DNA of 64,000 bases from Candidatus Latescibacterota bacterium. Lineage in GTDB: Bacteria > Krumholzibacteriota > Krumholzibacteriia > WVZY01. This document shows, piece after piece, positions 1 through 64,000 of this stretch (position 1 is its first letter; each line of letters opens with the position of its first letter). The notes beneath the pieces were generated by a model. It was not told the origin of the DNA. It searched no databases and saw only the letters and a list, made by a program, of their open reading frames with translations. The stretch covers positions 160,001 to 224,000 of the forward strand of contig CAWBQK010000015.1 of the NCBI GenBank assembly GCA_963791045.1. The letters are read 5' to 3'. Position numbers and translations under genes: made by a program.

Positions 1-795
1 GACGGCTTCCTGGCGCTCCTTCTCCTCGTCGCCGCTTAGTCTTTCCGACGCGAATGCGGCGCCGCCAAAACCCGATGCGTCGGTGGGCTTGCCGATCAAA
101 ATAATATCGAAGGGCTGTGTCTTCGCCGCGTCGGGCGCCCGGCTCCTGATCATGTCTTCCTCCGCCACGATGCCGAGCGCCACCACATTGACGAGACAGT
201 TATCGTCGTAAGTCGCATCGAAGTAGGTGTCGCCGCCCCAGTTAGGGACGCCGAGGGCGTTCCCGTATTGCGCAATTCCATCAACCACGCCGCGAACGAT
301 ATCGCGGACGCGTTTGGCGTTGGGCCCGTCGGGATCGCCAAACCGGAGGGGGTCCATCACGCCGATCACGTCGGCTCCCATACAATAAACATCGCGGACG
401 ATTCCACCGATCCCCGTAGCGGCGCCCTCGACGGGGAGCACTTGCGACGGGTGGTTGTGGCTTTCGTGCGCGAGCACGAGACAGTAATCTTTGCCGTCTT
501 TTTTGCAGAACCGGACGACACCGGCATCTTCACCGGGTCCGAGAACCACGTCGGGGCTTTTTGTCGGGAGGAATTTCTTGAGCGCAGGGCGTGAGCTCTT
601 GTACGAGCAGTGCTCGCTCCACATGATATTAAAAATATGGAGTTCGACACGCGATGGATTGCGCTCGAAAAGTTCGCGGATACGGACGAGTTCGTTGGGT
701 TTCAAGCTGATGTTCTGCTCGACGAGAAACGTCTTGAGTTCCGGCGCTTCGGGGTTTTCGAGATTGACGGTATTTTCGAGTTGATCGTTTTTCAT
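1..795 (-). CDS. purL: Phosphoribosylformylglycinamidine synthase subunit PurL (3' end runs off the window)
   Basis: Not in the ORF track. Manual translation from ATG at 795 gives MKNDQLEN...IMWSEHCSYKSS...GPGEDAGVV...ESHNHPSQVLPVEGAATGIGGIVRD, which are PurL signature motifs. Lies downstream of purB. Confidence 0.95.
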   Translation of the reverse strand, partial: MKNDQLENTVNLENPEAPELKTFLVEQNISLKPNELVRIRELFERNPSRVELHIFNIMWSEHCSYKSSRPALKKFLPTKSPDVVLGPGEDAGVVRFCKKDGKDYCLVLAHESHNHPSQVLPVEGAATGIGGIVRDVYCMGADVIGVMDPLRFGDPDGPNAKRVRDIVRGVVDGIAQYGNALGVPNWGGDTYFDATYDDNCLVNVVALGIVAEEDMIRSRAPDAAKTQPFDIILIGKPTDASGFGGAAFASERLSGDEEKERQEAV

Positions 796-908
796 ATTGT
801 ATCTCGGGCTGGCTGAGCGGTTTTAAAGGGCCGTGACCGGGGAGAAAAGACAGACGCCGCGGCGGGAGATCGTCGCGACGTTTGAATTTTTACCGGGAAA
901 GCGGAAGC

Positions 909-2198
909 TTACAACACACGGTCGAAAATTGCATCCACTTCTTTAATAAAATTATCCAGCGTAAAGATTTCGGCGATCTTGTCTTCGGGGAGCCGGGATG
1001 TGATCTCGGTTTCGGCCCGCACGGACTCCTCGAACGGAGCCCCCGTCTCCCATGTTTTCATCGCCGCCGTCTGGACCCATTTGTAGGCTTCCTCGCGTGA
1101 AATCTCGGCACGCGTCAACTCGAGCATGAGCTTCTGCGAAAAGACCAGGCCGTTTGTCTTTTCCAGGTTCGTCATCATGTTCTCGGGATAAACGAGCAGG
1201 TTCTTGACGACCCAGGTGAATTTCTCGAGCATGTAATCCATCCCGATCGTCACATCGGGGAGGATGACGCGTTCGACGGACGAGTGGCTGATATCGCGTT
1301 CGTGCCAAAGGACCACATTCTCCATCGCGGCCAGCGAATGTCCGCGGACGAGACGCGCGAGACCCGACACGCGCTCCGAGATGATCGGGTTACGTTTGTG
1401 GGGCATCGCCGAGCTGCCCTTCTGCCCTTTCTGGAAAAATTCCTCGACCTCGAGAACATCCGTCCGCTGGAGATTTCTGATCTCGGTGGCCATCTTATCG
1501 AGCGAGGAAGCCAGAACGGCGAGCGTGGTCACGTATTCGGCGTGTCGGTCGCGCTGAACGATCTGGGTCGACACCGGGGCAACGCCCAGCCCGAGTTTGC
1601 CCAGGACATACTCTTCGACACGCCGGTCCAGGTGGGCATAAGTGCCTACGGCGCCTGAAATCTTGCCGAACGAAATCGTCTCCATCGCGTTCGCGAACGC
1701 TTTTTCCCGCCGCTGAATCTCGTCGTACCACAGGAGCATCTTGAGACCAAAGGTAATCGGTTCCGCGTGAATCCCGTGGGTGCGGCCGATCATCACTGTT
1801 TTCTTGTGTTCGAGCGCCCGGTCCTTGAGGGCTGCTTTCAACCGCCCGAGCTGCTGGAGGATGATTTCACCCGCCTGCTTGAGCTGGCAGGAGAGGGTGG
1901 TGTCGAGGAGGTCGGAGCTCGTCATCCCCACGTGGATGAATCGCGATTCGGGGCCGACGTGTTCCGCCACGCTGGTCAGGAACGCGATCACGTCGTGGTG
2001 CGTAACTGCCTCGATCTCGAGGATGCGCTTTATGTCGAAATCCCCTTTGGACTTGATCACTTCGACGGCGTCCCTCGGGATTTCACCCAGGTCGGCCAAC
2101 GCTTCGCACGCGAGAATCTCGATCTTGAGCCATGTCCTGAATTTGTTTTCTTCCGACCAGACGGCCCCCATTTCGGGCCGTGTGTACCGTTCAATCAT
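909..2198 (-). CDS. purB: Adenylosuccinate lyase
   Basis: MIERY N-terminus, GRTHGIHAEP and the GSSAMPHKRNP fumarate-lyase signature; 429 aa. Confidence 0.97.
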   Translation of the reverse strand: MIERYTRPEMGAVWSEENKFRTWLKIEILACEALADLGEIPRDAVEVIKSKGDFDIKRILEIEAVTHHDVIAFLTSVAEHVGPESRFIHVGMTSSDLLDTTLSCQLKQAGEIILQQLGRLKAALKDRALEHKKTVMIGRTHGIHAEPITFGLKMLLWYDEIQRREKAFANAMETISFGKISGAVGTYAHLDRRVEEYVLGKLGLGVAPVSTQIVQRDRHAEYVTTLAVLASSLDKMATEIRNLQRTDVLEVEEFFQKGQKGSSAMPHKRNPIISERVSGLARLVRGHSLAAMENVVLWHERDISHSSVERVILPDVTIGMDYMLEKFTWVVKNLLVYPENMMTNLEKTNGLVFSQKLMLELTRAEISREEAYKWVQTAAMKTWETGAPFEESVRAETEITSRLPEDKIAEIFTLDNFIKEVDAIFDRVL

Positions 2199-2234
2199 CT
2201 GTCCTCCAAATCGCGGGCTGGTTCGCCCGATCGC

Positions 2235-3467
2235 TCAGATTTCGTTTTGACGCTCCTCGAGTACGAGGGTGACCTGCTTGATGTCTCCCTCGCGCATGAT
2301 ATCAAATGTGAGCCGGTCCCCCACCTTCAAACCAAAAATCGTCCGGTTGGCGTCGCGTGTGGTGCTGACGCCGACTCCGTTCACCGAGGTAATGAGATCG
2401 CCCGGTTTGAGTCCCGCTTTGTCCGCCGGGCTTTCGAGTTGGATTTCCCTTATAAGAAGGCCTTCCTTCGCTTCCAGGTCGAGAGCGGTGGCGAATTCCG
2501 GTGTGACTTCCCTGACGGTGATACCCACCCAGACCTTGCGCACCCGGCCGTACTTCTGGATTTCTTCGAGGACCCACTTGCCGCGGTTGATCGGAATGGC
2601 AAAGCCCATCCCCAGGCTTCCGCCGCCGCCGGCGGAAAAAATAAATGTGTTTATCCCGATGAGATCGCCCCTCGAATCGAGTAGCGGCCCGCCGGAGTTG
2701 CCGGGATTGATCGCCGCGTCTGTCTGGATCATGTCCTTGAATACACGCTGGTCGTTGCCCCCGCCTTTGACATCGCGGTGGAGCGCGCTGATCACGCCGA
2801 CGGTGACGGTTGGCTGCGTATCGCGGAGCAGCTGTCCGAATGGGCTTCCGATAGCGATGGCCCACTCGCCGACCATCAGCGAGTCCGAGTCGCCAAGGCC
2901 GACCTTCGAGTAACCGGCGCCGTCGATCTTGACGAGCGCGATGTCGTAGTCGGGCGCGCTCCCCACGATATGACCTTCACGGGTCTCGCCGTTTTGAAGA
3001 GTGACCTCGATGACATCTGCGTTGTGGACGACGTGTTCGTTCGTGAGGACGTAGCCGTCTTCGTGGATGATCACTCCGGACCCGAGCGATGAATACTGTT
3101 TCTGATAGGTTTCGGGCATTCCAAAAAACTGCTCGAGCCATTCGCGGGCCACCGACGACCGGAACGGGTGCCTCTGGACGACTCTTGTGTAACGCGAAGC
3201 GATGCTGACGACGGCGGGCGCCGCTTTTTCCGTCGCCGTAACAATCGCGTTTCGCCGCCCGCTGGATATCGAGGGTGTCGTTGTGGGCGGGTTCGACGCA
3301 TGGACGTACGCCGGGGTCGTCGATGCGCCGCTATTCGCTTCATCGCCGCGGGAGGCTTTAAAAAAGAACACGCCCGAGACGATTATGAGCCCCAGCGAGA
3401 CGCCGAGCAGCGCCCCGAACACATAAGGTAGAAATTTGAATCGTTTGGGCTGGTCGATGAAATCCAT
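2235..3467 (-). CDS. HtrA/DegP-like serine protease with one PDZ domain
   Basis: N-terminal TM segment, LTNEHV, DIAL, IQTDAAINPGNSGGPL and a C-terminal PDZ (SPADKAGLKPGDLI). Confidence 0.93.
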   Translation of the reverse strand: MDFIDQPKRFKFLPYVFGALLGVSLGLIIVSGVFFFKASRGDEANSGASTTPAYVHASNPPTTTPSISSGRRNAIVTATEKAAPAVVSIASRYTRVVQRHPFRSSVAREWLEQFFGMPETYQKQYSSLGSGVIIHEDGYVLTNEHVVHNADVIEVTLQNGETREGHIVGSAPDYDIALVKIDGAGYSKVGLGDSDSLMVGEWAIAIGSPFGQLLRDTQPTVTVGVISALHRDVKGGGNDQRVFKDMIQTDAAINPGNSGGPLLDSRGDLIGINTFIFSAGGGGSLGMGFAIPINRGKWVLEEIQKYGRVRKVWVGITVREVTPEFATALDLEAKEGLLIREIQLESPADKAGLKPGDLITSVNGVGVSTTRDANRTIFGLKVGDRLTFDIMREGDIKQVTLVLEERQNEI

Positions 3468-3599
3468 TATTGATCACGTCCTTCGCGGTCTCCACGGTTT
3501 CTAATATCCCGGAATTCTTATGATAAGAAATGCGAGGCTCCAAGTCCAAAGCCAATTCTATGGATGGTCCCCGGTTCTTCGCGGGAGCATCGGCGCGTA

Positions 3600-4334
3600 T
3601 CAGCCGTCGTACTCGACCTCCGCCAGAAATAGCCCATTCGGCGGAACTGTCCGCCCGGCGGCCCCACGATCCTTTTTACACAGAATCGCCTCCATATGTT
3701 CCGGTTGCCATTTTCCCCGGCCCACTTCAATCAGTGTTCCGACGATCACACGAACCATATTGTGGAGAAAGTGATCGGCGCGGACGGTGATCGCGATGAC
3801 CCCGTCTTCTTCATCGACGGAGAGCTCGCGCAGATCGCACGTCGGCGGGACGCCCGTCCAGCGGGTCGGCGTGAAACTCGTGAAATCTCTTTGGCCGACG
3901 AGATGGGCCGCTGCCCGCCTCATCGCTTCAATATCGAGAGAAAAAGTGACGACATGGGCGTACCGCCTCCATATCGCCGATGGTTCGGTCCTCAGATAGT
4001 AAACATAACGCCTGCCGGTCGCGCTGAACCGCGCGTGAAAATCGTCGCCGACCTCCTCGACTTCGCGGATCCGGATATCTTCCGGGAGACGCGAGGAGAG
4101 CGCTCCGCCGATCTGCCTGGGAGCCCTGGCTGTATCGACGGCAAAGTGGAACACCTGCCCCAAGGCGTGAACACCCGCGTCGGTCCGTCCCGCGCCATAA
4201 ATTGTAATTCGTTTTTGCAAAATCGATTCGATGGCATCTTCGATGACGCCCTGGACCGTTCTTAATCCCGGCTGTATTTGCCAACCGTGGAAATCGGTGC
4301 CGTCGTATTCAACTTTGAGTTTGAAGTGTCGCAT
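3600..4334 (-). CDS. truA: tRNA pseudouridine(38-40) synthase
   Basis: YDGTDFHGWQ, AGRTDAGVHA, FHARFSA and FLHNMVR motifs. Confidence 0.97.
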   Translation of the reverse strand: MRHFKLKVEYDGTDFHGWQIQPGLRTVQGVIEDAIESILQKRITIYGAGRTDAGVHALGQVFHFAVDTARAPRQIGGALSSRLPEDIRIREVEEVGDDFHARFSATGRRYVYYLRTEPSAIWRRYAHVVTFSLDIEAMRRAAAHLVGQRDFTSFTPTRWTGVPPTCDLRELSVDEEDGVIAITVRADHFLHNMVRVIVGTLIEVGRGKWQPEHMEAILCKKDRGAAGRTVPPNGLFLAEVEYDG

Positions 4335-4354
4335 GATTTCTTTGCCTAAACGGG

Positions 4355-5134
4355 TCAGACGATTTTTGCCGCGGCAATTATTATAATCAACGTCGCCGTG
4401 ACAAACAAATAGTCGCGCTGAGTCGGCCGATCCAGTATCAGTATGTTTCCAATCGTTGTCTTGACGTCGCGGAGTTCGACGGCCATCGCCAAATGCTCCG
4501 AGCGATGGATCGCCGACACAAACATGGGCACGAGAAGGAGCCTGGCGCCTCTGAGCTTGCTCCCCAGTCCGCCCTCGAGCCCTCCCCCACGGAATTTCTG
4601 CGCTGTACGGACACGTTCGAGTTCATCCGCAAAGAGCGGCAGGAATCCGAACGACAAAAACACGTAAAGCGCAACGCGTCTCGCGAAATCCGGCGAAAAC
4701 GGGCGGAGAAACCCGGACAGACCTCGCGCCATTTCTTCCGGCGACACAACGGCAAGAAATACCACGGCGCCAAAATAGAGTATCAACACACGGACCGCGC
4801 TGTGGATCCCGCTTGTGATTCCCTCACGAGTAGGAATCGAAAAACCCGACACCAGAGACTCACCGCTCACCATCACCGCATTGATCGCGATTATGAGGAG
4901 AACAAAAGCGCCAATACTCTTTCCATTTTTAATCAGTGTTCTTATTGGAATTCCCGCCAGATGGGCGAGCATCAAAACGTATGCGAAGACGAATACCAGT
5001 CCGGGCGTCTGCGGGATGACAAATGCGGACACCGTTATCAAAAGAAAACCGGCGATGAGAAACCTCGGGTCGCCGGCAATAAACCTGGCGGGCCCCGTGC
5101 GGTTCGCCGGGTTGTATAGATGATGCTTCATCAT
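4355..5134 (-). CDS. Energy-coupling factor transporter transmembrane component (EcfT/CbiQ family)
   Basis: Hydrophobic protein with DPR near the N-terminus, FLPLFADELERVRTAQKFRG and LAMAVELR (degenerate XRX motifs). The position upstream of truA is typical. Confidence 0.85.
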   Translation of the reverse strand: MMKHHLYNPANRTGPARFIAGDPRFLIAGFLLITVSAFVIPQTPGLVFVFAYVLMLAHLAGIPIRTLIKNGKSIGAFVLLIIAINAVMVSGESLVSGFSIPTREGITSGIHSAVRVLILYFGAVVFLAVVSPEEMARGLSGFLRPFSPDFARRVALYVFLSFGFLPLFADELERVRTAQKFRGGGLEGGLGSKLRGARLLLVPMFVSAIHRSEHLAMAVELRDVKTTIGNILILDRPTQRDYLFVTATLIIIIAAAKIV

Positions 5135-6139
5135 CCGATCATCAGCTCGCCGATCTGGACGGAATTCGTGGCCGCGCCTTTACGGAGGTTGTCTCCCACG
5201 GCCCAGAACGACAGCGCGTGTGGGCGGGTCGTGTCACGGCGAAGCCGACCGACGAGGATGTCATCCCTGCCCTCGACATCGAGGGGCGTTGGTATTTCTC
5301 CCGTGTATTCGACACCCGGCGCGTCTTGCCACAGCTTGACCGCTTCGTCCACCGACAGCGCCGCCGTCAGCTCAATGTTAATCGACAGCGCGTGACCGAC
5401 ACGCGTCGGCACCCTCACGGCGGTCGGGACCACACACATCGCCACGCTGCCGAGAATCTTTTGGGTCTCTTCTACTATTTTCTCTTCTTCTTTTGTGTAT
5501 CCGGATTCCCTGACGTCTCCGATCACAGGAAAGCAGTTGAACGCGATCTGCTTGGGAAGAACTTTCGCTTCAATTGGTTTTTTCGCCGCGTCCGCCTCGA
5601 CTTGTGTTTCCAGTTCGTCCAGCAGATCTTTGCCCGCGCCGGAGACCGACTGGAACGACGTCACCACCACTCGCTCTATCGCGACGGCCCGGTGGATCGG
5701 CGCGAGCGCCATCACCAGCGCGACCGCCGCACAATTCGGACACGCGACAAGAGTTGATTCGGGGGTTACCAGCGAGCCGTTTATTTCGGGGACCACCAGT
5801 GGAACGTATTCGTCCATTCGATACGCCGTGGTGTTGTCAACGACGCGACACCCTGCCTCCACCGCTTTTGGCACGAGCGTCTCACTCACCCCTGCGCCCG
5901 CCGTAAAAAACCCGATGTCTATTCCTTTGAAATCAATTTCGTCCACGGTTCGAACCGGCCAGGTGTTTCCGAATGCCTCGACGGTTTGACCCTTCGACGC
6001 CTGCGTCGCTATGGGCAAGAAATCCCCAACCGGGAAACTCGCGTTCTTCAAGTATCCGGGCTATCGTCAGGCCCACGACGCCCGTGCCGCCAACGACGGC
6101 AACTGTTTTGCTTGAATTCTTTTTGTTGTCGTTCGTCAT
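5131..6139 (-). CDS. asd: Aspartate-semialdehyde dehydrogenase, split by one frameshift near 6033
   Basis: ORF 5933-6139 gives VAVVGGTGVVG...LEEREFP. ORF 5131-6051 continues VPLVVPEIN, PNC, QSVSGAG, RVPTRVGH and DNLRKGAATNSVQI. An extra C in TTTCCCGGTT (minus strand) separates the frames. Confidence 0.9.
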
Positions 6140-6658
6140 GTCTTTGTGTGGGTGGGGGGCTTTCTTTTTTCCCGATTTGGACGGCCGGCGTGTGGCCCTG
6201 TTGTTTTTTGCTTGTTTTTGTCCGGCGAGAACACGCCTTTGTTGTCATGCACCGTATCACAGAATTTTTGTGTGTGTCAATCATGGGCCAGACGGCCGGT
6301 TTCCGGGGTCTGCTTTGGCTCCATATCGCTCATCGCACGCGCGCTGGCGTGGATGCTGCGGCGGCCGCCCTCTTCCGCCGGATCGGCACTGTCTTTTTGT
6401 CGGTCATCTTCCGGCGAGCTTATGCCGCGCGTATGCCGCTTATGCCGTCGTAACTTTTTTTGTTCTCGGTTGATTTTCCAGAAGTTTTTTCTTGACGGTT
6501 TTTTGAACGCAACTTTTTGCGGGCTGTGATCGTGTCGTGTTTTTGTGTTGTACGCCTGTCTATGCGTGATGTCGGCGTCTTGATTTTATCGAGACGTTTT
6601 TGTTTTGTTGGGTCGTGTTATGCTTTGTCGCGCGTCGTGCGAACGCCAAAAACCCTCG

Positions 6659-6667
6659 TGTTATAAT
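6659..6667 (+). promoter_or_regulatory. Extended -10 promoter (TGnTATAAT) for the HNH gene
   Basis: TG-T-TATAAT at 6659-6667, followed by a GGGAGG SD and ATG at 6691. Confidence 0.7.
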
Positions 6668-6690
6668 GCTAGTGTAACCATGGGAGGTTG

Positions 6691-8052
6691 ATGATGATCG
6701 CACGTGAACAACTTCGTCTCAAGAAGCTCTCCGACAAGACACTCCTCCAGTCGCTCGACTCCCTCGTCGGAAAAGAAAAGAACTCGACCCTCGCCGTTCT
6801 TCTTCATTTGATCGAACTCGATCGCCGGCGAACGTATCTCAGTCTTGGATTCCGTTCGCTCTTCGAGTACTGCACCCAGCATCTCAAGTACTCATCCTCT
6901 TCCGCGGGACGCCGTATCCATACGGCACGGTGCGTCGCTCGTTTCCCTGAGATCTACGAACTTCTCGTCAAAGGATCGGTAAACCTGAGCACCGTCTCGC
7001 AGGTCTCGGCGATTTTGAACGAGAGAAACAAGGATGAACTTCTCAGGGGGATCCAGGGCAAGTCCCAGCGTCAGGTCGAGCGTTTAATCTCGGTGTTTCA
7101 GCCGCCGTCGGCGTATCGCGATACGGTGAAGCCCGTTCGCGTGGCCGTCGCGGCGAAACCACCGGAATCCGGAACGCCCACGGCTGCCATGGCAACTCGC
7201 TCGGTCTTTGCCGTGACCTCGGTGACCCATAAAACCACGACAGAGCCTGGATTGGCGACCGACCCGGCCGGCGGTCAAAACTGGACCTCTTTGTCCAATT
7301 CCTCCCGCAGCGGGAGTAAACCGACTAATGGGTATATGGTGCAATCGAAAGCACACACACAAGATACGCCATCCGCCGGTGATTCTGCCGCCAATGAAGC
7401 CGCGGATTGCGGGGCAAAAAGCTGTTACGAGCAAAAGCTTCTGATCCGGTTTTTGGCGAGTTGTGGCTTCAAGAAGAAGTACGACGAGGCCTGTTCACTC
7501 CTGTCGAACCGATTGCCCAATCAAACCTTTGAGGCGGTCTTCGAAGTCGTACTAGATGAGTTCATCGATCGGCACAGCCCGGAGGCGCGCCACAAACGAC
7601 GGGAGAAACGCCGGACCAAGAAGCTCGAGGAACAAAACGAGAAACAAGATCGGGAACCCAAGCGCAAAGAAAAGACTGACGCGGACAAACGACGAAACGA
7701 TAAGCAGAAACCCACGGGAAAAGGAGGGGCTGTCGGGAACGAACGACGAACAGAGAAGCGGCAGCCCGCTATTGCTCGTATGGGCGCCGAAAACAAACGC
7801 GCGCGACACATCCCTGCGGCCGTACGAGACAACGTGTTCAAGCGCGACGGTGGGAAGTGCACGTTCATCGGCAAAGATAACAAACGCTGCAACTCGACTT
7901 GGGGGCTCGAGATCGACCACATCAAACCATTCGCGCGGGGCGGCGGGAACACTAGAGAAAACCTGAGGCTTCTTTGCGGGAGACATAATCGTCTGGCCGC
8001 CGAGAAGGTTTACGGCAAAGGGTTCATGAAAGGGCACTACAAGAGAGAATAG
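6691..8052 (+). CDS. HNH endonuclease with N-terminal DUF222-like domain
   Basis: N-terminal LSDKTLL...LIELDRRRTYLSLGFRSLFEYC...AGRRI helical domain, low-complexity linkers, then a C-terminal HNH (RHIPAAVRDNVFKRDGGKC...C...LEIDHIKPFARGG...NLRLLCGRHN). Confidence 0.88.
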   Translation: MMIAREQLRLKKLSDKTLLQSLDSLVGKEKNSTLAVLLHLIELDRRRTYLSLGFRSLFEYCTQHLKYSSSSAGRRIHTARCVARFPEIYELLVKGSVNLSTVSQVSAILNERNKDELLRGIQGKSQRQVERLISVFQPPSAYRDTVKPVRVAVAAKPPESGTPTAAMATRSVFAVTSVTHKTTTEPGLATDPAGGQNWTSLSNSSRSGSKPTNGYMVQSKAHTQDTPSAGDSAANEAADCGAKSCYEQKLLIRFLASCGFKKKYDEACSLLSNRLPNQTFEAVFEVVLDEFIDRHSPEARHKRREKRRTKKLEEQNEKQDREPKRKEKTDADKRRNDKQKPTGKGGAVGNERRTEKRQPAIARMGAENKRARHIPAAVRDNVFKRDGGKCTFIGKDNKRCNSTWGLEIDHIKPFARGGGNTRENLRLLCGRHNRLAAEKVYGKGFMKGHYKRE

Positions 8053-8247
8053 ATGTGGCTCGATTTGGAGACCGGCGCCGGGCATGCAAGCGCACAGCAG
8101 ACCGCAATACCACCCCAACGGCAAAAAGAACAACTGCTTGACACTTTTCGAGTTGGCATGAAATAGTCAGGCAGCCGAAACACGCCAGACCAGGATTCCG
8201 AACCGCGTCAAAAACCGCCCGGTTAACAAGAGGATACGAGGCCAAAA

Positions 8248-10242
8248 ATGAAAAAATATATTTTGGGTGTCTGTGTGGTTGCCGTACTGATTACCCAAAC
8301 CGTCCTGTCGTCCGCACAGGATCCGAGCCGGTATCAGTCACTCCTCGCGACGTCGGCCGGTCGGGACAGCCTGCTGAACCTTGCGATGTGGGAAGACGGC
8401 CGTGTCACGGGGAACGGCAGACTCTTCAGATACCTGCAATCGGCGAATCCGCTGATTCGATTCCGTACGGTCGAAGTCATCGGGCGAATTCAGGATCCCC
8501 AGGACGTTCCAAAACTCCTGCCGATGCTCAAAGACAATAATGAAAGCGTCGTGCTCGCAACGGTGTTCGCACTCGGGCAAATCGGGTCCGAAGAAGCGAC
8601 GCCCGGTCTGATCGAGTTGAACAAGAAAGCAACTCCGGCGAAGCAGATAATCATCGCGGACGCCCTTGGTAAGATCGGCGGAGAGGAAGCCTTGAAAACC
8701 CTGGATCTGATGCGGGGCGCGTTCAAATCGAATGTGCGGGCGGCAGCCATGGAGGCGTTCGCGCGTGCCGCCGACCCTCAAACGGTCCAGATGGTCCTGG
8801 CTGCGGTACACGACGGTGACCCGGAGGTAATCTGGCGGGCGGTTTATGCACTCGAAAAGTTTGAGACCGACCGGACCGCGTCTGCGGTCATCCCCTTGCT
8901 GGAACACAAAGACGCAACGGTACGGGCCTTCGCGGCACGCACACTCGGCAAGCAAAAGATCGATCCGGCCGTGGGCTCGCTTGTGGCCACACTCGACGAC
9001 GATGACATCCGGGTGGTAATAAACTCCATCAACGCGTTGGGACAGATCCTTGAAAACTCGAACAACGAAGACGTGATGTCGACACTGGGCCAAATTCTCG
9101 CGAAGCACCCGAACCATCATGCGCGAAAAGCGGCGGCCACCGCCCTGGGCAGTATGGGCAACAAAAACGCCCAGGACTACCTGGTTCAATCGGTGCTCGA
9201 CAAGAGCCCGGGCGTTCGTATCGAATCATACAAAGCGCTCGCCATGGTTCTCGACGAGCATGCCACACCGTTCATCGCGGGCGGCCTCAACGACGGCCAA
9301 AAACTCGTGCGGGCGGCAGCCATCGAAAGCTATGGAATCGCCGAAGACAAGAACAGGATCAACTATCTGATCGACATCACCCGAAAAAACAAGGACCCGA
9401 TCCTGCGGGCGGCCGCTGTAAGGAGTCTATCGCATTTTGACGAGGACGAGGTTGAGGCATGCCTCGTCGAGAAGCTCTCCGACGAGGACTGGGTCGTCGC
9501 GACCGAAGCGGTAACGGGACTCGGGGCAATTGACGAAAAAAGGACCATCCCAGCGCTGATCGACACGTACGGAAAGAGAACAGACCGCCTCGATGTCGAT
9601 GTGCGCCTGGAAATTCTCCGCGTCCTGAAGGATTTCGAAGCGGAGGAAGCCCAGCAGCTCGCCGTCGAAGCTTTGGATGACGCCGACCCCCGGATCCGCG
9701 CCGCCGCGAAAGAGCTTCTTGAAGGGATCGGGGCGCCGGTGCCGGAAATCATGAGCGACCGCGATTTCTATGAAGAAGATTTTAACCCGCGCCGCAGGAG
9801 TGAGCTTTCACTCCCCTTTGGAATACGGCGGGCCATCATCGAGTGCAAGCACGGGGAGTTCGAGATTGAACTGTTCGGAGACGACGCAACGCAGACGGCG
9901 ACGAATTTTATCAAACTCGCGGAATCCGGCTTTTACGACAACCTCACGTTTCATCGGGTCGTTCCGAATTTCGTCGCCCAGGGTGGATGTCCCCGCGGCG
10001 ATGGCTGGGGAGATCCCGGTTACACGATCCGCTCCGAATTCAACGCCTATCGGTATGAGCGCGGGTTTGTCGGCATCGCGCACTCAGGCAAGGACACCGG
10101 CGGCTGCCAGTTTTTTGTGACGCATTCGTATCAACCGCGTCTCAACGGCCGCTACACAATATTTGCAAGGGTGACAAAGGGGATGGATGTGGTCGACAAG
10201 ATCGATCAGGGAGATACTTTCAAGGTTCGTATCCTCGAATAA
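8248..10242 (+). CDS. Exported HEAT-repeat protein with C-terminal cyclophilin-type peptidyl-prolyl isomerase
   Basis: Signal peptide, many VR..A..ALG HEAT repeats, then FYDNLTFHRVVPNFVAQGGCP and DTGGCQFF. Confidence 0.92.
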   Translation: MKKYILGVCVVAVLITQTVLSSAQDPSRYQSLLATSAGRDSLLNLAMWEDGRVTGNGRLFRYLQSANPLIRFRTVEVIGRIQDPQDVPKLLPMLKDNNESVVLATVFALGQIGSEEATPGLIELNKKATPAKQIIIADALGKIGGEEALKTLDLMRGAFKSNVRAAAMEAFARAADPQTVQMVLAAVHDGDPEVIWRAVYALEKFETDRTASAVIPLLEHKDATVRAFAARTLGKQKIDPAVGSLVATLDDDDIRVVINSINALGQILENSNNEDVMSTLGQILAKHPNHHARKAAATALGSMGNKNAQDYLVQSVLDKSPGVRIESYKALAMVLDEHATPFIAGGLNDGQKLVRAAAIESYGIAEDKNRINYLIDITRKNKDPILRAAAVRSLSHFDEDEVEACLVEKLSDEDWVVATEAVTGLGAIDEKRTIPALIDTYGKRTDRLDVDVRLEILRVLKDFEAEEAQQLAVEALDDADPRIRAAAKELLEGIGAPVPEIMSDRDFYEEDFNPRRRSELSLPFGIRRAIIECKHGEFEIELFGDDATQTATNFIKLAESGFYDNLTFHRVVPNFVAQGGCPRGDGWGDPGYTIRSEFNAYRYERGFVGIAHSGKDTGGCQFFVTHSYQPRLNGRYTIFARVTKGMDVVDKIDQGDTFKVRILE

Positions 10243-10278
10243 ACAACCCGCGAAACGCAAACCAATATGCGGCCGACG

Positions 10279-10797
10279 CTACAACAGCCCGGCCGCATAT
10301 TCTTTTGTGATATCCGCCAGCGCGTAGCGATGGGCCCGAAACGCGATGCCTTCGGGCAAATCGTCGAGGAGAAAAAACCGGGCGTCGCTCGCGTCATCTC
10401 CACACTGGAGATCCCCGCCGGTTTTCTTGCCGTGGTATAATAGAAGTACAACCGAAGTTCTTGGATCATCGAAAGCCGAGTACACATTGAACAGCCGGAC
10501 CAACTCGACATCGATATTGGTTTCTTCTTTCATTTCCCTGACGGCGCAGCCAGCGGCATCTTCATCCGCCTCGACAAATCCGGCGGGGAGTGTCCACATA
10601 CCCACCCGAGGTTCGAATTTTCGTTCGACCAGCAGCACCCTGCCGTCTTCGATGAGGATGACACCTGCCGCCGGCACCGGGTTCTGATAATGGACAAACT
10701 CACACGATCCGCAGACGAGCCGCGTCCTCCCGTCCGTAAGTTTCTCCGTCAGACCGCTCCCGCAAAGCGGGCAGAACTTGTAGACCTTGCCGATCAT
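10279..10797 (-). CDS. NUDIX hydrolase with N-terminal zinc ribbon
   Basis: FCPLCG...CGSC...YQNP plus the Nudix box GFVEADEDAAGCAVREMKEETNI. The ATG at 10797 overlaps the upstream stop (ATGA). Confidence 0.9.
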   Translation of the reverse strand: MIGKVYKFCPLCGSGLTEKLTDGRTRLVCGSCEFVHYQNPVPAAGVILIEDGRVLLVERKFEPRVGMWTLPAGFVEADEDAAGCAVREMKEETNIDVELVRLFNVYSAFDDPRTSVVLLLYHGKKTGGDLQCGDDASDARFFLLDDLPEGIAFRAHRYALADITKEYAAGLL

Positions 10798-12113
10798 TGA
10801 CCCGGCCCGGTTGAAGTCGAATCGGCGGCGGCCGAGAAATCGAGCTTCTCGAGAAGCTTCTGCCATTCGGCCTCGGCATCCACAACGGATATTCCGTACA
10901 CCTTTTCAAATGCCGTCGCAAACTCTTGCGGACTGTTCGCCGCGTTGCCCTCACGGTGAAGGTCGAGAAACTTGCCCGGCCCTCCAATCTCGAGTAAATA
11001 CCCAACAAATGACGCCGCGGACGGCGCCACTATATCAGGATTGATCCGCCTCATGATCCCAGGTGAAAGCATCGACTGAAGACTCGGCAGATTTCCATCC
11101 TTAAGAATGTTCTGAGCCACCTGGAGCACGGGGGCGCCATTGTAATTTCCAATAAGGTAGAACGCCGTTCCCTCGGTCAAGGGAAGCGGGAGTATTCCGT
11201 AAGGCTTGGTAACAATATGGATAATTTCATGATCGTCGACGGGATATATCGAGTGAACCTCGCGTTCATCCCAGTATGATTTCTTGGGCGACCGGGATCC
11301 AATCGTCTGGAAAAGAGTCACGCTGTCAGGATAGAAAAATGTCGAAATGTGCGGCCTGTCCACTTCGGCAATATTGAGCCGCTGACAATAATAATCAAAG
11401 AGTTCCTGCTGAAATTCCTTGGAACCCTCCGGATAGTCCGAACCGGAGAACCAATGAAAGGTGAAGTTCTTTGACTCGCTTGTATTCCAAGCAATGCCCG
11501 TCGGAATTTCGACTGAAATATTGTCGAACCAGACCTTACCCTCCATACCCAGCGCACAATGGAATTCCACATAAGCGGTGTTGTCGGGAAGACGGTATAT
11601 ACGATCTTCGGAAATCCAACCATCCGACGTATCCATCCGAGGCTCCGTCCTCAGATCATAGAACCGTCCCGACTGGAACCGGTTCCCCTCTGCGTCGTAA
11701 AACGTGAGGGCGTAGTTCGACTGTTGAAACTGCCCGTAGTTTCGTTTGACTTCGAGCGTTTTGATGTCGCCGCGTACGCGAATCCGCTGGACATCTTTGA
11801 CCTCAATCCCCTGCGTGAGAACAAAAAACCGGCGAGTTTCCTGATCGGCCATAAAGAAGAATGAATTCTTGCCGTCGGTCGCGCGCTCTCCATCGATCCC
11901 CCACTCCGCCGGGATTTCCGTATCGAGCCCTTTGAACGATTTCACTTCCCAACCCACCGGCAAACCATCGACGACCTCTTCGAACGACGAATTCTTCAAC
12001 AGGTTGGTGTCGAGCGGTGTGGTCTTTTCGCCACAACCAACGGTCCCGAGGGCGGCGGCAAAAAGGCCGACGAGAATAAGTCCGATAAACAAACCAGATT
12101 GCTTTTTATACAT
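10794..12113 (-). CDS. Putative lipoprotein with a carbohydrate-binding-like domain and a gluzincin-like (HExxH) domain
   Basis: Lipobox-like TVGC; NLLKNSSFEE...GW...VWFDNISV (CBM4/9-like); HEIIH followed by LTEGTA. Confidence 0.6.
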   Translation of the reverse strand: MYKKQSGLFIGLILVGLFAAALGTVGCGEKTTPLDTNLLKNSSFEEVVDGLPVGWEVKSFKGLDTEIPAEWGIDGERATDGKNSFFFMADQETRRFFVLTQGIEVKDVQRIRVRGDIKTLEVKRNYGQFQQSNYALTFYDAEGNRFQSGRFYDLRTEPRMDTSDGWISEDRIYRLPDNTAYVEFHCALGMEGKVWFDNISVEIPTGIAWNTSESKNFTFHWFSGSDYPEGSKEFQQELFDYYCQRLNIAEVDRPHISTFFYPDSVTLFQTIGSRSPKKSYWDEREVHSIYPVDDHEIIHIVTKPYGILPLPLTEGTAFYLIGNYNGAPVLQVAQNILKDGNLPSLQSMLSPGIMRRINPDIVAPSAASFVGYLLEIGGPGKFLDLHREGNAANSPQEFATAFEKVYGISVVDAEAEWQKLLEKLDFSAAADSTSTGPGQ

Positions 12114-12164
12114 CTCCGTCACTCTCCCAGTAACCAACTTAAAATAAATGAGTTCGAATCCACC

Positions 12165-12193
12165 ACTATACCACTGCGGGGCCGTTCAGGCAA
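12165..12193 (-). promoter_or_regulatory. Sigma-70 promoter
   Basis: TTGCCT-N17-TATAGT with a TG extension, about 50 bp upstream of the 12113 start. Confidence 0.6.
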
Positions 12194-12248
12194 TCGCAAA
12201 CCCTCCCACTCCGCCACGCACGTGGTGTCGTGCGGCGCATGGCTTGGA

Positions 12249-13523
12249 TCAACTGATCTCGGAAGGCGTATCTTCTCCCTGGAGTTTTGAAATCACCGCG
12301 CACCCCACAGTGTCTCCCCAAACATTGACCGTCGTCCGGCACATATCGAGTATCCGGTCGACGGCAAGAATCATCCCGATCCCTTCGAGCGGGAGTCCCA
12401 CCGCTTTCAATACAATCGCCATCGTAACGAGTCCCGCGCTCGGTATCCCCGCCGCGCCGATCGCGGCAAGCGTGGCGGTAAAAAAGACCATCATTTGTTG
12501 GGGAAACGAAAGATCGATCCCGTAAACCTGGGCGATAAACACAGCGGCTACCGATTCGTACAGCGCGGTGCCGTCCATGTTTATTGTTGCTCCAAGGGGC
12601 AAGACAAAACTCGCGACGCGCGGTTGAACCCCGGCACGCTGTTCGACACAGTCGATGGTAATGGGGAGCGTCGCCGAACTGCTAGACGTGGAGAAAGCAG
12701 TGGTCAGCGCCGGAGATACCTTTGCAAAGTATTTCTTGGGATTTACGCGCCCGATCATCTTGAGAATAACGGGGAGCGTAATAAACGCGTGGATCGCCAG
12801 GCCGAGAAGCACCGTCACCATGTACTTCCCGAGATTCGCGAAGATCGAAAAACCCGTATCGGCCACGACTTTCGCTATGAGCGCAAACACGCCTATCGGC
12901 GTGAGAAGGATGACAACGTCCGCCATTTTCATCATCGCCTCGTTGAGGCTGTCAAAGAAATCAACGAGGGGCTTCCCCCTGGTCCCCATCGTCGTCAAAA
13001 TCGCTCCGAGGAACAACGCGAAAACGATGATGGGGAGAATGTTCATATTGGCCATCGCCTCGAACGGGTTCGCGGGGACCATATTGATGATTACGTCCCA
13101 CACGCCGATATTCGCGCGCGCCGCCTCTGGAACTTCGCCCATAAGCATCGGCGACCCGGCGCCCGGCTTGATCATGTTCACGGCGAAAAGCCCCACCGCG
13201 ACCGATGCGAACGTCGTCAGCAGGTAAAAAACGAAGGTGCGTCCACCCAACCCGCCCAGTTTGCGTATATCGCCGACCTTGGCAACACCAACAATCATCG
13301 ACGCGAGAATAAGCGGAACGATGAGCATCTTGAGGAGCTTGATGAAAAGCGTCCCCGTGGGACCGATCAGCGGGCTGAACACAAATACGACCGCGGTGCG
13401 AACAAAAGAGAATTTGCCAATAAACGCGCCAAAGGAGCCGCCGATGACAAACGTATCGTTAATCAAAAGACCGACAAGGATGCCGGCTACCATTCCAATA
13501 AGAATTTTCCAGTGGAGTTTCAA
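12249..13523 (-). CDS. Dicarboxylate/amino acid:cation symporter (DAACS, GltP-like)
   Basis: AFSTSSSSATLP, PLGATINMDGTALY and DRILDMCRTTVNVWGD motifs. Confidence 0.95.
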   Translation of the reverse strand: MKLHWKILIGMVAGILVGLLINDTFVIGGSFGAFIGKFSFVRTAVVFVFSPLIGPTGTLFIKLLKMLIVPLILASMIVGVAKVGDIRKLGGLGGRTFVFYLLTTFASVAVGLFAVNMIKPGAGSPMLMGEVPEAARANIGVWDVIINMVPANPFEAMANMNILPIIVFALFLGAILTTMGTRGKPLVDFFDSLNEAMMKMADVVILLTPIGVFALIAKVVADTGFSIFANLGKYMVTVLLGLAIHAFITLPVILKMIGRVNPKKYFAKVSPALTTAFSTSSSSATLPITIDCVEQRAGVQPRVASFVLPLGATINMDGTALYESVAAVFIAQVYGIDLSFPQQMMVFFTATLAAIGAAGIPSAGLVTMAIVLKAVGLPLEGIGMILAVDRILDMCRTTVNVWGDTVGCAVISKLQGEDTPSEIS

Positions 13524-13590
13524 GTTGCCGCTTTCGGTACGGAAAGGTCAACAGCGCGCCCACGCGCAGCGCCCACAACACGCAAACACA

Positions 13591-14406
13591 CTACTTCGTT
13601 GAACCGTCGTCGCCGTCCTGTTCGTCCAGGCGGACAAGGAGGTATTCCAGGTCATGATGATTGGAATTGATCCTGGTGATGATACCGTTCGAGTCGACAA
13701 AGAGATCAACCCCGGGGTACCGCCCCGTGTGATAGCGATACCACGACACCTTCTCTTCCTTTTGTTTCTCCGCTCCGGCCCAGTCCGGGGAAACAAACGT
13801 GGAGTCGCCCGCGGTTTCCAACGAGACCTCGGTCGTCGCGCCTCCAAGAGGGTCGAAAGCGCGAAAAGCCTGCTTGCCCCCGCCGTTAGGATTGAATCGC
13901 GCGAGAACGCCGGAGAGCTGATTGGCGATATTGCCCTCAACAAAGAGACACCCCGTCGGAAGCGCAACCACCGTTCTTTTCCCGCGCTCATCCTGGCTCT
14001 CGTCAATGACCGCCACATTGGCGAACAAATCAATTGTAACTTCGATAGTATGTTCTTCGCCTGGGAATGCGCTTCGCCGGTAGCTGTAATATTTCCGCGG
14101 GAAACCCGAATCCTCTTCGTACTCAAGCCGGTTGTTTCCCGAGATCATCACGCTGTCCCTTTCGAGCACTTCGTAAACCGTCTCGACGACGACAACGTTG
14201 TTGGTATATGTGGTGCGGATAAAATCTTCAACCCCGGCGATTTCGCCCCCGCGCCTCACCTCGTATTGGCCCTTTACCAGGCTTTTTACGGTTGGCTCCG
14301 GAAGTTCAATTTTGCCGGCCACCGCGTGTCCCGCGCGTCCCGCGACAAGACCCAGGGCCAGACCCGCGATAAGAATCGGCAATACCAACCCGGCAGTTCT
14401 ACGCAT
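13591..14406 (-). CDS. Hypothetical exported protein
   Basis: Signal peptide and a beta-rich body; overlaps the end of the upstream gene. Confidence 0.7.
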   Translation of the reverse strand: MRRTAGLVLPILIAGLALGLVAGRAGHAVAGKIELPEPTVKSLVKGQYEVRRGGEIAGVEDFIRTTYTNNVVVVETVYEVLERDSVMISGNNRLEYEEDSGFPRKYYSYRRSAFPGEEHTIEVTIDLFANVAVIDESQDERGKRTVVALPTGCLFVEGNIANQLSGVLARFNPNGGGKQAFRAFDPLGGATTEVSLETAGDSTFVSPDWAGAEKQKEEKVSWYRYHTGRYPGVDLFVDSNGIITRINSNHHDLEYLLVRLDEQDGDDGSTK

Positions 14407-15607
14407 TCCTTATATCCTCTGAAATCTGCTCGAGAAATTCAGCCGCCGAAACGCCCGCCGGCAACCGCACCGTCGCAAAACCACCCTTGCCGCCTCCACT
14501 CCCACCAAGCCCCTTGGCCTTCTCGACGACGGCGGACGCGAGATCGATGTCGATATCTTTCGATGCATTGCAGATGACAAGCCCCTCTTTGGTGCCGAGG
14601 AGACTTATTGTATTTTTGTACGATTTAAGATTCGATGAAAGTAGCCGCAGGTACTCTTCGCCGGCGTCGGACAAGAGTTCAACGACATAGACACGATCCT
14701 CCGCAGGGTCTGCCGCCGCGTGGAACCGCGCCGCCTCCAGTTCGGCGAGTTTTTTTGCCGTTCTTTGCGAGTCCTTCCGCAACCGTTGGTGCTCGGCGTT
14801 AAGTTTTTCGATCTTGTCTTCCACGCTGTCAACCGAAGTAGTAAACCGGTTAGCGATTTGCTTTATAATTTCATGCTTCTTTATGAAATCAGCCAACGCG
14901 CGTTTGCCCACCACAAAGGACACGCGGTTCGCGCCCTTTGCTTTCTCCAATTTGAGTATCTTGATAAGACCCAGTTCGCCTGTGCGCTTCACGTGCGTGC
15001 CGCAGCACCCACACGTGTCGAAATCGGCCACTTCCACAAGCCGGACCTCGTCCACGCCGTCGGGGAGCGCCTTGCGCAGCGACCCGTCCGCCATATCATC
15101 GGGCGAGCACAGAATGACGCGGACGTCACGGTTTTCCAACACGATGTCGTTCGACAGCGCTTCCGCCTTCGCAGCGATCTTGTCGCTGACGCCGCCGCCT
15201 TCAAGATCGATCGTGCAGCCATCCTCGCCCAGGTGAAAAGACACCGTGTCGAGTCCGGCAACTTCGATAAACGCACGGGAAAGAATGTGTTGTCCGGTGT
15301 GTTGCTGCATGTGGTCGAAGCGTCTGTCCCAATCCACTCGACACTCCACGGGCCCCGGTGTGACCTGGCCTTCGACCTGGTGATAAACGTTGCCCGCATC
15401 GTCTTCCCACACGTCGACCACGCGAACGTCACCGATAGTCCCCCGATCGGAGGGCTGCCCTCCGGAATCCGGATAGAAATGGGTCTTGTCGAGCACGGCG
15501 ATCCGCCGGCCCGTATCGTCGGTTTCGCAGGACAAAAGAGAAGCCTGGAAGGATGCGGTGTACGGGTTGGTGAGGTAGAGTTTTTCGGTCGGAGTGTTCT
15601 TGTCCAT
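14399..15607 (-). CDS. AlaX-family tRNA editing protein with DHHA1 domain
   Basis: FYPDSGGQPSD, HMQQHTGQHILS, CCGTHV and C-terminal GGSGGG. Confidence 0.92.
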   Translation of the reverse strand: MDKNTPTEKLYLTNPYTASFQASLLSCETDDTGRRIAVLDKTHFYPDSGGQPSDRGTIGDVRVVDVWEDDAGNVYHQVEGQVTPGPVECRVDWDRRFDHMQQHTGQHILSRAFIEVAGLDTVSFHLGEDGCTIDLEGGGVSDKIAAKAEALSNDIVLENRDVRVILCSPDDMADGSLRKALPDGVDEVRLVEVADFDTCGCCGTHVKRTGELGLIKILKLEKAKGANRVSFVVGKRALADFIKKHEIIKQIANRFTTSVDSVEDKIEKLNAEHQRLRKDSQRTAKKLAELEAARFHAAADPAEDRVYVVELLSDAGEEYLRLLSSNLKSYKNTISLLGTKEGLVICNASKDIDIDLASAVVEKAKGLGGSGGGKGGFATVRLPAGVSAAEFLEQISEDIRNA

Positions 15608-15972
15608 TATGTTGCGAACGATCTTCGGACAACCTGGTTGTTCTCGTCCAGCAGAACGATTTTCGGAGAGAAAGTGTTGACCTCGGCCTCGGGAATCGAC
15701 GCAAACGCGAAAATGATAATCCGGTCGCCGACCTGGCCGAGCCGTGCCGTGGCGCCGTTGAGCTGGATGTCGCCCGAGCCGCGAATACCTTTGATTACAT
15801 AGGTTTCAAACCGGTTACCATTGTTTCCGTTGGCGACAAGCACCTTTTCGAACTCGTGGAGCCCGACCTCTTCCATCAGCTCCTCGTCCACAACGATGCT
15901 GCCCTCATAACGGGTGTCCGTACCGGTCACCGCGGCGTTATGTAGCTTTGATTTGAGCATTGTGACGTACAT
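15607..15972 (-). CDS. panD: Aspartate 1-decarboxylase
   Basis: MLKSKLH, the YEGSI self-cleavage site, NGNRFETY and LNGATAR. Confidence 0.97.
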   Translation of the reverse strand: MYVTMLKSKLHNAAVTGTDTRYEGSIVVDEELMEEVGLHEFEKVLVANGNNGNRFETYVIKGIRGSGDIQLNGATARLGQVGDRIIIFAFASIPEAEVNTFSPKIVLLDENNQVVRRSFAT

Positions 15973-16047
15973 AATTTTGATACCCCGTTTCTGGCATCAT
16001 AATATAACCGTTCCGTCCGAAACACAAGTGGAACTTGAGGTTGACCG

Positions 16048-17607
16048 TCAAACCCGCCCCCCCCGGCTCCGAAGCCCCCAGAGGATCCAGCCAAAAACCA
16101 TCAGAATCGAGGCGAGCAGAAGAGGCACGTCGCCATATCGAGTGTAAAGTGTTGTCTCGTCGAGGGTGTAGATTTCATCAATGAGGATTCCCTCCCGGTT
16201 CATCCCGAAGTCGGCGACGACGTGTCCGGTGGGGCCGACAATCATCGTCACCCCGGTGTTTGCGGACCGGACGAGGAACCGGCGATTCTCGATCGATCGA
16301 AGGATCGCCATGTCGTTGTGCTGGTGCGGTCCCGGTGTACCGCCGAACCAACCGTCATTCGTTATGTTGATAAAAACTTCGGCGCCTCTCCGCGCCGCCT
16401 TTCGCGCAGGCCCGGGAAAGATCGATTCAAAACAAATCAGCGGCGCCAGATTTCCGATCTTTGACGGGATCGGTTTGCGTTCCGGCCCCGGCTGAAAATT
16501 GGCCTGGCCAAAATCGATTTTCTTGAGCCACCTGAATTTCCACGAAAAAGGGAATGTCTCCCCGACCGGAAGCAGGTGCTGCTTGTCGTACAGGGCGAGC
16601 GTCCCTCCCGGATACAAAAGCCCCGACGAGTTGTAAACGTTGAGATCCCCTTCGGGCCCGTCGTAGCGGCCGTCAAGAAAACCGATATACAACTCGACCC
16701 CCAGTTCCGCGACAAGATTCTGAAGCATGGGGCGATAGGTACGGTTGTGGCGAAGATATACCGGGGCGCACGTCTCGGGGAAAATTATCAAATCCGGGTC
16801 GAAACCCGCCGCACTGCGGCTCAGCCTGTCAATAAGTCTGAACGTGGAATCGGTGAACTCAGGCTTCCATTTCAATGCAAGATCCACGTTGGGTTGAACT
16901 ATCGCGATTCTGCTTTTAGTATCGGGAACGCTCGAATCCAAACGGGCGATCGTTCGCCGGCCGAGCGACACGTTGATCGCCACAAGGATAAGACCTGCGG
17001 CGACAAACGCCGTCTTGCGGTTAACACTTTTCGTGAGGAATGCTCTGCCCCACAGCATGTTGACGAAGACAATCCACGCGCCGACACCGAGAACACCGTA
17101 GATCGCCGCGCCCTGCGCCATCGAGGGAAACCTCGCGAATGCATGTCCGATACCCGCCCACGGAAAACCGAGCTCTCCGTTCGAACGAAACCACTCGATA
17201 AGCACCCAAAGGGCCGGCGCCAAAAGCGGAATCGAAAGCTTGTGCCCCCTGCCTATCAAGCGCAGCAGCCAGAAAAACAGCCCCGGGTAGACGGCAAGAT
17301 ACAACACGATCCCCGCGACGGCGGGCCCCATCAGCCACGGAATCCTGATACTCGACGCATCGGATAACTCGACGATCCACCAGAGATGTGCGAGGAAAAA
17401 CGAACACCCGAATATATAACCCGTCTTAAAAAAAAGACGCGGACCGCGGGGAACGCGATACAAAGCAAAGATCATTGGCGAGAGGGCAACGAGGGCGATG
17501 GGACCGTATGAAAATGGCGGAAACGCCAGGGCGAGCAACGCGCCCGAGCCCACGGCGGGGAGCAGGAGTGAAAGCGGAGGGAACCATTTCAAGGGCGAGC
17601 GTCTCAT
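16048..17607 (-). CDS. lnt: Apolipoprotein N-acyltransferase
   Basis: LAFPP, GFPW, QPN, FPET, YDKQHLLPVGE, ICFESIF, NITNDGWF and RSANTG. Confidence 0.95.
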   Translation of the reverse strand: MRRSPLKWFPPLSLLLPAVGSGALLALAFPPFSYGPIALVALSPMIFALYRVPRGPRLFFKTGYIFGCSFFLAHLWWIVELSDASSIRIPWLMGPAVAGIVLYLAVYPGLFFWLLRLIGRGHKLSIPLLAPALWVLIEWFRSNGELGFPWAGIGHAFARFPSMAQGAAIYGVLGVGAWIVFVNMLWGRAFLTKSVNRKTAFVAAGLILVAINVSLGRRTIARLDSSVPDTKSRIAIVQPNVDLALKWKPEFTDSTFRLIDRLSRSAAGFDPDLIIFPETCAPVYLRHNRTYRPMLQNLVAELGVELYIGFLDGRYDGPEGDLNVYNSSGLLYPGGTLALYDKQHLLPVGETFPFSWKFRWLKKIDFGQANFQPGPERKPIPSKIGNLAPLICFESIFPGPARKAARRGAEVFINITNDGWFGGTPGPHQHNDMAILRSIENRRFLVRSANTGVTMIVGPTGHVVADFGMNREGILIDEIYTLDETTLYTRYGDVPLLLASILMVFGWILWGLRSRGGRV

Positions 17608-18623
17608 TTATTAAACGTTACCTCTTTGCCCGCCGCGGCTGAATCGTACATAGCGTCGAGAATGCGAAGAACGGACAGCGCTTCCTCTCCCGTCGCCAGC
17701 GGTTTCTTTTTGCGCTGGATGCACTCGACAAAATGATTGATTTCGGCTTCGTAGCTTTGCTTGTAATAGTTGCTCTGGTCGTCGAGCGTCGGCGTCACGT
17801 TAACGAGATGACCGTGCATCGCCTTGTGAATCTTGAGTGGGTGGAGATTCGCCCCGCCGCGGCTTCCATAAAGTTCGAGGTATGATTGATCCTTGGGCTC
17901 GAGAAGATTCCACATCACTTCGAGAGTCAGGCAGCTTCCACCGGCAAAATTAACCAGCGCGCAGGCCGAATCCTCGACTCCGGCTTTGCCTTTCTTGCCA
18001 AACACATTGCAGGTCACCCGCATCGGTTTCTTGAGACCCGCAATCCAGATTGCGAGATCCATAATCGGCACCCCGAGGTCGAGGAGGGCGCCGCCACCCG
18101 ATTTCTTCGGATCGGTAACCCAGTCGCGATCGTGCCAGTCTCGTGCGATCCGCTGCCAGCCGATCCTTACCATCTGGATATCGCCGAGTTCGCCCCTTTT
18201 TACAAACGTCTTGAGGATCTCGACATCCTTGCGAAACCGGTTGTTCATCGCCACCATGAGCGTGCGACCCGACTTCTTCGCCATCTCCACCATCTTGGCG
18301 GCTTCGGTCGCGTTGCGGGCGAGCGGTTTTTCGCAAAGTACGTGGTGACCCGATCTCAACGCGGCAATCGCCATCGGCGCATGAAGATAGTTCGGTGTGC
18401 AAATATCCACTCCATCCACATCTTCCTTCGCAAGCATCTTCGTAAAATCTTCGTACGTCCGAGCGATGCCATAGTGCTCCTGGAGAGAGGCGCACTTGAC
18501 GGGGTCCTCGTCCACCAGCGCCACGATCTCGACGTCCGGGTGTTTGTGGTAGGCGGGAAGATGCGCGATCTGCGCAACATTGCCGGCGCCGACCAGGGCG
18601 ATTTTTACTTTTTTGTCGGGCAT
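17604..18623 (-). CDS. Gfo/Idh/MocA family oxidoreductase
   Basis: ALVGAGNVA, HVLCEKP and GGGALLDLG. Confidence 0.92.
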   Translation of the reverse strand: MPDKKVKIALVGAGNVAQIAHLPAYHKHPDVEIVALVDEDPVKCASLQEHYGIARTYEDFTKMLAKEDVDGVDICTPNYLHAPMAIAALRSGHHVLCEKPLARNATEAAKMVEMAKKSGRTLMVAMNNRFRKDVEILKTFVKRGELGDIQMVRIGWQRIARDWHDRDWVTDPKKSGGGALLDLGVPIMDLAIWIAGLKKPMRVTCNVFGKKGKAGVEDSACALVNFAGGSCLTLEVMWNLLEPKDQSYLELYGSRGGANLHPLKIHKAMHGHLVNVTPTLDDQSNYYKQSYEAEINHFVECIQRKKKPLATGEEALSVLRILDAMYDSAAAGKEVTFNK

Positions 18624-18650
18624 GATATTTCACCACTCCTTGCAAAGATT

Positions 18651-18687
18651 CCCGAGAGATTCTATGCGAATCTCCCCGGGTTGTAAA
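18651..18687 (-). promoter_or_regulatory. Sigma-70 promoter overlapped by an imperfect inverted repeat (possible operator)
   Basis: TTTACA-N17-TAGAAT at 18687-18659. CCCGAGAGATTC...GAATCTCCCCGGG spans the -10 element. An AAGGAG SD follows. Confidence 0.6.
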
Positions 18688-18787
18688 CGACCTCCTTTCT
18701 ATCCGTCCGTTCGCTCAGGGCGCACGTCAGGGGAGGTTCGCCCGCCCCCGGGACACCACCGCCCCCCCGCCCCCCGGCGCCTGTCTC

Positions 18788-19804
18788 TCAACCGCCATCA
18801 TCCGCGTCATCGAAATTGGACGATTCGGGCTCGATCCCGTAACGCTTGATCTTTTTCAACAGCCCCTGTCTCGAGAGTCCCAATTCTCTCGCCGATTTCG
18901 ATTTATTCCAGTTGTTCTTCGCCAGCATCTTTCTGACGAGGTTTTCTTCGAGATACCCGACCGCCCGTGGGAGCGGCGACTCGCAGAGAAGACCGACATC
19001 GAACGTTCCGGCGGCACACTTGCGGGCAACCCGGTCGGAAAGCATTTCGGCCATCACCACTGCGGAGCGCGGATACAGGACGGATATCCGTTCGATTTCA
19101 TTATCGAGTTCCCGAATGTTGCCCGGCCACCGGTAACGCGACAAACACTCCACCGCGTCGGGGTCAAGGCGACGCGCGGGAATTCCGCGCAGCGCAAAGA
19201 AATGATCGATGAGCTCGGGGATGTCCGCCATCCGTTCGCGGAGCGACGGCACTCGGATCGAAAGAACGTTGAGGCGATAGAAGAGGTCGAGGCGGAAAGT
19301 CCCGTCGTCGATTCTTTTTTCGATGTCGGCATTTGTCGCCGATACAACACGGACATCGACGTACCGGGTCGTCGCGGTGCCCATTCGCCGCACTTCCCTG
19401 TCCTGGAGAACTCGCAGAAGTTTCGCCTGGATCGATCCAGGAACTTCACCGATCTCGTCGAGAAAGAGCGTTCCGCCATTCGCCTGTTCGAACAAACCGG
19501 CATGCGCGGCGATCGCGCCGGTGAACGCGCCCTTGCCATGGCCGAACAACTCGCTCTCGAGAATACCCGTCGCCAACGCGGCGCAGTTTACGGCGACAAA
19601 CGGGCGGTCGAACCGTTCACTCAAGCCGTGAAGGTTGCGCGCGATAAGTTCTTTGCCCGTGCCGCTCTCGCCCGTTATCAAAATGTTCGACCTGGCGTCG
19701 GCGAATCTCAAAACGGATCCACGAAGACGCGCCGCGGCGTCGGACGAGCCGATAATAGGTGGATCGAATCTTGTGCGTTGGTTTCGCAATGTTGGCAGGT
19801 TCAC
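18788..19804 (-). CDS. Sigma-54-dependent enhancer-binding protein with no N-terminal sensor domain (start uncertain)
   Basis: GESGTGKE, ESELFGH..GAFTGA, LFLDEIGE, FRLDLFYRL, WPGNIREL and a Fis-type HTH. Confidence 0.9.
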   Translation of the reverse strand: MNLPTLRNQRTRFDPPIIGSSDAAARLRGSVLRFADARSNILITGESGTGKELIARNLHGLSERFDRPFVAVNCAALATGILESELFGHGKGAFTGAIAAHAGLFEQANGGTLFLDEIGEVPGSIQAKLLRVLQDREVRRMGTATTRYVDVRVVSATNADIEKRIDDGTFRLDLFYRLNVLSIRVPSLRERMADIPELIDHFFALRGIPARRLDPDAVECLSRYRWPGNIRELDNEIERISVLYPRSAVVMAEMLSDRVARKCAAGTFDVGLLCESPLPRAVGYLEENLVRKMLAKNNWNKSKSARELGLSRQGLLKKIKRYGIEPESSNFDDADDGG

Positions 19805-19820
19805 CGCAAGTTCGATGCCA
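19805..19820 (-). promoter_or_regulatory. Sigma-54 (-24/-12) promoter
   Basis: TGGCAT-CGAAC-TTGCG directly upstream of the sensor-less activator gene. Confidence 0.6.
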
Positions 19821-20012
19821 CCAGGCTGGGACGGAACCCTCCTCGCACTTCGTGTAATGACAACAAGTTACACAACACACTTCAACCGGAGACAACGGGC
19901 CCAATCGGCGTATCGGAGAGGATGCCGCCGCGCCGATGGTGTGACGGCGCGCGTCGGAACACGATAGGAATGTCGGGTTGGAGATGGCGCGTTGTCGAGA
20001 TTTCGACAACGC

Positions 20013-20633
20013 CTATTTGATTTCGAGTGCGCCGCCCGGCGCGACGATGATTCCATATTGTGAAATCATCACGGTGGGTTTTCCGTCATTTTGTTGGTTT
20101 CCGTGATGGGACTCGCCGACCACCCAGACCTTCGCGCCCGAGTAGCTCGAAAAGAGATCTTTGAAATCTCCCTCTATAACGTAGACCTTGCCGTCTTCGC
20201 CGCGGATGACCACCACATCGTTGCCAGAGAGCTCGACGATCCCGATGATCGGGCGTTCCCCCGTCGGGAGACGAAGAAGCTGGTACGATTGGACCGACAA
20301 GGCGGGAGCGTCACCTTTGACCTGAGGGAGAACGGTCGCGTTGACACCGACATTCATGTCTTCCAGCCGTTTGAGTTCCTGGGAGAGCGGAGACGAATCG
20401 ATCATGTAAAACGTGTCGTCTTCGGATTCGAGCAAAAGAAGTTCAAACGGGGTGCTTCCACGGAGCGAGATCTTGCCTTCGACATACACGGACTCCCCCG
20501 GCGTAGATCCGTCACCATTGCGGCTCTTCGCGCCGCCACACCCGCATATGCCGAGCACGGCGAGAGAACACAAGACACATCCGGCAAAAGCCAGCCAGCT
20601 CCGCAGTTGTTTTTGATTCCAAAGGACAGACAC
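20013..20633 (-). CDS. Hypothetical lipoprotein
   Basis: Hydrophobic leader ending in GCGC, then two similar short beta-rich (possibly OB-like) halves. Confidence 0.65.
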   Translation of the reverse strand: MSVLWNQKQLRSWLAFAGCVLCSLAVLGICGCGGAKSRNGDGSTPGESVYVEGKISLRGSTPFELLLLESEDDTFYMIDSSPLSQELKRLEDMNVGVNATVLPQVKGDAPALSVQSYQLLRLPTGERPIIGIVELSGNDVVVIRGEDGKVYVIEGDFKDLFSSYSGAKVWVVGESHHGNQQNDGKPTVMISQYGIIVAPGGALEIK

Positions 20634-20643
20634 GCGCGTACCC

Positions 20644-22458
20644 CTATTCGGTTCTTACCACGACACAACGTACCACGGCGCTCGATGAACTCGACACACC
20701 GAATTTGAGCGACGCGGATTGGGTTCCGGATACCAGGTAGAATTTTCCGGTCGCACTCCTGACGGCGCCCGAAAATCCACCCGCGGAGGCGGACCGGTTG
20801 TCCAGATCGAGGGCGCCAAAGGTATCCTGAAAATCGAACGATGTAAAATTGTACCTCGGATTCGACGTGATTCCGCGATTACTCAGATACAGTGTGGCCA
20901 GATAGTCCGCCATCGATGCGTGGAATTCCATATCGGTCACGTCGGCGATCGACGCCTCGCCGAGCAATGGGCTCTGGACGATTGTCTTGTAAATGTCTTC
21001 CCCAAATTGATCGCCGAGATAACGAAGATAGAGAAAAATCCCGCCGCGCTGCTCGAGCGTATCGTGCGCATACGGCCGCAGCTCGGCGTTTCCGAGAAGA
21101 GAGGTCGCGTACGGCGTCTTAAGATACAAATTAGCGCGGAGGATGTTCTGCGCGTCCATTTCGTTCAAGTCCTCCGCCATGTGGGCCATACCCTCTTCGA
21201 GCCATGTTTGCTGGAGGAAACGCCAATCGGTTCCCCCTCCCAGAACGACAAAGCGGTACCCATTGCTTATCATGTGCTCGAATTCGTGGGCCAACGTGCC
21301 GGGAACAACACTCTCGACCACCGTCTTAGGAAAAGTATTCCCCGTCTCGCCATTCGGATCGGGGACCATTGAATAAAATACTTCTCCGCCATTTGTCGTT
21401 CCCGCTGGGAACACGTTGGGCGCGATGTCGTTAAAAAGGACGAATCCCGAGATAAACCCGCCCGTCTGGGCGGTTCCATCGGGCGTCAACTCATTGACAC
21501 GCGGTGTGAAGAGAATAACGATCTTGCCATTGTTGTCGATATCCGTCGGCGAACCGAAGAACTCCGTGTTGGTCGCATAGATCGAATTGTCAAAATTGGC
21601 GCCGAAGGCATCGTAATCCGCCTGCGTAAAACCGCCCGTGGGCTGATTGACATCGCTGTAAATCAGCGCATGAGCCCCGTCGTAGCGAAGATCGGCTGTA
21701 ACGGTCGCAAAGCTGCTGGGGGATTGTATGCTGCACCCCGTGCAGCTCAGCACCCAAAAATTCCGCGACGCCGGTGCGGCGGTATCGGCTGAAGAGGGCG
21801 CCTCGCGGGCGGGCTCACGCTCACGCGGCTCATGAGTCTTGAGATACTCAATCGCCTCTTCGCGCGCAGCCGTCGTGAAATCAAAGGCGAAGTCCCGCGT
21901 CCCGGCCATGCCCGCCATGACGGCCTCGTCCTGCGCGGCAGCGGGCGGGAGATTGTTGGGTGTCACTTCGTAACCATAAGACACACCGGTCGACGTCGCA
22001 GAATGAGGGATGATGAGATACCTTTCGGAACCGGTCTCGACCGGAACGGTGAAATCATAACCGCTGCCTCCCCCAACGACCCACACGTCGCCCACACCAC
22101 GCCCTTCAACAAGCACATTGATCTTGTTGCTCGCCACACCCTTCGACGTGACATACAAACCGCCGGTGTTGGCGTTCGCCGACACAATAACGGCAAGCGA
22201 ATCCGGCGCCGCAAAGAACGGAACCGAAGCCGCCTCAGAATTGTTGAACACCACCCGGTTGCTCGACGCCGGCGAAGCGAATTTGGCTCCTGTGAGGGTG
22301 AGCGTATCACCCGGCGAAATTGTCGAGTCGCTCAAAGCGGTCAGAACGGGAATGACCACCGGCACATCGGCCGGGGTGTCATCATCCGAGCTGCACGAGG
22401 ACAAAAGAACCGCTCCAATAAGTAACAGTATCCAGAACTTGCTTGTGATGTGGTTCAT
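20644..22458 (-). CDS. Lipoprotein with IPT/TIG domain and zinc metallopeptidase (M30-like) domain
   Basis: Lipobox LSSC; PGDTLTLTG.F...NRVVF; DIDNNGKIVILFT; TLAHEFEHMI followed by WLEEGMAH. Confidence 0.8.
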   Translation of the reverse strand: MNHITSKFWILLLIGAVLLSSCSSDDDTPADVPVVIPVLTALSDSTISPGDTLTLTGAKFASPASSNRVVFNNSEAASVPFFAAPDSLAVIVSANANTGGLYVTSKGVASNKINVLVEGRGVGDVWVVGGGSGYDFTVPVETGSERYLIIPHSATSTGVSYGYEVTPNNLPPAAAQDEAVMAGMAGTRDFAFDFTTAAREEAIEYLKTHEPREREPAREAPSSADTAAPASRNFWVLSCTGCSIQSPSSFATVTADLRYDGAHALIYSDVNQPTGGFTQADYDAFGANFDNSIYATNTEFFGSPTDIDNNGKIVILFTPRVNELTPDGTAQTGGFISGFVLFNDIAPNVFPAGTTNGGEVFYSMVPDPNGETGNTFPKTVVESVVPGTLAHEFEHMISNGYRFVVLGGGTDWRFLQQTWLEEGMAHMAEDLNEMDAQNILRANLYLKTPYATSLLGNAELRPYAHDTLEQRGGIFLYLRYLGDQFGEDIYKTIVQSPLLGEASIADVTDMEFHASMADYLATLYLSNRGITSNPRYNFTSFDFQDTFGALDLDNRSASAGGFSGAVRSATGKFYLVSGTQSASLKFGVSSSSSAVVRCVVVRTE

Positions 22459-22661
22459 GATTCTCTCAAAGGTAGAGTTGTGTCTTGTTATGACCAGTTC
22501 GTGCTTGCACCCCTAATCCTACAGAATCTAACGAATACCCGAAACGCGTGCAAGAAGTATCCCCCGACCCACCGCTTGTGTAACCCGGAGTTTACAGTCG
22601 GCACACCTTCCACAACCGCCTTGATTTACGCATACGGACGCGATCAAACCGCCGCCGCATG

Positions 22662-22677
22662 GGGCACGGGACTTGCA
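22662..22677 (+). promoter_or_regulatory. Sigma-54 (-24/-12) promoter with candidate upstream palindrome
   Basis: GGGCAC-GGGAC-TTGCA; TGTAA-N8-TTACA at 22579-22596. Confidence 0.6.
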
Positions 22678-22778
22678 CGATGGGAACAGCCTGTCCAGCC
22701 GCGTGCGCGCATGCGGAATGATAAGGAAAAATAAGGTCACAGTGGTTTCTTTCAACCCCAGAAGGTTTCGAGGGCATA

Positions 22779-24194
22779 ATGGAATTTGCAATCCACATCA
22801 TTGAGCAAAGCAACTACGACGCCCAGAATGTCATCGACCTGACAAAAAAACTCGCCTTTCCCACGCGGATTGTCGAACCGGCCGATATCGACAAGGGACG
22901 GACGGCCATAGATGTCGTCATTCTCGGCTTGTCGTCCGAGCTCGACGTGTCGGACGCGCGCGTGCGCCTGTCGCGGATCAAATCGATCTGCCCGAGCGCC
23001 CAGGTGGTTCTGTGCACGCCGGCGGAAACCGAGTCCCTCGATTCGACGATTATGAGCCTCGGCGCGCGGGCGTTTCTTCTGAAGCCGCTCGAGGAGGACA
23101 CGTTCGTCTCGCTGATCAATAAGATGCTCTCCCAAATACAAAAGAGGAGACAGCGCGAGAAATACCTCAAGGACTCAAAGAAGACATCGCACGTCCGCGA
23201 CGTCATCGGCAAGAGCCAGGCGATGAAGGAAGTCCTCGCCCTCGTCGAACGCGTGGCCCAGAGTCCGTCGACATCGGTGCTCCTACTTGGGGAATCGGGA
23301 ACGGGCAAAAGCTTCTTCTCGCAGACTATCCATGAGATGAGCGATCGGGCGAGCGGACCTTTTATCGAAATCAACTGTGCGGCGATGCCGCAGAATCTTA
23401 TTGAAAGCGAGCTATTCGGTTATGAACCCGGCGCGTTTACCGACGCGAAGACACAGAAGGTTGGTCTTATCGAGCTCGCCGACAACGGAACGCTTCTTCT
23501 CGACGAGATCACGGAAACCGACACACAGACCCAGGCCAAACTTTTGAAGTTTCTCGACTCCAAGAAGCTGAGGCGGCTAGGCGGCGACGAGGAAATCGCG
23601 GTCGATGTCCGGATCGTCGCGGCGACCAACCGGAACCTGCGCGAAGAGGTTAAAGAGAAGCGTTTCCGCGAGGATCTCTTCTACCGTTTGAATGTTATTG
23701 AAATCAATATCCCGCCCTTGAGAGAGCGGGCGCAGGATATCGACAAAATCGCGACGTACTATCTCGGTTATTATAAGAAGAAGTTCAAGAAACCGTACCT
23801 GCAGATGGCGCCTGACGTGCAGGCGATGCTACGCGAGTATCCGTGGCCGGGGAACGTCCGCGAGCTTATTAATGTGATCGAACGCGCGGTGCTTCTTTGT
23901 AAGGACGCGAAGATTCGCAAGGTCGATCTGCCGATCGAGAAGAAACCGGACCCGCACGTGATCTCGTTCTCACAGGAATACGACGATCTGGTGGTAACGA
24001 TACCACCGGGCGGCGTGAATCTGGATGTGATCGAGAGAAAGGTTATCGAGGCGACGCTGGTCCAGACGAAGGGGAATGTGTTGAAAGCGTCAAAGCTCCT
24101 CGGGATGAGCCGCGGCGCGCTTCGTTATAAGCTGGCGAAACACAAGATCGACCCGCAGAACCTGGTACGGAAGCAGTTGGTCAAGACGACTTAA
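22779..24194 (+). CDS. NtrC-like sigma-54 activator with degenerate receiver domain
   Basis: Receiver-like N-terminus (DVVILGL, FLLKPL), GESGTGKS, GAFTDA, FREDLFYRL, WPGNVREL and a Fis HTH. Confidence 0.92.
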   Translation: MEFAIHIIEQSNYDAQNVIDLTKKLAFPTRIVEPADIDKGRTAIDVVILGLSSELDVSDARVRLSRIKSICPSAQVVLCTPAETESLDSTIMSLGARAFLLKPLEEDTFVSLINKMLSQIQKRRQREKYLKDSKKTSHVRDVIGKSQAMKEVLALVERVAQSPSTSVLLLGESGTGKSFFSQTIHEMSDRASGPFIEINCAAMPQNLIESELFGYEPGAFTDAKTQKVGLIELADNGTLLLDEITETDTQTQAKLLKFLDSKKLRRLGGDEEIAVDVRIVAATNRNLREEVKEKRFREDLFYRLNVIEINIPPLRERAQDIDKIATYYLGYYKKKFKKPYLQMAPDVQAMLREYPWPGNVRELINVIERAVLLCKDAKIRKVDLPIEKKPDPHVISFSQEYDDLVVTIPPGGVNLDVIERKVIEATLVQTKGNVLKASKLLGMSRGALRYKLAKHKIDPQNLVRKQLVKTT

Positions 24195-24249
24195 TCGCAC
24201 CAGCCTCCTCACTTGACGACCCGCCGCGGCTGCATCCGGAGTAATACAC

Positions 24250-24374
24250 GCGATCTATCTGGGGCCCGCACTTCGCTTCGCTCGGGTCCTGTCGCCGAAT
24301 GCCGGCACGGCTGTGTCCGAGGCAACACCTGCGATCTGCCTTGGGCTCGCACTTCGCTTCGCTCGGGTCCTGTC
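24250..24374. repeat. Two direct copies of a 44-bp REP-like palindromic repeat
   Basis: 24250-24293 and 24331-24374 are 40/44 identical (core CGCACTTCGCTTCGCTCGGGTCCTGTC) and lie between convergent genes. Confidence 0.9.
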
Positions 24375-24397
24375 ATCAATACTCAATAATCCGGAGA

Positions 24398-25063
24398 TCA
24401 GTCGGAATAGAGAGCCTTCATTTTGCCCCACGTCGTGTCCTGAGTAAGCGTTGTGGCGGCGCTCAGTCCATACAGCAGATTTCCCATATCATCGTTCCAG
24501 GAGACGATCCGCCACGAACCACCCTCCCCATCCGGCCGGCGAACGGTCACCAACGCCTGGAGATTGTCTCCGACGTACGTAAAATAGCCGGCTTCGAGCG
24601 TCAACCTGTATCGGAAGACTTTCGAGTACCAGGTCTCACCGGGGTACTCTTGAGGATCGGGGTCAAGTTCCTGCCATGAGTCTTCGCCCTCGGTGTAAGT
24701 GAGAGTCAAATTGATCGAACTCACCGCAGATTGTCCCGGCTTGACAAATTCCGGGTCGAACATGTTCCCGACCGCGGCCATCTCGGCCGGGCGGTCCCAC
24801 TCCGATATCATCACGTCACCATTCTTGACATCCGCGTTGGAAAAATGAAATACGAACACGTCATCAAGAAGTTCGTCGTAGCGGACAAGATTCCGTTCAT
24901 TCCATGCTTTCGACAAGTTAAAGAGAACATTGTCACGCACGGTGAGCGCCCGGTAGGCATCAGGGTCGGGTATTACAATGTTGTCGTCCGAATCGTCACT
25001 GCACGAAAAGATGAACGGGAGGACGAAGAGCAACACCATCGGGATAAGCAAACGTTTCGACAT
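24398..25063 (-). CDS. Hypothetical lipoprotein with C-terminal TWGKMKALY motif
   Basis: GAGGAG SD before ATG 25063, lipobox IFSC, an NTF2-like-looking body, ending TTWGKMKALYSD. Confidence 0.8.
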   Translation of the reverse strand: MSKRLLIPMVLLFVLPFIFSCSDDSDDNIVIPDPDAYRALTVRDNVLFNLSKAWNERNLVRYDELLDDVFVFHFSNADVKNGDVMISEWDRPAEMAAVGNMFDPEFVKPGQSAVSSINLTLTYTEGEDSWQELDPDPQEYPGETWYSKVFRYRLTLEAGYFTYVGDNLQALVTVRRPDGEGGSWRIVSWNDDMGNLLYGLSAATTLTQDTTWGKMKALYSD

Positions 25064-25419
25064 GACGGGACTCCTCGGTAAGGGGCGGAGTGGGATTCGG
25101 GATATAATTATATCATACTCGGCATCGCTCGACACGACGCGGCACGGTGCGCCCGCACAACCCGGACCGGAAGCCCAAATCCACAAGGTGGCCGGTGTCG
25201 GCCACAAGGGCGATAACTAATTTCATTATAGAAAATTACGCGCGCGGCGACGGATCGGCCCCGTGTTTATGTCAACGATTCACACCCAATTTCGAGGCGC
25301 GATGAAGATCCACAGCTCAACCCAACGCCCGAACAATGCCCACATAACTGATTACAAAAATGCATGTTACGCAATTGGCCTGACGTGCCGATCGCGCAAA
25401 AACGGTCACCCAGAACGCG

Positions 25420-25435
25420 TGGCACTTCGCTTGCC
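25420..25435 (+). promoter_or_regulatory. Sigma-54 (-24/-12) promoter
   Basis: TGGCAC-TTCGC-TTGCC about 58 bp upstream of ATG 25494. Confidence 0.7.
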
Positions 25436-25493
25436 TTAGCATAGGGTGAGAGCGTTGGATTTCGTACAGTGATCGAAAGGATCGGCAAATAAG

Positions 25494-25892
25494 ATGTCCC
25501 GACCAAACTCAATAAAACTCCTCGCCCTGCCGGCCATCGTGGTTGTCGGCCTCATGGCAGGCTGTACGTTCTCCGATACTGTTACCGGTCCCGATTTCAC
25601 CGATCAGACATTGGCCGAGAATCTCGTCGCCGGAGGTTGCCCCGATTGGGGTGAAGTGTGCGACACGGTCGGGTGGGCCGTCTGGTCCGAGTGTCCCTTA
25701 GATGGGGACTGGAAAAACAAGGGACAGCTTGTGTCCTGCAAGAAAAAAGCTATGAAGCAGTACCTCAAGGAATACAAGGACTGCTTTACGGAAGATGAAT
25801 TGGAAGCACTGAAAGAGTGCATCTTGTGGTGGGCTCCCACGGAGTCGCCGGAGCCTGGAGGTGATACCAAGACCAAGATAACGTCGGAATAG
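25494..25892 (+). CDS. Small Cys-rich lipoprotein
   Basis: Lipobox MAGC and six further Cys, including CPLDGDWKNKGQLVSC. Confidence 0.75.
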   Translation: MSRPNSIKLLALPAIVVVGLMAGCTFSDTVTGPDFTDQTLAENLVAGGCPDWGEVCDTVGWAVWSECPLDGDWKNKGQLVSCKKKAMKQYLKEYKDCFTEDELEALKECILWWAPTESPEPGGDTKTKITSE

Positions 25893-25913
25893 CTGTATAT
25901 GGACCACCAATTG

Positions 25914-25958
25914 AAAGGCCGTCAGGATTGGAATCAAAACCAGCCCCGACGGCCTTTT
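25914..25958. terminator. Hairpin between convergent genes, probable terminator
   Basis: AAAGGCCGTC...GACGGCCTTT(T). Confidence 0.5.
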
Positions 25959-25976
25959 CAAATTATGTGCGCCGCG

Positions 25977-26489
25977 TCAACGCATCCGTTCCTCGATGAG
26001 CGCCGCCATCGCTTCGCCTTCGATCGTACCCTGTTCGAGTAACTCCTTTGCCACACCACCGACCGTCTCCCTCACGTCACCGCGCGTCAGAAATCGCCCG
26101 ACATCCCCCCGCACACTTTCGTAATACGCACGCTTCCCGTTTTTCGGAGCGGGGATCGCGTTCAAGAGCATCTTCGCCTGCCGGAGCCTTTCCATGTGCA
26201 GCGGTCCCCTCGGACCGTTCGGCATAAACATTCTTTGAGCGAGCGGACCGGAGAGAAGAATCGCGGCCAGGCGTTCGGCAAGAGCGGACGACTCCGCCGA
26301 TCGAACCCATTCGAAATCCACATTACGGATGGCATCGTTCCACACATTGTTCCCCGCATCCACTCCCCTGGTGAAAATCGAAACCGGCATCAACATCACG
26401 CCACGGTCCCACGCGCAGACTGCATGGCCGGCTTCGCGGAACGCCGCGGAAAAATGAAAGTCCAATCGTTTCGGTTTTCTTGGCGTCAA
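25977..26489 (-). CDS. Hypothetical protein resembling a stand-alone M41/FtsH peptidase domain with degenerate HExxH
   Basis: AAFREAGHAV, LLSGPLAQ and VAKELLEQGTIEG. TTG start at 26489 after a GGAGAG SD. Confidence 0.6.
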   Translation of the reverse strand: MTPRKPKRLDFHFSAAFREAGHAVCAWDRGVMLMPVSIFTRGVDAGNNVWNDAIRNVDFEWVRSAESSALAERLAAILLSGPLAQRMFMPNGPRGPLHMERLRQAKMLLNAIPAPKNGKRAYYESVRGDVGRFLTRGDVRETVGGVAKELLEQGTIEGEAMAALIEERMR

Positions 26490-26523
26490 CCCGACTCTCC
26501 CAACAAGCTCCGAATCCCCAGGA

Positions 26524-29500
26524 TCAAAGATCGAACGCAAAAGCCATTGTAAAGTAGTGACTCCAACCCCGCTCCTGTTTGATCACAACAGGAATAGTGC
26601 CAAAGCCGGTAAGGACGATTTCCACGGGGTCCAGGGCGTACGCGGACGTCCACGTCACCGCCGTCGGGAACATGTAGAACGATCCAAGACTCAAACGAAA
26701 TTCCCCGCCGACCGAGTTCTTGTAGCCCTCGGTCGCAAACCCGGCATCGCTCCACGCATTCCCCGTTTCGAAGAAAACATTGCCGTACAAGTCCCTGAAG
26801 TAGAAATTGAAAAACTGCTTATCCATGTTTCGCCAGATTGGGAAACGGTATGACAGACTCCCGATAACCGCCTTTTTGCCACCGATACTGTAATACGTAT
26901 AACCGCGAATACCGTCACGGCCCCCGGCGTAGGTCCAGAAGAAGTCATCGACGGTCCGGTCAATGATGCTCATATAAAGCCGCACACGGAGGGAGTTCCG
27001 AAGATACGGCAGCCCGATATATTCGCGCCAGTCGAGCGTATAGCGGTTGAAGTTGTTATCCGTGTACACCGGCTTGAACCCGTACTCGAACTCACCGCTG
27101 GAAAAGAGCTTGTCGTACGCGCGCATGTACTCGAATGAAATCTGCCTACCGCCTCGGGGGTTGATGTCCGAATCGACAGCGGCGGCCAGTTGCCGATACT
27201 TCCAGGTGAAATACCACTCGTTTCCGATAAAGTACTTCCAACCGCCTTTGAACGATGTGTAATACTCCTCGTCCCTGTACTCATCCCCTTCGAGATGAAC
27301 GTTGTATTCTCCGTGCGCCCAGTACAGGGAAGCTTCATGGTAATAAAGAAGCGAGTAAAGTTCGGAGAGTTCCAACTTGAGACCAATATCAGCCTGCCAA
27401 AGACTATATTGGGTCTCGTACTCATAATAAGTCGGGGTGATGCTTTCCTCATCGATAATCGTCTGATCGTGGAGCTGACGGAGCACAATGAAGTCGGCGA
27501 ACAGGGTCGGATAAAAGTTCCGTATCTCATACATGATGTAACCATCGTATTCGCCATTGGTCCCCAGCGACCCGCCGGCGAAGAGCGACTGCTTGTCGAG
27601 AATCTCGTTGCTCGTCAGGTTGAGGCCGAATCTGACGTTCCCATCCCACACAACCACCCTTGGATAGAACTGAAACGAACTGTATGTCGACTTGTACGCC
27701 GAGCTCTCCAGCGGGCCGTATTTCGAGCCCGTGGAACTCAAGTGAGAGATCCCGGTCGTGTCCGCCACATCTCCAACCTGTCCCGGCGCGGCGTAGGAGC
27801 CAAAGCCCTCGAACCGCGGCCCACCGGTCCCGCCAACCGTCGCATCGGCAATAAGCGCCTGATCCGTCATCGGCGCATCGGCCACCGCAACACCGGCGCC
27901 GCCGGGGACATCCAATGAGGCGCTCTTCAAGAAAGCGCACTCATCGTAGGGTTTGACCACACGTGTCTCGAACCCCGAGAGGTCGAGTGTTTCGACGGGC
28001 TCGGCATCGGAACGAATGAGACCAATACCATAGCCGTCCCCGCTGTAATGACTGTAGGCGACCGCGCCGTCCTCGGACTCATCGGGCGTGAACGCGCCGC
28101 CGAGAACATTCGTCCTCTGTTCGAAGACGCCTGTCTCGAGATCGAGTTCGTATATATTGAAAATCCCCGTCCGGTCGCAGCTGAAGAGAATCCTCTTCCC
28201 GTCCCGCGACCAGCGCGCGTCCCGCTCATCGTTGGGCGTATCGACCAGATAGTGAAACCCCGAACCGTCGGACGAAATGGCCGCGATGTCGCGTGTGCCT
28301 TCTTTGAATATTCCGAAAAGAATCTGTGTGCCGTCGGGGGAAAACTGCGGGTTGTAAAACTGGGTGCCCATCCCGGCGGTATAAATCTGCTGTTCGTTTT
28401 CTCCGTCGGCGTCGAGGACAACCAGCCGGTGGGTCCCGTCACCGTTCTTGACACCAACGAGTTTGGAGCCGTCAGGAGACAGGTCGGGGTCCCCGATTCG
28501 CGATCCCTTGAGCAGTTCCTTTTCTTTTTTTGTTTCGAAATCGTAAACAAAAATATCGTTGACCACCGAAGCATACTTGTCGACGTCATGTTTCTTCGAG
28601 TAATAGACCTTCGTGCCGTCGCTGGTGAAGGCCGCGCGCGAACTGACCGCGCCTTTTATCGATTTTCCATTTTTTCCGTCGCGATCCATCAGGAAGAGAC
28701 CCGTCACCGCGTAGTCGTTCCCCTTGTTCGACTGGTAGGCGATCTTTTTCCCGTCGGGGCTGAACACCGGCGAGAAATTCATGTACCCCTTCTTCTCACC
28801 CGCATCGACGATTATCCGTCCCTCGGTGATGTTGTCGCGTATATCCTCCGTCTGGATTTCATAACGGTCCTGGAGATACGCCTTCCAATCTTTATAAAGG
28901 TCTTTGCCCTTCTTCCCGATAACATCCTCGAGCGCGCCGTCCATATTGAGACGAAGCGGTTTTTTGAGGGCCTTGGTGATATCGCGAATGGCTTCTGGGC
29001 CGTACTCCCTCGCAATGTAGTTTACGAGCCCAAAACCATGGTCGTACACCTGTTCGCCCTTCATCGACGACTTGCCGAAGAAACCCATTTCGTTGTACGT
29101 GAGCATTTTGTCTTCGAGGACGGCGGAGCGAAGAATCATGTCGCGGTGCGTATCCCAACAATCGTACCTGGTCCCTGGTGTTTGAAACTGCGCCACGCCT
29201 TCGGCGAACCACGGCGGATAGAGAACGGTCAAAAGCGGATACGAGATGATATCCTTGGGGTAACCTTGGAGAACATCCGGCCGCCTCTCCTCTTCGAATG
29301 TAATCATCTGAAAGTATATGGCGGGCAGTCGGCGCGACGTTTTCATCGCCGCCTGGATCGAAACGATGTGTCCGTATTCATGCGTAACAACATTTCGGAG
29401 CCAGTTCGTCGTACCGCGGTATCCGAAGGCGAGATTCGTCGCCCACAGTTCGACCTTGTTGTCGAAGAAGAACGCGGCACCGTTGGCGTAGTCGTCGGTG

Positions 29501-29757
29501 TCCTTTATAATAAAATGAACGGGGAGATCGGGTTCGTAATCGTAGAGTTCGATGAGCGGACCGTGGACTTCTTCGGCAATCATGGCGACTTGCTGCGCGG
29601 TCCACTCGGCGCCCTGGTGGTAATGAACCTCGAAGTGCTCGGTCTTGAGCGTTCTCCATTCGAGGGATGTATTGTTGTAAGCGTGTGCCGGCGACAGCGA
29701 CCACACACAGAGAACCACCAACGCGATAAAGAGAGCGTAAGAGATGTTAGTTCGCAT
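26524..29757 (-). CDS. Outer-membrane protein: metallopeptidase domain, TolB/PD40 beta-propeller and Omp85-like barrel
   Basis: Signal peptide; WRTLKTEHFEVHY; THEYGH...WFAEGVA; repeated P.FSPDG..I; GGRDGIRGY (Omp85 loop-6 like); ends FTMAFAFDL. Confidence 0.85.
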   Translation of the reverse strand: MRTNISYALFIALVVLCVWSLSPAHAYNNTSLEWRTLKTEHFEVHYHQGAEWTAQQVAMIAEEVHGPLIELYDYEPDLPVHFIIKDTDDYANGAAFFFDNKVELWATNLAFGYRGTTNWLRNVVTHEYGHIVSIQAAMKTSRRLPAIYFQMITFEEERRPDVLQGYPKDIISYPLLTVLYPPWFAEGVAQFQTPGTRYDCWDTHRDMILRSAVLEDKMLTYNEMGFFGKSSMKGEQVYDHGFGLVNYIAREYGPEAIRDITKALKKPLRLNMDGALEDVIGKKGKDLYKDWKAYLQDRYEIQTEDIRDNITEGRIIVDAGEKKGYMNFSPVFSPDGKKIAYQSNKGNDYAVTGLFLMDRDGKNGKSIKGAVSSRAAFTSDGTKVYYSKKHDVDKYASVVNDIFVYDFETKKEKELLKGSRIGDPDLSPDGSKLVGVKNGDGTHRLVVLDADGENEQQIYTAGMGTQFYNPQFSPDGTQILFGIFKEGTRDIAAISSDGSGFHYLVDTPNDERDARWSRDGKRILFSCDRTGIFNIYELDLETGVFEQRTNVLGGAFTPDESEDGAVAYSHYSGDGYGIGLIRSDAEPVETLDLSGFETRVVKPYDECAFLKSASLDVPGGAGVAVADAPMTDQALIADATVGGTGGPRFEGFGSYAAPGQVGDVADTTGISHLSSTGSKYGPLESSAYKSTYSSFQFYPRVVVWDGNVRFGLNLTSNEILDKQSLFAGGSLGTNGEYDGYIMYEIRNFYPTLFADFIVLRQLHDQTIIDEESITPTYYEYETQYSLWQADIGLKLELSELYSLLYYHEASLYWAHGEYNVHLEGDEYRDEEYYTSFKGGWKYFIGNEWYFTWKYRQLAAAVDSDINPRGGRQISFEYMRAYDKLFSSGEFEYGFKPVYTDNNFNRYTLDWREYIGLPYLRNSLRVRLYMSIIDRTVDDFFWTYAGGRDGIRGYTYYSIGGKKAVIGSLSYRFPIWRNMDKQFFNFYFRDLYGNVFFETGNAWSDAGFATEGYKNSVGGEFRLSLGSFYMFPTAVTWTSAYALDPVEIVLTGFGTIPVVIKQERGWSHYFTMAFAFDL

Positions 29758-29874
29758 CGAGTCCCTCAGGCAAACCAGGGGATACCAGGAGTATCACAAT
29801 TAAGGTCATTCAAATCCAGGGGGTTGGGCGAATCAGGCTGGTGGATCTCTCTCCAGGTCACCACTTCTTTAATA

Positions 29875-29903
29875 ATGATACGCCGCAACTGACTAAATGT
29901 CAA
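29875..29903 (-). promoter_or_regulatory. Sigma-70 promoter
   Basis: TTGACA-N17-TATCAT upstream of the 29757 gene. Confidence 0.75.
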
Positions 29904-29916
29904 TAAGTACAGTCTT

Positions 29917-32307
29917 TCAAATACCCAGCGTACCGGCGGGTTTAGGGTGTTCAAACGGCGTTTGAGCAACCTCGAACATACCGACGGCTCCCGCCGCGAT
30001 ATCCGGCGTCAAAATCGATTTGATCTCTTCTTTTGCCGAGACATAAATTACCTGCCACCCATCCGCGACGATACCCCTGAGAACGTTAATCTGTGTCTCG
30101 AGGCGGCTCTGGTCCGATTTGATAAACGGATCATCGAGGATCAAAAGACCCGCGCCATCGGGAAACAACCGCTCGCCGATCGACAAGCGGATGGCGAAAC
30201 GGAGTTGATCGAGCGCGCCCCCGGAGAGATTCTCCGCCTCGATCGTCTTGCCGTCTCTTTGAATCGCGGTTATCCGTGTCGTTTCGAGATCGAACGTCAC
30301 TTCGGTGTAGCGACCCTCCGTGATCCGGCTGAAATACGATGACACATTGGCATCGGCGCCAAACAGTTCGAGGACTCTCGATTTCTCTTCCGCCTCGATC
30401 TCCTCAAACACTTTGAGCGCGGCGAGAGCGTCCTGCTTGTCGCCCTCGACCATGGAAACAAATGTTTTTAGTTTTTTACGAACACGGACGAGATCTTCCG
30501 CCGTTCGAAGCACTACGTCACCACCGTCCGCAGGCGTCGCGGCGCGAATCCGACCCTCCAGGTCGCGGAGCAGATCCCGCCCCGCATTCAGATTATCCCG
30601 TAGTGTCGCGGCCGCTTCCTTCAACTCGGCGACTTCACATTCGAGTGTCCGTTCCCGCGCCTCGTCGTACGCGAGCGTATCGGCCCCTTCGGGAATTCTG
30701 TTGAAATAGTCCGCGATGATACGGCGCCACTCGCTGGTGTCGGACGCGCCGTCTTCACCTTTGCTTCGGTTGTCACGCGCGCCCGTCAACTCCGACAGCA
30801 GCGCAACTTTAGATTTTCTATCGCCAATAATCCCGGTTCTTTTCTTGATCGCGCCGGCCATCTCATCCACCGTGCCCATGCCCGACCTCCGCCGAACCTC
30901 TTCGACGATCCCCTCTTGCCTCCGGATTTCCCCGCGGATCTTTTCGGCGCGCGACGCGCACGACTCCATTTCTTTTTCCCCGGCGATGCACGATCCCGAT
31001 GTCTGTTCGAGCTCCTTCTGCGCTCCCTGAAGATCTTCGTCGAGCACGTGTCTGTGTTGGCCGACCGAGGTCACCGCGGCGGCCTCGACCCCAAGCTTCG
31101 AAGCGGTGAGCCGGATACTCTCCTCGAGTTCGGCCAATTTTGAAACCGTCTGTCTCCCCGCGATCAATCGCCACCCAAAAAAGATCATTGAGAGGAACAA
31201 TACGAGCGCCATCGGACCGTAATAAACAGTCGAGTCAACAATGGCGGCAACGAGGGAAAATGCGAGCAGCACAGAGGAGATCACCAGGCCCGACAACCAA
31301 ACCTTCCGACGCGGCTTCATTTCCGCGGACTGCAGAGCAAGCTTCTCGTGTTCGTCAAGAATCGGCGCGAGCCGTTCATCGAAAGCGGTCACACGATTTT
31401 TGAGTTGGTCAACCCGGCGCCGCATTTCCGATTGCCTATCGTCGAGAACCGACGATTGTTCCCTGAGTCTCGCTGCATCCTGCTTTTGCTCTTCGCTATC
31501 CGCGAGGAGCCTCTTGAGATCATGCTCGGCTCGCTTCCAGTTATCGAGATCCTCCACGCGCAGATGCCGGCATGCCTCGATCTCGCGCTCGATGGCCTCC
31601 AGGGCCTCGAGGTGCCCCCGCGCCACCTCGAACCGTTTGTGTGTTTTCGCCTTCCCGAGAAGCGCAAGCTCTTCCGACGAGGCACCGAGTTTCGTTTCGC
31701 GGTCGAACAAGGCGCGCTCGAGGGTGTCGAAATCCTGCCGTCTGAGCGTATCATGAGCGGCGTCGATGTCATGAAGGCACTGGACCGCCAACTTGACTCT
31801 TTGTCCGATGTGGTCGGTATCCGCGCTGCTGGCAAGTCCCGCGCTTGAACTCGAGTTCGTCAGCTTCCCCTTTTTTTGGAGCGCTTTCTTTATATTGAGA
31901 ATTCTTGACGATTGAAGACCGGCAAGCTTTTCGGAAATCCTCGTAAAATGATCACCGGGCGCATCGATACTCAGATCGCTGTCCCTCACGACAAATATGT
32001 TCCGGAATTCGGATGGTCCAATATCAACCAGCCCCGAAAGAGTCGCATCGCGGTCGAGTTTGATTTCATCCCCGGCGATATCGAGAACGATGTAACCCTC
32101 GGGTTTTTCTTCGACGCGGTGAATGTTTCCAAAGAATTTGACGCGGCGGCCGAGCTCGTTTTTGAAGAGCATCCTCAAGACGGCATCGATCAGAAGCGTC
32201 TTGCCCCGTTCGTTGGGACCGTAGATGAGCGAGAACGGCGGAAGATCGTGGGGGCCAAACCCGGAGAGCGGACCGTACCTCTGGATGTGGAGTGTCTTAA
32301 TCCGCAC
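29917..32307 (-). CDS. SbcC/Rad50-like (YhaN-type) coiled-coil ATPase with central TM segments
   Basis: Walker A GPNERGKT, coiled coils, two hydrophobic helices mid-protein, LSGGALDQL signature and LILDDPF Walker B. Confidence 0.85.
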   Translation of the reverse strand: MRIKTLHIQRYGPLSGFGPHDLPPFSLIYGPNERGKTLLIDAVLRMLFKNELGRRVKFFGNIHRVEEKPEGYIVLDIAGDEIKLDRDATLSGLVDIGPSEFRNIFVVRDSDLSIDAPGDHFTRISEKLAGLQSSRILNIKKALQKKGKLTNSSSSAGLASSADTDHIGQRVKLAVQCLHDIDAAHDTLRRQDFDTLERALFDRETKLGASSEELALLGKAKTHKRFEVARGHLEALEAIEREIEACRHLRVEDLDNWKRAEHDLKRLLADSEEQKQDAARLREQSSVLDDRQSEMRRRVDQLKNRVTAFDERLAPILDEHEKLALQSAEMKPRRKVWLSGLVISSVLLAFSLVAAIVDSTVYYGPMALVLFLSMIFFGWRLIAGRQTVSKLAELEESIRLTASKLGVEAAAVTSVGQHRHVLDEDLQGAQKELEQTSGSCIAGEKEMESCASRAEKIRGEIRRQEGIVEEVRRRSGMGTVDEMAGAIKKRTGIIGDRKSKVALLSELTGARDNRSKGEDGASDTSEWRRIIADYFNRIPEGADTLAYDEARERTLECEVAELKEAAATLRDNLNAGRDLLRDLEGRIRAATPADGGDVVLRTAEDLVRVRKKLKTFVSMVEGDKQDALAALKVFEEIEAEEKSRVLELFGADANVSSYFSRITEGRYTEVTFDLETTRITAIQRDGKTIEAENLSGGALDQLRFAIRLSIGERLFPDGAGLLILDDPFIKSDQSRLETQINVLRGIVADGWQVIYVSAKEEIKSILTPDIAAGAVGMFEVAQTPFEHPKPAGTLGI

Positions 32308-33361
32308 GGCTTGCCTCCATCATCGCTTCGATGATCAGCCGGCGGACACGGGGTTTTTGATCTTCGTCCATATCCGCGGCGACAACCTTTGCAATCGAAC
32401 GTTCGAAAAGTTCGTTTTCGAACACACGGCTCACATCGCTCCAGCGGTTCGAGATCGGTTCCGTTTGTGGGGTGGCGAGGGATTTGACTGCGGTCGCGAA
32501 ATCGGTTTCGCTCATCCCCATCGCACCAAGATCGACAAACCCGCCGACGGAGACAAGAAGCCGAGCGCCGGAATCCGCCGCCGCAATCTCGCGACGGATG
32601 ACATCGAGCGGTTCGTCGCCCGAAAAGGGATCGAGGACGACATCCACCGACTCGTAGTACGGAGTATCGAGAAGAACCTCCTCCGGAGGCGAGCCCGTCT
32701 CGAACACATTGACTTTCCTCACTCCGGTTTCTTTTCGCGAAAGCGACACCGGCGACCCAGGGTAAACAAAATACCCGCCGTCATACTTGCTCGTCGTGAA
32801 ATTCGAATGAAAGTGCCCGGCGAGCACGTAGTCGATTCCCATCCCGGCGAAATACGAGAGTTTTACCGGCATGTAACCGGCGTCCTCCTCCTCTCCGTAG
32901 TCGTCGCGTGCAAACATCATGTCGACGAGTTCGCCGTGGAAGAGAAGAACGTTCGAGCCGTCTTCGCGGATCGATTTCTTCAGAGTGAAAATACTGTTGA
33001 GCGTTTTCTCGCCGCCGCGGCTATCGAACGGAAGACCAAAAACACGCGCGTCGTCGATATCAACGTACCGCCCCGGCTCGGTTAAAAGCGTCACGTTGTC
33101 GCCATAGAAATCACCCGGAGCGATCGCGTCTCCATCGTGATTCCCGGGGATAATCGCGACATTTAAGTTAGATTTTTGGAAGAGTTCGCGAAGGGGGATC
33201 TTGAGGCTATCGACGTCATCCACGCGGTCAAAAAGATCGCCGCTTATTGCGACGAGCGCCACACGATGTTCGGCCGCGACGGCGAGCACACGCTCGAGTG
33301 CATTCCACCTCGCATCACCCACATCCCTCAAATGTATGTCTGCCGTGTGGAGAATTTTCAT
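32297..33361 (-). CDS. SbcD/Mre11-like (YhaO-type) metallophosphoesterase nuclease
   Basis: MKILHTADIH, SGDLFD, PGNHD, LFHG, LAGHFH and YPGSP; overlaps the ATPase start. Confidence 0.9.
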   Translation of the reverse strand: MKILHTADIHLRDVGDARWNALERVLAVAAEHRVALVAISGDLFDRVDDVDSLKIPLRELFQKSNLNVAIIPGNHDGDAIAPGDFYGDNVTLLTEPGRYVDIDDARVFGLPFDSRGGEKTLNSIFTLKKSIREDGSNVLLFHGELVDMMFARDDYGEEEDAGYMPVKLSYFAGMGIDYVLAGHFHSNFTTSKYDGGYFVYPGSPVSLSRKETGVRKVNVFETGSPPEEVLLDTPYYESVDVVLDPFSGDEPLDVIRREIAAADSGARLLVSVGGFVDLGAMGMSETDFATAVKSLATPQTEPISNRWSDVSRVFENELFERSIAKVVAADMDEDQKPRVRRLIIEAMMEASRAD

Positions 33362-33416
33362 GCGGAGTATTATAGACGATCCACCCCGACACCGCCATAC
33401 GGAACGCGACGTTGCA

Positions 33417-33657
33417 GTCTTTCTCTGGCCCTCGCTCCGCTTCGCTCGACTAACTGTCGGCTGTGCCGACAGTGGATTCTCGCTCACTCCCGCGAAAGGG
33501 CCTTTCGAAAGACCGCACCGTCTTCTTCGAGAAAAGGCGCAGAGAAAGACCACATCGTCAGCTATTCGCGCGGGTCCTGTCGCCGATTACCCCACACGCG
33601 CTCGCTAACGCTTCGCGCGCTTTGGGGGCCCCATCGGCGAGCGAAGCGAAGTGCGGG
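33417..33657. repeat. Cluster of REP/MITE-like palindromic elements
   Basis: 11-bp inverted repeat at 33417-33427/33540-33550. 33446-33490 is homologous to 42681-42725. 33571-33586 and the reverse complement of 33639-33657 match the 24.25-kb repeat. Confidence 0.8.
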
Positions 33658-33715
33658 TTGTCATGCTCAGAGGCTTCAACAACCCAGAACTCGAGCCGCC
33701 ACCCGCGCGCCTTCA

Positions 33716-34648
33716 TCAGCGGGGCTTGGCTCTGACAGTGGGGTGTTCGCGCTCGGGGCCGTACTCGGCCTGCAGAAACTCGAGAAACTCGCGACGTGTC
33801 GGCGTCAGCGTCCGGTTGGTCTTATGGTAAAGCGTGACCTTCTGTACGAGATACAGACCCGGCACATCGACACGCGCCAGGAGCCCCTGGCGGATTTCAT
33901 TACCGACGGCATCCTCGGGCAGAACCGACAGCCCCAACCCCGCCATCACCATGTGTTTGATCGTCGCGACGTTGGACGATTCGAGCGAGTACTCGATTGA
34001 GAGCGACAGCCGGCGGAAAAACGCGTCCATCATCATCCGGGCTTCGTTCCCCTCTTCGTACCCAATAAACGGGTGCTTTTCGAGTTCGTGGGGATTCGAC
34101 CCCGGCGCCGTTACGAGGTCGTGGTCGGGCGGCGCCACCAAGAACATCTTTGATTCCCTCAAGCTCGCGCTCGTCAAGCCCGTGTACTTCCGGCCCGAGG
34201 TGAGAATGGCGATATCGAGCTTGCCGGCCTGGACCAGGTCGATGATTTTGCGCGCGGAACCGATTTCGATCGATACCTTTACGTCGGGAAAGCGGTCGGT
34301 AAAACTCTTGAGCAGGATGGGGAGCGTGTACACGCCAAAGCTGTTTATCGTCCCGATCGCAAGAGTGCCCTTTACCTGCCGCTCCATGGCCTCGAGGTCG
34401 TTCCAGATCCGGTCGACGTCATGAAACGTCTCTTCCGCATACTGGAAAACAACTTCCCCGCTTTCGGTCAGCTCGACCCCTGTTTTGAGACGGTTGAAGA
34501 CCGTGTGCCCCAAATGCGCCTCGAACTGGCGGATCTGGACGCTTATAGAGGATTGTGATACACGCAGTTCCCTGGCCGCATCGGAGAAACTCCCCGCCTT
34601 GGCCACTATATAGAAGTAGTACAAGTGGTTGAAATTGAGAGGAAGCAC
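33716..34648 (-). CDS. LysR-family transcriptional regulator
   Basis: LNFNHLYYF...GSFSDAARELRVSQSSISVQIRQFE HTH; GTG start after AAGGAGAAGGAGGC. Confidence 0.93.
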   Translation of the reverse strand: MLPLNFNHLYYFYIVAKAGSFSDAARELRVSQSSISVQIRQFEAHLGHTVFNRLKTGVELTESGEVVFQYAEETFHDVDRIWNDLEAMERQVKGTLAIGTINSFGVYTLPILLKSFTDRFPDVKVSIEIGSARKIIDLVQAGKLDIAILTSGRKYTGLTSASLRESKMFLVAPPDHDLVTAPGSNPHELEKHPFIGYEEGNEARMMMDAFFRRLSLSIEYSLESSNVATIKHMVMAGLGLSVLPEDAVGNEIRQGLLARVDVPGLYLVQKVTLYHKTNRTLTPTRREFLEFLQAEYGPEREHPTVRAKPR

Positions 34649-34768
34649 GCCTCCTTCTCCTTTTTTTGGGTGAAACTTCGTGTGGGGTTCGGACGTATAA
34701 CTCAATAACCGCAGGCAATTATAAATATACTATACGCATTATGAATATTTCAAGTTTATTTTTTATAT

Positions 34769-34797
34769 TTTACATATGATAGAAATTGAGCTACTTT
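34769..34797 (+). promoter_or_regulatory. Sigma-70 promoter divergent from LysR
   Basis: TTTACA-N17-TACTTT in an AT-rich tract, with a LysR-box-like TATA-N7-TATA at 34720-34734. Confidence 0.65.
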
Positions 34798-34803
34798 ATA
34801 TGT

Positions 34804-35030
34804 GAGGCCGGTGCTGTATTGAGCACATGCGGCAGCCGCTTCAGGTATCTCAGGCATCACCCAAATATGGACTGAGAGCAGACGGCACCGGTTTCTTTTT
34901 AAGAATTTATCGGACATTCGAGAGCACAGGATTGGGGAAACGCGAAAACCACTCAGCCAAAGTATCGGAGTCCCCACCGGACAAAGGCGACATGTCTCGG
35001 CCCCCGAGGATATGTTGCCTTTTGTCTTTT
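34804..35030 (+). ncRNA. Candidate structured small RNA (about 97 nt or about 227 nt)
   Basis: Starts 7 nt after the -10. A 14-bp stem (34804-34817/34882-34895) is followed by U5, with a further long hairpin (34980-35026) plus U4. G-U pairs work only on the + strand. No credible + strand CDS. Confidence 0.5.
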
Positions 35031-35073
35031 CAGGACGAAAGCGCCTCGACTCATCCACCATCAACACCACCCA

Positions 35074-36138
35074 TCAGCCCTGACCCGGACCGCGCAAATC
35101 CCTTCTCCCCGGATCGCCGTCGCAAATATCTCTTATGACACGAAGCGCATTTGCTCCAAGAATCTTTCTTATCGATGACACCGGAATTCCCTCGCGTAGC
35201 AGCCGGTCGGTAAGACGCGGCATGTGACTGACGTCCCGCAGGTCGCTCGGCATGCTCGCCACCCACCCATCGAAATCCGACCCCAACGAGATGTGGTCAT
35301 CCCCGACGACGCGCAGCAGATGCTTGATGTTCCGGACCACGCAGTCCAACGTTTCGCGCCGCGACCCGGTCAGGTACCCCGGGTAAAATATGACACCGAG
35401 AACACCGCCCTTTTCCGCGACACGCTTCGCCTCATAATCAGAAATATTCCTCCACATCGGATGGACGCTTCGAAAACCCGTGTGGGATACGATTGGCGGG
35501 CGTTTGCAAAACTCCACCGCATCGAGGAAGCTCCGGCTGGCGACGTGCGCAAGATCGACTATCAGTCCCACGGCTTCCATTTCTTCAATGAGCTGATATC
35601 CGAGTTCGGGCAGCCGGCGATCGGCCCACCGTTTCCGGCGGTTGGGATACGCCGCGTCCGAACGCGTGAGGTGCGCCAATCCTATCGAGACCAGGCCGTT
35701 TCTTTTGTACCGCTCGATCTCACCGGGACGGCAGCGTACGCCGTGCGCACCCTCGAGGGTGAGGAAAAACGACGGAATCCCTTCCTCCCTCGCGCGAAGA
35801 ATATCGGCCGCCGTGCGCACCATCGTGAACCGTGTACCCACCGTCTGCGACCACTGGTTCACACGCTCGATCGATTTCTGGATGCGACCGCGGCGGCGGA
35901 GAATATTGAATGGCGGAGTCGGCACCGTCAGGCCGATCGACGTGACTCCACCTTCGACAAGACGCGGGATATCAACGTGACCAACAAGCGGGCTCAATGG
36001 AAACGGGTTCCGGTGGCGTTTCTCCATTCGGTACCGAAAAAGAAAAACGAGGAACAACGTGTCGGCATGGAGGTCGATCACGACAGACCGCTCGTGTATC
36101 TGCCATGCCTCGTGCGAGATTTCGGGGAGCTCTTTCAT
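35074..36138 (-). CDS. Membrane dipeptidase (peptidase M19) family protein
   Basis: IDLHAD, HVDIPRL..GG, LTLEG, IVDLAH, IVSHTG, RNISD and LGSDFDG. Confidence 0.9.
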   Translation of the reverse strand: MKELPEISHEAWQIHERSVVIDLHADTLFLVFLFRYRMEKRHRNPFPLSPLVGHVDIPRLVEGGVTSIGLTVPTPPFNILRRRGRIQKSIERVNQWSQTVGTRFTMVRTAADILRAREEGIPSFFLTLEGAHGVRCRPGEIERYKRNGLVSIGLAHLTRSDAAYPNRRKRWADRRLPELGYQLIEEMEAVGLIVDLAHVASRSFLDAVEFCKRPPIVSHTGFRSVHPMWRNISDYEAKRVAEKGGVLGVIFYPGYLTGSRRETLDCVVRNIKHLLRVVGDDHISLGSDFDGWVASMPSDLRDVSHMPRLTDRLLREGIPVSSIRKILGANALRVIRDICDGDPGRRDLRGPGQG

Positions 36139-36294
36139 GTTCGCCGTCCGCGGTTACCAACCAACTATCACTTAATAAATTACACTATTTGTGTTATAAT
36201 AGAAAGACAAAGGCTATCTCGTTGCACCCCCTGACCAGCTGCTAAATACGCACCAGCGCTTCTGGACCCGACCATGAGAACCGGAGGAGTCGCG

Positions 36295-37383
36295 ATGAAC
36301 AGGGCATCAATCTTTTTTCTCACCATATTTATACTCGCAGGAATGATCTGGGCCACCGGCTGCAGCGAATCCGACAATCCCGCCGCGGTCGACGATGGAC
36401 TCTACACGCGAGAGCAAGTACCCGATCTCAACGACGAATTTGGCGGATACAATCTCGCCGATGAGTCCCCCGGGTTTGGCGATCCCATGCTCCTCGACGA
36501 GTTTGGCGACGACGAGGAATTCAGTGACCCGATGGTCAGCGATCCGCTGGTCATCGAACGAGACCGCGACCACGAGGGGCAAGAGAGAGGCCGAATCTAT
36601 CTGATGATCACCTGGGGGAACCTCCACAGGGATTCGACGATCACACACAAGACCGACTGGACGGGCGGGCTCGCCGTTGACCCGGGCGCCTTGATCCTCA
36701 AAAAAACCATCCGCTTCGAGGACCACGATCAAATTCTTCCGAGAAAAGATCCGGGAGTCCTCCGTTGGGAATCATTTACAAAACCGGGCATCGACGGAGT
36801 CGTTGTGCGTATCGTGCCGGGCGCGAGTCCCGATGCGACCCTTGCCAACGCCGAAGCCGATTCGGCAAACACGATCGTACGTTTCAGAACCGCGCCCTTT
36901 AGTGTGTCGTTCTCGCTTCGCGAACTCATCGGGCTTCACAGGGTCGTAACGCTCGACGACGGTAACGCCGTCGCTTTCGAAGCCGTGTATGTTCCGCCCT
37001 TCGCATGCCCAAAGGGCTTTTTGCGCGGAGTATGGCGACAAACGCCGGAGCGGGAGGGTGGCGTGTTTTTTGGAAAGTACGTGGATCAGGTCGGATTTCA
37101 CAGAGGGTTCGTCAAAGGCCATTACGGCGCCAACAAAGACGGCGAGAAAGTCTTCTTCGGAAAATGGATAAGCCGGTCGGGGAGGTTCGAGGGAATCCTC
37201 CGCGGTGAATACGGCACCTATGAAGAAAACTCGGCCGGGTGGTTTGCCGGTGGATGGATGGGCCCGGACCGCCGCATAAAGGGCGGCCTCAAAGGTGAAT
37301 GGCGGCGAAAAGACGAATGCCGCGGCGGCTTCTTCCGAGGCCGCTGGAGACAGGAGTGCGCCCTGGATACCGCGAGACTCTGA
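36295..37383 (+). CDS. Hypothetical lipoprotein with C-terminal Gly/aromatic repeats
   Basis: GGAGGAG SD, lipobox ATGC and repeated G-x-F/L-x-G-x-W/Y units. Confidence 0.8.
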   Translation: MNRASIFFLTIFILAGMIWATGCSESDNPAAVDDGLYTREQVPDLNDEFGGYNLADESPGFGDPMLLDEFGDDEEFSDPMVSDPLVIERDRDHEGQERGRIYLMITWGNLHRDSTITHKTDWTGGLAVDPGALILKKTIRFEDHDQILPRKDPGVLRWESFTKPGIDGVVVRIVPGASPDATLANAEADSANTIVRFRTAPFSVSFSLRELIGLHRVVTLDDGNAVAFEAVYVPPFACPKGFLRGVWRQTPEREGGVFFGKYVDQVGFHRGFVKGHYGANKDGEKVFFGKWISRSGRFEGILRGEYGTYEENSAGWFAGGWMGPDRRIKGGLKGEWRRKDECRGGFFRGRWRQECALDTARL

Positions 37384-37395
37384 CATGCCGGGCGG

Positions 37396-38235
37396 CTACC
37401 GCACCGAGTAGTCCTTGCCCTTTGGAAAGACTTTCTGGATCTCTTCGCACATCCAATCGTGGAACGTGCCGTTGCTCGCAACGACGTGCCCGGTTGAGAG
37501 CGCATTCTTCTCTCCAAAGAAATCAGTGAATTTGCCTCCGGCTTCTTCGATGAGGATGATACCCGACGCTATATCCCACGGGCTAAGCGTCAGCTCCCAA
37601 AACGCTTCCGCGCGACCCGCGGCGACATAAGCGAGATCGAGCGCCGCCGACCCGGCGCGCCGGATCCCTCGCGAATTTGTGAAGAAGAATTTAAACGTTT
37701 TCAGATAGTCATCCAGATACTCTACCGACCGGAATGGAAATCCAGTCAAGAAAAGCGTCTTCGACTTGTCCGAAACCCCGCTGACGTGGATCGGTTTACC
37801 GTTGAGGTACGCCCCCTGCCCACTCACCGCGTGGAACATCTCGTCCCGCATCGGATCGAACGTGACACCGAGAACCATCCTATTGCCCTCGGGTTCCTCG
37901 AGGGCGATGTTGACGGCAAAGATCGGGAACGAGTGGATATAATTCGTCGTCCCGTCGAGCGGATCAATATACCAACGTCTCGACGTGTCCCGGTCGATCC
38001 CGTCGTTGACCGATTCGTCGAGATTCTCCTCGGCAATAATGAAATCACGAGGAAAGCTCTCGCGAATTATCGAGACGATCTCGTTCTGGGAATTGATATC
38101 GACTACCGTGACGAGATCGTTGAGCCGCTTTTCGGCGACGTCGCTCGGAACGAGCGCCGCGTATGATTTCGTTATGATTTTCGCCGCGGCGCGTGCCGCT
38201 TCTTTCGCTTTTTCCAGTTCGAGTTCGTACGGCAT
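37396..38235 (-). CDS. suhB: Inositol monophosphatase family protein
   Basis: DLVT, AEE, WYIDPLDGTTNY, RRAGSAALDLAYVA and PWDIASG. Confidence 0.9.
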   Translation of the reverse strand: MPYELELEKAKEAARAAAKIITKSYAALVPSDVAEKRLNDLVTVVDINSQNEIVSIIRESFPRDFIIAEENLDESVNDGIDRDTSRRWYIDPLDGTTNYIHSFPIFAVNIALEEPEGNRMVLGVTFDPMRDEMFHAVSGQGAYLNGKPIHVSGVSDKSKTLFLTGFPFRSVEYLDDYLKTFKFFFTNSRGIRRAGSAALDLAYVAAGRAEAFWELTLSPWDIASGIILIEEAGGKFTDFFGEKNALSTGHVVASNGTFHDWMCEEIQKVFPKGKDYSVR

Positions 38236-38256
38236 GTTTTCCGCCTTTTTATAATT

Positions 38257-39147
38257 TCACAGGTATTTCTTCAACAGCATGTCCATGAAAGCCCTCACCG
38301 GTGGGGAGAGCGACCCGGGCTTCTTGTAGACTACGCCCAGGGTACGGGAGAATCGAATCTTCCCAGTGGGAATCAACGTGAGCTTGCCCGACCGGATCTC
38401 GCTCGAAACAAGTTCGGCGGGGAGAATACTCGCACCCAACTCCGCTTCGGTGAGTTTCTTTATCGCCTCGGGACTCGACATCTCCATCGCGACCCTCAAA
38501 CTCACGCCGTTGTCCATAAACACTTTCTCGATCAATCGGCGGGTCGTGGACCTGGCAGGATAGGTGATAAGGCTCGTTTCCGCAACCCTCTCGAGAATGT
38601 TCTTCCTGCGCCGCGTCTGGGCGAGCTCGTGACGCGGGCTCGCGACGAGAACCATTTCGTCCTCGTAGAACGGCACCACCTCGTGCGCGTGCCCGGCGAG
38701 CGGGAGCGTGACGATTGCGAACTCGATCGATCCGGCGTCGAGCGCGCCGAGAAGGCTCAGCGTGTCGGCCACCGTGACCTGCATATCGATCCCCGGATGC
38801 TTTCGCCGGAACGCACTGAACACCCGCGGTAGCACATAAGTGCTCGCCGCGTCAATAGTACCCATCTTGAGAACGCCGCTTTCGAGCCCCTTTATACCGT
38901 GAATTCTGTGCGCCAGCGCGTCGACACGGCGGATAATCTCTTCGGCCTCCGCGGCGAGCAAACTCCCCGCCTGTGTCGCCTCCAGACGCCGGCCACGACG
39001 GGCGTAGAGCTTCTCGCCAAACTCCTCCTCGAGCTTTTTAAGCTGTATGCTCACCGCCGGCTGTGTCACAAAATGCTCCGTCGCCGCCGCGCGGACGCTC
39101 CCATGCCTCATCGCCGACAAAAAGTATCTCAGTTGCCGGATTTCCAT
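38257..39147 (-). CDS. LysR-family transcriptional regulator
   Basis: MEIRQLRYF...FVTQPAVSIQLKKLEEE HTH and a substrate-binding domain. Confidence 0.93.
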   Translation of the reverse strand: MEIRQLRYFLSAMRHGSVRAAATEHFVTQPAVSIQLKKLEEEFGEKLYARRGRRLEATQAGSLLAAEAEEIIRRVDALAHRIHGIKGLESGVLKMGTIDAASTYVLPRVFSAFRRKHPGIDMQVTVADTLSLLGALDAGSIEFAIVTLPLAGHAHEVVPFYEDEMVLVASPRHELAQTRRRKNILERVAETSLITYPARSTTRRLIEKVFMDNGVSLRVAMEMSSPEAIKKLTEAELGASILPAELVSSEIRSGKLTLIPTGKIRFSRTLGVVYKKPGSLSPPVRAFMDMLLKKYL

Positions 39148-39190
39148 ATCAGAACCCCTTGCCGTGGGGGCCGTTCCCGCCCCGCATGAC

Positions 39191-39205
39191 ATAACTATTA
39201 CTTAT
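39191..39205. promoter_or_regulatory. LysR recognition box
   Basis: Perfect ATAA-N7-TTAT dyad between the divergent lysR and ino1 genes. Confidence 0.7.
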
Positions 39206-39335
39206 TCTACTCATAAGTTTATTAAATTATGCTTATCCTATCCCGTAGGGTAGATTCTGTCAAGATGGAAGCAGGAGCCGCGGGCGCACAGGCCCCGCAC
39301 ACTATTAATTTCATTACATAGACAGGAGAAATTAG

Positions 39336-40654
<1,319 letters not shown>

Positions 40655-40676
40655 ACTCGAGCTGCTGGCACAAGGC

Positions 40677-40710
40677 AAAACGGCGGGACCTCTGTGGTCC
40701 CGCCGTTTTT
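40677..40710. terminator. Bidirectional intrinsic terminator
   Basis: AAAACGGCGGGACC-tctgt-GGTCCCGCCGTTTTT between convergent genes. Confidence 0.9.
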
Positions 40711-40741
40711 GCGTTTATATTCGTTTTTGTAGGTGCGGAGG

Positions 40742-41608
40742 TCAGATCTCGATTACGCCGACGGCTTGTTTGACCTTGAGATCAATATCGTCGTCCGATT
40801 CAATCCGCCCGAGAACCCGCCGGTGAATGTTGATTTTGCCGGCCGTCCAGTCGCCGCCCAGGTGTTTGTGGCCGCCGATGCAGTGTGTCACCTTGGGGTG
40901 GGCTTCGAGGATCTGGCCCAGCCGCTCACTCCCCGTGTAGGCGTCAAGATAGTACGGGGGGTTCGAACGCGGCAGGCCGGCGACAAACGGGAGCGTGTGA
41001 ATCACGGCAATGATTCTCTCGACCTCGCCTTCTATCTCGCGAATGTGGGTGTCGAGCAGTTCGGCCATCTCACCGCAAACCGCGGGATCCCACATCCGGT
41101 TGAGCGGCGCGTCGGGGAACTCGGCCTTCGACGGCGACCAGAAAGTCATTTTCTGATCCCACCAAATTTCGTCGCCGTATCTTCCCTTCCAATAATCCTC
41201 CTCGGACAGGCCGAGTCTCGAATCGGCGAATGTGTAGTCGTACCACCCCATCGAGCCCACGAAACCGATCCCGTCGATCACGACGGGACCGTGCCCGAGG
41301 TCATCAAAGCCGAGGCGTTGGCAGGCTTCGGGGATAAAGAGTTCGTACTTGGCACGGCTGTCGAGCATCTTGCCGGCGTAGGTTTCCGTCCACACATCGT
41401 GATTGCCGGGAACGAACATCCGCCGGGCATCGATGCCGTCGAAGAGCGTCAGTGTTTTCTCGAGAGCACGGAGCGTGTTGCCCGCGTCGCCCCCGATCAC
41501 AACAACGTCCGGGGAGAACTGCGCCATGCGTTCGGCGACACGCTTCGTCGCGTCGGGGTTCCACTTCGAGCTGTCGATGTGGAGATCTGATGTAAAAGCA
41601 ATTTTCAT
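40742..41608 (-). CDS. Calcineurin-like metallophosphoesterase
   Basis: MKIAFTSDLH, IGGD, PGNHD, IHTLP and GGHKH. Confidence 0.88.
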   Translation of the reverse strand: MKIAFTSDLHIDSSKWNPDATKRVAERMAQFSPDVVVIGGDAGNTLRALEKTLTLFDGIDARRMFVPGNHDVWTETYAGKMLDSRAKYELFIPEACQRLGFDDLGHGPVVIDGIGFVGSMGWYDYTFADSRLGLSEEDYWKGRYGDEIWWDQKMTFWSPSKAEFPDAPLNRMWDPAVCGEMAELLDTHIREIEGEVERIIAVIHTLPFVAGLPRSNPPYYLDAYTGSERLGQILEAHPKVTHCIGGHKHLGGDWTAGKINIHRRVLGRIESDDDIDLKVKQAVGVIEI

Positions 41609-41769
41609 TAGAATTAAGCTATAGCCCCTATCTTGCCATCGAATCAACACCAATTTTTGTGCCTCGGCGGCCGCAACTCGATTCCGCTTGCCCCCCGCGG
41701 GCAGCGTTATTACCATTCTACTGCTTATAATTATGTGAAATCACCCCCGCATCCGGAGGCTCTTTTGAA

Positions 41770-42615
41770 ATGAACGCGATAAAAACAACCGCCCTTATGG
41801 CTCTCATGACCGTACTCCTCGTATTTATCGGCTCGCTCATCGGCGGGCGCAACGGCGCGATCCTGGCATTTGTCGTCGCCGCGGTTATGAATTTCATCGC
41901 CTACTGGTCGAGCGACAAGATCGCCCTCGCCCGTTACAAGGCCCAGGAGGTCACCCGCGAACAGGCGCCGAAGCTCTATGGCATAGTCGAAACGCTCGTC
42001 GCGCGCGCCGGGCTCCCCATGCCCAGGGTTTATGTTATCCCATCGCAAACACCAAACGCATTCGCCACGGGCCGCGACCCAAATCACGCCGCCGTCGCGA
42101 TCACCGAGGGCGCGCTCGGTCTCTTGAACGAACGTGAGATAGCCGGTGTGATCGCACACGAACTCGCTCACGTCAAAAACCGTGACATCCTGATATCCTC
42201 GATCGCCGCGACGCTGGGTGGCGCGATTACGATGCTCGCCATGTGGGCCCGTTTTGCGGCGATATTCGGCGGCGGCCAGGGTGGAGATGGGAGGCGGGGC
42301 GGCGGACTCGAACTGCTCGTGATGGCTATCGTCGCACCCGTCGCGGCAATGTTGATCCAGATGGGAATCTCGCGTTCGCGCGAGTACATGGCCGACGCAT
42401 CCGGCGCACGATTCGCCGGCAACTCGGACGGGCTGGCCAGCGCACTCCTAAAACTCGACGACTGGGCCACGCGCCGGCCGATGAACGCGTCGCCTACGAC
42501 GGCTCACATGTTTATCATCAACCCGCTCAGCGGCGGCGGAATGGCCAAGCTCTTCAGCACGCATCCCCCGACAGAGGAACGCGTCCGCAAACTCCGCGAG
42601 CTTCGAGTAGGTTAG
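41770..42615 (+). CDS. htpX: Zinc metalloprotease HtpX (M48)
   Basis: [28 protein letters not shown] and [10 protein letters not shown]. Confidence 0.95.
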
Positions 42616-42636
42616 GCTCGACATATCTTGAGTCGC

Positions 42637-42761
42637 GGCGGCGACAAACACTGTGTTGGCTCCGCGCTCTCCGCTGGCGGTCGGCTAACCGTCGGCCAAG
42701 CCGACGGTGGATCCTCCCTGGCTCCGAGCAATGCTACGCCAACACAGTGTTTGTCGCCGCC
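42637..42761. repeat. 125-bp element bounded by a perfect 24-bp inverted repeat
   Basis: GGCGGCGACAAACACTGTGTTGGC (42637-42660) and its exact reverse complement (42738-42761), with an internal hairpin. Confidence 0.9.
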
Positions 42762-42806
42762 ACCCACGCGAATCGGCGAATAAGCAGGGAACTTCTGGGA
42801 CAGGAC

Positions 42807-42843
42807 AAAAGAAAACGCCCCCCGGTGTCCGCTATGGGGGGCG
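42807..42843 (-). terminator. Probable intrinsic terminator of the TPR gene
   Basis: CGCCCCCC/GGGGGGCG stem followed by TTTTCTTTT on the minus strand. Confidence 0.6.
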
Positions 42844-42896
42844 CTTGTCTATGCGCGGATGCGCATGGGCCAAACCACTGATCTGTGAGTGAAAAC

Positions 42897-44072
42897 CTAT
42901 TCCGACATCTGGCTTGCCATTATCTTCTCACGCTTAATATGCTCCGACTGACGCGCAATCTGTTTCCTGGCGTAATCACTCCACGGCTCTTCCTGGAGTT
43001 GAACGGCTTTCGAAAACTTCTCTATCGCACCGTCATAATTCTTTGATTTCTCCAGAATCTTGCCCCAGAGAGAATACAGCCATGCTTCCTGGCTTCCCCG
43101 GCCGATGCCCTCTTTTATCGTCTCGACCGCACTGGCCGTTTGGCCGGTCGACATGTAGCAATCGACGAGCGGCCCGTAGAGATCGTCCATCTCGCCGCCG
43201 AGCGATGCATACTTCTCGAACGCGTCGCGCGCTTTCTTCTTCTGGTTCAGCTTATAATGGGCGACACCGAGATTGCGGTACGCGTTTACGTTTTCCGGTT
43301 CGAGCGCTACAAGTTTGTTGAGCGGATCGATCGCTTTCTCGAATTTCTTTTCCTTTATATAAACCACACCGAGCTTGCCGAGAAACTCCGTGTTCTCCGG
43401 GTCGAGTTCGATAGCTTTTTCAAGCAGATCGGCAACGGTGCCGTTGCCGCCGCGTTTTGCCTCGACCTTTGCGAGCGCCACGATTACATCGGCGTTTTCC
43501 GGATCGGCGTCCAGCACGCGTTTGTAATAATGAGATGCCGCGTCGAAGTTGCCAAGCTTGCTTTCCAGATAACCGAGCTGTTTGAGCGCGTCGATATCTT
43601 CACGGTTGGACTCTAGAATCGTCCGGTAACAATCCTTGGCGTCGTCGTACTCGCCGAGACGAATGTGGTTGTACGCCATTCTCGAAAGCACGTTGTGTTT
43701 GTCCGCGCCGAGTTCAATCGCCTTGCCGTAGGCTACGTTCGAACCGGCAAAGTCCGATGTCGCCGTACAGCAATATCCAAGAAGCATCCATCCCTTCAAG
43801 AACTCGGGATACATTTCGGTCAGTTCGGCCGACGCTTGTTTGGCCGCTGTGTAGTTTTCCGATTGGAGATGGCTCTCAACCGTTGAAACCATTCCGTCCG
43901 CTTTTGTCGCGAACGCAGGTTCCCCACCAATCGTCGGCAAACTACTGTAGGAATCTGCTGACGCAAAAACCGGACTGATTTCAAATATTGAAGTTGGAAT
44001 AACACCAGCGACGATAAAAATCGCCCCGGTCAGGAGAGCACAAACGAATGTCTTGTACACGGTAGATGTCAT
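42897..44072 (-). CDS. Exported tetratricopeptide-repeat protein
   Basis: Hydrophobic N-terminus and repeated LG.....A...Y..AL.LDP.N motifs. Confidence 0.9.
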   Translation of the reverse strand: MTSTVYKTFVCALLTGAIFIVAGVIPTSIFEISPVFASADSYSSLPTIGGEPAFATKADGMVSTVESHLQSENYTAAKQASAELTEMYPEFLKGWMLLGYCCTATSDFAGSNVAYGKAIELGADKHNVLSRMAYNHIRLGEYDDAKDCYRTILESNREDIDALKQLGYLESKLGNFDAASHYYKRVLDADPENADVIVALAKVEAKRGGNGTVADLLEKAIELDPENTEFLGKLGVVYIKEKKFEKAIDPLNKLVALEPENVNAYRNLGVAHYKLNQKKKARDAFEKYASLGGEMDDLYGPLVDCYMSTGQTASAVETIKEGIGRGSQEAWLYSLWGKILEKSKNYDGAIEKFSKAVQLQEEPWSDYARKQIARQSEHIKREKIMASQMSE

Positions 44073-44098
44073 ACTTAAACCCTTTGATACGTTGTCTA

Positions 44099-44114
44099 AA
44101 CAAGTCCCGTGCCA
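44099..44114 (-). promoter_or_regulatory. Possible sigma-54 promoter
   Basis: TGGCAC-GGGAC-TTGTT, with GT in place of GC at -12. Same spacer as the site at 22662. Confidence 0.5.
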
Positions 44115-44540
44115 AAAAGTCCTTATGTTTCAATAGCCTCAGGGATAATCCTACGAAGGCTTGTGGGGTTGGTGGTGGAGCCATTAATAATTAGTTGTAT
44201 TTACTGGTGTTTGTCAAGGATTTCCACGCTAAAAAAATCGATAAATATTTGCAATAATTTGGCTTGACGAACTCGCGCTCTCGCATTATAAGCGCGGGTT
44301 CGCCCTCAAACAGGTGCGCAATATTGGGCAAACTGCCCATGATGTTTACACCGCAAGTGATCAAAAAAAGCACGGTGCACGGGTGTGATTTCAAAAATGC
44401 GCGGCAAACCGGGGAGGGGCGCTTGACTTCGCGGCGGTTCATCCTATTATTGACGTTCGCACAAACACCCGGAGAAACCCGTCGATAGACCAAACGTTTT
44501 CAGTCGATTGTTCCGCCGTTTCCGAATCGGAGGACCCACG

Positions 44541-45107
44541 ATGCGCGGCTCAATTTCTTTTGTGAAGGTTCGACGGTGTGTCTTGTCCTGCCTCATTATA
44601 GTAGTGACTATCGCGGCCGGCTGCGGACCAAAGCAGCCGAGCTGGTATAAACCATCCTACCCCGGCGCCACATTCGTCGCGCTCTCCGACATCGAGTTCG
44701 ATGACGGCGACACGTTCAAAATAAAAGGAGAGTCGATCCGCGTCCTCGGAATCGACACACCCGAGATCGCTCACCCGGAAATGGGGAGACATGAGGATCA
44801 GCCATTCGGAGTCGCCGCGTCCGATTCGACCAAAGCGTGGATGACCCGGGCGCGTGTTCTCGAGGTCGTCATTGCGGGGCGCGACCGTTACAAACGACAG
44901 CTTGCCCATGTTTTTATTGACGGTGAACTTCTCGCATGCGAGTTGATCCGCCACGCGCTTGCGTACGAGACGGTGAGTCACTACGGCGACAATGGATTTC
45001 CCGATCTCGCGCAGGAGATTCTCGACACAGCGCGCACGTCGCCCAAACCCCAATTCCAACAACCGTACAAATGGAAAGCGAAATACAAGAAGAAGAGCAC
45101 GCACTGA
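44541..45107 (+). CDS. Thermonuclease (SNase) family lipoprotein
   Basis: GGAGG SD, lipobox AAGC, DGDT, IRVLGIDTPE and DRYKRQLAHV. Confidence 0.9.
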   Translation: MRGSISFVKVRRCVLSCLIIVVTIAAGCGPKQPSWYKPSYPGATFVALSDIEFDDGDTFKIKGESIRVLGIDTPEIAHPEMGRHEDQPFGVAASDSTKAWMTRARVLEVVIAGRDRYKRQLAHVFIDGELLACELIRHALAYETVSHYGDNGFPDLAQEILDTARTSPKPQFQQPYKWKAKYKKKSTH

Positions 45108-45142
45108 CGACGCCGGCGCCGCACGGCAGCCGTCTCGAGGGG

Positions 45143-45955
45143 TTATTCGAGTGATTTGATAAACGCGCCGAGACCGTCTGTGTAGAGAGCGCCTGACTCG
45201 ATGAACCCGCCGTTGTGATCACCGCGGATTTCGAGAAGTCGTTTGGGTTCGAGGGCGAGGTCGAAGACACGTTGCCCCAACTCGAACGCGACGATTTCAT
45301 CCTGGCGGCTGTGGATGAAGAGCTTCTTGCACTCAACCCGGGTGATACTATCGGTCGAGTCGAAACGAACCCTCAGGAGCCGGCGCACGGGGAGCAGCGG
45401 ATAAGCGCGGGCGCCGACATCGGCCAGGGACGGGAAGCACGACTCCAGGATGAGTCCCCTCGGAGGAAACTCCGCCGCAAGGTCGACCGCCACCGCGGCG
45501 CCGAGCGAGCGGCCAAAAAACAAGATGTTCCGGGGCGCGATGTTTTGTTTCTCCACGAGAAATTGGTACGCCGCGCGCGCGTCCGCATACACCCCCTTCT
45601 CCCCCACCGATCCATCGCTTCGTCCGTATCCCCTGTAATCGACAATAAAAACCGACAGACCCAGGTCGTGAAATATCCGAATCGACTCGAGTCGGTGCGA
45701 TATATTGCCCGCATTGCCGTGAAAAAACAGAACGACGAGTTCGGATTCTGCGGATGGGACGAACCAGCCGTGGAGACGAATCCCGTCGGACGTGTCAACG
45801 AACACGTCGTCGTAGGGCATCCCCGCGTGCGTGGGGTCCGCGACCATCGCTCGGTCCGGGAAAAACACCATTTTCTTCTGGAATACAAAGGCGAGCAGGC
45901 AGACAAGGACATAAATCCCGGCCAGAATGGCGAGTATCATCATCGGATGGCGCAT
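45143..45955 (-). CDS. Membrane-anchored alpha/beta hydrolase
   Basis: FFHGNAGN, DYRGYGRS, GRSLG nucleophile elbow, DEIV and GDHN. Confidence 0.92.
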   Translation of the reverse strand: MRHPMMILAILAGIYVLVCLLAFVFQKKMVFFPDRAMVADPTHAGMPYDDVFVDTSDGIRLHGWFVPSAESELVVLFFHGNAGNISHRLESIRIFHDLGLSVFIVDYRGYGRSDGSVGEKGVYADARAAYQFLVEKQNIAPRNILFFGRSLGAAVAVDLAAEFPPRGLILESCFPSLADVGARAYPLLPVRRLLRVRFDSTDSITRVECKKLFIHSRQDEIVAFELGQRVFDLALEPKRLLEIRGDHNGGFIESGALYTDGLGAFIKSLE

Positions 45956-46086
45956 CGTCCCCCTAATGTGGTATTATGTGCCGTCAGTGGTTTTGACCGA
46001 CAGCCCGTTGTCCGATCTTCTTCGGACCCGCCGACCTCAAGAGACAAACAACCGCTTACCGCGAAGGATCCAAAAAGGAGAGGCCC

Positions 46087-47241
46087 ATGGCCGACACGTA
46101 CAAAGATATCGAGACAAAACTCATCCACTCCGGCGAATCGCCTCGCTTTGAAGGCGCCGTCACCACGCCGGTGTTTCAATCCGCCATGTTCGAGACTTAC
46201 GGCGGCGAAGGCTATCACGACGTCAAATACATTCGTCTTAACAATACCCCAAATCACGAGGTTCTCCACAAAAAACTCGCGGCGATAGAAAACGCAGAAG
46301 CCGCGCTGGTTACATCGAGCGGGATGGCGGCGATCACAACGGCGCTCCTCTCCACCTTGAGTTCCGGAGATCATTTTCTTATTCAGAACACACTCTACGG
46401 CGGCACCGACACATTCGTCACAAACGACATCCCGCGCTTCGGGATTGAATTTGACTTCATCGATCCGCTCGACCCCGGTTCGTGGGAGTCAAAGCTCAAG
46501 CCGAACACGAAAGTGATCTACGTCGAGACGATTTCCAACCCGTTGGTCAGCGTCGGCGATCTCAAGGCGATCAGCGCGTTTGCAAAGGCTCACAAACTCA
46601 TATCGATGATCGACAACACTTTCGCCAGCGCCGTCAACTTCAGACCGATGGAGCACGGCTTTGACATGTCGCTTCACAGCTGCACAAAGTATCTCAACGG
46701 TCATTCGGACATCGTCGCCGGCGCGATTATTGGCAAGTCTGATCACATCGCCAGGGCCAAGCTCATGCTCGATCATCTTGGTGCGACGCTCGACCCGCAT
46801 GCGTGCTTTCTTTTGCAGAGGGGGATGAAGACGCTCGCCCTCCGCGTGGGCCGGCAGAATGAAAGCGCGATGAAGATCGCGACATTTCTCGAAAACCACG
46901 AAGCCGTGGCGAAGGTGAACTACCCGGGGCTCGAATCGAGTCCATATCACGCACTTGCAAAAGATCTCTTCGACGGTTTTGGCGGGATGCTGAGCTACGA
47001 AGTGGCCGGCGATGTTGACAAGGCCGATCGTTTTCTGAAGAAAACTACGATTCCACTCGTGGCGCCGAGCCTCGGCGGCACCGAGTCTCTTCTCACCCGT
47101 CCGGCCGTCACGTCGCACGCGGGAATGGATCCGGCGGCGCGAAGGAAAAAAGGAATCGTCGACACATTGATCCGTATGTCCGTCGGAATCGAGTCGGTCG
47201 ACGAGTTGATCGCCGATCTCGACCAGGCGCTCGCCGGATAG
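46087..47241 (+). CDS. Cys/Met metabolism PLP-dependent enzyme (cystathionine/methionine gamma-lyase family)
   Basis: SSGMAAI, YGGT, ETISNP, DNTFAS, HSCTKYLNGHSD and SLGGTESL. Confidence 0.93.
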   Translation: MADTYKDIETKLIHSGESPRFEGAVTTPVFQSAMFETYGGEGYHDVKYIRLNNTPNHEVLHKKLAAIENAEAALVTSSGMAAITTALLSTLSSGDHFLIQNTLYGGTDTFVTNDIPRFGIEFDFIDPLDPGSWESKLKPNTKVIYVETISNPLVSVGDLKAISAFAKAHKLISMIDNTFASAVNFRPMEHGFDMSLHSCTKYLNGHSDIVAGAIIGKSDHIARAKLMLDHLGATLDPHACFLLQRGMKTLALRVGRQNESAMKIATFLENHEAVAKVNYPGLESSPYHALAKDLFDGFGGMLSYEVAGDVDKADRFLKKTTIPLVAPSLGGTESLLTRPAVTSHAGMDPAARRKKGIVDTLIRMSVGIESVDELIADLDQALAG

Positions 47242-47265
47242 CGGATAATTCGAGGTTGGACGCGA

Positions 47266-48505
47266 ATGGAAATCTTACTGATTGAACCCTTTTTCACGGG
47301 TTCTCACGCCCAATGGGCGAACGGGTACGCCCGCCACAGCGAACACAATGTGCGGACGCTCAGTCTGAGCGGCGCGCATTGGAAGTGGAGAATGCACGGC
47401 GGGGCGGTGACGCTCGCGCGCAAGTTTCTCGAAGTCCACCATCGCCCGGATCTTCTGCTTGCCACCGACATGCTCGACATGACGACGTTCCTCGCGCTCA
47501 CGCGGGCGCGAACGGCGGAGATCCCGACGGCGATCTACTTCCACGAGAATCAGATCAACTACCCTTGGTCACCCAAGGACCGCGATCTCCACCGCGAGAG
47601 GGACAAACACTACGGATTCATAAATTTCGCGTCGGCCCTCGCGTGCGACCGTGTGTTTTTTAATTCGCAGTACCATATGGAATCGTTTCTCTCGGAGCTC
47701 CCCGAGTTTTTGCATCAATTCCCCGATCACCAGGAAATGGGACAGATCGATCAGTTGCGCGAAAAGTGCTCCGTTCTGCCACTCGGTTTCGAATTTTCAA
47801 AACTCGACCTGCCGGGGGGCCGGCCGGGATCAACACCAGCGCCGTCGGCCGCAACGACGGCCTCTCGCGTCACGGCGCCGCCACGCCCGACGGCCGTGCA
47901 GGGTCAAACGCCCGGCGCGGGGGCGCATCCGGCGCGGCGGAATCGAGCAAAGAGGTCGACAACCGGCCGCCTCTTATCCTGTGGAACCACCGTTGGGAAT
48001 ACGACAAGAATCCTGAAGAGTTTTTTGAAGCGTTGAAGATCGTAAAGGCGGCGGGAATGGAATTCGAGGTCGCGCTTCTCGGCGAGAGTTTCGACGTGAT
48101 TCCCGATTGCTTTGCCCATGCCGAGGTCCAACTCGGCGATCGCATCGTGCAGTTCGGGTACGCGGAGACCCACGAGGAGTACACGCATTGGCTCCATCGC
48201 GCCGACATCCTCCCCGTCACCTCCAACCAGGATTTCTTTGGCGCGGCGGTGATCGAGGCAGTGTACTGCAACTGCTTCCCGCTTCTTCCCAACCGGCTCG
48301 CATTCCCCGAGTTGTTCCCCCCGAACTCAGGCCCTCCTGCTTCTACAAGGATTCCGGAGATCTCATTCGCCGTCTCGGAACGGCCATCCAGCAGATCGAC
48401 CGGCTCCGGAAAATCAGCTTTAAGCCCATCGCCGAGAAATATGACTGGCGCCACATGGCACCGATATACGACGCCACCTTCCAGGACCTCGCGGCCCCGA
48501 AGTGA
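47266..48505 (+). CDS. DUF3524 / GTDC1-like GT-B glycosyltransferase split by two homopolymer frameshifts
   Basis: GSHAQW, WKWRMHGGA, YFHENQ, FNSQYH, then ILWNHRWEYDKNPEEFF, QDFFG, then KYDWRHMAPIYD. Frames change at G6 (47814-47819) and C6 (48317-48322). Confidence 0.85.
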
Positions 48506-48568
48506 CGATTGACACGGGGAACCAAATCGAGCAAGATATGTGTTCCCTCAAAAATGAAACGGAAGCCG

Positions 48569-49492
48569 ATGACAAACGAGACAGAAATTATGGTACGCCC
48601 GAACGTGGCGGCCATCGACGCGATTCTTGGCAAAACATTCAAGGTCCTCGATGACGGTTTTGTGCGTGTCGTGGATTACATGGGCTCGGACGGCGCCATC
48701 GTTCAGGCGGCCCGGGTCTCGTACGGCGCGGGCACAAAACGCGTGACCGAAGACCGCGGACTGATCCGCTACCTGCTCCGCAACCGTCACACAACTCCGT
48801 TCGAGATGTGTGAAATCAAACTCCATGTCCGCGTGCCCATGGATTGCTGGCGGCAGTGGATCCGGCACAGGACGGCAAACGTCAACGAGTACTCGACACG
48901 GTATTCGATCGCAATCGACGCGTCACAACGCACACCGGCGGCCGACTGGCGCAAACAAGCACTCGGCAACAAACAGGGCAGCGAAGGATTTCTTGAAGAG
49001 GATGCGGGCGCCGCGCTTTCGCAACAAGAGCTCGAAATCCAGAACACGAGCCGCGCGGTATACCAGGGACGGCTCGACGCCGGCGTCTCGCGCGAGCAGG
49101 CGCGCAAGGATCTGCCGCTCTCGACGTACACCGAAGCATACTGGAAGATCGATCTTCACAACCTGCTTCGGTTTTTGTCGCTGCGAATGGACGAACACGC
49201 CCAGATAGAAATCCGCGAGTACGCAAATATGATCGGCGAACAAATCGTCGCCGCCTGGTGTCCGATCGTTTGGGAAGCGTTCCTCGACTACCAGATGAAC
49301 CACCTGAGCTTCTCGCGTCTCGAGATAGCGATCGTAGACGCGCTCGGCCACGGCGACGCCGAAGCGGCCGTCGAACTCGCGAAGGGTTACGGCTGGCTCG
49401 AGATGGGCAAAAAGGGACTCAAGCGCAACCGCGAACGCAGCGAATTCGAAACCAAGCTCGCTCGCCTCAATCTTTCGATTCCGTGGAAGTAG
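48569..49492 (+). CDS. thyX: Flavin-dependent thymidylate synthase (start uncertain)
   Basis: IVQAARVSY, HTTPFEM, RQWIRHRTANVNEYSTRYS, REQARKDLP and HAQIEIREYA. Confidence 0.96.
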   Translation: MTNETEIMVRPNVAAIDAILGKTFKVLDDGFVRVVDYMGSDGAIVQAARVSYGAGTKRVTEDRGLIRYLLRNRHTTPFEMCEIKLHVRVPMDCWRQWIRHRTANVNEYSTRYSIAIDASQRTPAADWRKQALGNKQGSEGFLEEDAGAALSQQELEIQNTSRAVYQGRLDAGVSREQARKDLPLSTYTEAYWKIDLHNLLRFLSLRMDEHAQIEIREYANMIGEQIVAAWCPIVWEAFLDYQMNHLSFSRLEIAIVDALGHGDAEAAVELAKGYGWLEMGKKGLKRNRERSEFETKLARLNLSIPWK

Positions 49493-49496
49493 GGTC

Positions 49497-50630
49497 GTGA
49501 TGTTCGGAAAACGCTTCGACCTTTTTACCTTGTTCGGCTTCCGGGTTGGCATCGACACCAGCTGGTTTTTTCTCGCCGTCCTCGTCACGTGGTCGCTCGC
49601 CACGGGCATCTTCCCCTCATGGCACCCGCATCTCGCATCGGTGACCTACTGGGTTATGGGCGCCCTCGGGGCGGTCGGGCTTTTCTTCTCGATCGTTTTT
49701 CACGAACTCGCCCACTCCCTCGTCGCCCGTCAACACGGTGTCATGATGCGTGGGATCACGCTCTTTATTTTCGGCGGCGTCGCGGAGATGACCGACGAAC
49801 CGCCCAGCGCGCGCGCCGAGTTTCAGGTAGCCGTCGCGGGGCCGTTGGCGAGCCTCCTCATCGCACTCGTCTGTTTTACATTCACGTTCTTCGGCAACAT
49901 GCTCGGTTTTCCGGAGCCATTGATCGGCGTTATCAATTATCTCGGTCTGATTAACGGCGTGCTCGTGCTCTTCAACCTGATTCCCGCGTTTCCGCTCGAC
50001 GGCGGCCGCGTCCTGCGTTCGTTTCTGTGGCACTGGAAGAAAGACCTCTACTGGGCGACCTACATCACGTCGAGAATTGGCGTGGGGTTTGCGTTTGTGT
50101 TGATCGCGGGCGGCGTGCTGCGCGCGATCATGGGCGATATAGTCGGCGGGATTTGGAGTTTTCTGATCGGGATGTTCCTTCGCGGCGCGGCGAACATGTC
50201 ATACAAACAATTGATGATGCGGCGTTCGCTCGAGGGCGAGACCGTCCGCCGCTTTATGCGATCCGACCCGGTCACGGTACCCGCGGAAATACAAGTTCAG
50301 GATCTCGTCGCGGATTATGTTTACAAATACCACTACAAGATGTTTCCCGTAATGGATGGGGGGAAGCTTTTTGGATGTGTGCGCACAAGAGAAATCAGGG
50401 CGCTCCCGCGGGAGACATGGGCGCGGTACACGGTGCGTGAAATCGCCATCGCGACCTGCGATCAGAACAGTATCGGCCCCGACGTCCACGCGATCCACGC
50501 GCTGGCAAAAATGAACCAGACCGGGGCGACGCGGCTCCTCGTCATCGAACACGGCGAACTTGTCGGTGTGATTACGTTGAAGGATCTTCTGCAGTTTCTC
50601 TCGCTAAAAGTCGATCTCGGCGATTCCTGA
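49497..50630 (+). CDS. Site-2 protease (M50) with CBS domains
   Basis: HELAH, AVAGP, NLIPAFPLDGGR and a C-terminal CBS pair. Confidence 0.93.
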   Translation: MMFGKRFDLFTLFGFRVGIDTSWFFLAVLVTWSLATGIFPSWHPHLASVTYWVMGALGAVGLFFSIVFHELAHSLVARQHGVMMRGITLFIFGGVAEMTDEPPSARAEFQVAVAGPLASLLIALVCFTFTFFGNMLGFPEPLIGVINYLGLINGVLVLFNLIPAFPLDGGRVLRSFLWHWKKDLYWATYITSRIGVGFAFVLIAGGVLRAIMGDIVGGIWSFLIGMFLRGAANMSYKQLMMRRSLEGETVRRFMRSDPVTVPAEIQVQDLVADYVYKYHYKMFPVMDGGKLFGCVRTREIRALPRETWARYTVREIAIATCDQNSIGPDVHAIHALAKMNQTGATRLLVIEHGELVGVITLKDLLQFLSLKVDLGDS

Positions 50631-50640
50631 CGCGGTCCCG

Positions 50641-51858
50641 TCACGACCAGCCATTTTTTAACCGCGATTTCAGCCAGCGCGTCGCGAGAGTTCCCATCCC
50701 GGCAGCCCACGGCATCGGGTCGTCCCACGACCAAATCGGTTGCTTCGATCTCGACACCAGGCTCAACCATTCGAACATCCCCGGCGTCGTCTCCTTGGGC
50801 TGGTTCTTGATAGCTTGATAATCGTAGTAGGGGTAGACGAGCGATACTCCGACTTCGTAATCGACGGGCGGCGTTACGGCGAGCCCCAGCGCATCGCGAT
50901 AGGCCATCTCTACGACATCGACTCCGCACAGCGCCGCGAATTCGACATACCACCACGGCCGGCAGTTTACTTCGATAATCTTGAACGCGCCGTCGCGCTC
51001 GTCCTGCTTGAACTCGGCCGAGAATATGCCGCGGTACCGTGCGGTTTTGAAAAGATTTTTGAGCGCTTCGGTGGCCGGCTCAACCTTGTCGAGTTCTTCG
51101 GACACCACGTAGCTGCTGTTCCCAAAATCCGACGGGTGCATCCGTATTCTTTGCCGCGCAAAGAACGTCACGACATCGTGGTCGCGATTCACAAATCCGT
51201 CGACAAAATGATGGTTCGCCGATGTTCCCGGGATGTATTCCTGAAGGATGAAATCAAACCCCTGCGCGTGCGCGTCGGTAAAACGCGACACGGCTTCGTC
51301 AACCGAGTTTACCCGGATCGCTTTCTCGCCAAACCGCCGGTGAAAAAGCTGTGAGTTCGAGGGTTTTAGAAAAACACTCCCACCCCATTCGCCCACCAGT
51401 CTCGACACATCGTCGGCGGAATTCACCGGCGCGGATCTCGGGTGCGGCACGCCCGCCTCGCGAAGAAGCTCCTCAAAACCGCGTTTCTCGACAAAACGCT
51501 TGTTCACATCGAAAGACGAGACACACGCGGGAAAACGAGCCCGGAGATCGTCCGGCAAACGCGTTATTTCAAGGGTCCAATGATCCGAACATGACATCAA
51601 CACCGCGCGTTCGAACGGGAGCGATTTCAAACAGGCGGAGAGACTGGCCGCATCGTCAACCGCCCCAACTCTTGGGGACGCCTTCCGGCACCAGCGCGAA
51701 TGCGCTTCGTTGTCGAGGTTCTCGGAAATGCACCAGGAGGGGATTCCCCTCCTACCCAGACAGCGAATCACACCCAGTGCCGTCAAGCCGGTGCCGAGCA
51801 CGATTACCGGCACAATATCTCTGGATGAATTCTTTGTCTTTTCCGTGTTGTCCTGCAT
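50641..51858 (-). CDS. ATP-grasp carboxylate-amine ligase (D-aspartate-ligase-like)
   Basis: ALGVIRCLGRRGI, VFLKP, LQEYIPG, EFKQDERDG, IEVNCR and DDPMP. Confidence 0.82.
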   Translation of the reverse strand: MQDNTEKTKNSSRDIVPVIVLGTGLTALGVIRCLGRRGIPSWCISENLDNEAHSRWCRKASPRVGAVDDAASLSACLKSLPFERAVLMSCSDHWTLEITRLPDDLRARFPACVSSFDVNKRFVEKRGFEELLREAGVPHPRSAPVNSADDVSRLVGEWGGSVFLKPSNSQLFHRRFGEKAIRVNSVDEAVSRFTDAHAQGFDFILQEYIPGTSANHHFVDGFVNRDHDVVTFFARQRIRMHPSDFGNSSYVVSEELDKVEPATEALKNLFKTARYRGIFSAEFKQDERDGAFKIIEVNCRPWWYVEFAALCGVDVVEMAYRDALGLAVTPPVDYEVGVSLVYPYYDYQAIKNQPKETTPGMFEWLSLVSRSKQPIWSWDDPMPWAAGMGTLATRWLKSRLKNGWS

Positions 51859-51887
51859 CCGTTCAACGCTCCGATGCTTCAATGTGC

Positions 51888-53996
51888 CTACTTGTTCTCG
51901 ATCATCCGCAATTGTTTCAACACACTTGAGTTGTCCGGCTGGCTCTCGAGACACTTCCGCCAGTGCTTGCGTGCCCTGCCGTAGTCTCCGGTCTGATAAT
52001 ACGCCCCCGCGATGTTGTTGTTGAGAACAAAGTGCCCGGGGCTATATTTGAGGCCCTTCTTGAAGTAACCGATCGCCGTCTTGAAATCCCGCTTCTCGTA
52101 GTGGACCGCGCCGAGCTGGCTGTAAGCCCCGGGATGGTGCGGGTCCTGCTCGAGCACTTTGTTGTACTGCGCCTCGGCTGCGGCGCTCATTCGTCTCGTT
52201 GTGAGTTCGAGGGCCGTCTCGAATGGTGTTTTTGGAATCGCCTTCGCGGTGACTCTGTCCCCGCCATCGGCAAGGACCACGCGTGATTCTGAGAGCGCCT
52301 TCGCCGCGTACGCGTGCCCCGGCTTGAGCGCGACGGCCGCCTCGAGTTCTGTGACCGCCCCCGAGAAATATCCGATGCGTTGGTACGCCACTCCGAGATT
52401 GTAATGGGCGTCGACCGAGAGCGGGCGGATCTCGAGCGCCTTCTTGTATTCGATGATCGCCTTTGTAATGTGATCGGCGGCATGTTCGGGTTCGCGTGTA
52501 GCAAGTTCGGAATACGCCGTCCCCATAACCGTGTGGCTGAATCCAAAATCATAGTCGACAATAAACCAGCCAACGACTATCGCCGCCGCCGCCGCCGTTC
52601 CCAGTGCCGCTGCCAGCCAGCGGTATGACCGTCTTCTTATTAGGTCGTAAAGATAGAACACGCCGAGGGCGGCGAAAACGATCAAGAACGGAACGACGGG
52701 CAGACGGTAACGCGCCGTGACAAAAAACGGCATGAGCGAGGCCATGTACACCAGGACAAACGTGATGTAGAGCCGTCTCGCGCGTGATGGACCGCCAAAT
52801 GTCAACAACAGCAAGAAGCCGGCGATTGCGAGCGGCGTCACCAACCAGAACCCGACGCCGAGATACGCGAGAAAAGGCGTGTAGTTGATTTCAACGAAGT
52901 ACTTGTTGTGATGGTTGGGGATTTCATAGTGATTCCAGAAGAGGAGGAATTTGCGACCAACAAGTGCGAGGGCTTTCACAGGTTCGCTCTTTACGAAATC
53001 AACTCCCCGCCCCATCCAGTAACGCGACACGCGAGACGGTTTGATGTCCTCCCGGCCGGTCGCCGCCCTGGCCGTTTCGCGCGAGCTGACGTAGAGGCGC
53101 GCGTTGTCGAGGCCCGACGAGGGCGGCAGCAAAAATATCCCGGTGGCATCGGGGTTATTCCCGATATAAAAGTTCACCCCGGCATTGCTCGAAACGAGGA
53201 CAAGGTCTTTTGAGACGATGTAGTTTCTTATCGTTATCGGCGCCACGGCGATCATGGCCCCAACGGCGAACAGCAGACCCGCGCGCCACCGCGCCGCGTC
53301 GAATCGCTTGTGGAGACCTGTAAATATCCAGAGGAGGCCGAACGGCGCGAACATGAGCACATTGGGTTTTCCCAGCCCGGCAAGGCCGAGGCTCACACCG
53401 GCGACAAAAAAGAGTCCCAGGGCGGTCGTGCCGCCGCCGGGCTGGCCGTCGGCCGATTTGCCGCCCACCGAGGCGGTTTTTGATTTCAAACGGTCGTCCG
53501 CCGAAACGAGCATGAGGAGCGACAAGTTTGTGAAGAAGAGAACAAGCGGGATCATTAAGAGATCGGCGTCGAAGAAAACAAATGTCCCGTATAAAGCGGC
53601 GAAGAGTCCGGCGAGAACCGGCGGCCCACGGCGCTTGCCGGCGAGTTTTCGTGTGAGTTGAAAAATAAGGACGCAGTTCAGGCTTCCGATAAGAATCTGG
53701 ATAAGACGGACGACGAAAAGGTTAAAACCGAAAATCTTGAAGATTCCCGCAAGAAAATACGGATAAAATGGACTGCTGTGGAAATAGGCGTCGCGCCCGA
53801 CGATGTCACCGGCGGCAATTTCCATCGCCCGCTCGCAGTAGATCTTTGAATCGCCGATGGGGTGGTTGAAAAACGGTGCCGTTCGGAGCTCCGACACGTA
53901 GATGAGCCGCACAACAAACGCGAGGGCGAACAGGCACACCAGCAGGTGCCAATCCCGGACAAGGGTGGGTTTTGAAGACCGTTTTGCCGCGCTCAT
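51888..53996 (-). CDS. GT-C (PMT-like/family 39) glycosyltransferase with C-terminal TPRs
   Basis: Multi-TM body with DSKIY, PFYPYFLA, RNY...SSNAGVNFYIGNN and ARYRLPVVP, followed by TPRs. Confidence 0.88.
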   Translation of the reverse strand: MSAAKRSSKPTLVRDWHLLVCLFALAFVVRLIYVSELRTAPFFNHPIGDSKIYCERAMEIAAGDIVGRDAYFHSSPFYPYFLAGIFKIFGFNLFVVRLIQILIGSLNCVLIFQLTRKLAGKRRGPPVLAGLFAALYGTFVFFDADLLMIPLVLFFTNLSLLMLVSADDRLKSKTASVGGKSADGQPGGGTTALGLFFVAGVSLGLAGLGKPNVLMFAPFGLLWIFTGLHKRFDAARWRAGLLFAVGAMIAVAPITIRNYIVSKDLVLVSSNAGVNFYIGNNPDATGIFLLPPSSGLDNARLYVSSRETARAATGREDIKPSRVSRYWMGRGVDFVKSEPVKALALVGRKFLLFWNHYEIPNHHNKYFVEINYTPFLAYLGVGFWLVTPLAIAGFLLLLTFGGPSRARRLYITFVLVYMASLMPFFVTARYRLPVVPFLIVFAALGVFYLYDLIRRRSYRWLAAALGTAAAAAIVVGWFIVDYDFGFSHTVMGTAYSELATREPEHAADHITKAIIEYKKALEIRPLSVDAHYNLGVAYQRIGYFSGAVTELEAAVALKPGHAYAAKALSESRVVLADGGDRVTAKAIPKTPFETALELTTRRMSAAAEAQYNKVLEQDPHHPGAYSQLGAVHYEKRDFKTAIGYFKKGLKYSPGHFVLNNNIAGAYYQTGDYGRARKHWRKCLESQPDNSSVLKQLRMIENK

Positions 53997-54103
53997 GACG
54001 TCGATCATAACGCACCTGATCACGAACGCTGAGCAATTCTTGCGCGCTCGATGGTTCGTTGTCACGACCAACCACTATTTATTGACTTTTGTCATGTTTT
54101 GCG

Positions 54104-54132
54104 TTGACAAATATCAGGGTTTATCCTACAAT
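54104..54132 (+). promoter_or_regulatory. Near-consensus sigma-70 promoter
   Basis: TTGACA-N17-TACAAT. Confidence 0.85.
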
Positions 54133-54138
54133 TCCTAT

Positions 54139-54300
54139 GTAGCAAATCCCCTCCTGTGCAAGCGACCGCAGCATAGCCTGAGGATTCGACCTCCAATCCG
54201 ACTCAGGCGACCTGCAGGGTGAGGGGCTTCTGACCAACCCTTGTCAGCCGCGAGACACGGTCATTAGTCCCTCCCCTGCGCCTCCCTTCTCCCGCAATAA
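54139..54300 (+). ncRNA. Candidate sRNA or structured 5' leader with C-rich loops
   Basis: Follows the promoter. Nested stems 54148-54153/54221-54226 and 54176-54182/54202-54208, with CCUCC in the loop and a CU-rich 3' tract. Confidence 0.4.
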
Positions 54301-54473
54301 TTTCCGTTCACTTCCGTAACGTCGCGATCAATGGTACCCATTGATAAAACTCGACTTGGCCGCATTTCTGCGATATCCTTCACTATTCACTTACTCAAAA
54401 CAGGATCGATCGCTCGCACGGGTACCCGATCTGGAGCGAACAATCCTTACGGCAATCGAGGAGGCAACATCTA

Positions 54474-56159
54474 ATGGCGAAGCGGAAAGCGAAAGCAAAA
54501 CCAGTCGATACATCCATCCAGTACTCGGTTTCCCCTTCAGGGGAAGAATTCCCGATCCCAAAATCCGATGACTATGCCGCTGAATTCCGGCGCGTCAAAC
54601 GGCTCTCGGACAAGGCCAAAAAAGACGGCAAGGAAGTCGTTGTGGTCATGGGCGTCGGATTCGTCGGGGCCGTCATGGCGGCGATCGTCGCCGACACGGT
54701 CGACGGCAAGGGAAACCCCAGCAAATATGTCATCGGTTGCCAGCGGCCCAGCACACGGAGCTATTGGAAAATCCCGATGCTCAACCGCGGCGAGTCTCCC
54801 GTCAAAGCCGAAGACCCCGAAGTCGATCTCATGATCGACCGCTGTGTGGTCCAGAAAAAATCCCTTATCGCCACCTACAACAGCGATGTGTTGAAGCTCG
54901 CCGATTGTGTGGTGGTCGACGTTCAGTGCGACTACACAAAACACGATGTCGGCGACATGCGCACCGGTGAAGCGGACATGGTGGCGCTCGAGGCGACCAT
55001 GCGCACCATAGGCGAAAAGATTCCACCGAAGTGTCTCGTTCTTATCGAAACCACCGTCGCGCCGGGCACGACCGAGTTTGTCGCCTGGCCGATCTTGAAG
55101 AAAGCATTCGCCGAACGTGGAATCAAATCGACGCCCCTGCTCGCACATTCGTTCGAACGCGTCATGCCCGGCCGTGAGTACGTGTCGAGCATCCGCGACT
55201 TCTGGCGTGTCTGCGCGGGGTGTACGCCCGAGGCACGGCGCCGTGTGGAGAAATTCCTCCACCAGGTGCTCAACACCAAGGACTTCCCTCTCACCGTTAT
55301 GGATCGTCCGATCGAGTCGGAGACGACAAAGATTGTAGAGAACTCGTACCGTGCGACAACGCTGGCGTTCTTGAACGAGTGGAGTCTCTTCTCCGAGCGC
55401 AACGGCGTCGACCTCATCAAAGTGATCAACGCAATCAAGATGCGTCCCACGCACAGCAATATGATTTTCCCCGGCCCCGGAATCGGCGGGTACTGCCTGC
55501 CCAAGGACGGCGGCCTCGGGTACTGGGCGTACAGGCACATCCTCGGATTCGAAGACGGCGACGATATTTTCCGCATCACACCGACGGCGATCGATATCAA
55601 CGATACACGCGGCCTTCATGTTGCGGAACTCGCACGCGACGCGCTCCGCAATATGGGCCGTTATATCGCCGGCGCCGATGTCGTCATTTGCGGCGCGAGT
55701 TATCGCCAGGATGTCGGCGACACGCGTTACAGCGGAAGCGAAATGGTCGTCCGCAAGCTCACCGAGATGGGAGCCGAGATGCGGATCCACGATCCATATG
55801 TCGAACACTGGTACGAGCTCGAATCACAGGACACCTATCCGGCGCCGGGGCTTTCGTGGGCGCGTTTCTTCCGCAACCAGGACGGCCTTGTCGGCGCGCG
55901 GGTCGAGAGCGATCTCAAAAAGACGCTCAAGGGCGCCGAGTGTGTTATCTTTGCCGTCCCGCACGAGCCGTACATGAACATGAACCCCAAGGACATCGTC
56001 AAGTGGGCGGGGAAACCGCTCGCCGTGATCGATTGCTTTGGAATTCTTACCGACGAAGAGATCCAGCACTACTTCGAACTCGGGTGTGAGGTCAAGGCGC
56101 TCGGCCGCGGCCACATCCAGCGGATCAAGGAATCGGTGAGGAAAAAGAAAAACAAGTAG
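54474..56159 (+). CDS. UDP-glucose/GDP-mannose family nucleotide-sugar dehydrogenase
   Basis: VMGVGFVG, IETTVAPGTTE, ERVMPG, KIVENSYR, GIGGYCLPKD and DVGDTRYS; GAGGAGG SD. Confidence 0.93.
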   Translation: MAKRKAKAKPVDTSIQYSVSPSGEEFPIPKSDDYAAEFRRVKRLSDKAKKDGKEVVVVMGVGFVGAVMAAIVADTVDGKGNPSKYVIGCQRPSTRSYWKIPMLNRGESPVKAEDPEVDLMIDRCVVQKKSLIATYNSDVLKLADCVVVDVQCDYTKHDVGDMRTGEADMVALEATMRTIGEKIPPKCLVLIETTVAPGTTEFVAWPILKKAFAERGIKSTPLLAHSFERVMPGREYVSSIRDFWRVCAGCTPEARRRVEKFLHQVLNTKDFPLTVMDRPIESETTKIVENSYRATTLAFLNEWSLFSERNGVDLIKVINAIKMRPTHSNMIFPGPGIGGYCLPKDGGLGYWAYRHILGFEDGDDIFRITPTAIDINDTRGLHVAELARDALRNMGRYIAGADVVICGASYRQDVGDTRYSGSEMVVRKLTEMGAEMRIHDPYVEHWYELESQDTYPAPGLSWARFFRNQDGLVGARVESDLKKTLKGAECVIFAVPHEPYMNMNPKDIVKWAGKPLAVIDCFGILTDEEIQHYFELGCEVKALGRGHIQRIKESVRKKKNK

Positions 56160-56254
56160 GTCGCACGCTCAACAAATGAGCTCGACCGCCGGCACGCTGC
56201 GTTGAGTTCGGCCGCCAGCACCGACTCGCACGTCGGCAGCCACTGTGGATATAG

Positions 56255-56292
56255 AACGGGCCGGAGTTAACATCTCCGGCCCGTTTTTTTTA
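56255..56292 (+). terminator. Intrinsic terminator
   Basis: AACGGGCCGGAG-ttaacat-CTCCGGCCCGTT followed by a T-tract. Confidence 0.92.
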
Positions 56293-56560
56293 GATCTACA
56301 ATTCAAGGTGTTGGCCGATGCGGGGACGGGTCAAGTCAGGAACACCTTGTCACAAACAACAAAACACCAGGCATCGTTGCGACAAGCAAAACACGAGGCC
56401 CCGGCACGACAACCACAACACACGGTCTCGCTTCGAACTCCAAAAACACAACTGGCCCCGCAATGTTTAAACACTTCACGACCCCGGTGTTTTTTTGTTT
56501 TTTTCGCCTCGACGGGTTTTTGAACGCGTCGTTTCTGATTTCGCGAATGCAATGCGTTTC

Positions 56561-56670
56561 TGGACTTTACACGCGATTGGGTGGCAGCCCTCAATCACTT
56601 TACGATGGTGTTTGAGGGAAGGATCCCGGAGTAGGAAATGAGTCGTTTACACAAAAAACTGGACAGTCTT
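56561..56670 (+). mobile_element. IS256-family remnant: last ~20 codons of the transposase plus right inverted repeat
   Basis: 56572-56634 translates RDWVAALNHFTMVFEGRIPE*, resembling IS256-family C-termini, followed by TTTACACAAAAAACTGGACAGTC, an IS256-like terminal repeat. Confidence 0.75.
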
Positions 56671-56727
56671 TCTCATTGTGCTTGACGACACACATTGAAT
56701 ACTGCCAATTGGCCTGCGTGACCAGTT

Positions 56728-58896
56728 TCACTTCAAAAGCACCATCTTCTTCTTGAGCGTTTGCTTACCCGCGGTCAGCCGGTAGAAGTAGATGCCAGTG
56801 CCTACTTGATTGCCACGGGCGTCCTTCCCATCCCACGTGACTTCCCTGGTGCCAGCGTCGAGCGGCTCGTCTATCAGCGTTGTCACCAACTTGCCTTCGA
56901 TGTTGTACACGGACAGATTCGCTTTCTCCCGCTTCGGCAGCACAAACGATATCGTGGTCGAAGGGTTGAACGGATTTGGATGGTTCTGGTACAAACTCAA
57001 CACATTGAGTTTGGTGTGAACCGTCACTTGCTGGGATATAATTTCAGAACCGTCTTCGAGGCTAACGCTCAGGCGATAGTAATAGTTCGTGCCACCGATT
57101 ACGTCGTTGTGGACGTATGTATTGACGTGCGCAGGAATCAGTCCTTCCATATTGACCAGTTCACCGTACGATTCTTTATCGGCACTGGCGTAGACATTGA
57201 ATCCCTTGACCGCTTCATCCGATAACACCTCCCACGACAGCCCCACTCCCCCATCAAGAGTTTGTGCCACGAAATCGTGTATGAATACCGGCACCGGCGG
57301 CTCAAACGTGCACACGGTCGTGCAAGAATCCAGCCAGGCAGAATCGGGTCCGCTACTCTCATATTCAATAACAGCCTGAAAATTGTCGACCCACACACCA
57401 TTGCCGAATTCCTGCAACCTGAAAAAAGCCTCGGGCTCATCCGTCGGCAAATCAAAGGTATAGGTCCCGCCGGCATCGGAGTTGTCGCCAACCTGTGTAA
57501 AGTTGACCCCATCAGAAGAGACAAATTTGCGCAGGTTATTGGAATCACCCGCAAATCCGACGACGTCAAAGGAAAGGACCCCAGAAGCAATTACGCCCCC
57601 GGGAAAGAAACGAAATGAGACGAACGTTCCACCTCCGCAGGCGAAATCCAGGATCGCCCAGTCATTGTTGGGCGGAAACCCGCCTCCGATGCCTCCATGG
57701 CCAACCTCTCGATCTCTTATCGTGAGTCGCCTTGGCGATACACAATAATCGTTGATCAGTGAGAAAGGCGAACTCAAGCTTGCGTCGACCATATCGGGAA
57801 CACTTCGACCCGCGACGAAGTCATCCTCGAAGCCTTCGAAATAGGTGACCGTGTCGAACGACATCTGCTCTCCAACTTCGAAGACATGGTACGTTATCCT
57901 CTGCTGCGCGAATTCCCTCAGTTTTGGAATAACTAAACCTGCTTCGGGCGGGTAATACGTGTGGCCGGGATCCAACAGCGGGGTCCTACCCGAAAGTGCG
58001 GCGGAATCGCCTTTGTCCACCAGCGTGGCCGGACCCTCCGCTGTCACGTAATAGTCGAATGCCGTCGGATGTTCGGCCTGGTTAGTGATACGAAATCCTA
58101 CCAGGGATAGAGACGGGATGGTTGAATAGCCGGAAATAGACATGTCATCCGGACACGTCATCGAGAACGGGGGACCCACCACCGTCAATGTTTGCGCACA
58201 TCCCGATATCCCCGTTTCCCATACTGGCGCATCGCATGTGATGTGCCAGTCGTCGCCGACATCCAGCCAGATCGGATAGGACCCCGGCGCTTCGAATGTC
58301 CGATCCTCGATTGGGTCCGAACCCCAGGGACCGGGATCAAAGCTGTAGTGGTAGTAATGGATGCTCCCGTCCAGGTCGTACGATGCCGAGGCGTCAAAAC
58401 GGACCGACTCGCCCACGACAACCGGATTCGGAGTGATGGTGAAAGAACAAACGGGCGGCTCGTTGCCCACGACGTAGACGGTGAATTCCCCGGTGCACTG
58501 GCCATAACATACGACCGAAGGACCGGGAGCGAAATACGCCTCATATCTTATCTCATATGAGCCCGTGTACAAACCCGGTTCGTTATAGTAGTGATAAAAA
58601 CTGCCGTAGCAGTCCCCGTTCGAGGAGCTGTTGCCATCACCAAAACTGACCATAACGTAATGACAATACCAGTCTGCCCAATCACTGCCGGGTGAAAAGC
58701 GGACATCAAACCGGAAATTGTCGCATGTGTAGTTGCCCTCCACCGGATCGACACTGGCTGATGGGTGATCGAGGGGATTTTGATCGCAATTGCCTGGAGA
58801 AAACCACTCGCAATTTTGCGCCCCCGCGCCGGACGCGACACAAATGATCGCGGTCACCAACAATGCCGTTCGCGTGAGATTTAACACAAGATTCAT
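56728..58896 (-). CDS. Secreted PKD-domain protein with FlgD-Ig-like C-terminal domain
   Basis: Signal peptide; FGDG...HYY..PG.Y; NEPPVCSF...FDASASYDLDG; ends LYQNHPNPFNPSTTI...WDGKD...GIYFYRL...KKMVLLK. Confidence 0.88.
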   Translation of the reverse strand: MNLVLNLTRTALLVTAIICVASGAGAQNCEWFSPGNCDQNPLDHPSASVDPVEGNYTCDNFRFDVRFSPGSDWADWYCHYVMVSFGDGNSSSNGDCYGSFYHYYNEPGLYTGSYEIRYEAYFAPGPSVVCYGQCTGEFTVYVVGNEPPVCSFTITPNPVVVGESVRFDASASYDLDGSIHYYHYSFDPGPWGSDPIEDRTFEAPGSYPIWLDVGDDWHITCDAPVWETGISGCAQTLTVVGPPFSMTCPDDMSISGYSTIPSLSLVGFRITNQAEHPTAFDYYVTAEGPATLVDKGDSAALSGRTPLLDPGHTYYPPEAGLVIPKLREFAQQRITYHVFEVGEQMSFDTVTYFEGFEDDFVAGRSVPDMVDASLSSPFSLINDYCVSPRRLTIRDREVGHGGIGGGFPPNNDWAILDFACGGGTFVSFRFFPGGVIASGVLSFDVVGFAGDSNNLRKFVSSDGVNFTQVGDNSDAGGTYTFDLPTDEPEAFFRLQEFGNGVWVDNFQAVIEYESSGPDSAWLDSCTTVCTFEPPVPVFIHDFVAQTLDGGVGLSWEVLSDEAVKGFNVYASADKESYGELVNMEGLIPAHVNTYVHNDVIGGTNYYYRLSVSLEDGSEIISQQVTVHTKLNVLSLYQNHPNPFNPSTTISFVLPKREKANLSVYNIEGKLVTTLIDEPLDAGTREVTWDGKDARGNQVGTGIYFYRLTAGKQTLKKKMVLLK

Positions 58897-59532
58897 TTTG
58901 AATACCCCCTCAAGAACGGGAAATCAACAGGCTACGTTTGCCCTACCCTTCAACCAGCCATGTCCGCATTTGCAGCATGGAATTTGTCTCAATGTGTGGT
59001 TTTCATGGTAGCCCAAACCCATGCCGTAACGTGAGGGAGCAAAGGAGGACAGGGGGGGTGTGTTGTCTCAAGGGCGATGTCGTCAGCGTTTGCGTCAGTG
59101 ACTCTTTGGCCCCTCATTAGCGTCTCCGCTGGATCCATCCATAGGCGCGCCTAACTTTAGCACGAGCTTGTGAGAGGGACAACGGTAAAATCACCGTTCA
59201 CTGAATAACAAATGACATGGAACGCCTGACTACCTATAACCTGCCCCACAGCCAAATCCAAAAGGGGGATGATCGCCGAAGAAACACCCATGCCTGCGCA
59301 CCACCCCATTGCGACATACTGGCGATCTTTAAGTGTAAGATAACTGTAAGATGGGGGTTTTGAGGGGATGATGCGAATGCCGTAAGTCGTTGTAGAATTT
59401 GGAGCTGGTGAGCGGAATCAAACCGCGCCCGCAAAATTTGAGACTGCTTGCTCTGCGATGGGTTGGTGGTATATGCTTTCTTTGTTGGGGGGTCCGTTAA
59501 CCGACGCCATGGTTTCTGAAGGGGGGCTTCTT

Positions 59533-60036
59533 ATGAAATTCATGACGATAACGGTTCTTTTGCTGCCACTCTTGTACTCTCAGTCTTTTTCTCAGGCCTG
59601 CACCAACTCTCTGACGCTGGAATGCCCGCCGGCAAACAACGGTGAAGGCGTGTGGGTTCCTGTTCGAGTGACAAACTGCAGCTCAACGATCGATTCGCTG
59701 GAGTTCGATGTCTACTTCTTCGATCTGGATGTGCAGTTCTATACTGTCGATAAAGCGGGTACGTTACTGGAGGATTGGACCTCGGTCGTGGGAAGCGTTA
59801 TCTGGCCGGGCGGCGCCAGAATAACGGCCTTCGATGCGGGGGGTGGATTCGGGCCGGTTGAGGATGAGCTGCTCATCACGCTCTATTTTGAAGTCGTTAC
59901 GACATCGACCAAGCACTCTTCAATTAGATTGACCAGTCTGCGCGGCGACATCATAGGGTTTGAGATTCAGGATTGTATGATGTCTGTGCCGAACAAACAG
60001 AGTACCTGGGGCCACGTCAAGTCGTTCTATGAGTGA
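59533..60036 (+). CDS. Secreted cohesin-like protein with C-terminal TWGHVKSFY motif
   Basis: Signal peptide; VWVPVRVTN...SLEFDVYF...GTLL...LITLYFEV; ends STWGHVKSFYE. Confidence 0.7.
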   Translation: MKFMTITVLLLPLLYSQSFSQACTNSLTLECPPANNGEGVWVPVRVTNCSSTIDSLEFDVYFFDLDVQFYTVDKAGTLLEDWTSVVGSVIWPGGARITAFDAGGGFGPVEDELLITLYFEVVTTSTKHSSIRLTSLRGDIIGFEIQDCMMSVPNKQSTWGHVKSFYE

Positions 60037-60256
60037 TTGCATCATCATCCAGGCCTCGTCAATTGTTACAATGCGTTACAATCCTACCGAGTCGAACCGC
60101 TGCCCTGCCGATTACTATTTGACTTGATGCCGAGTTCCTAGACCATATGGAACCGGCTGGACTCCGGAATTCGTCGTGGATTAGTTTAGGAATGTAAAAC
60201 GTTCCAACTAGAGCCACATGAGTGTTCGCAGCACTCAAAGCAAAAGGAGCCCAGCC

Positions 60257-61354
60257 ATGAGTGAGTATATCTGGATTGGTCTAGACGTGCACGTCGAATC
60301 TATCACAGCTGCTATCCTCGAAGGTGACCAGGAGAAGCCTGACGTAGTTAAGATGTCAGGCGACCTCATGAAGGTCCGGCGTCTTTTTCGGCGGATGGCC
60401 AAGAGGGGGCCCATCCGGGCGTGTTACGAGGCATCGGGAGCCGGGTTTGTTCTGCATCGAGTTCTCAAGCGCGATGGCTTCCACTGCGAGGTTATCGCGC
60501 CGTCACTGATCCCCAGAAAACCCGGGGACAAGAGGAAGACCGATCGGATCGATGCGATGATGCTTGCGAAACTGTATCGGAGTGGCCACTTGACGCCTGT
60601 CCACGTTCCCACCGAAGACCAGGAAGCGATTCGCCGACTCATCCGTCTCCGGTATGCCTATCAAGAACAATGCAAGTCAACCAAACGTCGGATCTCCGGG
60701 ACCTTGCTCTCACACGGCCTGGTCTTTCGGGGAACCAAATCGAAGTGGACGAAGAAACACGTCGCGTGGCTTGAGAAACAGCGGCGAGAACTTACAGGGC
60801 CTGTGCACACGGCGTTAGTCACCGAGCTCGAGCATCTAGAGTATATGCAAACTCAACGTAATGCGCTCGACGGTGATATCGAACGGTATGCCCAAAGTCC
60901 ACCTTATCGAGGGGGCGTTGAGGCTCTTTGTTGTCTGCGGGGAGTTAAGACACTCACTGCCATGACACTCCTTTCAGAAATCGACGATATCCGCCGGTTC
61001 CGTTCACCAAGGGCACTTATGGCGTACCTCGGTCTCGTACCAAAAGAGAAATCCTCCGGGGAGAGAGAGCGAAGGGGATCGATTACAAAAGCTGGAAATA
61101 GTCACGCCAGAAGGGTACTTGTCGAAGCGGCTTGGAACAATCGCCATAGCGCCAGCGCTGATCTCGTCCTGCGCAGGCGACGTCAGGGGCAGCCCCCCGA
61201 AGTGGTTGCTATTGCGATGAAAGCGCAGCACAGGTTGTCACGTAAGTTCTATAGACTCCAGCAAAAGAAACACCCCAACGTCGCCGTGGTCGCCGTCGCC
61301 AGAGAACTATGCGGCTTCGTGTGGGCCATTATGAAAGCAGCGCCTCAGTACTGA
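60257..61354 (+). CDS. IS110-family transposase/recombinase
   Basis: AAGGAG SD; DEDD motifs IGLDVH, CYEAS, KTDRIDA; C-terminal AYLGLVPKEKSSG...GSITKAGN...VAVARELC. Confidence 0.97.
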   Translation: MSEYIWIGLDVHVESITAAILEGDQEKPDVVKMSGDLMKVRRLFRRMAKRGPIRACYEASGAGFVLHRVLKRDGFHCEVIAPSLIPRKPGDKRKTDRIDAMMLAKLYRSGHLTPVHVPTEDQEAIRRLIRLRYAYQEQCKSTKRRISGTLLSHGLVFRGTKSKWTKKHVAWLEKQRRELTGPVHTALVTELEHLEYMQTQRNALDGDIERYAQSPPYRGGVEALCCLRGVKTLTAMTLLSEIDDIRRFRSPRALMAYLGLVPKEKSSGERERRGSITKAGNSHARRVLVEAAWNNRHSASADLVLRRRRQGQPPEVVAIAMKAQHRLSRKFYRLQQKKHPNVAVVAVARELCGFVWAIMKAAPQY

Positions 61355-61576
61355 ACTGAGACGCTGCTTTGAGGAAACCTCGAGAGGAGAGCTGCGGTAG
61401 GAGAATCCTCGTTTCAAGTATGTGGTACGGGTCGTAGACCCTAACCCGCGTTCTCTAGACAGAGGCGGCTCCGGACGAACCACTGGGAATGCGGCACGCT
61501 GTTCACAGCCAACCCGCGGATATCAGTCTGATGATCGTCGGTAATCGCTCTCCTCTCGAACAAAACATACTTGACG
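61355..61576 (+). ncRNA. Putative bridge RNA / seekRNA region
   Basis: Structured non-coding right end of an IS1111-type element, containing segments that match the reconstructed target and circle junction (see findings). Confidence 0.75.
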
Positions 61577-61591
61577 CCAGCCGGTTCCATA

Positions 61592-64000
61592 TCATTTGAG
61601 AAGCACCATCTTCTTCGTGAGCGTTTGCTTCCCCGCGGTCAGGCGGTAGAAGTAGACGCCCGAACTCACGCGGTTTCCTGCGTTGTCCGTTCCATTCCAC
61701 GCGACATCGTTTGATCCCGTGGGCATCTCTTCGTTCACAAGTGTTCGAATCAATTTGCCGCTGGCGTCGTAGACGTTGAGTGTCACCCAACCCGCTTTCG
61801 GCGACGTGAACGTGATCGTCGTCGATGGATTGAACGGATTCGGGTGGTTCTGGTTTAGAACAAGCTCAGAAGCGTCTATTGTGACTGAAATCGTTTGAGA
61901 GCTGATTTCCCCGCCATCGGCCAGAACCACTCCAAGGGTATACTCGTAGGAGCGTCCCGCACCCGTGCTTGTATCTCTGTACTCCCTAACGTCGGTTGGA
62001 ATTACACTATCCGCGTTAATGAGCTCTCTCACACCGTCTTCTCCAGCGCTTCGATAAATCTTGAATCCGATCACTTCTTCATCCGCCTGAATATCCCACG
62101 TGAGTTCAACGACGGATCCCGCGTTGTGGACCGAAAAACTACTGATAAAAACCGGCACTGGAGCCATGAATACAATGTTCGTCGTACCCGTATACACCAC
62201 TCCCGATATTCCCTGCGGAGTCACACGGTACGTTACCGCCTGCGCCGTGGTCTCACTTATAGCGGGCACAGCAAGCGCAGCTGCCGGAGGGGAAAACGAT
62301 TCGCCCGGTGCCAGCACAGGAGTCGTTCCCGCTAGTGATACAGGATCGCCGTTGTCATCAAGGATTGCTGGACCTGTTGTGAGAACTTCATAACGGAATG
62401 AGAAACTTTCCCCCCACGACTTGTTCTCGATACTGAAACCCGAGAGCGGGAGAACTGGAATCGCCGTATAAGGCGCGATAACCTGATCAGCCGGGTATGT
62501 TGCATCCAAAACAACAGGGCGGTTGTAGAACACACAGACCACCCCTTCGTCATCTCCGCTTCCTATATCCTCGTTTGAAGCACCGACAGCCAGATCGTTT
62601 TTGCCATCACCATTAAAATCACCAACGGCGACCGAGAAGCCGAAATAGTCTTGGGGTTCCGGAGTTGCATAACCGGTGTCCCACTGGTCGAGGTCAAGCA
62701 TCGCCCAGTTTTCAAAATAATGGTAAGGAGGATCCCACTCATCCGCAAAAATCAATGTAACTTCGCCAGCGTCGGTATTTCCGGCAGGGTCGGCAAGGTT
62801 ACGTCCGGCGACAATGTCATCATACCCGTCACCGTTTAGATCCCCGGCAGCCAGGCCGTACTGGCCATTGCCTTCACGTGTTTCATCGAATTTATAGCGG
62901 CGAAGAGAATATCCCGTGACGGGGTCCGTGTCCCTGAAAAACCACTCGCCCCAATTAAGGAGAACATCCGCCGTACCAGAACTACCTCTAATGACGAGAT
63001 CTTCATACCCATCTCCGTCAAAGTCACCAGCCGCGAGAGAACAACCGAAACGATCTCCCTCGTATAGATACTTTCTGTGAATATGTTCATAATAGCCGGT
63101 ATTAGATAAATCCTCTATGGCAACAACGATTCCACAATTCTCTATTTCATCAGAGGAATCAAAATCTTTGTCCCACCCTGGAACTCCTATTGCAAGTCCG
63201 TTGTTACCGACGCTGGCTAAGGAAGACCCAAAAAGAAATTCCGGACTAGGGCCAAGACACTCCCAATCTAATAAGAAATCAAGCGGATCCAATACTTCAT
63301 TGGCAAACAATCCGTGTGCCCAGTTACTGTAGGAACTTCCCTCGACAATGGCAACAGTCCCGAGATCATCGTCCTCCCACAAACAGCCGTTTCCAAGATC
63401 TTCGCCCGGCGATCCTATGGCAAGATCATCATATTGGTCGTCGTTTAATTGAACGACTGCCAGGGCGTAACCGAAACGGTCATCTGCCTCGAGGGACATA
63501 TCGCTCATGTCATCTTGGGAAAACCAGACCGCTGATGCGGGTCCTTCGTTCAGGCCCGCAGCACTGCCAAAGATGATGGTGACACATCCCGCATTGGTCT
63601 CCCCAGCAATGTCGTCGTACGGAGCCCCAGCGGCCAGATCGTCGTAGCCATCTCCGTTAAAGTCACCGCAAGCAAGGGCAAAACCAAACTGATCCCCGGC
63701 TTCAATGTTGCCGCCGGCAACCGTTTGAAAAAAATAGACTCCTGGCCAGTCGGGATCGCCGCACAATCCATTCGCACTCCCGTAAGCTATCAAGACAACG
63801 CCAGCGTTCGACTGACCTGATTGGTCCTCAAGCGGGCATCCATTGGCGAGATCCTCGTAGCCGTCCCCGTTGAAGTCACCGACCGCAGTAACCATCCCAA
63901 AATGGTCGTTGACTTCTGGGAGTCCGCCAAAATCAGCCTGAGTGAGCATTGCAGGCGGGAGGCCACTGGTTGAACTGGTCTTAATCTGTCGCTCGTCTCC
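61592..64000 (-). CDS. FG-GAP (integrin-alpha-like) repeat protein with FlgD-Ig-like C-terminal domain (5' end beyond the window)
   Basis: Repeated D.FG.ALA.GDFNGDGYDDLA.GAP; ends NQNHPNPFNPSTTI...SGVYFYRL...KKMVLLK. The frame is open to base 64000. Confidence 0.92.
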   Translation of the reverse strand, partial: GDERQIKTSSTSGLPPAMLTQADFGGLPEVNDHFGMVTAVGDFNGDGYEDLANGCPLEDQSGQSNAGVVLIAYGSANGLCGDPDWPGVYFFQTVAGGNIEAGDQFGFALACGDFNGDGYDDLAAGAPYDDIAGETNAGCVTIIFGSAAGLNEGPASAVWFSQDDMSDMSLEADDRFGYALAVVQLNDDQYDDLAIGSPGEDLGNGCLWEDDDLGTVAIVEGSSYSNWAHGLFANEVLDPLDFLLDWECLGPSPEFLFGSSLASVGNNGLAIGVPGWDKDFDSSDEIENCGIVVAIEDLSNTGYYEHIHRKYLYEGDRFGCSLAAGDFDGDGYEDLVIRGSSGTADVLLNWGEWFFRDTDPVTGYSLRRYKFDETREGNGQYGLAAGDLNGDGYDDIVAGRNLADPAGNTDAGEVTLIFADEWDPPYHYFENWAMLDLDQWDTGYATPEPQDYFGFSVAVGDFNGDGKNDLAVGASNEDIGSGDDEGVVCVFYNRPVVLDATYPADQVIAPYTAIPVLPLSGFSIENKSWGESFSFRYEVLTTGPAILDDNGDPVSLAGTTPVLAPGESFSPPAAALAVPAISETTAQAVTYRVTPQGISGVVYTGTTNIVFMAPVPVFISSFSVHNAGSVVELTWDIQADEEVIGFKIYRSAGEDGVRELINADSVIPTDVREYRDTSTGAGRSYEYTLGVVLADGGEISSQTISVTIDASELVLNQNHPNPFNPSTTITFTSPKAGWVTLNVYDASGKLIRTLVNEEMPTGSNDVAWNGTDNAGNRVSSGVYFYRLTAGKQTLTKKMVLLK

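Follow-up and report, generated by a model that had tools for sequence, protein, structure and literature searches.

In the window (the whole 64,000-nucleotide stretch of DNA that was analysed), a minus-strand gene encoding FG-GAP repeats and a C-terminal domain (CTD) of the type IX secretion kind is directly followed by an insertion sequence (IS). The IS is a 1454-bp element of the IS1111 group (IS110 family), starting with GACC and ending with ATATCA. The interval 60131-61605 given for it in the initial annotation corresponds to the IS plus about 10 flanking bases on each side, and all coordinates proposed there agree with the sequence. The element and its host gene comprise the following features:

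60141-61594, plus strand: IS1111-group insertion sequence (from the sequence; ends backed by both guide sets and by locus L071)
60145-60160, plus strand: left subterminal inverted repeat, 16 nt, 100% complementary, 4 nt inside the IS end
61577-61592, plus strand: right subterminal inverted repeat, the fully complementary partner, 2 nt inside the IS end
60218-61354, plus strand: intact transposase gene, 378 aa (open reading frame and profile matches)
61334-61370, plus strand: hairpin across the transposase stop codon (repeat pair of 16 nt, 94%; kept in the alignment of relatives)
61592-63949, minus strand: host gene with FG-GAP repeats, then a FlgD_ig/Por_Secre_tail (type IX secretion) CTD, ending ..KKMVLLK (open reading frame and Pfam)
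60132-60140, no strand assigned: left half of the target, ending in CTA (60138-60140), the original TAG stop of the minus-strand gene (sequence)
61595-61601, no strand assigned: right half of the target; TTTGAGA represents the final ..L-K codons in reverse complement (sequence)
61592-61594, minus strand: replacement stop codon TGA, formed by the last 3 nt of the IS (TCA on the top strand; sequence and open reading frame)

The membership in the IS1111 group that had been proposed for the element is well founded. The transposase carries the motifs GLDVH (residues 21-25), YEASG (70-74), TDRIDA (108-113) and GLVPKEKSSG (272-281), the last of these representing the GL-P----S/TG motif of the IS1111-group C-terminal domain. 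It matches PF01548 (2e-17) and PF02371 (1.1e-22), which marks it as a DEDD (RuvC-like) transposase, and reaches 261 bits (cut-off 140) with the NCBIfam model NF033542 "IS110 family RNA-guided transposase". Its 378 aa lie outside the 330-350 aa given for the IS1111 family (PMC11187229), a range that is descriptive rather than defining. The inverted repeats, which in this group are subterminal, 7-17 bp long and followed by short extensions, measure 16 bp here, with extensions of 4 nt (left) and 2 nt (right); since they are perfect, 10 bp remain between the inner 14-bp repeats at the predicted circle junction, as initially stated. Non-coding DNA amounts to 240 bp downstream of the transposase gene versus 77 bp upstream, again as in the IS1111 group, and a target-site duplication is absent, the flanks CTA and TTTGAG sharing no repeat. 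Among plasmids, tblastn with the transposase returned only "IS110 family transposase" entries of 43-44% identity, none of them bearing an IS name.

The initial annotation placed the element on the stop codon of the CTD gene, with the IS end supplying a new TGA; indeed, the TGA at 61592-61594 closes the minus-strand reading frame 61592-63949. As the IS would join directly behind the old stop triplet and its last three bases would form a different stop codon, the host protein would be unchanged. Across the family, 75 of 76 copies end in the reverse complement of a stop codon, and the stop at the IS tip differs from the targeted one in 66 of the 76.

Folding of the non-coding right end across 71 related copies yields a two-loop RNA fold supported by covariation, comprising 36 pairs in seven helices. 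In this fold, 98.1% of the alignment cells are paired, compared with 41-58% when the 3' partners are slid; compensatory changes on both sides occur in 13 pairs, and the observed values were reached by none of 500 shuffles. The features of the predicted RNA, all on the plus strand, are:

61382-61557: predicted bridge/seekRNA core (RNAalifold consensus and covariation)
61382-91/61548-57, 61400-03/61469-72 and 61408-10/61462-64: stems P1, P2 and P3 (RNAalifold consensus)
61421-25/61446-50 and 61429-32/61438-41: stems P4 and P5 (RNAalifold consensus)
61474-78/61535-39 and 61490-94/61514-18: stems P6 and P7 (RNAalifold consensus)
61412-61420: target guide 1, 5' side of the target loop (flank covariation and mutual-information scan)
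61451-61460: target guide 2, 3' side of the target loop (flank covariation)
61481-61489: donor guide, 5' side of the donor loop (covariation with the IS end and mutual-information scan)
61520-61528: donor guide, 3' side of the donor loop (matches to the IS ends)
61571-61576: TTGAC(N), adjoining the right repeat on its inner side (conserved among the aligned relatives)

The hairpin 61429-61441 within a CCTC/GAGG stem, already described from the single sequence, is part of this consensus, and both target guides are unpaired, lying in an internal loop between covariation-supported stems. Rfam covariance models gave no more than two matches at chance level (E 4.2 and 9.9), both outside 61355-61594, and no match in the repeat at 59200-59480. 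A pairing of 61414-61423 with 61565-61574, considered as a guide or pseudoknot, was rejected because it is confined to this copy and its nearest relative. The linear IS shows no sigma-70-like promoter or intrinsic terminator; TTGAC(N) is probably the -35 element of a promoter that would be completed only at the circle junction, a type of promoter described for IS1111-family elements (Siddiquee et al. 2024, PMC11187229).

The two guides of the target loop differ in reach. Guide 1, containing TTTCAAGTA at 61412-61420, can pair with the top strand at the core TA and at right-flank bases 1-5, and weakly at bases 6-7. At right-flank positions 1-5, Watson-Crick pairs are formed in 48, 67, 65, 45 and 66 of 71 distinct loci, respectively; wobble pairs add 15 and 13 at positions 1 and 4, respectively, and only 0-1 at positions 2, 3 and 5. 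Wobble between guide and target (G-T, U-G) concerns the third positions of codons. Over seven positions, the mean number of Watson-Crick pairs is 4.44, versus 3.36 (sd 0.11, maximum 3.76) in 2000 permutations, figures that overstate the significance because related copies are not independent. Thus, the 7/9 match between 61412-61420 and the target that had been noticed in the window, which alone could be due to chance, is backed by a family-level covariation above all 2000 permutations.

Guide 2, in which GTTCTCTA occupies 61450-61457, agrees with the three left-flank bases next to the IS (-1 to -3) and weakly with base -4, more distant bases matching at chance level; position -2 matches in 64 of 65 loci and position -3 in 55 of 65 (permuted means 38 and 30). 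The proposed resemblance of GTTCTCTA to GTTCCTA therefore counts for CTA alone. This CTA (61455-57) repeats the targeted stop triplet, which is identical between flank and guide 2 in 56 of 69 loci. The adjacent GAC (61458-60) repeats bases 1-3 of the left IS end in a handshake-like manner, base 61460 being equal to left-end base 3 in 36 of 60 loci without such agreement at adjacent positions. Guide 1 matches the flank core in 69 of 70 loci, and guide 1, flank and guide 2 are all concordant in 67 of 70.

The donor loop, in turn, reflects the ends of the IS itself. ATATCA plus G (61520-61526) repeats the right end and the first base of the left end, and this guide is identical to the right end in 70 of 72 copies. 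On the opposite side of the loop, 61483-61486 are complementary to left-end positions 6-3, with pairing in 51, 51, 47 and 51 of 63 cases against permuted means of about 24-31. Of the suggested junction match ATATCAG/GTCTGAT, the first part is borne out. GTCTGAT (61526-61532) is invariant regardless of the left end and, hence, not a donor guide; the left-end guide is 61483-61486. In addition, right-flank base 2 recurs at 61527 in 60 of 67 loci (permutations: mean 37.7, maximum 48), a relation that the bases next to 61527 do not share. An unbiased mutual-information scan recovers the same guide/flank and guide/end column pairs. The core dinucleotides are TA/CA in 34, CA/TA in 18, TA/TA in 23 and CA/TG in 1 of 76 copies; donor and target accordingly have unlike first core bases in 52 of the 76, a departure from the shared-core rule of IS621.

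Guides and sites have also changed together in nature. L010 and L065 have the guides CTAAACTG and AGACAG and are located at ..GAGACA / GTTTAG.., and the guides of L014, L020, L053, L063, L094 and L113 likewise match their own flanks. Lineages with different guides therefore occupy different sites, which amounts to natural retargeting.

Tabulation of the flanks shows a CTD-like C-terminus at 56 of 70 distinct insertion sites, and 46 of 54 right-flank reading-frame tails match FlgD_ig, Por_Secre_tail or CHU_C. The other 14 sites do not fit the CTD-end pattern; they include one that nevertheless has Pfam matches to CTD families and one locus that was parsed wrongly. The 81%-complete source MAG (G000) contains a single copy of the element, and 6 of 30 relatives have 1-3 copies each. 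The transposase reading frame of the element in the window is intact, and near-identical copies with different flanks occur in contigs of four sediment runs, both of which are indicative of activity. The source MAG offers 106 CTD-type gene ends, of which 14 fit the guide and 3, unoccupied, read CTA TTTGAGAAG exactly, in line with the idea of many vacant landing sites. The second CTD gene of the window, earlier regarded as an open target, is none for this copy, since its stop TCA (56728-56730), followed by CTTCAAAAG, combines a wrong core with a mismatch at flank position 4.

Taken together, these data argue, with a probability of about 87%, for an intact IS1111-group element that chooses its landing site by means of an RNA specified by the non-coding region at its 3' end. 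This RNA (approximately 61382-61557) would consist of a closing stem and two homologous internal loops. In the target loop, 61414-61420 would read the top strand of "TA plus five bases" and 61455-61457 the bottom strand of the stop triplet CTA; in the donor loop, 61520-61526 would read the right IS end (ATATCA plus G) and 61483-61486 bases 3-6 of the left end. The target would, thus, be the stop codon together with the last two codons of CTD genes (..L-L-K-stop). Transcription of the RNA, probably from the circle-junction promoter, its binding to the transposase, and recombination as in ISEc11 and IS621 are what we infer from these features.

How the preference for CTD ends arises is a separate question, for which post-insertion selection is a serious contender, to be given somewhat less than even odds. 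According to this explanation, what the guide specifies is limited to about 8-9 nt, and the element has no particular programming for the CTD family past this short word; copies within genes or regulatory DNA would be lost, while landings on stop codons that bring their own stop would be neutral and survive, accounting for most of the CTD-end excess. It is favoured by the end of pairing at right-flank positions 5-7 and left-flank positions -3/-4, as well as by several sites without a CTD end (e.g., L007, L010 and L053) that still match their own guides. Moreover, a search for extra recognition beyond right-flank position 5 found that conservation at positions 6-21 is no greater in the occupied CTD sites (n=55) than in 86 CTD ends of the source MAG. 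The guided 8-mer occurs 181 times in this MAG, 9 times at CTD ends. However, a rough neutral filter applied there leaves these 9 CTD ends versus 31 other sites outside long reading frames, i.e., about 23%, while the family shows about 80% (56/70). In addition, the Lys/Arg-Leu-stop word has been kept in the guides of copies from many phyla, third-position wobble included, and thus looks like maintained targeting. The roughly 8-9 guided bases alone are insufficient to explain the CTD preference fully.

A very improbable alternative places the insertion point 1-3 bases away, for instance with TGA as the original stop and the left CTA as part of the IS, in which case no stop would have been replaced or restored. 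Searching both flanks of the window locus in 30 relatives revealed no orthologous locus, the matches being restricted to the repeated CTD segment and to a repeat of 127 bp that is unrelated; the flanks of the related copy L009 had no orthologous region in two genomes of one genus; and the contigs of the four sediment runs cover the IS, not the flanks of the window, with no bridging contig and no circle junction. Since no empty allele was found in these searches, the exact joint rests on the guides, on locus L071 and on the divergence points of other copies, and the unlike first core bases of donor and target make the exact strand-exchange points uncertain. All three sources of evidence nevertheless speak against a shift. 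Guide 1 complements the left-flank dinucleotide and not the right IS end in the 69 of 70 loci mentioned above, and the donor guide repeats the last bases of the IS itself. At L071, ATATCA of one copy directly abuts GAC of another, and the near-identical copies from the sediment runs begin to match at 60137-60139 and diverge upstream. Finally, without CTA, the gene would have no stop at the usual ..LLK end, where its paralogues stop.

Targeting by protein or DNA structure, with the matches between non-coding DNA and flanks as by-products, is more improbable still: parts of the loops of the predicted RNA are invariant, but the same loop positions change together with the flanks across lineages at different sites, and RNA guidance of ISEc11, ISPa11, ISKpn4 and IS621 has been demonstrated experimentally (PMC11187229, PMC11208160).

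Extending the favoured reading of an RNA-guided element, we tentatively consider that a clade of bridge-RNA ISs exploits a protein sorting signal as a safe harbour available throughout the genome, which is possible, though rather unlikely. The clade would be spread over phyla with type IX secretion (as judged from record titles), its guide would correspond to the stop codon and the last two CTD codons with wobble on synonymous positions, and strand exchange would tolerate, or even require, that the core bases of donor and target differ. With a tip stop that is usually unlike the targeted one, insertion would be scarless for the protein and would leave a junction that the same element could no longer target. 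A further layer, in addition to the 8-9 guided bases, would then have to focus insertion on CTD ends. Among the matches listed in full-text literature searches, no paper that ties type IX secretion to IS110/IS1111 targeting was found; two papers contain both T9SS and IS110.

IS4321/IS5075 and the IS1111-attC group are other IS1111 members known to home to one position in a multi-copy conserved sequence. Unlike the target described here, the DNA into which they insert is structured and non-coding (Tn21-family terminal repeats, attC sites).

The element shares many traits with the seekRNA IS1111 elements ISEc11, ISPa11, ISKpn4 and ISPst6 (PMC11187229): a DEDD transposase with GL-P----S/TG, subterminal inverted repeats with short terminal extensions, a long non-coding region downstream of the transposase gene, a top-strand match located 5' of the bottom-strand match with both overlapping in the target, a linear form without promoter, and natural redirection of close relatives by guide changes. 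Those elements insert into REP elements, attC sites or transposon ends, the present one at the stop and the last codons of CTD genes; furthermore, a stop codon is part of the IS tip itself, the transposase is longer, and the match to the left flank extends over only 3-4 nt. With the bridge RNA of IS621 and the IS110 group (Durrant et al. 2024, PMC11208160; Hiraizumi et al. 2024, PMC11208158), it has in common target and donor loops with one guide per strand; single cross-talk positions may in addition resemble handshake guides, which pair with the non-cognate DNA once strands have been exchanged. In contrast to IS621, the RNA is in the right and not the left end, the repeats are long, core dinucleotides of donor and target are mostly unlike, and the 5' donor guide skips the core and left-end bases 1-2.

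The locus would represent a natural RNA-guided recombinase for which a conserved coding word, located where a secretion domain ends, offers many landing sites at low cost to the host. The replacement stop codon in the IS tip may serve as a natural template for designing scarless insertions at the 3' ends of genes, and the approximately 70 natural guide/site pairs may provide rules for IS1111-type guides with regard to obligatory positions, wobble tolerance and tolerance of left-flank mismatches. The unlike cores of donor and target question the generality of the shared-core model derived from IS621. For genome annotation, targeting of this kind would account for IS copies and relics located directly behind type IX secretion cargo genes.

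The insertion sequence (IS) is 1454 bp long (60141-61594), as delimited from the window sequence and the ORF list; the interval 60131-61605 of the initial annotation, whose coordinates are all right, takes in about 10 flank bases per side. The subterminal inverted repeats are followed outwards by terminal extensions of 4 bases on the left and 2 bases on the right, and the transposase gene is bordered by 77 bp of non-coding DNA upstream and 240 bp downstream, which is the non-coding arrangement described for IS1111 elements by Siddiquee et al. (PMC11187229, section 6). Against the NCBIfam model NF033542, "IS110 family RNA-guided transposase", the transposase scores 261 bits (cut-off 140); its residues 272-281 read GLVPKEKSSG. 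The host gene ends in a type IX secretion C-terminal domain (CTD), and its TGA stop codon is formed by the final three bases of the IS. As the IS directly adjoins the final coding base, the host protein has exactly the same end point as its paralogues.

Features of the element, its predicted RNA and the host gene
up to 60140: left flank of the IS, ..GAGTTCCTA (sequence)
60145-60160 / 61577-61592: perfect 16-bp subterminal inverted repeats
60218-61354: single, intact transposase ORF, 378 aa, Pfam PF01548 + PF02371
61382-91/61548-57: closing stem of the predicted RNA (RNAalifold consensus)
61400-03/61469-72: second stem of the predicted RNA (RNAalifold consensus)
61411-61420: target-loop 5' strand (guide 1), ending in TA (TA or TG within the family)
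from 61595: right flank of the IS, TTTGAGAAGCACC.. (sequence)
61592-63949, minus strand: host ORF with FG-GAP repeats and FlgD_ig/Por_Secre_tail, C-terminus ..KKMVLLK

Within its own 81%-complete MAG the IS is present as a single copy. Among species genomes, scans with the transposase yielded 31 loci, and among metagenome contigs a further 79, mostly with transposases of 65-91% protein identity; the titled relatives come from MAGs labelled Krumholzibacteriota, Latescibacterota, Eisenbacteria, Gemmatimonadota, Bacteroidota, Ignavibacteriota and Fibrobacteraceae, together with a few short contigs bearing other labels. By means of conserved anchors, 110 loci (L001, L004-L113) were parsed, leaving aside anchor-less loci, which are distant or truncated relatives. 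After exclusion of duplicates, defined by identical first 20 flank bases, 84 distinct loci with guide 1 were retained, 71 of them also with the right flank; guide 1 of the window copy was assigned by hand.

The built-in stop codon is a property of the family. In 75/76 copies the IS closes with CTA, TCA or TTA, the reverse complements of stop codons, the sole exception being CTG in L028. This tip triplet differs from the targeted triplet in 66/76 copies (CTA to TCA 32, TCA to CTA 16, TTA to CTA 12, other combinations 6) and equals it in 8, against roughly 29 expected under independence by our arithmetic, a comparison weakened by the kinship of the copies. The first base of the core, i.e., of the dinucleotide at the joint, differs between donor and target in 52/76 copies and, almost without exception, the target's base is found at the left junction and that of the donor at the right one. 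In this the family departs from IS621, for which a shared CT core is described (PMC11208158).

Two target guides had been proposed in the initial annotation, and both are retained, the second in shortened form. The terminal dinucleotide of guide 1 complements the last two left-flank bases in 69/70 loci, and guide 1, flank and guide 2 (the target-loop 3' strand, 61451-61458) agree on the core in 67/70. The five guide 1 bases before the core form Watson-Crick pairs with right-flank positions 1-5 in 48, 67, 65, 45 and 66 of 71 loci, respectively; wobble pairs occur at position 1 in 15 loci and at position 4 in 13, each being the third base of one of the final two codons, and in 0-1 loci at positions 2, 3 and 5. 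Pairing is weak at positions 6-7 and absent at position 8. Over seven positions, the mean number of Watson-Crick pairs is 4.44 versus 3.36 (maximum 3.76) across 2000 permutations, a baseline that is high because most targets look alike. Guide 2 repeats the left flank at -1 in 65/65 loci, at -2 in 64 and at -3 in 55, but only weakly at -4 (34 loci; permuted mean 20, maximum 31) and at chance level further out. The complete stop triplet is identical in flank and guide 2 in 56/69 loci (CTA 28, TCA 15, TTA 11, ACA 2). A mutual-information scan of all columns, with no preselection of positions, recovered the same guide/flank column pairs, and the same order and overlap of the two target matches are described for IS1111 seekRNAs in section 9 of PMC11187229. 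Four loci (L022, L037, L038, L062) have the left flank CTCAAAAGAGAC.GGGACTA in common, the inverted complement of which is contained in the right flank of L022, where guide 2 matches 9 nt; this shared sequence could represent a terminator or palindromic element that follows CTD genes.

When right flanks were translated in frame with the IS end, 46/54 ORF tails (≥ 35 aa) matched FlgD_ig, Por_Secre_tail or CHU_C (E ≤ 0.01). The eight tails without a match to these CTD families are those of L012, L028, L031, L044, L049, L053, L084 and L111, three of which are short and by eye resemble ..KMVLLK ends; the copy in L044 (2867-3196) lies at the end of an ORF with an RVT_1 (reverse transcriptase) tail. 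By a simple pattern over the last seven residues, CTD ends are found at 56/70 distinct sites. Guides still fit their own sites at several non-CTD ends, e.g., in L007, L010/L065 and L053. L010 (2420-3900) and L065 represent a retargeted lineage, which in two contigs occupies the same non-CTD word, ..AAAACTGAGACA / GTTTAG.., and carries the guides CTAAACTG and (T/A)AGACAG. In L071 (1060-3788; two transposase matches), two different family members stand head to tail, the end of the first, ...CCATATCA (..ATATCA), directly adjoining the start of the second, GACTACATGG... (GAC..); this joint fixes both IS termini and is consistent with insertion of a sister lineage at the new stop made by the first copy. 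Near-identical copies in contigs of four sediment runs are other copies, located behind other CTA triplets and before other CTD-like ends, since the match to the window begins at 60137-60139 and stops at 61604-61620.

A census of the window's own genome with a home-made HMM of 80-aa CTD tails (E ≤ 1e-3) gave 106 ORF ends of CTD type, with stops TTA (45), CTA (39) and TCA (22). Fourteen of these fit the guide of the window copy with wobble (YTA + YTTGR), and three read CTA TTTGAGAAG, the exact predicted empty site. The neighbouring CTD gene (stop TCA, 56728-56730), initially named as an unoccupied target, does not fit the guide. The word CTA[CT]TTG[AG] occurs 181 times in the genome: 141 times within ORFs that measure 150 aa or more from stop to stop (roughly estimated and too high), 9 times at CTD ends and 31 times elsewhere; if harmless insertions alone survived, CTD ends would thus be expected to make up about 23% of sites, as opposed to the roughly 80% observed. 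Conservation at right-flank positions 6-21 is no higher in occupied sites than in ordinary CTD ends, so that there is no sign of extra sequence recognition. The excess of CTD ends is accounted for neither by a simple survival filter nor by such recognition. The initial 258 nt of the DNA that encodes the CTD have dozens of matches in each of 31 related genomes.

To predict the RNA structure, 71 non-coding regions were aligned. The RNAalifold consensus, mapped onto the window, has seven helices: besides the closing and second stems, there are two homologous modules, in each of which an internal loop separates the outer stem from an inner stem (UGCGG/CCGCG) with a hairpin. Standard pairs fill 98.1% of cells on this structure, a share that falls to 41-58% when the 3' partners are slid; in 13 pairs both sides are changed, and the observed values were reached by 0/500 shuffles. 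Covariation sits mostly in the 61429-41 hairpin, most other stems being nearly invariant. An Rfam search over the predicted RNA gave no match. A further 16-bp hairpin at 61334-61370, conserved in relatives, spans the transposase stop codon.

In the donor loop, the proposed match to the circle junction holds for one strand. ATATCA + G (61520-61526) repeats the IS right end plus the first left-end base, and the variants ATATCA, ATACTA and ATATTA match the copy's own IS end in 70/72 copies; GTCTGAT, by contrast, is invariant and not a guide. On the 5' strand, 61483-61486 complement left-end positions 6-3 in 51, 51, 47 and 51 of 63 loci (permuted means 24-31), leaving the core and left-end bases 1-2 unpaired. 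Base 61527 is identical to right-flank base 2 in 60/67 loci (permuted mean 37.7, maximum 48), and base 61460 to left-end base 3 in 36/60 (permuted mean 14.6, maximum 26). Both resemble the handshake guides described for IS621 (PMC11208158), a reading kept tentative because the adjoining positions do not follow the pattern. The run TGATGATCGTCG (61529-61540) on the 3' strand is nearly constant in 71 copies, with two variable bases before it (61527-61528). Within this run, UGAUGA resembles box C of C/D RNAs. A link of IS110 transposases to Nop5 and C/D snoRNPs is put forward in the preprint 10.1101/2024.06.21.599552.

Taken together, the observation of the initial annotation is confirmed and its interpretation, with these corrections, is supported. 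By analogy with ISEc11 and IS621, the IS would be excised as a circle, in which TTGAC(N) at 61571-76, conserved among copies, may be brought together with the -10-like GAnnAT of the left end and so create a junction promoter of the kind described in section 8 of PMC11187229; a promoter search of the linear IS found none. The transcript would give the transposase, and its 3' part would be the source of the two-loop RNA; in the complex of RNA and protein, the donor loop would pair with the junction, the target loop would pair with a CTD gene end, and strands would be exchanged directly after the stop triplet. This machinery is of a known kind. New are the target class, in that insertion is at the stop of a gene for a protein sorting domain, the provision of a stop codon by the IS tip itself, the usual difference between donor and target triplets, and the unlike cores. 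No published report of such targeting was found in full-text literature searches; the ISfinder target lists in the seekRNA and bridge RNA supplements may include a related case.

Upstream of a 192-aa ORF without Pfam match (59458-60036) lies a repeat of about 127 bp (59300-59426) without Rfam match. It has four further copies of 86-94% identity in the same genome (three on contig C1, one at C15:224785) and weaker copies in several related genomes.
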